Below, one piece after another: positions 1 to 44,274 of a stretch of DNA of 44,274 nucleotides. How positions within the stretch are numbered: the first letter of the stretch is position 1; each line of letters opens with the position of its first letter. The position numbers and the translations under genes are program-made. Where the stretch lies: NCBI RefSeq assembly GCF_004010195.1, contig NC_057753.1, positions 4,367,779 to 4,412,052 on the forward strand, written 5' to 3'. This DNA is from Chiloscyllium plagiosum. Its lineage: Eukaryota. The notes beneath the pieces were generated by a model that saw only the letters and a program-made list of their open reading frames with translations, was not told where the DNA came from and searched no databases.

Positions 1-51
1 ATCAAACTATGCTTTTCCAAGTAATCTTAAATCCTAAATTTTACCTTTTGT

Positions 52-595
52 TTTATTCCTTCATAGAATTTGCATATCGCTGACTGGACAAAAATGTAAT
101 GTAATGCCCATTCCTAATTGCTCTTGAAAAGGTAGATGTGCACTAACTTTTTGAATTTCTTCCCTCCATGTTGTTTATGTGCGCCCATGTCATCAGGGAA
201 GGAATTCCAGGATTTGTTCCAGTGACACTGACGGAACAACAATTTGTTTTCAAGCTAAGATAGTGAGTATGATAGGACCTTGTAGAAGGTGATGTTTCAG
301 TAATCTGCTGCCCTGTCCATCTAGATGGCAATGGTCATGACTTTGCTGTTTAAGGATCTTTGGTAAATTGCTGCAATGCATCCTTCAGATAGTATACATT
401 ACTGCAGCTGACTGTCGGTGGTGGAAGGAGAGGGTGTTTGTGGAAGTGATGGCAATAAATTAGGCTTCTCTGTCCTGGCTGGTGTCAAGCTTCTTGAGTG
501 TTTTTGGAGCTGCACCCATCCAAGCAGGTGGGGATTATCCATCACACTCCTGATGCGTTTCTTTGTAGATTGTGAGCAGGCTTTGAGTCGTCAGG
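52..595 (-). mobile_element. 3' end of a CR1/L2-superfamily LINE (decayed)
   Basis: Reverse complement ends ...CAATTAGGAATGGGCATTAC...GAAGGAATAAA, like a common shark LINE tail; a paralogous copy lies at 6700-7046. Confidence 0.7.
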
Positions 596-1271
596 CTATT
601 GCCACATTTCCAGATGCTTATTAACAGGAATAAAAACAATATATTTCTAGGAGGTTGCAGTGTACAGTGTTGCAGGCTATTTCCAATCTCATTTCGTTGA
701 TTGATTTATTAATTTGCTCAACTGCTGTAACTGTCAACAAGAGGTTCGCAATTAATCGTTTAAACAAAATTACAGAATGCCATGCCATGAATACATGGTT
801 TAGAGATATATTTTGTATTTCATGAATTCGTGCACACTTATATTTTGAGCCACACTTTTATTAGACTAAATTCTATGGCATGCAAATTGATAACAGTTTG
901 ATAATACAGATATAAATATCTGTACATTTATATGCACAATTCTGTTGTTTGGTAATTTTAAAGATAGAAAGCTGGTGGTCAAATTGCCTTAATCAGTCAT
1001 TCCCTTTGACAGTTGTCCAAGCTATTCTCTTTTGTGACTACAGCCATGATTTTGCTACACTACCAGTATATATACCCTTCTTCTGGACTTGAATTTTGAG
1101 CGTTCAGCCTCAACCTACCGTCATAGTGAGGTATGATTATTACAACTGTTCAATTTCTGATCGTAGCATTCACACTGCAAACTGGTTTGGTGTAGAAGAG
1201 ACAGGAAAACGTAAAAAATGAATGAGAAATAAAATGTCATAATATTAAAGGCGAACTGTCAATGCTGCTAA

Positions 1272-1350
1272 AAGGTATTGGTGCAGATAGCTTGACACAG
1301 ACGTGATGGACTGAAGGGCCTGTTCTATACTGGATGACTCTATGAATCTA
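1272..1350 (+). mobile_element. Short CR1/HER1-like LINE 3' tail
   Basis: GATGGACTGAAGGGCCTGTTCTATACTG...ACTCTATGAATCTA, the typical CR1 3' hairpin plus short terminal repeats. Confidence 0.6.
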
Positions 1351-1962
1351 CAATATACATTTTCTTCCAGGTTTCTGACTGTGTAGATCTAATATGACAC
1401 GTTAATGTTTACAGATCTGGGCATTGCATATGACAAATGCAATGTTTCCTGATAACACTCTGACAATAGCGTTGAAGACTTGTGCTTCAGAGCTAACTGT
1501 GGCCCCGACAAAATTGATCTCAGTACAGCTAAAGCATTGACATCCATCTGAAAAATGAAACATTGCCCAGGGTTGTCATTTATACATAGGTAAAACAGTG
1601 AAAACCTAATCCAGCTAATCACTTCCCTATTGGCTGACTATCAACCATCTCTGAAGTGACGTTCTCAGTAACCACTCACTGCCAGGGTCACTGAACTCCA
1701 GATCTATTGCAGTCTTTGCGCAAACATGAACAAAGGAGCTGAGTTCCAGAGGTGAGGTAATGCAGACTATTCTTGACATTAAGAAAGAGTTTTACGAAGT
1801 ATTGCCTCAAGAAGCTACAATGCAACTGATGTCAGTGGAAATCACGGGGAAAGATTTCCTTACACCAGCACAAAGGAAGAGGGTTAAAGTGGCTAGAAAT
1901 CAAAGGTCTTAGCTGCAGGACATCCCTGCAGGTGTTCCTCAGAGTCATATACTGGATCCAAC

Positions 1963-2436
1963 CGGCAGTGATTGTAACAAGGTCAGCCAGTTGGACCTCA
2001 TAGAGTGCGTGTTCCCTAATTGGGGCTGTTAACCTGGTCCAATCAAGGGAGCCCTGGCTCACATATTCAAAGTGGAGTGAGAGAGGTTATGGCACTCTGA
2101 GGGCTGGTTGTGATGAGGCAATACAAGAGTCAAGGACTGTTTATGATTAGATTAGATTACTTACAGTGTGGAAACAGGCCCTTCGGCCCAACAAGTCCAC
2201 ACTGACCTGCCAAAGCGCAACCCACCCAGACCCATTCCCCTACATTTACCCCTTCACCTAACACTACGGGCAATTTAGCATGGCCAATTCACCTAACCCG
2301 CACATTTTTGGACTGTGGGAGGAAACCGGAGCACTCGGAGGAAACCCACGCAGACACGGGGACTCCACACAGTCAGTCACTTGAGGAAATAAAGGGTGAA
2401 TAGATAATGGGATATTGGCTCTTTGGCGTTATTTCA
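1963..2436 (+). mobile_element. Solo LTR (Gypsy-type)
   Basis: Flanked by CAAC(C) duplication at 1959-1963 and 2437-2441; ends in TTTCA; contains CCAATC and AATAAA; interrupts a LINE RT cleanly. Confidence 0.75.
2146..2386 (-). mobile_element. HE1-type SINE, 5'-truncated, nested in the LTR
   Basis: Conserved core GGACTGTGGGAGGAAACCGGAGC and (ATTAG)n tail shared with the other copies. Confidence 0.9.
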
Positions 2437-2659
2437 CAACCATCTTTAGCTGCTTCATCAATGAAGTTCCATCAGGTCAGAAAAGTAGATGCGCACTGAT
2501 AATTTCACAGAACCATTCAGTGACTGCTGCTATACTAGACCAGTATGCATCAAGAATTGATAACACCATATCTTGGACTTATGAGTGAAAGGTAATATTT
2601 GCATCTCACAACTGCAAGGCGATGGACATCTCCACCAAGAGAGGAGGAGGACAAGGTGG

Positions 2660-3488
2660 TAAGAGAAGGGAGAGCTACATTGATGTTCTAGAGCATATCA
2701 ATATGAAAGGAGGAGGTTTAGGTGGATGTCTTGAGAAAATTTAAGGTAGATAAGTTGCCAGGACCTTTTTGCCAGGATAAGGAGGAAAGCAAGGGAGGAG
2801 ATTGGTGGGCATTGACAGAGATGTTTGTATCCTTGTTAGCCATAAGTGAGGTCTCAGGAGACTGGAGAATAGCCAACATGTTCTTTTTATAAGATTCCTC
2901 ATGGACGCTGGTCCAGAAGATGAAGTCACTAAGGATCTCGAAGGGTTTAGTAAATTGGATAGAAAATTGCTTATTCATGAAATCAGAAGGAAGTTGTGGA
3001 AGAGTGTTTTTTTTATTTTCTGAATGGAGATAGGTGACCAGTGGGGTTCTGCAAGGATCAGTGCTGGGAATTCACTTGTTTCTACTTATGTCGATATAGA
3101 GAAGATTGAATGAAAATGTCAGTGGTCTCATTAGTAAGTCTGTAGACGACATGAAAATTGGTGGAGTTGGTAATCATGAGAAAGTTTGTCAAAGGCCAAC
3201 AGTGTATAGATCAGTTGCAAAGTTAGGCAGAGAAATCGCATGATGAATTTTGGAAGGTCAAATACGATAGGAAAGTATACAGTAGATGGCAGCACACTTA
3301 GGAGCATTGATATACAGAGGAATCTTGCGATGCAAGTCCATGATTTTCTGAAAACCACAATACAACTGGATAAAGTATTTAGGAAAGGCGTACGACACAG
3401 TTGCCTTAATTAATTTCAAATGCTGGCACGTCACGTTGCAGCTGTGTAAGGTTTTAGTTACACCAGATTTGGAGTATTGTGTGCATAG
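2660..3488 (+). mobile_element. Decayed CR1 LINE ORF2 (RT region)
   Basis: Remnants of KVDKLPGP, VTSGVLQGSVLG and LEYCVH motifs with stops and frameshifts. Confidence 0.75.
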
Positions 3489-3940
3489 CAGATAGGTGGG
3501 GAAGAAAGATAGACAGGTAGGGTCAGGTTAACGGCTTCGGGTGGGGTGAAGAGGGATGGCTGGGCCTGAGATGAGGTGGGGTGCGGCGGGAAGATTTGAA
3601 AGCTGGCGAACTCGACATTGAGGCCGTATGGTTTTCTGTTAGTGAGGCAGAACACGATATGTTCTTCCTCCAGTTTGCGTGTAGCCTTGTGTTGACAGTG
3701 GAGGACACCCAGGATGGACAGGTCGTCAGGGGAGTGGGAGGTGAGGTTGAAATGGATGGCAACCAAGAAGGTGGGGCGGAACCAGTTTCCGAGTTTGTGC
3801 TAGGTCTCTCCAATGTAGAGGAGACCACATTGTGAGCAACAAATGCAGCCTATCAGGTTAGAAGAAATGCATGTGAATCACTGCTGGACTTGGAATGGTT
3901 CTTTGCGACCTTGGATGGAGGTGAGGAGGGAGGTGTGCCC
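3489..3940 (-). mobile_element. Penelope-like element, GIY-YIG C-terminal fragment (inverted copy)
   Basis: ORF 3458..3766 gives VAIHFNLTSHSPDDLSILGVLHCQHKATRKLEEEHIVFCL, typical of the Penelope endonuclease C-terminus; homologous to about 4540-4990 on +. Confidence 0.85.
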
Positions 3941-5240
3941 CACAACTTCCACCCTGACCTGAAATTCACCTGAACCACCTCTGACACCTTCCCCTGCTTC
4001 CTGGACCTCGACACCTCCAGCAACCAACCTATCAACTCTAACAGGTATCTCGATTACAACTCTTCCCACCAGGCACCCTGCAGAAATGTCATCCCATACT
4101 CCCAATTCCTCAGCCTTCACCGTATATGCTCGCAGGGTGAGCAATTCCACTCCAGGACATTCCAGATGTTCTCATAACTGAAGGAGCACCATTTCCCCTC
4201 CACTCTGAGCAACAATGTCCTGAACCACATCTCCACTATCCGCACCTCTGCCCTGAAACAAATGCTCCCATCCACAGCAACAAGGATATAATTCCCCTGG
4301 TCCTACTTTCCACCCCACTAATCTCCAAGTCCAACACATCGTGCTCCGTCACTTCTGCCACCTGCAGCCTGACCCCACCACCAAAATGCTATTTCCATCC
4401 CCACCCCATCTGCGTTTCGCAGGGACGGTTCCCTCAGTGACTCCCTCATTAGGTCCATGATCCACCAACCCCTTATCCACACCTGGAACTTTCCCCTGCA
4501 GACGCAGAAAATGCAAGACCTGCCCTCATACCTGCTCTCCTCACGTTAGTCCAAAGCACCCAACAGTCATTCCACGTCTGGCAAAAATTCACATGCATTT
4601 CCTCTAACCTGATTCATTGCATTGGTTGCTCCCAATGTGTTCTCCTCTACATCGGAGGAACTGAGTGAAATCTCAGAAACCGGTTCATGGAGCATATATG
4701 TTCTGCATGTTCCAATAAACCCCACCTTCCGGTTTCTATTCATTTCACTCCCCCTCCCACTCCCCCGATGATATGCCCATCCTGGGCCTCCTCCAGCATC
4801 AAAATCAGGTTACTCACAAACTGGAGGAAGGGCACCCCATCTTCAACCTTGGGGACACATAACCAGGCAGCCTTAACATATAATTCACCAGCTTCCAAAT
4901 CTCACCACGCTCCCCTCCAACATTCTCCCAGGCCCAGTCTTCCTTATCCACCCCAACCCCTTAACCTGACCCTACCTATCCATCTTCCTTCCACCTATCT
5001 ACTCCACCCTTCCCACTGACCACTCACAGCCACCTCCTACCTTCAACCACCTATCGCCATTCCACTCGCCTTTCCCCAGCCCCACCCACTTCCTCTTTTT
5101 ATTTCGCAGTCCCCTTCCCCTCCCTCCGTCCTGATAAGCAGTATTGACCTGAAACGTCAACTCCCCTTCTCCTCTGATGCTGCTTGATCAGCTAAACGTT
5201 TCCCAGCTGTGCTCTTTATCCAGCATCCGCAATTCTCACT
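3941..5240 (+). mobile_element. Penelope-like element, RT C-terminus, GIY-YIG endonuclease and 3' tail
   Basis: HNFHPDLKFT, IPYSQFL, LIHCIGCSQCVLLYIGGT remnants; pyrimidine-rich 3' region ending in the CTGAT...GAAACGTC...CCAGCATC tail. Confidence 0.85.
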
Positions 5241-5366
5241 AGATCAATTTCACAGATAAACGAGCGTCCAGAACCCCCTGCCCCCTCCAAGGAAAAGGTA
5301 ATGTGTTTAAAAAGCTCCTGCCGATTTCTCAGCAATAATGCCTAACACGAAGATAATACTGATTCA

Positions 5367-5470
5367 GACGCAAATGCAGAATTGCTGAAGAAAATCAGAA
5401 GGTCTGGAAGAATCTGGCCAAGAATGGAGCAGAGTCAATGTGGCGAATCCATTCTGAATCTTCTTCAGTG
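5367..5470 (-). mobile_element. Decayed short Penelope-tail-type repeat
   Basis: Reverse complement CTGAAGAAG...CCAGACCTTCTGATTTTCTTCAGCAATTCTGC resembles 10409-10505 and 43303-43350. Confidence 0.45.
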
Positions 5471-6699
5471 AGTTTGAGGGCCAATTAATCCTGTACTTTC
5501 GACGGGTTTACAATCCTTAAATTTCAGTGACATGACCTTTCAGCAGCTTGGTAAAATATTCTGTCATGGACAAACTCAGAGGATACTCATTCTGCAGTTT
5601 GTTTTCCATTCTCTAGGCTACACTACCCTGGAAGTGCACTACAGCACTGCAGGAGCGTTAGCTCCCGACTGAGGTCAAAGGTTAAGGATGCAGATAGGAA
5701 GCAGGCAGGGGTAGACTTTTATTCAAACAGGAACCGGTTAATTCAGAGAGAGGGACATAGCATCTCCCCGAATTTGGCCTCAATATGAGAATACAACCAT
5801 TCCCTTAATCTGCAACTCTGACTGGAAGAGAGATTAATGACACACTCTGATTTTTTACAGTAAACTAACATTATTTCTTCATATTTTGTATTTCAATGAT
5901 CAAAAACAATGTGGTTACTGTGCCCTTCCCTCGACATGACCAACCTTGTGAAACACCTGATCAATGATGGCCATTCCCATGGACAGCACTAGATTCCCAT
6001 CACCTTTTGTAATGTTTAACAATCATTGTCATCTCTCGGCTTCAGGATCTTTCTGTGTTGCATTACAAAGTTACTGGCTGTTTTCTCTTCGTCATGGATG
6101 TGTTTATCTCGGAGAACTGCTGAATCCTATTGTTCATTTTACTTGCTATATCTGTCAACTTCCACTGCTCCTTTTGATAAAAAGGACAGTTGATTTTGTT
6201 ATAAGTTTCATTATATTAGATGCATGATAGTTAACTAACAATTTTCGACAAATGGGAGAGCACCCTTTCATTCATGAGACAGGAATTAATTGCTTGTAGT
6301 TTACTGATACATCAGTTCCCTTATATGCATCTGTGTTCGTTACAAATCTTTGAATTGTTTGTCTTTTAATATTTCCTTGCAACTTGTTATTTATGCAATG
6401 TTCCATTTTACCTAAGAATCAATCCTTCTCAAAAGTTCACTTAAATGCTGAAGCAGGTTTTTAAAAATCAGTTTGTCTACTATTTTGATTCTAAACGTTG
6501 AAGCAAACTTCAGAAAACAGTTGGTCAACAATTTTGTGTCTCTCAAATATAGGGGCACCTCCAACAACCGTTTACTCACAGACACAATTCTAATGTTCAT
6601 AAGCAAAACATTACTCCAAGATAGCACTGCCTCTGAAATTTTCCTGCACTCTACTACAGTTCATTGAACACATCAAGTACAGTTGGTAAATTTCAAATA

Positions 6700-7046
6700 T
6701 CTGGCTGATTCAGCCTTTTTTGCCCATCCGTAGTTGCCCTTTGGAAGATGATGGTGAGTTGCCTTCTTGACCTGCCGTAATCCATGTGCTGTAGAGAGAC
6801 CCATATGATTATTAGGGAAGGAGTTGCAGAATTTCGAACCAATTACGCCGCTGGAGCCATTGCATTTTTCCAAGGCAGGATAGTGAGTGTCTCAGAGTGT
6901 CTATGTATATGCAGAAATAGAGGTTGAGGGTTTAAACAATGCTGTGAAAAAGAGTACTGGTGAGTTTCTGCAGTGGATCTTGTAGATGGTACACACTGCT
7001 GCTACTGAGTGTCAGTGATGGATTGAATGACTTTTTGTGGATGTGC
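6700..7046 (-). mobile_element. 3' end of the same LINE family as 52-595
   Basis: Aligns by eye with about 80-450 (TGCCCATCCGTAGTTGCCCTTTGG...GTAGATGGTACACACTGCTGC). Confidence 0.7.
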
Positions 7047-7161
7047 TAACAGAAGCCTTCTCGAACAAAAAGTGCTTTCCTCTCTGCGTCTCACACTTTC
7101 TTTCAGTTTTGCGGTCTTTTGAAATGCTCTTCACTGAATTCTGAAGTCTGTTCTATGTTCT

Positions 7162-8330
7162 ATAGAAAATAGAACCAGTAGCTGCACATGTAGCCCTTCA
7201 AGTCTGCTCATCCATTCATTTTGGGGGTGGCACGGTGCTCAGTATTTAGTACTGCTGACTCACATCACCAGGGACCAAACGTCAATTCCAGCCTTGGGCG
7301 ACTGTCTGTATGGAGTTTGCATATTTGCTATAGATTTCTTCTGGTTGCTCCGGTATCCCCTAGCAATCACAGAGATGTGCTGTTTAGGTGAATTGGCTGA
7401 GCTAAATTGCCCACAGTGCTCAGGTATGTGTAGGTTAGGTGCAATAGTCGGGGTAAATGTGGGATTATAGAGTAGGGAAATGGTTCTGTGGGGATACTCT
7501 TTGGAGGGTCGGTTTGATCTTAATGGCCCGAGTGGCTTGTTTCCACACTGTAGGCATTGTATGTTGATAGTATGATCATGGCTGATCTTCCAACTTAATA
7601 CGCAGTCACCACTTTCTCCCCATAGCCTTCACTCCTTGTAAGAAAATTACCCGTGTGGCTCTTGAAAAAGTGGAATGCTTCAGTCTCAACTGTTTCTGTG
7701 GCAAAGAATTCCACAGATCCACAATTCTCTGGGTTAAATTTCTTTTCATCTCAGTCATAAATGGCCTCCCTCATATCTTTCAATTGTGACACTTGGTTCT
7801 GAACCGTTCATCAAGATCATTTTGTTTGCTGTGCACCATAGAGCTGCAGAGATCTACAACACAGAAAACGGTCCATCGCGGCTGTGCACATCCAAAAGAA
7901 CCACTTACTTTAATCCTTTGCATCTTATGCGTCTAAAAATTTCTTAAAAGTTGGGAAGGTTTCTGCCTCTATCATCCTTATAGGCAGTGTATTCCAGATT
8001 TTCACTACTGTCCGGGGTGAAAAAAAAAATCTTCACGTAATTTCTCAACTCCTGGCTCTTTATTAATATCTTTGACTCCAGGGGTGATTGATATCTCCAT
8101 AAAGTTCATTCCACTCTACTCTATCTATGCTGCTCACCATTTTATACATCTCAATCATGTCCCCCATTAATATCTTCTGCTTGTAGAAAAGCAGTCAATC
8201 TATTCAATCTCTCTTCAAAAGTTAAGCTCTCCAGTCCAGGCAACATCCTGCAAAATCACTGCTGCATTGTCTCCAATGCAATCGAAAACCACCTATAATA
8301 TGGATTCCAAAACTGCACACACCTACTTCA
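7162..8330 (-). mobile_element. Two adjacent CR1 3' fragments (about 7162-7805, interrupted by a SINE; about 7838-8330)
   Basis: GAATTCCACAGATCCACAATTCTCTGG and CCAGGCAACATCCTG...AACTGCACAC are CR1 3'-end signatures. Confidence 0.65.
7223..7563 (+). mobile_element. HE1-type SINE, full length
   Basis: tRNA-derived head GGGGTGGCACGGTG, conserved core and CR1-like tail TTCCACACTGTAGG. Confidence 0.9.
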
Positions 8331-8546
8331 ATTATGGAAACAAAAAGCAATACTCAAAGATGATTTCAAGAAATCATAACCTGAAAAGAACAAATTAATT
8401 CTTCAGCTTGCATGACTGATCTAGGAGTTACTGTTGTGCAGGCAACATTGATGGTCACATTTTGCATACAACATTTTCGATTCTATATTACTGACGATAT
8501 AGAGATAAACATGTTTTTGTAATAAATAACCTGCTGAATATTTTAC

Positions 8547-8616
8547 CTGGGAATGCGATAACTGCAAGAGTAGTGTAGTAAATGGCATAGGCAAGGCCAC
8601 TTGGTGGAAGGTGCAT
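8547..8616 (-). CDS. Exon 1 of GPR139-like GPCR gene A (exon 2 not found in window)
   Basis: Encodes MHLPPSGLAYAIYYTTLAVIAFP plus 1 nt, then donor CAG|GTAAAA; 70 nt, same length and phase as exon 1 of gene C (MHGQVTGPVYAIYYPVLAAFGVP). Confidence 0.8.
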
Positions 8617-8685
8617 TTTCTGAAAGAGCCAGTATGTCTGTTCCGTGTACTTTTTGCACTCGGTTCGACTATGAAAGTATGCAAT

Positions 8686-8725
8686 ATTATACCTCATGTT
8701 CAACTCCCCCAGGACACAATTAGGC
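8686..8725 (-). promoter_or_regulatory. Putative proximal promoter of gene A: homeodomain site, O/E(EBF)-like site, TATA
   Basis: Minus strand reads GCCTAATTG-TG-TCCTGGGGGA-GTTG-AACATGAGG-TATAAT; 20/25 identical to the block upstream of gene C. Confidence 0.6.
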
Positions 8726-9057
8726 AGCACCACAATTAATGTGCTTAACTGCCTTTGAACAAACAGATTACGCTGCATTAACTTTGATATTAATTAGAAC
8801 TTTATTTCCAATACTGCAGACTAGACACAATTAAATTGGACAGAATGAAAAAAAGGACAGTTTCAATACGAAATGCACTTCAGGTTACGCTGGAACTCAC
8901 TGGTGATTTCTGAAATTATTCACAACGTATAGCAATATAAATGCAAAGCAATTATGCCTCACATTTTTGACACTTTTCACTCGATTTGGAAAATGAGTAA
9001 TCCTTTTTGAGTTGGGAAACGTCTGCATTTATATGATCTTTTGTGATTATTTTTTTC

Positions 9058-9343
9058 GATTAGATTCCCTACAGTGTGGAACCAGTCCACACCGACCCTC
9101 TGAAAGTAACCCACCCAGACCCATTTCCCTCTGACTAATGCACCTAATACTATGGGCAATTTAGCGTGGCCAATTCACCTAACGTGCACATCTTTGGACT
9201 GTGGGAGGAAACCGGAGCGCCCGGAGGAAACCCACACGGACATTGGGAGAATGCGCAAACTCCACACAGACAGTCGCCCGAGGCTTGAATCGAACCCTGG
9301 TGCTGTGAGGCAGAATGCTAACCACTGACCCACCGTGCCGCCC
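9058..9343 (-). mobile_element. HE1-type SINE
   Basis: Head GGGCGGCACGGTGGGTCAGTGGTTAGC with B-box GGTTCGATTC on -, and conserved core. Confidence 0.92.
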
Positions 9344-9344
9344 A

Positions 9345-9558
9345 CTTAATGGGATTATAGATTAATGTAAATGAAGTGGGTAACACAAAAATAAATGGGA
9401 AGGCAAAAAGAATGCACGAAGAATACAAACATGTTAAGTAAATTAAGGTTGATATATGGTATGAGGGATTTTCGAATGAAGGGCTGAGCAGTTCTATTCT
9501 GTACGCAGTGGTGTCAGATTAACGAGAGGTGATGTTATTAATTACTTTTGTCGGTTTG

Positions 9559-9610
<52 letters not shown>

Positions 9611-9930
9611 AAGCAGTACTTCATGCGAGATTATATAACACGAGGAAATAATTTATGAATAAAGTGTCGCCCATTTCTGATAGAAATTAGGAAAAAGTTA
9701 ATCTCTCAAAGAGAAGTGAATCTGTGAATTTCTTTCTCGAAAGGGACTCTGAGACTGGGTCGATAAGTATATGCAAGGTTGATATACGTAGATTTTTAAT
9801 CAGTACTGTATAGGAATCAAAGGTAATGGAGAAACGGCAGGAAAGTGTAGTTGAGGATTCTCAAATCATCAGAGGTCTCATTGAATGCTAGCACAGATTG
9901 ATAGGTCAAATGGTCTTACTCTACTCTACT
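9345..9930 (+). mobile_element. Highly decayed CR1 3' region
   Basis: GTGAATCTGTGAATTTCT...GATTTTTAATCAG...GATAGGTCAAATGG tail motifs. Confidence 0.55.
9563..9610. repeat. Compound microsatellite (TA)13(GA)11
   Basis: Read directly from the sequence. Confidence 0.97.
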
Positions 9931-10408
9931 GAATGTGGCACAATCCATATCCTCACACTTCACTATCAAAGTAATGGTTTTCTCTAATCAGTTTTGGTTC
10001 CTTTGCCAATGTTATTTTTGTCCTTTGCCATTCAAGACACTGTTGTTCTGTTATTTACTCTCCCAAGCCCTCCATGATTTTGATCCTCTTTAGCAAATCA
10101 TTCCCTTTAAGAAGACTGAAGATCGCAATTCCAATCTTTTCAAGTTACGAAACGATACCATCCCTTTAATCTCATTTCTACATTCTCAAAAGTCTTTGTT
10201 ACCAATATAGACCGTGCAATTATTAATTGGACACAATGCTTTACTTAGAGATAAGCATTGTTACTGATGGTTCAAGTACAACTGCATTGACCACAAACAT
10301 AAATTCCTATATACCCCTCCGAGCAGCATTTTTTACTGACCCTTATCGCTTCAATATTTCCATATCCTTACTGTACTCACACAGATACAAAGAAATCTTG
10401 ATAAGGTG

Positions 10409-10506
10409 TCTGAAGAATAACGGTCACTGGATGAGAAGTGTTAACTCTATTTACTCACCATAAATGCTGCCAGGTGCGCTGAGTTTCTATAGCATTTTCT
10501 CTTTGC
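10409..10506 (+). mobile_element. Short Penelope-tail-type repeat
   Basis: TCTGAAGAA...GGTCACTGG...GTTAACTCT...ATGCTGCCAGG...CTGAGTTTCT..AGCATTTTCT. Confidence 0.5.
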
Positions 10507-10789
10507 GTGTTGATAAAGTATTTGCTCAATAGCAAGCGTTTCCTGGAAGAGTACTAAGACTACCCATCGCAGAATCACAATTAGCATTGGTTTGCACATG
10601 CTCAGGATTTATGATACATCTTGTTCCAACCACTTTGCAAAGAGGATGTGATGACTGAAACACTTTTTGAGAGCAACTCTGGATTGAGATAATGAAATCT
10701 GTCTTTCAGACAGGAAGGGCTCATGTTAGATCACCAACATGGAGTGGATTAATTGCAACGTCAATGGAATAGTAATCCAAACAGAAATG

Positions 10790-11660
10790 CAAGACAGTAA
10801 TGTGGAGGTTCTTTAGGAAGCACTTGCAGCAATTGCTGAATATGTTTGTCCCACAGAGGCAAGGATGGACTTGTAGAGTGAAAGAACCTTGAATGACTAG
10901 AGAGGAGGAACGTCTAGTCAAGAGGAAGAAGGAAGCACAGTTAAAGTTGAGAAAGCAGGAATCAGATAGAATTCTAGAGGATGACAAGGTAGTCAGGAAG
11001 GAACTGAAGAATGGATTTGGAAGGGCCATGAAACAGCCTTGATTGGGTAGGATTAAGGAAATACTCAAGGTGATCTATACTTAAGTGAGGAAGAAGAGAA
11101 TGGCCAAAATGAGGGTAAGGCTGAGATAGAGGACAGAACTTGTGCCTCGAGTCTTCGGAGGTGCACGAGGACCTTAGTGAATGCTTTGTTTCAGTATTCA
11201 CTCGCGAGAAGGACCTTGCCATTTGTGAGGACCACGTGAACCAGGCTGATACTCTCGAGCAGTTTTGATGCAAAGAAGGAGGACGTGATGGAAATTTTGA
11301 AAAGCAGGAGGATGGATAAGTCCACTGGACCAGACGAGAGATAACCAAGGTTCTTATGGGAAGGTAGGGAAGAGATTGTTGCACCTTTACCAATGATATT
11401 TGCGTCATCACTATCCACTGATGTAGCACTAGATGACTGGAGGATCGAAAATGTTATTCCCTTGTTGAAGAAAGGGAATAGGAATAACACTGGGAATTAT
11501 TGGAGGTGATTATAAGCAACTTGATTTCTGAATATTTGGAAAAATATTGCTTGAGTAGAGATATTCAGCATGGTTTTGTGAGGGGCGCGTCATGTCTCTC
11601 AAGCCTTATTGAAGTCGTTGAGGATGTGACAAAACACATTGATGTGGGTAGAGCAGTGGT
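10790..11660 (+). mobile_element. CR1 LINE ORF2 fragment (tether and RT N-terminus)
   Basis: DKSTGPD, DWRIENVIPLLKKGNR, QHGFVRGASCLSSLIEVVEDVTKHID (ORF 11500..11682). Confidence 0.85.
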
Positions 11661-11887
11661 AACTACATTACCTTTGAGATAGTCTACACGTAACCATTGG
11701 TTATCACCAGGTTTTAGCACTATTGCTATGAGTGTGCTCCAGTCACTGTAAGTCACTTCAATTATATTACCTTGGTGCATGCATTCATCCTCATTTGATC
11801 CTGGACCAACTTTAGAGGGTTAGCTCTATAAGGATGTAGCTTAATTGGAATAACGTTTCCTCTATCTCCATCATGTATAAATAGGTT

Positions 11888-11975
11888 AAGTTAAAAATCA
11901 CACAACACCAGTTTATAGTCCAACTATATGAGACTATATTTGACTATAACCCGGTGTTGTGTGATTTTTAAACTT
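11888..11975. repeat. Short palindromic element, collapsed relative of 30035-30217
   Basis: AAGTTAAAAATCACACAACACCAGTTTATAGTC pairs with GACTATAACCCGGTGTTGTGTGATTTTTAAACTT. Confidence 0.75.
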
Positions 11976-12299
11976 TGTTCACTCCAATCCAACACTGGCT
12001 CCTTCACAACTTATTCCCACATGTTACCCCATGCAACAGTAATAACTCTTTCCGGTCATTACCATTTTCCTCTGGAATGTAACTCAATAGCTGATCCCAG
12101 TTTTAGAGAACTTCCTCGTTGTCTAGTTTAATATGAGGAATGTCCAATTCAAATTGTTCTTAACTTGGTTTTTCGGTCTGCGCTGTAACCAGTAACACAG
12201 TCTCCTTTAGCTTTCTGTCACTGCCAAAATACCTTGTGAGCATATTTGCATGACATAATCTGTGAGATTTCCTTCCGTCTGGAGTCGTTATGAAAAATA

Positions 12300-12610
12300 G
12301 TTCCAGCCTCCACCACTTCCTTTGGCAGGTCATTCCGCCAGGGATGCACATCACCCTCTGTGTGAAAATGTCCCGTAGGTCTCTTTTATATCTTTTTCCT
12401 CTTACCCTAAACTAATGTCCCCTATTTCTGGACTTGCACACCCCAGGTAAAAGACCTTGTTTCTTTACCTTAACCATGCTGTTCATGATTTTGTACACTG
12501 CTATAAAGTCAACCCACAGCTTCCGATACTCCAGGGAAAAAGCCCCAACATTTTCAAACTCTCCTTATTGCTCAAATCCTCCAACCGAGGCAGCATTATT
12601 GTAAACCTTA
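12300..12610 (-). mobile_element. CR1 3' fragment inserted in the Gypsy integrase
   Basis: RFTIMLPRLEDLSNKESLKMLGLFPW (ORF 12501..12683), the CR1 ORF2 C-terminus. Confidence 0.75.
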
Positions 12611-15600
12611 GATTTGTTTTATTCCTAAGCTGCCCATAACTTCCTTGAATAGTGTTGGTGTAAGGTTTGATCCCTGGTCTCATTGCATCTGCGTGGGTCG
12701 TCCGTATCTAGTTAAAAAATTGAGTAACTCTTCGACAATCCTTTTACCTGTGATATTGCATAACAGAATGACATCTGAAAATCACGTGTATTGTTGTTAA
12801 CAAATATTGATCCCCACTTCCTGTTTTAGGTAGGTGTCCTACGCAGTCAATTAAAACTTTTGTAAAAGGTTCCCCAAACGCATAAATGAGTATTAAAGGT
12901 GCAAGTTTTATTACTACCTGTGGTTTTCCAATTACCTGCCACGTATGACATTCTGGCAAAGTTCAGCTACATTCTTGTGCAGTTCAGTCCAGTAAAAATG
13001 ATTTTGTATTTCAGCTTGAGCTTTTCTTACCCCCAAATAACCTTCTACTGTTGTTCATGTACTACCCACAATACTTCCTTTCTATCACCCACTGGCAATA
13101 TGACTTTACTGTTGGCGACTAAAAGCACCATTACTAGACCAGCAGTGTTCAAATCAAGCGAATTCAACCCCCAGAAAAAAAGAAGCTAACACCTACCATT
13201 GCTGCCTTTGAGCCCAATATGCCGAAGCCCAAATTTGGACGATAGGATAAACCCCAGATGAGACCTCACTCTGGTATGGACCAGGTCAGACCTCCTCAAA
13301 GCATTTCAAGAAAGTAGCCCAGGTCCTAAATTCTCTAATTGTTTTAAACAGTTTGGATAGGCACATGATTCATAGTAAAATTAAGGGTATGTATTTCAGT
13401 TTTATCTTAGCGTAGGATAAAACGTTGGCACTGCATCGAGTGCTGAAGGGCTGTTTTACGTTCCAACTTCTAAAGTGGATATTCCAGAGTGATACAGCTG
13501 TTCAAACCGCTCAGATTTTTTAAAATGACCAGAATTTATTTACAGACTACTGAATGAAGCACAAGCAAAAGAAAATTGCTTTTAGGAAAACAACTATTAG
13601 AAAACCCAGCCAACATGATATACTCCGCAACTTAACAAAAAGCTATTCAATTTTTCTGCAATATCCCATTAAAAAACCCATTGGCATAAAGGTAAATTCG
13701 AACAAAGCTTTTTACAGGAGAGAGAGATTACATCAGCCGGGGATCATAAACTGAAACATGGAATCCCTTTTTCCCAGCAACATTTCGGTGTCTCCAGCTA
13801 AAACTAAACCAAGTGTGGTGGTCAAACGACAGGTCGGGCACCATCCGAAGACGTTTTGGGCATAACCTCTTCATCAAAAAATCCATGACCTTGGAGAATT
13901 GACCACTCCCCTTTCATTGTGCAAGTGTTTTAAAAAAGCCTAAAAGCCCTTTCCACGATTGTTGCCTTCAACAGTATCTGTTTAGCCATAACCAAAGTGG
14001 CCAATTCAGACAATCTCGAACCTGTGCCTTTGCAACCCCTTTTTGAGAAAAACAACACGAACCACATAACGTTGTTAAAGCAATAGCATTGTCACATAAA
14101 CAGTAACACATTCTCTTTTTGCTTTCCTTCCCATTCAAAATACCTTTTGATGACATTCACATGACACACTCTGTGAGATTTCTTTCAATATGCAGTCCTT
14201 ATCAAATAATTCACCTCATTCAATCTCCTTTCCATTTCTAATGTCCATTAACCTTGCTTTTGAAAGTTCCCCTATCACTGGAAGTAACAGAAACACTTTA
14301 TCGTCACTAGCAAAATTGTGAATTTTGATTTCTTGTTTGCTTCCCGTTTCCTGTGATATACTTAAATGCTGATTATCCAACTCCCCCACTCTACTTAATC
14401 CTAACCTAACATTTGACACACAATCCAAATACGTTGTCTTTGAATTTTGACTCACTAATTTCTCTTTAATTACTTTCAGTGGTCCTCTTATCTCATGCTC
14501 AAAATCCAATTCAATTGGACTGCATTTGGCCGATTTATTTGGTGCATCCCTAATGGAAATATTTACAAACGGAATTCGTTTATCCCAATCGTCTGAATAG
14601 TCTTAATTAGAAGTCCTTCACATGGTCTTAAAAATTTGATGTCACCCTCCTCATACTCCTTTGTCTTACAAACTATACACAGGAGAAGATCCTGAGTGTA
14701 TTATGGAATGTTACAAACTTAAAAATGATGTCTTGATGAGGAAATGTTTTTCTTCCCCCAAATGACCTACTACTGGCATTTCGTGTGCTACCCGCAACAC
14801 CTCCTTTCTATAACCCACTGGCAATATGACTTGATGAACCTCTACTCATTTGTCATTGGCCTGAGTATGTGATGGAAAGCAGTGGATTTTAATAGTTTTA
14901 TTCCAAAACTATCCATAGCTTTCTGAGTAATTTTGATGTAAAATCTCACCCTTGATCTGACTGGATCTCTGTGGGTAGTCCATTTCCTGTGAACATTTTG
15001 TGTAATTCTTCTCCAATACGTTTAGCTATGATATCGCATAATAGAATGTCCTCGGAACATCTAGTGAACACAGGCAACATTGTCAACAAATACTGGTTGC
15101 CCATGTCTTATTTTTGGTAAGGGCCTACGCAATCAATTAGGACCCTAGTAAAAGAGTCTTCAACTGCATGAATTGGTTCTAAATGTCAAGGTTTTATTAT
15201 TGCCTGAGGCTTTGCAATTGCCTGACATGTATCACGTGTCTGGCAAAATGTAACTGCATCATTTTACAGTCCCGACCATTAAAAATGTTTTTATATTTTA
15301 GCTTGAGTTTTTCGCATCCCTAAATAGCCTATTACTAGTAGTTCATGTGCGACCCGCAACACCGCCTTTGTATAACCCACTGGCAATATGACTTGATGAA
15401 TGTCTGCCAATTTCTCATCTGCCTGAACATGTGATGGTCTCCGTTTGCTCATCAATACATCATTTTTAAGAAAGTAACCTTCCAGAATTCAGTCAGATTC
15501 TTCTGCTCTGTATGATTGTAAAGATAATTGGTTCAGTTTTTCAACTTTCTGCTGTAACTCCATTAATTTCTCTGAGCAGCAAATACTCACCTTATCCTCC

Positions 15601-16965
15601 ACCTGTTCTTATTTTGTGTCAACTAGTCAATCAAACATGGTCTCTAATACTTCAATATCAATTTCCATATCTGTGTTCTTAGGTTTCACTCCTGTTTCAA
15701 CTGATGACTTTGTGACTTCGTTATCACCCAGTCAGAAAAATGTCCTAGGATATCATTCATATAATACCTCAGTTACTTGATTTTCCACTGGTGTTTCAAC
15801 CACAGTAGGCCTCTTGTGATCCAACTATATTGTTACAAAGGACATATTACATTCCGGGAGCCAAGAGTATTTCCAGTGCTACTACCACAACTTCTCCACT
15901 TTTCACTAGACACTCCGACGTCACTCTACATGATGGAGCACTTCTTGTCTCATCATGAATTCCACTTTCTCTGGCAATAGTCCTGCTGACTTGCATATCT
16001 TCGCATCTCGCAACGTCAAAGATTGACTAGATCCTATATCTCTTAATACTGTAACCTCTGTACCCACTGGTCTTAATCTATGCAAGTAAACCTTACCTTC
16101 GCAAGTAAATCGTTTAAGAAAGTCGACAATTTTATTCTCATCGAGCCTCTGATCAGGTTGTGCATTGTTGTGCAACTGTTTAGCCGTCAATGTGCTTTCC
16201 TTTGCCACTTTAACAAAATACAATGGTCTATTCTGTTTTCTTAGTCTTCCCTGTGTTTTTTTCTAAGCCACGGACGCTGTGACTTCATGTGGCCTACTTT
16301 GTTGCAGTGAAAACACCTGAACTTTTTAACTTCTCTTTCCCCATCATGGGACTCCTTTTTACTTTGTGGTAAGCTGTCTTTATTATCTTAACCGTGATTT
16401 GCGTTCCTCGTATCACATGAGGATTTCACTTTTCCTGTATTTTTATCGCTCATGGATGCAAATTGATGTTGGAACTTTGATTTATGGACCAACTGATAAT
16501 CAAAAGCCATTTCAGCTGTTAATCTCGCCATTCTAACTCTCTGCTTTTCCACGTGAGTTCTCATCACTTCAGGAAGTGAATTTTTGAACTCCTCCAAGAT
16601 AATCGTCTCTATAAGAGCGTCATGTGATTGATTTGTATTTAATGCTCTTATCCACCAATCAAAATTACTTTGATCCTTTCAAGCTCAAAGTATGTTTGAC
16701 CAGGGTCCCTCCTTAGATTCCTGAAACGTTGTTAGTAGGCTCCTGGCACAAGCTCAAATGTACTTAAGATAGTTTTCTTCACCTGCTCATACTCCCGAGA
16801 TACCACCTCTGATAGTGACGCAAATGCTTCACTGGCTCTACCCACCAGCTTTTGTTTGGAGCAACAGCCACAAAAAACAGCCAGTTACTTTGTTTATCCA
16901 CTTTCTCAAAATAAATGAAAACGCTTTCTACATCCTTCTCATCAAGTTTGGGCAACTTATAGATA

Positions 16966-17310
16966 AATAGAATCACTACAGTTTGGAACAGGCTATTTGG
17001 TCCAATGTGTCCACACCAGCCCTACGAGGAGTGACCCACCCAGACGCATTCTCCTAGTCTGTGCTGGACATGTCCCTCGACTAATACATCAAACCTGCAC
17101 ATCCTTGAACACTATGGATAATTTTGCATCGCCAATACGCCCAAACTGCACATCTTTGGACTGTGGGAGGAAACCGGAGCACCTGGAGAAAATCCACGTA
17201 GACATGGGGAGAATGTGAAAACGCCACACAGGCAATCGCCCGAGGCTGAAATCAAACCCCAATCCCCGGCGCTTTGATGCAGCAGTGCTAACCACTGAGT
17301 CACCAAGCCA
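16966..17310 (-). mobile_element. HE1-type SINE inside Gypsy gag
   Basis: Conserved head and core. Confidence 0.9.
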
Positions 17311-17531
17311 CTCATAAATGTTTGGATATATTTAAACAAATTCCCACCAGAGATTCCCATTGCTATCTTCCTCAATAAGCCTGCCTTCTGCCTTCACCCC
17401 CATCCTTTTAAGCCAAATTTCCCGTTTAATTGCCAACTTCTGAAGTTCTAAGTCTCGCTCTCTCTCCCTTTCTTCTGTTCTTAACCATAATTCAAATTGT
17501 TTAATTTCCTTTTCATGTTCAAGCTGCTTCA

Positions 17532-17845
17532 GGGGCAGCATGGTGGCTCAGTGGTTAGCGCTGCTGCCTCACAGCTCCTGGGGACCGGGTTCAATTCTCA
17601 ACTCGGTGACTATCTTTGTGGAGTTTGCACATTCTCCTGGGGTATGCATGGGTTTCCTCCCACAATCCAAAGATGTGCAGGTTAGGTGGATTGGCCTAGC
17701 TAAATTGCCCATAGTGTTATCAGCATTAGTCAGGGGTAAATATAGGGTAGGGGAATGGGTTTGGGTGGGTTATTCTTCAGAGAGTCGGTGTGGACTTGTT
17801 GGGCAGAATGTTTCCATACTGTAGGGGATCTAATGTAATCTAATC
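17532..17845 (+). mobile_element. HE1-type SINE inside Gypsy gag
   Basis: GGGGCAGCATGGTGGCTCAGTGGTTAGC head, (TCTAA)-like tail. Confidence 0.92.
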
Positions 17846-18180
17846 ATCTGCAATTGAATTCTAGCCATTTCCAAAGATTCCAATGTCGTTTTCAGTGAAC
17901 TTAAATATCGAGCTATTGTTCTCCTTTTCTCACAGACGAAGGCGACCCCAACTCCAGATCGCCTGCCAATTCCAACAGTTTTCGCTTGCTCTCCTTTTAT
18001 AGAACCCGCAAAATCACTTCTTCGAACCCCAGAAAACTCTTAGTGACAGAAAGAGCCATTACTCCAGAAAGCACTGTCTAAACGATACAAATTTAACACC
18101 TAGAATAAAGAGACACTAACACCTCCCACTCTCCACCTTTGAGTCGACAATCCTAAACCCAAAGTGGGATTATAGAAACA

Positions 18181-18199
18181 ATCCTGACAAGAGCCCCAA
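18181..18199 (-). promoter_or_regulatory. Degenerate tRNA-Pro primer binding site
   Basis: TTGGGGCTCTTGTCAGGAT just 3' of the LTR, versus canonical tRNA-Pro PBS TGGGGGCTCGTCCGGGAT. Confidence 0.6.
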
Positions 18200-18779
18200 A
18201 TCTGTTATGGACCAGGCCAGACGCTCTCAATTTTGTTTTAAGAGAGTAGTCTAGACTCTAATGTTCTTTCTTATTTTAAAGGCAGTTGTGAAGTGGCTGC
18301 TCCAGGTATAATGCAACTGGGCAAACCACTCGGCTTTAAGCAAAACTGAATTTATTTAAACACTACATTTGAAACATGAACAAATGAAATCGTAGTTTAG
18401 AATAACTGAACTATATGAAACCTTAACCGACCTTGTACAGTAACTACTAGTAATTTACTGTTCCAGTACAGTAACATCCCTTGGAAAAAAGGTAGTTTCA
18501 AACACATATCCTTACAGGTAGGATGGAGCAGCATTCAGAGAGAGATCGCTAAAGCAAATCAAAGGAATTCTTTGTTGAAGCTTGCAACTCCCAGAGCTCC
18601 AGACATCTTGCGACTTCTGCAGCTACAAACAAGCAAGAAAAAAAAAACTGAACTGGGACAACTGGCTGTTCACCATTGTCTAATTAGATTCTTCGTTACC
18701 TCTGTCTTCACGATTCATTTTCAAAAAAAAATGACAAAACAACATTTTTAACGTGTCAGCATCGCCACACTTGGCAACA

Positions 18780-19518
18780 TCCAAACCAAAACCAAACTAA
18801 GGTCAGCCAGTCTAAATGGAGGTCGATTCCAGTGCAACTGCATAATTGATTGCAGAACCTGTCCTGACGAGAATTTGCACTGCACTCCAACCCTTTATTT
18901 TGCACCAGACCTCGGCCAGACTGAGAACCAAAACTGGAAAGGGCAGGAATCATCAAACCATTTTAGTTTGTAGAATAGACAGCATTGGTCATACCAATTG
19001 TGAAGCCTTTGTAGGGAATTTAAAAGACCTTTTTCACAGCTGAATAAATACCCAGTACTTATATACTGGCGGGCTGTCCTTCACCTAGGGCATGAACCGT
19101 GTCTCTCTGTGGATTGCTAGAAGTAGAACTACAATGAATAATCAGAAGGGTTTGTACTAATATATGATACAGCATTTAGAGGTAGCATCAGTTGGTGCCA
19201 TTTTCCAGCGGACAATGGAGAACATGTTACAAGGTTTATGCTAGGTCTCCATTTATCTGGAAGACTTGCTAATACACGGGAAGACAAATAAAGATCATTT
19301 GGAGACCTTGGACACAGTGCTTAAGAGTTTCTCTCAGGTGGGAGGACGCCTTCGGAGGGAATGATGTATGCTTCAGGCACCCCAAATGACCTACATGGGT
19401 TGAAAAAATCGAAACGACATGGTTACACCTGTTGGAGAATAAAGTGAAGGCAATCAAATGTGTCTTGCCTCCTAAGTCTGTACCGGAGCTTGTTTTTTTC
19501 CTAGAGTTGGTGAATTAG
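18780..19518 (+). mobile_element. Decayed RT fragment of a different Gypsy family
   Basis: GAIFQRTMENMLQGL..VSIYLEDLLIHGKTNKDHLETLDTVL (YLDD motif changed to YLED); the 5' boundary is uncertain. Confidence 0.8.
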
Positions 19519-19519
19519 A

Positions 19520-21620
19520 TTCATCGAGCTCCACAGAGCGGAAACAGACCCTTTGGTCCAACTCATCCAAGTCAATCAGTTGTCATAGAGACCTCCAGCA
19601 CGGAGACCTACCTTTTTTCACAAACTGCTCCATGCCTACCAAAACGTTCAACCAAGATAATCACATTTCCTGAACTTAGCCCATATCCTTCTAAATCCTT
19701 CGTAACTACCTATTTGTCCAAATCCCTTTTAAATGTTGTTAATGTACGCGCCTCAACCACTTCTTGCGGCAGTTCATTCCATATGCGCACCACCCTCTGT
19801 GTAAGTAAAGTGGCCCCAGTATTATTTCCCCAGTAAACGGAAAGTGACGCCCTATAATCCTCATTTCTCCAACCCTGGGAAAAGAAGATTGAGTGCATTC
19901 ACCCTATCCATGCCTCCCACAATCTTATATACCTCTATAAGATTTCTCCCTCAGTCTCCGACGCTCTATAGAAAATGTTCCTCGCCTTCCCAACCACTTC
20001 CTACAACTTAGACCCTGGAGACCTGATAACACCCTTGTAAATTTCTTTTGCACTCTTTTCAATTTAGGCCAGTGTGCCAAAAGCGGACTTCATTGCTCTG
20101 TCTACCTTTGATTGCGCTTTCAGAGAACTGTGAACCTGAACTCCAAGATCCCTCTGAACCACTGCACTCTTTAAGTCCTTAACATTCACAATGAAACTCC
20201 AACTTTGAGTTGACTTTCCAAAACGCAAGACCTCACACTTATCTATATTAAACTCCATTGGTCATTCGTCACTCTACTCCCCCAGCTCATCAAAGTCCAG
20301 CTGCATTTTCTGATAACTTTCCTCACTCCCCACAATAGTGTCATCAGTAAACTTACTAATTATGCCTTGTACATTCTCATCGAAATCGTTAATATAGAAA
20401 ACAGACAGTAATGAGTCCAACGCCGAACCGTGAGGCACCGCACTAGTCACAGTCCTCCAGTCCAACAAGTATCCTTCTCCTATTGCCCTCATCTTCCTAC
20501 CATCAAGCCAATTGTGTATCCAATTTGCCAACTCGCCTATTCCATGCAATTTAACCTTCCAGAGCAGCCTACCACGTGGAACCATTTCAATGGCCTTACT
20601 GAAACCCATGTAGACTATATTTACCAACCTGCCCTCGTCAACCTTCCTGGTCATATCATCAAAGCACTCGAACAAATTTGTGGAGCGGGATCTCCCACTC
20701 ACATAGCTATGCTGACTACTCCTAATCAAACCCAGTCTTTCCAAGTGCATGCATGTCTTATCTCTCAAAATCTTCTCAAGTGACTTACCCATATTAGACT
20801 TATTAGTATCCAGTTCCTAGGCTTTCCTTTGCAGCCCTTCTTCAATACTGTCCCAACATTAACCAACCTCCATTCTCCTGGGACCTCACCGGTGGCTAAT
20901 GATAATGCAAGAATATTGCCCAGGGCCACGCAATTTAGCCGCTTGCAGTGTTCTTGGATAATCAGGTCAGGACCAGGAGATTTATCCACCTTCATTATTC
21001 AAATTCATTCAATACCGCCTCTACTATGATATTGACTCTCCAACAAGCCACCATTAACGTACCCAAGTTCCCAAATTATCGTGTCTTTTCTCGCGGTAAA
21101 CACAGACGAGAAATATTCATTGAGAACCTTACCCATCTCCTGCGGTTCTACTTCGGTCTTTGTGAGGTCCTATTCTGTCTCTAGTTATTCGTTTTCCTTT
21201 AATATACTTAAAGTGCCATTTTGGATTCACCCCAATCTTCTCGGCCAAGGCTACTTCGTGCCATCTTTTCGCCCTCCTAATTTCCTTCTTCTGTAAACTC
21301 CTATATTCCTTCCAGGGATTGCCTTGATCCTAGCTATTTGTATATGAGCCAGGCCTCCTTCCTTTTTCTGGTCAAAGTTTCAATATCTCTTGTCGTCCAG
21401 AGTTTGTGGCTCTTACAAAACGTGCCGTTTACCCTCATACAAACATATAATCCTTGAACATCAGTGACATCACTTTTACAGGACTCCCACTTGCCAGAGG
21501 TCACATTGCCTGCTTACAAACTGCTCCCATCAACTCCTGCAAGCTCATGTCTACTTGCATCAAACTTCACCTTGCCCTAATTTAGAACTTGAACCTGTGG
21601 ACCAGTGTTGTCACTCTCCA
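19520..21620 (-). mobile_element. CR1 LINE ORF2 plus 3' tail (about 2.1 kb)
   Basis: ORFs 20765..20995 (KVDKSPGPD), 20274..20792 (RT, ISKFTDDT), 20064..20258 (MEFNIDKCEVL). Confidence 0.9.
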
Positions 21621-21621
21621 T

Positions 21622-21716
21622 GGTCAGGTAGCATCCGAGGAGTAGGAAAACCGACGTTTCGGGCAAAAGCCCTTCATCAGGAATAGAGGCAGGGAGCCTC
21701 CAGGGTGGAGAGAAAA
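21622..21716 (-). ncRNA. Penelope-derived tail with minimal hammerhead-ribozyme-like core
   Basis: Minus strand CTGATGA-A-GGGC-TTTT-GCCC-GAAACGTC (core 21653-21680); stem I is weak and activity is unproven. Confidence 0.5.
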
Positions 21717-21959
21717 AAGCATGATTTTGCATCTTTGACCTCCATGATCTTCAGAACTGAACAAGAAGGCGTTTGGGTAAGTTTCATGCAAAAAGATAGC
21801 TATCTATTTCCACCATGTATGACAATGGAACACATTCAGTCCCTCATCTGAAAAGATAGAGAAAAAAAAACAAAGGAAGTTGGTTTCCAGAGACAAAACA
21901 TGAATTGGGTTAATGACAGAGACACATGCAACGCATTCTAGAGTGTCTGCCTATCAATA

Positions 21960-22430
21960 TTCTAAAGGAGTAATTTATATGGGTTGTAAGTGGTTTATAA
22001 ATGCATTGGTGCCAAGGACTCAGCAGCTGGAATATATTTGTACTTTCTTGGAGAAGAAACTTTGGATCACTAAGGCCTCTGATCTGGTAATTATTTGTAA
22101 ATCGCTCATATAAAAACTGTATTACATATGCCACCACAATAAGATGAAACTGCCTGAAACAGCAAATAGTAAAATAACAGATTTTGTTTTGGCGCTCCAT
22201 TTTTGGGTCCATCTGATTCTTTTTACTGCTGTTGGGTCAAAGCCTCTACTGCGATCTACTGGCTGCTATAATAGCAGTAGAATGAGAATAGTAGTAGAAT
22301 GAGAAAGAACGGTGTAAATGGTGTCAAAATACGGTCAAACCCGTCAAATGTTCGCCATATTAAAAAAAATGTAATGGATTTTTTTTCTCAGGGCACAAAT
22401 CCATGGGACGCCGTTTGCCAGGTAAATTGA
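21960..22430 (-). pseudogene. 3' half of exon 2 of GPR139-like pseudogene B
   Basis: Frameshifted segments IYLANGVPWIC, WRTFDGFDRILTPFTPFFLIL, QMDPKME, KSVILLFAVSGSFILLW, YQIRGLSDPKFLLQES match gene C exon 2 in order. Confidence 0.9.
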
Positions 22431-22483
22431 TTAAACGTTGAACCCATTGTTCTAATCAACCTGTTTGGGGATGTCATAACACA

Positions 22484-22697
22484 CTCTGGAGCAGGTGGGA
22501 CTTGAAACTGGATCTCCCAGTCTGGAGTAAGGACATTGTGCTACAGGTGTGCGCCATCAAAGACCATGTATTTTTCTAAATATATTTTTCTATTCAACTG
22601 TTCCCCGCTCGTAGTATAGATCTCTGGAGCAGATGGAATTTGAACCCAGGCTATGATCTAGGGGTAAGGATGCTACCAACGCAACGCAAGAGTGTCC
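22484..22697 (-). mobile_element. Two tandem tRNA-like SINE heads
   Basis: CTCTGGAGCAG(G/A)TGG(G/A)A(C/T)TTGAA repeated at 22484 and 22622; minus strand has B-box-like GGTTCAAATTCC. Confidence 0.55.
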
Positions 22698-22714
22698 TAT
22701 CACATGCTGCACGT

Positions 22715-23490
22715 TTAGCAAATGGGCAAAAGCATGTCAGCTGCAATGTAAATTTAGGTAATTGTGAAGCTGACCAATATGGTCAGAAAATCAAAACTAG
22801 TTTAATTTAAATGGTAACAGTTTGAGAAATGTAGATGTGCAAAGGAACGTGGCCCATTAGAAAAAAAATGCACACTGACCATCATTGCAAGATGAGCTTA
22901 CATACCAAAGAAAACAGATCGTATTTCAGCTGTGCAGCCCCTTTATGGGACTGCACCTGAAGGTATTATCTGTAATTTTGTCTTCCCAAAAGAAGATCGT
23001 GTTGTCCAGGAGAGAGTGCAAGAGTCAAAGTTCAACAAACTGATTGCAGAATTCGCACTTTTTGAGAAAAGAGATATGGGGATGACTGGTCCTGTATTCA
23101 CTTGGCGTTTAGGAGATGGAGAAAGTAACTTAGCAAAACATATAGAATTCATATAGGGCTAAACAGACTGGAAACAGGGACACTGTTTACCCTGGCCTGA
23201 AAACCTGTCCAGTGCAAGTCATAAGTAAACAATTTTGGACTGAGGAGAGGAGAACTTTCAGGACACAGAGAGCACTGAAACTTTGGAATTGACTCCTACA
23301 GAATGAAGTGTAGACGAAGTGATTGAATGTAACAAATAAGAAAATATATTTTAGAGGCTCAGTATATCAATGTCAATGATGAGAGTGAGGAATAACAAGG
23401 TTATATTAGATGATTAGCCATGACCGTGCTGAAATACAGAGTGGACTCGATGAGCCAAATAGGAGACCACGCTTCTATTTGTTATAGATC
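22715..23490 (+). mobile_element. Highly decayed CR1 3' region
   Basis: Remnants of KWAK..Q, LERVQ..F.KLI motifs and the GATGAGCCAAATAG tail. Confidence 0.55.
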
Positions 23491-23925
23491 TATTCGTCAT
23501 TGGTCAAAAAAATACAATCACGGTATCACCAGACAGTGAGGGTCAAATGGTTGGCTGCACATCACAATGGTCCAAGATTATATTGACTGTACTAACACTA
23601 GAAGGCAATTCGCTGACACCTTCTCGAGAATATTTGAAAGTGGGGAAGAACATAATGATCTTGCTAGGGATACGGATTTCGGTCGTTTGAACACAGTTAA
23701 TGTGAACAAGGCATTTGACTGAAATTGAAATAAATTTTGAGCGCTCTTGAAACAGTTATGTTCAGGTTAATTTATTTATTCTGCTTCATTACACGGGCTG
23801 TCAACATGCGTACAAATGCCTAATTAGACTTGACACTTCAACATATTTCCAATAATTTGTGACAATAAAATAAACATTTTCAGCATGGCACAACAACAAC
23901 AAATTTACTACTTGAAACGCATTAC

Positions 23926-23995
23926 CTGGAACCGCAATCACTGTAAGGACGGTGTAGTATACAAGACAGACTGGTCCTCGAGGTGGAGTGTGTAT
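23926..23995 (-). pseudogene. Exon 1 of GPR139-like pseudogene B (start codon ATG>ATA)
   Basis: Reads (ATA)HTPPRGPVCLVYYTVLTVIAVP plus G|GTAATG; 70 nt like exon 1 of A and C. Confidence 0.85.
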
Positions 23996-24164
23996 TTTCT
24001 ACTAGAAACAGTGGTGGGTGATTAGCATCACACTTGTACTTTGTCTCCTTGATGATATATCATTTGTTATCTCTCAGGTTAAACCACCAAAGACACAAGT
24101 AATGTGTCTCCTTGTCTTTCAACAGCAGGTGGGTTTACATTAACTTCATGTTAATTATTAATTA

Positions 24165-24496
24165 GGCGGCATGGTGGCTCACTTTTTAGCACTGCTGCCT
24201 CACAACGCCAGGGACCTGGGTTCAATTTCAGCTCGGGCAACTGTCTGCGTGCAGTTTGCACATTCTCTCCATGTCTGCCTGGGTTTCCTCCGGGTGCTCC
24301 AGTTTCCTCCCACAATTCAAAGATGTGCATGTTTGGTGAATTGGCCATGTTAATTTGCCCATAGTGTTTAGGGGAAATATAAAGTAAAAGGGTATGGGAA
24401 ATATAAAGTAAAAGGGTCTTGCTGGGTAACTTTTCGAAGGTTCAGCGTGGAATTTGTTGGGACAAATGACCTGTTTGAACACTAGGGATTCTATGG
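24165..24496 (+). mobile_element. HE1-type SINE upstream of pseudogene B
   Basis: GGCGGCATGGTGGCTCA head and conserved core; contains a short internal tandem duplication (GGGAAATATAAAGTAAAAGGGT twice). Confidence 0.9.
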
Positions 24497-24647
24497 TACG
24501 AATATATTTATGAAACTAATACATTCCATTTGACATTCATTTAGATGCAGCACAATCGGAAAAATTGGATATCACAGAATTTTAACAGGAAGCACCACAT
24601 GGTAGCAATTTAACTTAAATGTTGAATTACTACTCACTGGCAATTGA

Positions 24648-24908
24648 CAAGCGATGGTCTACTGGTGTTATCAGTGAATTGTTAATCCCGAGTCCCAAAT
24701 AGTATTTTGGGCACACGGTTATGAATGTTGTCATGGCAGATGATGGAATTTGAATTGAATAAAATTCTGGAATAAAGAGTCTGTTGTTGATTCCAGCTGC
24801 TATCATTATGAAAACCCATCTGTTTCAGAAATGTTGCTTAGGGCAGACAGGGATAGGCAACAAATTCTGGCCCAGACAGTGGCACTGGCTTGCCATGAAC
24901 AAATAAAG
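24648..24908 (+). mobile_element. Second tRNA-derived SINE family, decayed
   Basis: ATGGCAGATGATGGAATTTGAATTGAATAAA and AAAACCCATCTG cores; the 3' tail resembles the LINE tail at 52-120. Confidence 0.55.
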
Positions 24909-25366
24909 CAAAGTAGCACATGTGGCATAAGCAATGAAACAAGTTTACCTCACTTGTTCACTGAGATACAGACTAAAGAGGTTAAAAAGATCTTCTGCAA
25001 AGAAAGTCTTCTGCACATCTATCAGCTTGGTAGTGGCATGTATAATAAAGTGATACATTGAATGGCAGAGAATATAATAATTTCCCAAACTTTTAAATAA
25101 TTACATGATTAGCTTCATTCATTGCTGTTTATCTAATACTCAATACACGATATCCTTTAAAATATTGAGCCAATCCTACTGAATTTGATTCCAGGACAAT
25201 TATGACTGTTCTAGGGGCTGGTCACAGGGTGTGTGAGGTGGAGAGAGGAGGGAGTTGTGGTGGGGGCAGTGCATCGTTCCATATGCTAGCAACTCATCAG
25301 ATGTAAATATTATTTTCCTTTGTTTTTGGTTCCGTTTGCCCTTTGATTATCGACTCTTCTGCGACG

Positions 25367-25642
25367 TTGGAGCAAACTCGTCTGAGGTACGAACTGATTG
25401 AAGTGTACAACATTATTGAGAGGCTTGGATAGAGTGAATAAGGAGCAGCTATTCCCCCTCGTTGAAGAGTCAGTCATGAGAGGACATAGGTTCACTGTGA
25501 GGTGCAGAAGGTTTAAGGACGATGCGAGAAAAGACAATTTTAAGCCTGAGGGTCATAGCAGTCTGGAATATACTGTCTGGGGATGTGAAGAGGCGAATTG
25601 CATCATATTCTTCAATAAGTACCGAGATGAGACTCAGCACTT
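25367..25642 (+). mobile_element. CR1 3' fragment, inverted partner of 25775-26048
   Basis: LRGLDRVNKEQLFPLVEESVMRGHRF (ORF 25398..25709). Confidence 0.8.
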
Positions 25643-25749
25643 TATAAATCACACAAACATACATTACGGAATTTACCGTTCAATATATCAATTCTGCACT
25701 GAAACATGAGAAATACCAGACCTTCTACCTAATCTTAATCGATAAGCTA

Positions 25750-27240
25750 TTGGCCCATAGACTTGAATGTTCTGAAGTGCTGAGTCTCATCCAGGTACTT
25801 ATTGAAGAATGTGATGCAATTCGCCTCTTCACATTCCCAAGCAGTAAATTACAGACTGTAACAACCCTCTCAGTAGAATCGTTTTTCTTCATATCGTTCT
25901 TAAATCTCCTGCACCTCACAGTGAACTTGTGTCATCTCATGACTGATTCTTCAACTAAGAGGAATAGCTGTTGCTTATTCACTCTATCCAAGCCTCTCAT
26001 TATCTTGTGCACTTCAATCAGATCGCCCCTCAGTCTTCTTTGCTTCAAAGAAAATAACTTCTGCCTCTCCGATATTTCCTAACAGGTTAAATTGTCCTGG
26101 TGAACCTCGCCTACATCCTCTCCAGTACAATCATATTCTTCTTGTTATGCGGCGACTAGATCTAGACACAACACTCGAGCTGTGGTCTCACTATAGTTCC
26201 AAACAACTCCAATATGACTTCACTGTTTAAAAAATGTATGTCTCGATGGATAAAGGCAAGTGTCCAAAATTCCCTTTTTCACCATCCTACCATCACGTCC
26301 TTCCACCGTCAGAGATCAATGCAGTAACACTTCAAGGACTCTTTGCTACGCAGAACTTCCTATTGTCATGTCATTCATTGAGTACTTACCTGTCAAATTA
26401 TTCATTCCAAAGTATAGCATCAAAATTTACAGGGTTGCGTTCCATCTGCTACTTTTCAGCTCATTCCGATAACATCAGCTTGTATCTCAAGAAACTGACT
26501 GTGAATCACCCAATCAACCTTTTGATCATTTACGAATGTACCAGTCCATCCCCCTACACCCACTTCCATAAATGCACTGTCTTTTTTATTTTAATAACAA
26601 ACAACAAGGGACCGAGCGTAGATCATGGGACATTATCGGACACTAGCTTCCAGTCAGTAAAGCAGAAATCTGTCATTACCGTCTATCTCCTCCAACACAA
26701 TCAATTTTGAATCCAATTTATGCAATTATCCCATAGTCCATCTTTGTTTGTCTTCTTAATGCGTCTCTTATATGGGACCTTGTCAAATGATTTGCTGCAA
26801 ACCATATAAAGTACATCAACTGCACTGCACTCATCTATATACTTGCTCACCTCCTCAAAAAATCAATCAAATTTGTTCGACATGACCTCTCTCTGATGAA
26901 GCCTTACTGGTTATCGATGACGAACCCTTGCTTCTCCTTTAGAATTTTATCTAGTGGTTTGCTTAACACTGACGTGACACTCATAGGCATGTAATTGTCT
27001 GGCTTACCTCTGCAACTCTTGCTAAGTATTAGAAGGGCATTAGCTGTTCTCCAATCCTCTGGCACCTCTCCCGTGAATTAAATATTTGAGGCTGTCTCCT
27101 GCAATCTCTTCCATTGTCTTCCACGACAGAGAGGGACACAGTTCATCTGGACCTGGAGATTTTTACACTTTTAAGCATGCCAATATATCCAATAAATTAT
27201 CCTTCTTTTTGTCATTTTGCTCAATTACCAGGCAGTCTTC
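25750..27240 (-). mobile_element. Decayed CR1 LINE
   Basis: CR1 3' motifs at 25775-26200 and RT remnants (FDKVPY, KSPGPDE) further right. Confidence 0.75.
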
Positions 27241-27261
27241 CGCCCTAATCCTCTGATCATC

Positions 27262-28190
27262 TTGTATGACTCTATCTAATCGCCTCTTAGCCTTCTTCGT
27301 GCCAATGAGAACAGGTTCAAGCCTCTCAGCCTTTCATCACAAGACCTTCCCTCCAGAACAGGCAACATCCTGGTAAATCTCCTCTGCACCTTTTCCAATG
27401 CTTCCACATCCTTCCCGAAATATGGGGACCAGAACTGTACACAATATTCCAAGTGTGGATGCACCAGTGTTTTGTATAGTTGCAGCATCTTATTGTGGCT
27501 CCGGAACTCAATCCCACTATGAATGAAACCTAACACACTGCATTCCTTCTTAACAGCACTATCCACCTGGGTGGCAACTTTCAGGGATCTATGTACATGA
27601 ACTCCAAGATCCCTCTGCACATCCACACTACCAAGAATCTTTCCATCGACCCAGTACTCTGCCTTCCAGCTATTCTTGCCAAAGTGCATCACCTCATATT
27701 TAGTTGCATTGAACTCCATTTTCCACCTCTCAGCCCAATTCTGCAGTTTATCCAAGTCCCGCTGCAACCTGTAACATTCATCCACACTGTCCACTACTCC
27801 ACCGACCTTAGTGTCGTTTGCAAATTTACTAATCCATTCACCTATGCCTGCGTCTAAGTCATCTATAAAAATGACAAACAGCAGTGGTCCCAAAACAGAC
27901 CATTGTGGCACACCACTAGTAACCGGACTCTAGGCTGAATATTTTCCATCAACCACCACTCNNNNNNNNNNNNNNNNNNNNNNNNNNNNNNNNNNNNNNN
28001 NNNNNNNNNNNNNNNNNTTTCCTACAACAGAAGTAAGGCTCACTGGTCTATAATTTCCTGGGTCGTCTCTACTGCCCTTCTTGAACAAGGGCACAACATT
28101 TGCAATCGTCCAGTCCTCTGGTACCAAACCTGTAGACAATGACGATTCAAATATGAAAGCCAAAGGCTCTGCTATCTCCTCCCTAGCCCC
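27262..28190 (-). mobile_element. Relatively young CR1 LINE ORF2 fragment spanning an assembly gap
   Basis: ORF 27276..27911 (PQWSVLGPLLFVIFIDDLD, SKFANDTK, HLEYCVQFWSP) and VPEDWTIANVVPLFKKGSRDDPGNYRPVSLTSVVG. Confidence 0.93.
27962..28017. other. Assembly gap (56 N)
   Basis: Run of N. Confidence 0.99.
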
Positions 28191-28199
28191 AGAACCGTT

Positions 28200-29760
28200 C
28201 CATCCCTCGTTCGACTCATTAAATATTTGTGTCAAAAGTTCTCCATTGCAAATTTCAAGAAATCCACTCAATCCCAGCTCTAAATAATATCCCAGTTAAT
28301 GTTGGGAAAGTTGAAATCACTTACAGTAATGATAATTTTGTTATTATTTTTACCTCAGTGAATTGTACACAAATATGCCCGTCAATTCTCCACCGAATCT
28401 CTGGAGTCCGCAATATACACCTAGCAATGTGATTGCCCCCTTTGCTTTTATTCCTGAGCTTATCCACAAAGCTTCATTCATACCCCTCCAAGTGCCATCT
28501 CCCCTTATAGTAGTGACTCGCTCTTTAACTAATAGTGCAAAGTCTCCTCTTCTTTCACCCTTCCTTTATCTCGCTGAATATATATATCCCAGAATGTTGA
28601 ATTGCCAATACTGCGCTTGTCTCAACCACATCCATATGATGGCTACTTTATCGCATTTACATAGATCAATAATCCCCCTTAATTCATGAGTTTTACATCA
28701 GTACTCCCAGTATTAAAGCAAAGACCATTCAGCTTTGCCTTAATCCCTTGGAAACTATTAAAGCTGCACTCCCTCTGATTTGACTGTATTATTGTACGAT
28801 TCAATCCCCTTATTCTGCCAAATGTCTATGTCCCTTCACTCTGCTGAATTAGTTTAATGTTTTTGGTCATTTAAACTAGTAAGCCATCCCGCAAGAATGT
28901 TAGTACTGCTTTGGTTCGGATGTGGATCATCGCACTTGTATAGATTCACCTTCCTCAGAAATGGTCCCAGTGATCAAGGAATCTAAATGCCTGCACAACA
29001 CCTCCTGCAACAATTGTGAGGCCACACCTTCATCTGCTCGATATGCTATTCGTGTGCTCACCAACACGTGCTACTGGGAGAAATCCGGAGATTACAAATT
29101 GCGAGGTCTTGCTTTTTAGTCTACTGTCTAGCTCTCCAAATTCTTGACTTATACGCCATCCCTCAGTCTGCCTTTGTGAATCGTACGAGCTTTTAGCATG
29201 TCCTCTGCCTTACTGCCCTCTCCTTTGAGGATGCCCTGCAGCTCTCCCCGGACATCCTGGACCCTAACAGCAGGGAGGCAACACGTCATGCTGGAGTCAC
29301 ACTAGCGGCCACAGTAGAATCCCCTATTAATATCGCCCTTCCTCTCTTGCTGCCCTCCTGTACACACAGGCAGCTTGTGATACCAAAAGCTTGTCTGTGT
29401 CTGCAGTCCCTAAAGGAACCAATGGCCTCATCAGCCTCCAAATTGACACATCGATTTGCGAACAGAACTGGAGTGGATCCTGAAATACCTGCCTGTTTTT
29501 CCTGCTCTGGCTTGTGGTCACTCGTTATCTTCCTTCTTCAGGTTTCTTCATCTGAAGATGACCACCTTTCTAAAAATGTGATCAACAATGCTCTCAGACT
29601 CGCGGAAGCTCCGCAGAGTCCTCAACCGCTGATCCAGCTCTGAAATCCGAGCGTCAAGGTGCTGCAGCTGAACCCCTTCCTGTACATATACTGCTCCCGG
29701 GCATTGGAAATATATATGACCACACTCATAGAGCAAGAGGAGCAAATCACACTTCGGTCT
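28200..29760 (-). mobile_element. CR1 5' region: ORF1 (leucine zipper, esterase-like) and endonuclease remnants
   Basis: LQHLDARISELDQRLRTLRSFRESESIVDHIFRKVV, CCLPAVRVQDV; APE remnants GVYCGL and VIIT.SDFNFPNINW. Confidence 0.75.
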
Positions 29761-30034
29761 CTCCCACCATGATTGAATCTTTTAAAGTTTAAAAGAATAG
29801 AAGCCAGTTTGTTTCTAGAAATAAACCAAACAAGTACCTCTGTTTATACAGTAAATTGTGAATTAATACGGTTTGCAAATACCCAACAGGACTTACCAAT
29901 CAACTCCTCCTCTTGGCCTCATGTGACTTACTGAACTGCGGTGTCTAATATTCTGCTGCTCCCACTTAGCCTTCAGATTCGTTTTGCTTTGCTCCGCCGC
30001 TGCCACTGCTGCCATTCTGAGTGTTGCATTTCAT

Positions 30035-30217
30035 TGTTAAAACTCAAGCAACAGTAGGTTAGAGTCCAACCGACTTATTTGGAAGCAGTAACTTTCGAAG
30101 TGCTGCTTCTTCATCGGGTGGCTGTCACAACCAGCTGATGAAGAAGCAGCGCTTTGAAAGCTAGTGCTTCCAAATAAACCTGTTGGACTATATTTTGATG
30201 TTGTGTGATTTTTAACT
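30035..30217. mobile_element. Fold-back element with a hammerhead-like core in each arm
   Basis: About 87-bp imperfect inverted arms (30035-30121 and 30131-30217); right arm CTGATGA-A-GAAGC-AGC-GCTTT-GAAAGCTA. Confidence 0.7.
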
Positions 30218-30221
30218 TTAT

Positions 30222-30345
30222 CATGAAGGTCTCTTGCCTGAAACGTCGATTCTTCTGCTCCTCAGATGCTGACTGACCTCTGTGCTTTTCCAGCACCACA
30301 ATCTCGACTCTGATCTCCAGCATCTGCAGTCCTTACTTTCCCCCA
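30222..30345 (+). mobile_element. Penelope-derived tail repeat
   Basis: GAAACGTCGATTCTTCTGCTCCTCAGATGCTG...CTCCAGCATCTGCAGTCC, same family as 5130-5240, 21622-21716 and 37572-37689. Confidence 0.8.
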
Positions 30346-32788
30346 GTTGATTAAAATCTTTCTCATAAGCCCGTATATTATTGAGCTAAAACTTATTTTA
30401 ACTGCTTTCAAAATACACGTATAAATCAGGAGACAGTAGTATGCACTCCAACGGTTATGTTGCTACGAAGAGCCAAGAGTACCATCGCTTTATATCATCA
30501 TCAGCAAAGTAGCCAACAAGATAATGGCGTGATTAGCTCTTTCCTTTTCTTGTTAACAAAATCACCTGGGACGATTGAAGCTAAGATCTAGATTGCAGTG
30601 CATTTGCAATGTGACTAACATGCTATATTGATACACACAGTTAATAGAACATTAAGGCATTTTGATATATTATGGAAGACAAAATCTTATTCAGACCCCA
30701 TTAGGTCACCTGGCTCCAAATCGAACATATTGAAACTATTCTACTGACAATAATCACATAGAATATTCAACCATTTGAAGTGTCAAATGTACTCTGAATT
30801 AAACATTGCACGCTGGACACGTGTGGCAATAAAGCTGTGCACATATACTTCCAACGTTACACCACTTTCTTATTACTGACAACTCTTACCGAGTCCTGAA
30901 TGGTATAATTCCATGACAGAGCCACCAAGAGGAATTGCTGGGAGAAAACAGACTTGCAAATTTTCATGAAAAATATGTAATTTGCAGAAGCATCTGTTCA
31001 TAAAAGAGCTAGTCAAAGTAGCCAAAGCATCGCCCTTTTGGAGAAGTTTTGAATTTGCATACAGGACGGCTTTCATCTTGTTGAATGGCATTACCACCAA
31101 TGCAAATGTAAGCACCCAGGAAAGCTATGGCACTTCAGAACAACAGCAAAATTGTATTCAACAGAAATATGTAATGTTAAGGCTCACTACATCTGCCAGT
31201 CAATCATTGCCATGAACCCATTATATCAGTGGCGATTTAATGTAGAATTTGTTGATAACACCACAAAGAAGACCAGCCACACTTTAACGACTTACGAACG
31301 TGGTAAAGGAGCATACAGGAATTGCGTATGTAGAAGAGCACAACCAGCATATAATAGAGAAACAAAGGGAGACTAAATATGGCGTGGAACAAAACTTCGT
31401 TAACATGCTGTATCCCTTCACCGAAATCTCCTGAATTGACTTGATCCCAGAGGCAGACTTTTGGTTTGACGTTTTTTGTAACGCCAATCTACATGGATTT
31501 TTGTTTTCGGAATCTGTCTATAATTTAGAATGAAGTGACTGGGCTTTTCAAACCTGTTCTGAAGTCTGCTAATCAGCATGCCTGGTTAACTTCACCTTTG
31601 GAATAAAAGTTGGTTCAGATTGTTTCATGGCATAGTACCTGAAAATAATGACAGAACCTTTACCTCCATAGTGAATAACTGCGATTTTCCTTAGTTCCAA
31701 CAAATGACTTGTTTTCAGCAGTTGTGCTTTAAATTGCTCATGTAGTTCCAGATCTAGATTATTGGAGAGGTAATAGCATCTTCACTTGGATATAAGGCTC
31801 ATGTGATTCACTTCACTTGGAAGTTGACTTCTACACGGGAACAATGGTAAGGTTTTCCTGTAAAGTTAGAACCAGCATTGTCTTCCCAAGCTCTGGAAAG
31901 CGAGAGGAGCATGTTTACAGCTCGTGAAATTTACAGCTTGCATTTCAAAGAAACCAGTAGATGGACGAAATTTAGATTTCACTAGACATTATAATAATTT
32001 GGGAAAGTTGGGCCGTGAAACAGTTGTGATGTGGAATTTTTCCAGGTTAAAGTTAAACTCTGAGTTAACCAACAAGTGTTAATAATAATTGTGAACTTAC
32101 TTTGGGTGAAATCAACATCTACTTTAATGTCCGTGTGATAAGTATATGAGATCTTCACTTCTCTCTGGTATGCTAAAAGTAAGAAGAGGTGCCTTTGATT
32201 TGTTTTTAGATAGTGGTTTTGGTTATTGTTTCTATAACATGCATTTAAACGTTAATATTATGTCCTATGATCTGTTATGCTGTTAACTGGAAGATTGAAA
32301 TTAATTTGAAACTTACTGCTTTCCTCAACAGTTGTTACTGCTTTGAAAGTTAGCAAATCAGTTCGAGAAAGGTGCCCAGGTGTATTAGTTAAATAGTGGC
32401 CTTTGTCAATGAGAGAGCAGAATCGCTGGTGCATGGGCTATATTTCAGGATAAGCATGAGTCGAACTTTGCATTAGGAAGAAGACAGCAGATTTGCTAAT
32501 GCTGCTTTTTAGATCAACAAAGCATTTCAATTAATATCAAGTTTATAGCTTACAACCCAGATGCTCTTGACAAATACAGTGCATCTCTTGTCATTATTCC
32601 AGCGTCCATTGGGAAATGTAAACTTCTGGAAGTGCTAAATACAAAACTCATTAAACAGTGTTTTCTTCATTTTTCAATTAAAATGTGTGACAAACATTCT
32701 GATAGACGACATAGCCATGAAATTCGCGCTGATTGACACAACTCGTTTGCCTGTTGAAATTACTGTTATTAATGTTGACGGCATTCTG

Positions 32789-32828
32789 GCCTAATTGAAT
32801 CAGTGGGGAGTTGCACGCAGTATAAGAG
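32789..32828 (+). promoter_or_regulatory. Putative proximal promoter of gene C: homeodomain site, O/E-like site, TATA
   Basis: GCCTAATTG-AA-TCAGTGGGGA-GTTG-CACGCAG-TATAAGAG; TATA lies 84 nt before the ATG; conserved with gene A. Confidence 0.6.
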
Positions 32829-32904
32829 GGGAATCAGTAAATGTTTTGGCACTGCTAAACAAAGTTACATCTACCTTCGAAGGATCTTCAAAGAACATTG
32901 GGAA

Positions 32905-32974
32905 ATGCATGGACAAGTAACTGGTCCAGTATATGCCATTTACTATCCTGTTCTTGCTGCCTTTGGTGTACCAG
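32905..32974 (+). CDS. Exon 1 of intact GPR139-like GPCR gene C
   Basis: MHGQVTGPVYAIYYPVLAAFGVP plus G, consensus donor CAG|GTGAGT; the phase-1 junction joins in frame to exon 2 giving GVP-ANLM. Confidence 0.88.
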
Positions 32975-33129
32975 GTGAGTCACTAGAACCAATAATCTAT
33001 TTTACATATCCTTTTGATCAATTTCTTTGCTATCATTTTATCCGAAGCTATATCAATGCAGTCTAATTCTCTCCTCATTCTCTAGCAAAGCGACCAATAT
33101 AGTGCAGACAGGCACAGCAAGCAACTCAG

Positions 33130-33565
33130 AAAGCAAACTATATGTTACCCTTTATCATTGAATTTCAGAGTAAATTAGTCCTTTTTTAATTGTTAATAAA
33201 ATGGTGTTGTGCACGTTTTATGTGCAGGTCTTTACCTTGTCTAAATATTGAATTGCCTCCAGCAGTAAGTGCAGCAGATTGATTCCAGGCATAATGCGGC
33301 AGCCCTGTGAAGGGCTGGTTGAGAATTCAAGTTTGCATTCAAATGATATTGTATTGATGAGAGGTGATACTATCGAAATTGTAATTATTATAATAGAATG
33401 AAAAGAGTAGATGCAGAAAGTACGCTTTCAGCGCAATTACCAGGGGCATTAAAGCATATACAAAACGCGAGAATACAGCCTTGAGGTAAATTATCATCCT
33501 TCATCACTTGAGTGATGCAGGTTCCAAAGTGCTGAACGGTCTACTCCTGTTCAAATGGCTATGTC
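33130..33565 (+). mobile_element. Highly decayed CR1 3' fragment in the intron
   Basis: AAAGCAAACTATATGTTA, GAGAGGTGATACTATCGAAA and GCTGAACGGTCTACTCCTGTTC remnants. Confidence 0.5.
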
Positions 33566-33889
33566 TTAATTAGTCTGGAAGAGAATTTGCATTTAAAGAT
33601 AATGTCCTTAATGATTCATGACAACGACTTAGTCACCATTCATTCTGAAATGGTTGTTATAGGCATTTTGGTTTTGTGAGGTGAAGATTATTGTTCAAGT
33701 GTTTCGGAATACATTTTAGAATCGTTGGTCAACCATTAGCGTTTAGAACTTAGATGTGCATTTCCTATTATTGCGACATTAGGGCATAGTGTTCAACATG
33801 TTTTTTCTCATGGCGACTGATGCCAATTTAGTGAGTCAAAGATCTCAACAACTGGAAGAGTTTTCGAGATTGTGCATTAGGAACAGAGT

Positions 33890-34550
33890 TACATAGAACA
33901 TAGATCTGCATGGGAGCAGGTCCTTTAGCCCACGATGACATTCTAACCTACACCCATCTGCCTGCACCTGTTTAGTGCATCGCTATTCCCTTACCTCTAA
34001 ATGCTTCATAAACTTTGCTGACCTATCTGCTTGTATTATCTTGACTGGCAATACTTCTAAGGACAGACTACCCACCGTAAGAAAAAAAAAGAATTGCCTC
34101 TTACAGGTCTTTTAAACATTCCCTTTCTTAAGTTAGACCGATGCCCCTGGGAGAAAGATACCGACTATACACCCTATCCGAGCCTCTAATAATTTTAGAT
34201 ACTTCTATCAGGTTGACAATCCACGTGCAATGCCCTGGAGAAAATAATCTAAGTTTGCTCACTTCCTTCCAAAAGCTAATGCATTCAAATCCAGGCAGCA
34301 TATTAGCAACCATCTTTTGCTCCCGCTTCAAAGCCTCCACATCCTTCTGATGTGCGATAACCAGAACTGCACAAAACCCTCAAACTGTGGCAGACCTAAA
34401 GTCTCACAGATCTGCAATATGACTTATCAACTTTAGAACTCACTGCCCCAACCAATGAAGATAAGCATACAGTACGCCTCCTCGACCACCTTATTCTTTA
34501 ATGTTGCCACTTGCTGGGACCTATTGACATGCACCCAACGATCCCCCATG
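33890..34550 (-). mobile_element. CR1 3' fragment in the intron
   Basis: EALKREQKMVANMLPGFE...LRLFS (ORF 34128..34340) and (CATAGAA)n tail. Confidence 0.75.
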
Positions 34551-34669
34551 AGATCATATAGTATAACGATGGCATTGCTAAAGAAAAACACATTTTTAAT
34601 CAAGAATCACATCTGTGTTTGGAAATCCAAGGTGTGCGTTGGGACTTTAGATCAACTCACAGTATATTA

Positions 34670-34855
34670 GAAAATAGAACATAGAACATTACAACGCAGT
34701 ACAGGCCTTTCGGTCCTCAATGTTGCAGTGACCTGCAAAACAAAATGAAACGTGCATCTGACCAACACTATTCCATTATCGAGTGACCATTTAAATGCCT
34801 TTATATTTAGCGAGTCTATGACTGTTGCAGCAGGGTGTTCCACGCCGTTACGACT
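34670..34855 (-). mobile_element. CR1 3' tail
   Basis: ATAGAACATAGAACATTACAACGCAGTACAGGCCTTTCGG. Confidence 0.65.
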
Positions 34856-35910
34856 ACATTGTCATTATCTGATAGTGCTGAAATTCTGACTTGCTGTTAT
34901 ACGATGTAAAACAAATCTGAAATATATAATCTAACTGTAAGAGAGTATTTGCTGGCTGTTTCGGATTTTTCATGACCAGATAAACCTGATCAGCTTCTGC
35001 AGTCGTGAGAGTGTGCTGCAATGTCGAAAATACTATTCACAGGTATACTTCATAACATCTAGAACTCGACTGCATATAAAAGTGTTCCTTATGCAACCCC
35101 TGACCGCATCTGAAGATTGAGAATCTTTTTACATTTCATGAAAACGTTCCATTTCAGATCAAGCAAAACAATTGAAACAACCCATTACTTGACATTCCAG
35201 TGGGGAAATCAATGTGCGTAGAACTTGTGTTCATACCTTCCGGGTTCAGTAAAAAGATAGATTTATGGATTAATAACCAGATAAATACGTTAATAAATAG
35301 ATGATTAAAAGAAGAGAAACTGTGATTGAATGTAAGTTCGGGATTTTTCCTGAAGTAATATTAAGAACACTAATTTGATGTAATAATTTAATGGTCGGTT
35401 CAGTTTGAAATTGTTTTAAGGTTTATTCAGATCATGTGCTGATACCAGCAAATGTAAATCAGTTTTAAAATTTCCAATGTGATTTCTTCAATTTCTTATG
35501 CTTCTTGAAACTTTAGTTGATCGGATGCTCTCAATGCCTGGGCATTGATGTGCTGATATGTTTTGCAACACTTTCCTTATTGTCTTCACTTCATTCATCT
35601 CTGCTGCACTCTTTGTGCAACGTTGATCCAACACAATTGTCATCTGTTTTCTGAATTGAAATTCCCTAATAAAGTACGTGGGATATATTCCTGGAAGCAT
35701 ATGTGTACATATTCCTAGAAACCTATATCCAGTGATGTTCATTCTGGATACTGGCATCAAGTCAACTTCAAATCTGCCAATGAGAACCCAGCTCATACCA
35801 AAAATTTAAATATGCTTTGATCTCACAAACGAAGGATGTAGCCAATTAATTTCAGGTAATCAAGAATATAGCTAACAGTTTTGATTAATAATTTTTTCAT
35901 TCATCTGCAG

Positions 35911-36845
35911 CTAACTTAATGACTATTGTGATCCTGTCTCTTGGAAGATGTGGTCTCTCAAGATGTATCACCCATTATCTGGTATGGATGGCTGTGACTG
36001 ACTTTCTGGTTATTATCACTGGTGTAATATTAAACCGAATCAGTGTAATTTATTTCCCAGTTCGTTTCCTATCTATGACGCCAGTCTGTAGCCTCAAAAT
36101 TTATCTAACCTATGCAGCCAGAGACAGCTCAGTATGGTTAACAGTTGCTTTCTCTTTTGATCGATTTGTCGCCATATGTTGCCAGAAGTTTAAAAGAAAG
36201 TACTGCACTGAAAACATTGCAGCTGCTGTAATAGGAACGGTCTGTACTCTGAGCTGTTTTAAAAACATCCCGTGGTACTTTGTATATGAGCCTTTGTATA
36301 TGATTAAGGGTGTCCCATGGTACTGCAGCATTAAATTAGCATTTTATTCTGAACTCACTTGGGCAGTGTTTGACTGGATCGACCGCATGTTAAATCCTTT
36401 TTTGCCATTCCTCCTGATGCTAGCTTTCAACGCACTAACAGTTAGAAATATTCTTGCAACATTTAACATCCGCAGGAGGCTCCGTAGCCAACGTGATGGA
36501 GAGAAACAGAGCGACCCAGAGATGCACAATCGGAGAAAGTCCATTGTTCTGCTCTTTACCATATCGAGCAGCTTCCTCTTATTGTGGATGACTTATGTTG
36601 TAAACTTTCTGTATGTCCGAATCACAAAGGATTATCAGATCTCAGGTTTCAATGATCCAAAATTTATTCTCCAAGAAAGCGGAAATATGCTTCAGCTTTT
36701 GAGCTGCTGCACCAACACATGCATTTACGCAGCGACCCAGACTAAATTCAGAGAGCAATTCTTGAAGGTGTTCAAATATCCTGTATATATGTTAATTAAA
36801 GCAGCAATTCACAGAAAACAGGGAAATGAGCTTCCACAGAGTTGA
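35911..36845 (+). CDS. Exon 2 of intact GPR139-like class A GPCR gene C (spliced protein 334 aa)
   Basis: Acceptor TTTTTTCATTCATCTGCAG|; open frame with seven hydrophobic helices in the spliced protein, MAVTD (TM2), SVWLTVAFSFDRFVAIC (TM3), LLFTISSSFLLLW (TM6), NMLQLL..NTCIY (TM7). These resemble GPR139 motifs, but the gene is too divergent to call the ortholog. Confidence 0.93.
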
Positions 36846-37296
36846 ATACATTTGATGGCTGATTCTGAACTCTCCTTAATTGTATGTCCGAACACTGGAA
36901 CTCTACTGCAGACACGCCCTTAACCCCAATTGACAGTGCCACTGAAACAAAAAGAACCTGTTAGCGTATTTCTATTCCCTTAAATTGTGATTCTAGTTGG
37001 CAAAATGTCGACCCTTCCAGTTTGTATGATCACTTAGCCAATGAACTCTTTTTGATCAGGGAGGTATGGTCTTGACAACAAAAAGTAGGCAATGCTAGGT
37101 GTTGAACTCAATTGCAGTTACTGAATCTAAGTAAATGGGTAAGGAATATGTTCCAATGGTATATCATGTCTCTAGGACTCCTATGAAATGAAGTTCCACA
37201 CCGACTTCACCTAATTCCAGCTACTTCTGTCGACATAAATCTTCTAAGAGTTGAATTCATGATGACAGAGCATTTTCACAGAGCATCTCAGAACAA

Positions 37297-37758
37297 AGGT
37301 GCCTCAGTGGATAGCAATGATGCCCCACAGCTTCAGTGGCCCAGGTTCGATTCCAGCCTCAGGTAACTATCTATGTGGAGGTTGTGCATTCCCGCTGTGT
37401 CTGCGTGGGTTTCCTCTGGGTGCTTCGGTTTCCTCCCACAATCCAAAGATGTGCAAGTTAGGTAAATTGGCCATGCTAAATTACCAATAGTCTTCAGGGA
37501 TGTGTAGGTTAGGTGCATTAGTCCGGGGTGAATACAGGGGAATGGGTCTGCGTGGGTTACTGTTCAGAGGGAAACGTGAGGACTGCAGATGCTGGTGATC
37601 AGAGCTTAAACATGTGCAGCAGGTCAGGCAGCATCAAAGGAACAGGAGAATCGACGTTTTGGGCATAAGCCCTTCTTCAGGAATGACTCACTGTTCAGAG
37701 GGTCGATGTGAACTTATTGTACAGAAGGGCCTGTTTCCACATTGAAGGGATACTATGA
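37297..37758 (+). mobile_element. HE1-type SINE with a nested insertion
   Basis: B-box GGTTCGATTCC, conserved core, tail GGGCCTGTTTCCAC. Confidence 0.88.
37572..37689 (-). mobile_element. 118-bp Penelope-derived element with 13-bp target site duplication
   Basis: ACTGTTCAGAGGG at 37559-37571 and 37690-37702; insert carries CTGAAGA-A-GGGC-TTAT-GCCC-AAAACGTC. Confidence 0.85.
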
Positions 37759-38261
37759 GTCTCAAAGATTTATCACAGAGCAACAGGCGACTAAGAGCTT
37801 CATAATTTGACAGGGATCAAATAGTCATCAAGCCTCAACAACTGTCACAAGCTTTGTTTCAAAGTTTTGCAATCTGTGCGTTTCAGAACAGCTCAGGTAT
37901 CTTTAATTATTATTAGGTTTCTGTCTCTGCGAGCCTTTTAGGCAGTACTGTCGAGATGCTCATCTGTTTCTGCTTGTAAAATTCCAACATGAAAATCCTT
38001 TCTGCAGCTTCTGCCTCTTCTTTCAATCTCTGCCTCTGGTTTGTTATCATTCTTAAATGGACGTCTTAATTATCATGAGGTATGTTTTTAAAGTATATTC
38101 GCAAGTGTTACCTCAGCCCAATCGTAATATGGGTCGGCTGTGCCTGTGCAAAATAGGTAGCATATAATTAGACAACCATTTACCTCACGCAAGGATTTCC
38201 TTTGAATGACTTCAAAGGAGACCAAGCTGTGTGGCTGCATAATGAGCCAGTTAGTTTCGTA

Positions 38262-41200
38262 GTCACAGAGTCAAAGAGTCCACCAGCACAGAGACAGGCC
38301 CTTTGGATCAAACTGGTACATGCCAACCAATATGCCCATCCATGCTAACCTCATTTACCCGCACTTGGCCCATATCCTTCTAAACCTTTCCTATCCATGT
38401 ATTTGTGCAAAAGACTTATAAATGTTGTTAATGCACCAACATCAACCACTTCAACTGGCAGCTCAGTCCATATGAGTATCACCCTCTGTGTAATATAAAT
38501 ATGTTGCGGCTGAGGTTTACTTTAATTATTTCCCCTTAAACCTTAAACTGATGTTCTCTAGTCCACAATTCCCCAACCCTGAAAAACAAAACACAGATTG
38601 CATTCACCATATCCATGCTTCTCATGACCTCAGACACTTCTATAAGATTCCCTGTCAGCCACCTACGCTCTGAAGAAAATGTCCGAGATTATCCAACCTT
38701 TTCCTTTAACTCAGACCCTGGAGTCCTGACAACATCTTTGCAAATTTCTTCTGCACGCTTTCCAATTTAATAACATCCTTCGTTAAACGAGTTGGCCAAA
38801 ACTGGACACAATTCTCGAAGTGTCAGCTCACCATCCTCCTGTACAACTGCAACATAACTTCACAACGTTTATACACAATACCCTGCCTGACGAAGGCCAG
38901 TGTGCCAAAAACCTTCTTCACTGGCCTATCTATCTGTGACTCAACTTTCAGAGGACCGTGCACCTGAACCTCAAGATCCATCTGTTCCGTTACACACCTT
39001 AAGGCGCTTCCACTCACCACGAATTTCCTACCTTGACTTGACTTGCCAAAATGCAAGACAACGTACTTATCTATATTTAATTCCATTTGCCATTTCTCGG
39101 ACCACTTCTCCAACTGATCAAGGTCTTGCTGCAATTTTTGATAACGTCACTCACAGTCCACGATGCTGCCTATTTTACTGTCATCTGCAATCTTAAAGTG
39201 TACCTTGTACATTCTCATTCAATGCATTGATATAGATAACAAACAGTAATTTGCCCAGCACCGACCCGTGAGGCATTCCGCTTGTCAGAGGCCTCCAGTC
39301 TGACAAGCATTCTTACACTATTATCCTCTGCTTCCCATTATGAAGCCAGTTTTGTATCCAATTTGCCAGCTCCCCCTGGATTCCATGCGATCTAGCCTTC
39401 CAGAGAACACTACTGTGTGGCTCCTTATCAAAGGCTTTGCGGAAATCCGTATGAACCACGTCTACAACAACGTCATTGTCAACCTTCTAGTCACTTCATC
39501 AAAGAACTGTAACAAATTTGTGAGGCATGATCTCCTACACGCATGAAGCCATGCTGACTATTCCTAATCAAACCCTGTCTTTTCAAATGAATGCAAATCT
39601 TATCTCTCAGAATACTTTCAAGTATCTTACCTACTGCAGATGTTCGGCTTTCTGGTTTGCAACCCTTGCTGAGTAGTGGCACAACATTCCCTACCCTTCA
39701 GTATTTCTGGTACTCACGATGATGCAAAAATATCGACCAGGCCCCACAAATTCTTCTCTAGCCTATATCTGGTCAGGACCAGGGGTTTTATGCAACTTCA
39801 TACCTTGTAATCCATCCAACATCTCCTCTACCCATGGTATAACCAATCAGGTCTCCCACATATTGCCAAGTCTTCATATCTTTGTCCACGATAAACACAG
39901 AGGAGAAATATTCATTGAAGACCTCGCTGGTCTCCTGAAATTATATGCATGTATGTGCAGTGTGACCCTATGGGTTCTACTTCTCTTTCTCGTTATGCCT
40001 TTTCCATTAATACACTCAAAGAACCTCTTTGCATTCATCCTAATCCTCTCAACCAAGGCTATCTCATGCCTCCTTTTCTCTCCTGTTTAATTCACCAGTA
40101 AATCACTGTATTCCATTTCCAGAAAAAATAACAGAGAAAATTACAGCACAGGAACAGGCCCTTCAGCCCTCCATGCCTGCATCAATCCTGATCCTCAATC
40201 TAAACCTATCGCCTGTTTTCTAATGGTCTGTATCCCTTTGGTTCTGGCCGATTCATGTATCTGTCCAGATACATCTTAAAATACGGTATTGTTCCCGCCC
40301 TTACCACCTCCGCTGGCAATGTGTTCCAGGCACCCTCCACCCTCTGCATAAAGGACTTTCTACACATATCTCCTCGAAACGTTTCCTCGCTCACGTGACC
40401 CCTAGTACGTCAGTCCTCCATTCTGGGAGAAAAAGCTTCTTACTATTTACCCTGTCCATACCTTTCATGATTTTGAAGACCTCAATCATGCCCCCCACAA
40501 CCTCCGTCTTTCTAATAAAAATAATCCTTATCTACTCAACCTCTCTTCATAACTGGCGCCTTCCATACCAGCCGGCATCATGATGAACCTCCTCTACACA
40601 CTCTCCAAAGCATCCACATCCTTTTTGTAATATGGCGACCAAAACTGTAAACAGTATTTCAAATGTGGTCGAACCAAAGTCTAAGACAACTGTATACGTC
40701 CAGAAATTCCTTTGATCTCAGTTGTCTACTTCTTTTCTCTGGTCAATGCGTTAATATCGCTTATTGTCCCGCGATCCCTATTCATGTCAACCTTACATTT
40801 ATCTTCACAGGAACATGCAGACCTTGAACTCTAGCTATCTAACTTTAAACATCCCCCCACCCCCCCCCCACCCCCATTTGCCAGAGGTCCTCTTGCCTGC
40901 TAACAAACCACTCCAATCAACCCCTCCAATCTCCTGTTTAATTCCATCAAGGTTTTGCCGTTCCCCAATTTAAATGTGAACCTGTGGACCAGTTCAGTCC
41001 CTCTCCCATAAATATTTTAAAATTAATAGATCTATGACCACTGGCAACAGAGTGCTCCCCACTGTCGCCTCAGTCACCTGTCCTGCCCGATTTCGAAATA
41101 GTAGCTCGACTTTTGCCTCCTCCCGAGTAGGACCCTCTATAAACTCTTGAGGAAACTTTCCTGAACGCACTTAAGAGATTCCACCCCATCTAAGCCTGGA

Positions 41201-41815
41201 ACACTCTGGGAATCCCATTCCATTATCGGAAAATCAAAGTCCCCTATTACGATTACTCTATTACTCCTGCAATTATACCCAATCTCCCTACATTTATGTT
41301 GTTCTAATTCCCGTTGCTTCTTTGGGGGCTCATAGTACAACCCCAATAACGTCACCATCCCCTTTTTATTTCTTAGCTCCACCCACAAAGCCTCACTGGA
41401 TAGTTCTTCAGTTGTTTCTTCTCTGATTACTGCTGTTGATACTCGCCTACATCAAAATGCAACTCTCCACCCCTTCTTTCTACCACCAATGCCTCGTCTA
41501 AAGCACGTTTACCCGGCAAATGAAGTTGCCAGTTCTGTCCCTCAGTTAGCCATGTTTCCTTAATGGCTATAATATCCCAGTTTCACGTATTTGCCCATGC
41601 CCTGGGTTCATCAGACTTACCTGTCAGTCAATTTGCATTGAAATAGATGCAATTTAATCCAGCAGGCATTCCTTGTTCCTTGTCGGGTTCCAGCCTGACC
41701 TGTGTCTTCCCTTTTCTATTTCTGATTACTATGTCTGCTTCCAGCCTCGCACTTGCCTCCCTGCTTTTGAGGATCCCACAATCCTGGCAATGTAGTTTAA
41801 ACCCTCCCTTGTAGC
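38262..41815 (-). mobile_element. Long decayed CR1 LINE (endonuclease to 3' tail)
   Basis: WVELRNKKGMVTLLGLYY...VIVIGDFDFP (41137..41388), QGLIRNSQHGF, QQDLDQLEKWSEKWQME (38823..39134). Confidence 0.88.
40130..40695 (-). mobile_element. CR1 3' fragment nested in the long CR1
   Basis: New tail ACAGCACAGGAACAGGCCCTTCAGCCC and FMQRVEGAWNTLPAEVV. Confidence 0.75.
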
Positions 41816-41821
41816 ACGAGG

Positions 41822-42085
41822 TTCCTCAGGCAGGAGATACAAACCTACCTGCCAAGCGATTCCAGAACAGCTTCTTCCCTGCTTTTATTAGATTTCTGAA
41901 TTTACCTTACAAATTTGAAGTCTAATGTTGATCTTGCTTCTTGTGCTGTTTCTTTTCAGTGATAACTTTGTATTCCTCACTCTGTCCTATCACCCTGTCA
42001 TTGTTGGCTATGATCTGCCTGTACAGCAAGAAGAACAATACCATCCACTCTATCTAGGTGCATGGGACATTACTAAATCAAATCA
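41822..42085 (+). mobile_element. Rex1/Babar-like LINE 3' end
   Basis: SGRRY...RFQNSFFPAFIRFLN C-terminal motif, ending in (AAATC)n. Confidence 0.65.
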
Positions 42086-42089
42086 GTGT

Positions 42090-43285
42090 AGAAGGTGGCA
42101 GGATGGTTCACTGACTGGAAGTCCCTGACCAATGATGTACTGCTGTAATAAGTGTTGCACACCTGTCGTTTGAAACGTGTAAAAATCTTTTGGAGGAGAT
42201 GCAGGTGGCCTGATTTGTCATTTTGCGGACCACACCAAGATTGGTTGAATTGTGAACAGTGACTAAGGATATAGTAGGAAATAGATAGGCTGGAGACTTG
42301 GGCGAAGGAATGTTAGACGGGGTTTAACACTGACAAATGTGAATTTCATTTTGAAGAACCGAATGTAGCAGGAAATTATACAATAAATGGTGGAACTAGG
42401 AGGAGCATGAATATTCAGAGGAAACTGTGCTTACACGTCCTGAAAGTGTCAAGGCAGTGGATAGGTTGGTCAAAAAGACATGATTGGATTCCCTACATTG
42501 TAGAAACAGGCCCTTCGGCCCAACAAGTCCACACCGACCTTCCGAAGAGCAACCCACCCAGACCCATCTCCCTTTGATTGATGTACCTAACAGTAAGGAC
42601 AATTTAGCACGGCCAATCCACCGGAACTGCACATCTTTGGATTGTGGGAGGAAACCAGAGCACATATGGAATGTTTACCTTCATTGGTTGAGGGACAGAG
42701 TTTAAAAGTTCGCAAGTAATGTTGCAGCTCAGTATAATTATAGTTTGGCTACTGTTTAAATATTACCTACAGGTTTTCTCACCAGATTCCAGAAGGATGT
42801 GGATGCTTTGGAGATGGTGCAGCAACAGTTTACCAGGATATCGCTGGGTGGACGATATTAGAGTAAGTGGACAAAACTGGCTTGTTTTCATTGAACATCA
42901 GGGATGAGGGGCGACCTAATAGAAGTTTAAAAAATTATAAGATGCATGGAGAGAATAAATAGTCAGTGTCTTTTTTCCAGAGTAACAATACCATTTAGTA
43001 GAGAACATAGTTTTAAGGTAAAAGACAGCATGTTTAAAGGAGATGTGAGAGGAAGTATTATATGCAAAGGGTGGTAAATGCACAGAACGAGCTATCCATA
43101 CTTTGGTAAGATGAATACAACAGCAAGTTATAAGAGGCATTTTGATTAATATATGGGGGGGCGGGGCGCGAATGGAGGGATATGGCTGATGCAAAGGCAT
43201 TTTTTTTTAAGTTTAGACGGACATCTGTATCAGCGCAGTCTTGGTGACTCAAAGGGCCTGTATTATGTTGTACAGTTCTTTATTC
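42090..43285 (+). mobile_element. Decayed CR1 RT to 3' tail
   Basis: FADHTKIG, KDVDALE, RGDLIEV remnants and AAGGGCCTGTATTATGTTGTAC tail. Confidence 0.7.
42481..42662 (-). mobile_element. HE1-type SINE, 5'-truncated
   Basis: GAAACAGGCCCTTCGGCCCAACAAGTCCACACCGACC and core. Confidence 0.88.
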
Positions 43286-43901
43286 TCTCTGTTCCTTGCC
43301 TTATCTACACAGATGCTATCATATCTGGTGAGTTTCTCCAGCAATTTCTATTCCGTTTTTCATACGTCTTACTAGCTGCAAAGCATCGATTACAAACCCC
43401 TTAAAGGGCTGGAGGGGAAAATGAAGTGATTTCGAACAGTTGACTGCAGAAAATATTGATAATGGTACATGAAGGATTGATTCTATTAAGAAGAAACAAG
43501 TTCCTAACCGAGATTCGTTACATATTCGCAATCTTATGGAAGTTAAGTGAGAAAATTGGAGGATGCTCTGCATAACTTAAAGACAATACATGGAAATTGG
43601 AAGTAATTTCAAAATATAGTAAGCCAGATGCAAAAATGGTCATGGAAGCTGCAATTCAGTGTTTATTCTACAATTGTGAGTTGTGCTATGAAACCCTTGT
43701 TAAAAGCACGATTTTTGAACATCCAGAAACACGCCAAATCTTAAGATTTTGCCAAGATCTGTTCATGAAATCGATGTTTGTCAATCTCAGTTAATAATGA
43801 TACTTGCATGTACTAAACAGAAGACAAAAGACAGTGCACAGAGATAGTATGGACTTTTGGCTAACTGAAAGCCTCTTATGAACTTCATATTGAAAAAAAA
43901 A

Positions 43902-44274
43902 ACAAGACCTGAAAATAGATGCAAGATGAGTCATGGAAATTTTTAACAAGACTATTATTTTTCTGGAAGGATGTTACAATAATCCCACATAGGCTTATTT
44001 GTCTCTTTTTAGTTTAAGCATTGATAAGCCCAATTTATGTAAATGTTGTTGTGGTTCTGTTCGCCGAGCTGGAAGTTTTTGTTGCAAACGTTACAAGACC
44101 TGAAAATAGATGCAAGATGAGTCATGGAAATTTTTAACAAGACTATTATTTTTCTGGAAGGATGTTACAATAATCCCACATAGGTTTATTTGTCTCTTTT
44201 TAGTTTAAGCATAGATAAGCCCAATTTATGTAAATGTTGTTGTGGTTCTGTTCGCCGAGCTGGAAGTTTTTGTT
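43902..44274. repeat. 191-bp tandem duplication running off the window end
   Basis: 43902-44092 is repeated from 44093; two mismatches seen in the 182 bp available. Confidence 0.92.

Follow-up and report, generated by a model that had tools for sequence, protein, structure and literature searches.

A TATA-anchored homeodomain and O/E-type promoter module in a large GPR139-like receptor family of sharks and rays

The Greek Island enhancers of mouse odorant receptor (OR) genes carry adjacent Lhx2 and Ebf sites separated by a 1-bp spacer (PMC5608512, PMC11643329, PMC7804114). OR enhancers are enriched for this composite, whereas OR promoters are depleted of it (PMC5608512). A preliminary description of the locus studied here had taken neighboring homeodomain and O/E sites as a mark of mammalian OR promoters and enhancers alike, which holds for the enhancers and fails for the mouse promoters. 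Mammalian OR and V1R promoters do carry O/E and homeodomain sites near the start, along with a TATA box in a subset (PMC3247239, PMC3247230, PMC12547500), and the olfactory O/E consensus has been given as TCCCyngrga (PMC3247239). The known olfactory receptor family of sharks is V2R/OlfC, with 34 genes in catshark (Syed et al. 2023, PMC10116579).

We analyzed 44,274 nt of the genome of Chiloscyllium plagiosum (GCF_004010195.1, NC_057753.1:4,367,779-4,412,052, forward strand), and this whole stretch is called the window. Positions given without a contig are those of the window.

Genes A, B and C and their receptor family

The window carries two genes, A and C, of a GPR139-like receptor family, and a third, dead copy of that family, gene B. 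Their features are as follows.

32792..32797, + strand: homeodomain-type site TAATTG of gene C, from the sequence
32800..32809, + strand: putative O/E (EBF)-type dyad TCAGTGGGGA of gene C, degenerate with 2 mismatches, from the sequence
32821..32826, + strand: TATA box of gene C, 29 nt downstream of the composite start, which is the modal spacing of the family
32905..32974, + strand: coding exon 1 of gene C, comprising 23 codons and 1 further base, with a phase-1 GT donor at 32975
35911..36845, + strand: exon 2 of gene C
8758..8765, - strand: TGTTTGTT upstream of gene A, a second family motif, which we take to be forkhead-like
8717..8722, - strand: homeodomain-type site TAATTG of gene A
8705..8714, - strand: putative O/E (EBF)-type dyad TCCTGGGGGA of gene A, with 1 mismatch to TCCCNNGGGA
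8686..8691, - strand: TATA box of gene A, 31 nt downstream of the composite start
8547..8616, - strand: coding exon 1 of gene A
24082..24101, - strand: decayed composite of gene B, matrix score 12.9, overlooked in the preliminary description
23926..23995, - strand: exon 1 of gene B, a pseudogene whose start codon reads ATA
21964..22272, - strand: remnant of exon 2 of gene B, found by tblastn

When spliced (32905-32974 joined to 35911-36845), gene C encodes an intact, GPR139-like rhodopsin-class GPCR of 334 amino acids, and the 23 residues of its first exon open, without a single change, public proteins from three other sharks (P0001-P0003). Its best match among solved structures is human GPR139 (PDB 7vug, E 4.9e-07). 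The presumed exon 2 of gene A is the nearest one on the same strand and lies outside the window (L014, G000:C44:4364848-4365744). Elsewhere in the window, decayed fragments of LINE reverse transcriptase or endonuclease can be recognized by eye on the minus strand (20274-20816, 27276-28295, 38823-39146 and 41137-41451), and high-copy short repeats occur around 34600-34800 and 37400-37800.

The A and C proteins are 58.5% identical. In a tree of 46 rows, whose outgroup sits on a long branch, they fall into separate clades with support of 100/98 and 100/99. Because each clade contains both shark and ray proteins, the duplication that separated A from C is older than the shark-ray split.

Both genes belong to a family of two-exon, GPR139-like GPCRs with about 2,000 copies in the genome, a count that takes in pseudogenes and possibly redundant small contigs. 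Genome-wide pattern searches return 2,082 matches for exon 1 with its donor and 2,033 for exon 2, with 0 for both controls. No stop lies inside the match for 102 of the best 125 exon-2 matches, and the frame is unbroken at 11 of 30 sampled exon-2 search loci, with the remainder broken or running into gaps. At E <= 1e-20 there are 1,976 public relatives, and the named rows among the top 120 all come from sharks and rays; RefSeq models of the family in these animals carry the name 'probable G-protein coupled receptor 139'. Among six paralogs, dN/dS is 0.91 in the extracellular segments versus 0.33 elsewhere, the latter value being inflated because one of the six sequences (L219) is frameshifted near its end. 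Large, clustered, rich in dead copies and variable on its extracellular surface, the family looks, as judged from these sequence features, like a chemoreceptor repertoire.

Assignment of the family to the OR, TAAR, V1R/ORA or V2R/OlfC classes by sequence is excluded, since its proteins match only the Pfam domain 7tm_1 and have GPR139-like best matches. Nor are its members GPR139 orthologs. Gene C is 27% identical to the true GPR139 of this shark, which is itself a separate single locus (G000:C21). A phase-1 intron in TM1 is common to the two, but true GPR139 is a single conserved copy that lacks the promoter composite described below, whereas the family forms a separate and hugely expanded clade.

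Several features of the family are recorded here as side observations. In its largest subfamily, termed the long-N-terminus clade (L050-L078 and L155-L173, on contigs C4-C8), exon 1 holds a variable number of 9-residue (27-nt) repeats, and therefore the length of the N terminus differs between paralogs. These repeats are rich in N-glycosylation-type motifs, and many copies are broken there. Contigs C8 and C44-C49 are densely filled by the family. On C44, as in the initial part of C8, one copy is often met every 20-50 kb, so that the family may account for a large share of entire chromosomes. At locus L286 (G000:C8:76.81 Mb), the intron is unusually short, with exon-2-like coding sequence following within ~700 nt of the promoter, and the donor of exon 1 is broken.

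A composite promoter module with fixed spacing

The preliminary description rested on a 25-nt element shared by genes A and C, and its measurements are reproduced by our analysis. The copies at 32789-32813 (+) and 8725-8701 (-) are identical at 20 of 25 positions without gaps, begin 116 nt before the ATG at 32905 (C) and 109 nt before the ATG at 8616 (A), and are followed by TATAA after 7 nt (C) and 9 nt (A). Their flanks are unalike, as evident by the fact that adjacent 20-nt blocks match at only 1-9 of 20 positions, and the -400..-140 flanks of the two genes reach a local score of 28, which is below the 99.9% level of 32 for shuffled sequences. Gene C was correctly named the weaker copy. Its matrix score of 7.6 exceeds the 95th percentile of controls and stays below the 99th (9.7), versus 15.8 for gene A.

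The pairwise match is modest, given that 20 of 25 identities are reached anywhere in 300 x 300 nt in 7 of 1,000 dinucleotide shuffles (p ~0.007). As a family marker, the exact A/C pattern is rejected, with 13 matches genome-wide versus 16 for the reversed control. Seven of the 13 precede a first exon of the family (the two seeds and five others, one of which is truncated by N), and therefore a family-wide test was conducted. It is through family-level tests, and not through the A/C pair, that the motif is seen to be beyond chance.

For these tests, first exons were identified from their coding sequence or from where they lie ahead of exon 2, without reference to the motif. Of 89 short-type exon-1 loci, six that had been selected by motif (including A and C) and one containing N were removed, and the remaining 82 were reduced to 53 by dropping loci with alignable -400..-140 flanks. 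De novo discovery by EM on the 53 promoters yields the composite TAATTATCTCCCTGGAGCCT in 44 of them. The family consensus, TAATTA-NN-TCYCTGGAG, consists of a homeodomain site, 2 bases and an O/E (EBF)-type dyad. Thus, the proposed layout of homeodomain site, O/E site and TATA box is found across paralogs, although the consensus originally drawn from genes A and C proves atypical.

With the cut-off placed at the 99th percentile of 457 control windows, leave-one-out analysis recovers the composite in 39 of the 53 promoters. A further 29 promoters are relatives of the training set, and 27 of them likewise score above the cut-off. The composite is missed in 14 of the 53 independent promoters, some of which retain the O/E half only. 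A test defined from the literature (TAATKR, a spacer and TCCCNNGGGA with <=3 mismatches) finds the 2-bp spacer in 25/53 promoters in the sense orientation, in 1/53 in antisense and in 4 of 1,000 control windows. When spacers are surveyed, 2 bp occurs in 24/53 promoters and 1 bp in 1/53, and seven matches at 0 bp resemble a shifted register of the same sites. Conservation above the flanks, as had been proposed, is evident among old paralogs, with 0.99 bit per column in the motif versus 0.11 in upstream sequence that is unalignable.

The composite is located 70-115 nt before the ATG, and its start lies 29 nt upstream of the TATA box in 26 of 44 promoters and 26-31 nt upstream of it in 39 of 44. 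A genome-wide pattern that joins the composite to TATA gives 63 matches versus 4 for the control, and 28 of 30 matches inspected precede a first exon of the family (26 by score, and two by eye with broken donors). Many of these loci come from a subfamily that is barely represented in the training set. A wider consensus lacking TATA was set aside; it gives 59 versus 14 matches, but only 10 of the first 30 are family promoters. Among loci from a generic exon-1 search, which belong mostly to the long-N-terminus clade, 12 of 47 pass the composite cut-off. That clade carries a degenerate composite in the same place, before an AT-rich box, and a second O/E-like site upstream.

Other genes of the same genome served as controls. 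In 1.4 kb upstream of the true GPR139 ortholog, the composite remains below the cut-off (best score 8.9), and none of three other class C genes used as non-olfactory controls, admittedly few, exceeds it; we take these three to be CaSR, mGluR and GPRC6A/T1R-like genes. The motif is a real, selected promoter module of the shark and ray GPR139-like family. It is retained across paralogs older than the shark-ray split and is nearly confined to the family.

Variation on this arrangement was also noted. Among eight loci (L089, L090, L103, L109, L128, L132, L133 and L141), some keep the O/E half and the TATA box and have lost the homeodomain half, and others have a word of the TGATGTCA or TGATGTAA type instead. 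Promoters of either kind could represent expression subclasses.

The mouse Greek Island composite (Monahan et al. 2017, PMC5608512) and the shark module have much in common. In each, TAATTR directly precedes an EBF-type dyad with a single orientation, the spacing is stereotyped, and the associated genes form clusters of a very large GPCR family. However, the spacer is 1 bp in mouse and 2 bp in shark, and the mouse motif resides in intergenic enhancers whereas the shark motif resides in promoters at a fixed distance from TATA. Binding by Lhx2 and Ebf has been demonstrated for the mouse composite and would be predicted for the shark module. A published loose fuzznuc pattern for the mouse composite matches 14/53 family promoters versus 76 of 1,000 controls with its own spacing not favored, and is too loose to discriminate between spacings. 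Mammalian OR and V1R promoters resemble those of the shark family in their sites near the start, but the two sites of mouse OR promoters are mostly not juxtaposed (PMC3247239, PMC3247230, PMC12547500), whereas those of the shark module are locked together and to TATA, and the shark genes are neither ORs nor V1Rs.

Candidate factors and cell types

Individual site types were counted in the 53 promoters. TCCCyngrga within 1 mismatch occurs in 26 promoters versus 2.1 in shuffles, and TAATTR in 40 versus 19.1, whereas TAATGR is not enriched (24 of 53 versus 19.1). A CRE-like word occurs in 12/53 promoters, and its enrichment, like that of the forkhead-like and E-box words considered below, is weaker than for O/E and TAATTR. 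The terms forkhead-like, E-box and CRE-like are our presumptive labels for enriched words.

A useful comparison is provided by the clustered class C receptors on contig C13, which we infer to be V2R/OlfC genes from their domain content and clustering. A V2R exon-1 search of this genome gives 47 matches, some of which are non-V2R class C genes. From 30 V2R-search loci, six lacking an assigned ATG and one CaSR-like gene were removed. The 23 remaining V2R-like promoters carry O/E in 12 (1.5 in shuffles), TAATTR in 17 (7.8) and TATA in 15 (5.0), counts that are not independent because the genes are tandem paralogs. The 2-bp composite is present in 2/23, and 6/23 pass the composite cut-off. As class C receptors whose promoters have no fixed composite spacing, the V2R/OlfC genes differ from the GPR139-like family. 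Given that V2Rs are demonstrated olfactory receptors of catshark (PMC10116579), the V2R-like and GPR139-like families would share a vocabulary of olfactory sites, although not its exact spacing.

Two arrangements among the V2R-like genes deserve separate mention. At L181 (G000:C13:35.81 Mb), presumably the conserved core V2R-like gene, a composite with 2-bp spacing and a score of 16.0 lies ~670 nt before the ATG, with a near-perfect O/E site closer in, and the upstream composite is possibly an enhancer-type copy. At L189, L196, L200 and L203 (G000:C13:65.5-65.7 Mb), which form one subgroup, a homeodomain-like site and, after it, a pyrimidine-purine dyad lie ~200 nt ahead of the ATG, roughly in the register of the composite.

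From its close resemblance to the control code of mammalian smell receptors, it seems fairly likely that the module drives the family in olfactory sensory neurons, and that the family therefore comprises smell receptors of sharks that have been overlooked. Four other explanations of the motif were weighed against this olfactory reading.

The module could instead be a genuine homeodomain and EBF promoter that is active outside the nose, in other sensory cells or neurons such as chemosensory cells of skin or gill, ampullae of Lorenzini, the lateral line, taste buds or the brain. We regard this as unlikely, though deserving of serious attention. EBF and homeodomain factors also cooperate in other neurons, and the V2R-like promoters do without the fixed spacing. 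POU factors are required in taste and tuft-type cells, and expression there is disfavored because the octamer is not enriched in the family promoters (4/53 versus 3.1 in shuffles). EBF and homeodomain proteins are, moreover, generally known to act widely in neurogenesis (see also PMC3113313), and GPR139, the parent gene, encodes a receptor of the brain (PMC7318219). However, a family with ~2,000 copies, birth-and-death turnover and variable extracellular loops is easier to reconcile with an external sensor than with a receptor of the brain, and the combination of O/E, homeodomain and TATA sites is the signature described for OR promoters and recurs in the shark V2R-like promoters.

It is improbable that the receptors instead form a repertoire of immune sensors, switched on in B cells or other leukocytes by EBF1 together with forkhead and E-box factors. 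The B-cell triad is EBF1, FOXO1 and E2A, and both the forkhead-like word TGTTTGTT (12/53 promoters versus 1.4 in shuffles) and the E-box CAGCTG (12/53 versus 2.7) are enriched. Relaxed or diversifying evolution of extracellular segments would also suit immune receptors. Yet no partner of the EBF dyad is better conserved than the TAATTR homeodomain site, whose spacing is fixed, and neither the octamer, as counted above, nor Ets (3/53 versus 5.8) is enriched.

Equally doubtful is a functional module whose G/C-rich half is bound by proteins other than EBF, such as the CNTCTGG-binding proteins or an AP-2 factor. Many family sites read TCTCTGGAG and thereby contain CNTCTGG, a word described from V1R and OR promoters of mouse and compared with the site of the RP58 repressor (PMC3247230), and dyad position 8 is A in ~70% of sites. 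However, the conserved columns of this half form a symmetric dyad, TCYC-NN-GRG, as expected of an EBF dimer, and A is permitted at position 8 in the published consensus (PMC3247239). Even a module of this kind would still point to nasal neurons.

Neutral shared descent through recent duplication or gene conversion is extremely improbable and largely refuted. In its favor, recent paralogs are numerous and have entire promoters in common (above all in the long-N-terminus clade), and the A/C match alone reaches only p ~0.007. Against it, the motif persists amid unalignable flanks, at a fixed distance from TATA, and A and C, at 58.5% protein identity, diverged before the shark-ray split.

Returning to the olfactory reading, an Lhx2/Emx2-type homeodomain protein and an EBF dimer would bind side by side, ~60 nt before a start site whose position is judged from the TATA box, and would help to recruit TBP. 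The bound pair would license transcription of the family in olfactory sensory neurons, where each neuron may express one or a few members. The receptors might then detect amino acids or peptides through Gq/Go-PLC-TRPC2 signaling in microvillous neurons. For human GPR139, L-Trp, L-Phe and peptides are proposed agonists and coupling is mainly to Gq/11 (PMC7318219), properties that would be in keeping with the microvillous, TRPC2-positive neurons found in the shark nose; in catshark, all olfactory neurons are described as TRPC2/Go-positive (PMC10116579).

Expression data bear on this reading to a limited extent. The 50 most specific genes of a catshark brain-plus-olfactory library included no GPCR (PMC11979771), which counts against the olfactory reading, although a signal spread thinly across numerous genes might escape such a ranking. 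Two single-cell RNA runs from unspecified tissue provide no evidence either way: exon 1 of gene C is without reads, exon 2 has at most a trace in one bin, and mapped reads are almost all repeats, with 0 mapped in one of the runs. Two Logan-derived proteins (P0071 and P0103) were rejected as transcript evidence, as both are unspliced exon-2 frames. The olfactory marker protein family (PF06554) has 0 matches in the whole genome, but control genomes are equally silent, so this result does not speak for its absence.

Possible implications for the shark nose

In the openly accessible literature searched, which includes shark genome papers, we found no description of this family or of its promoter. 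The code itself is known from mammals; its promoter-fixed form with a 2-bp spacer, and its presence on a shark family, are new as far as we could find. We lean slightly toward the broader proposal that sharks and rays smell largely via a fifth vertebrate olfactory receptor family, represented in this shark by ~2,000 genes and pseudogenes, which derives from the GPR139 neuropeptide-receptor lineage and in which each gene has a Greek-Island-like Lhx2/EBF composite in its promoter.

If true, this proposal would place a very large, undescribed receptor family in the shark nose and would overturn the view that this organ relies on a few dozen V2Rs. It would also mean that a neuropeptide-receptor lineage was recruited independently to smell, would trace the composite code back to the base of jawed vertebrates, and would reveal use of the Lhx2/EBF composite in a promoter with a different spacer. 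The pairing of a ~2,000-copy GPCR family with an olfactory-type promoter makes a large question about shark smell directly testable. Should the family turn out to be expressed elsewhere than in the nose, the module would still be the first clue we found as to which tissue uses one of the largest gene families of sharks.
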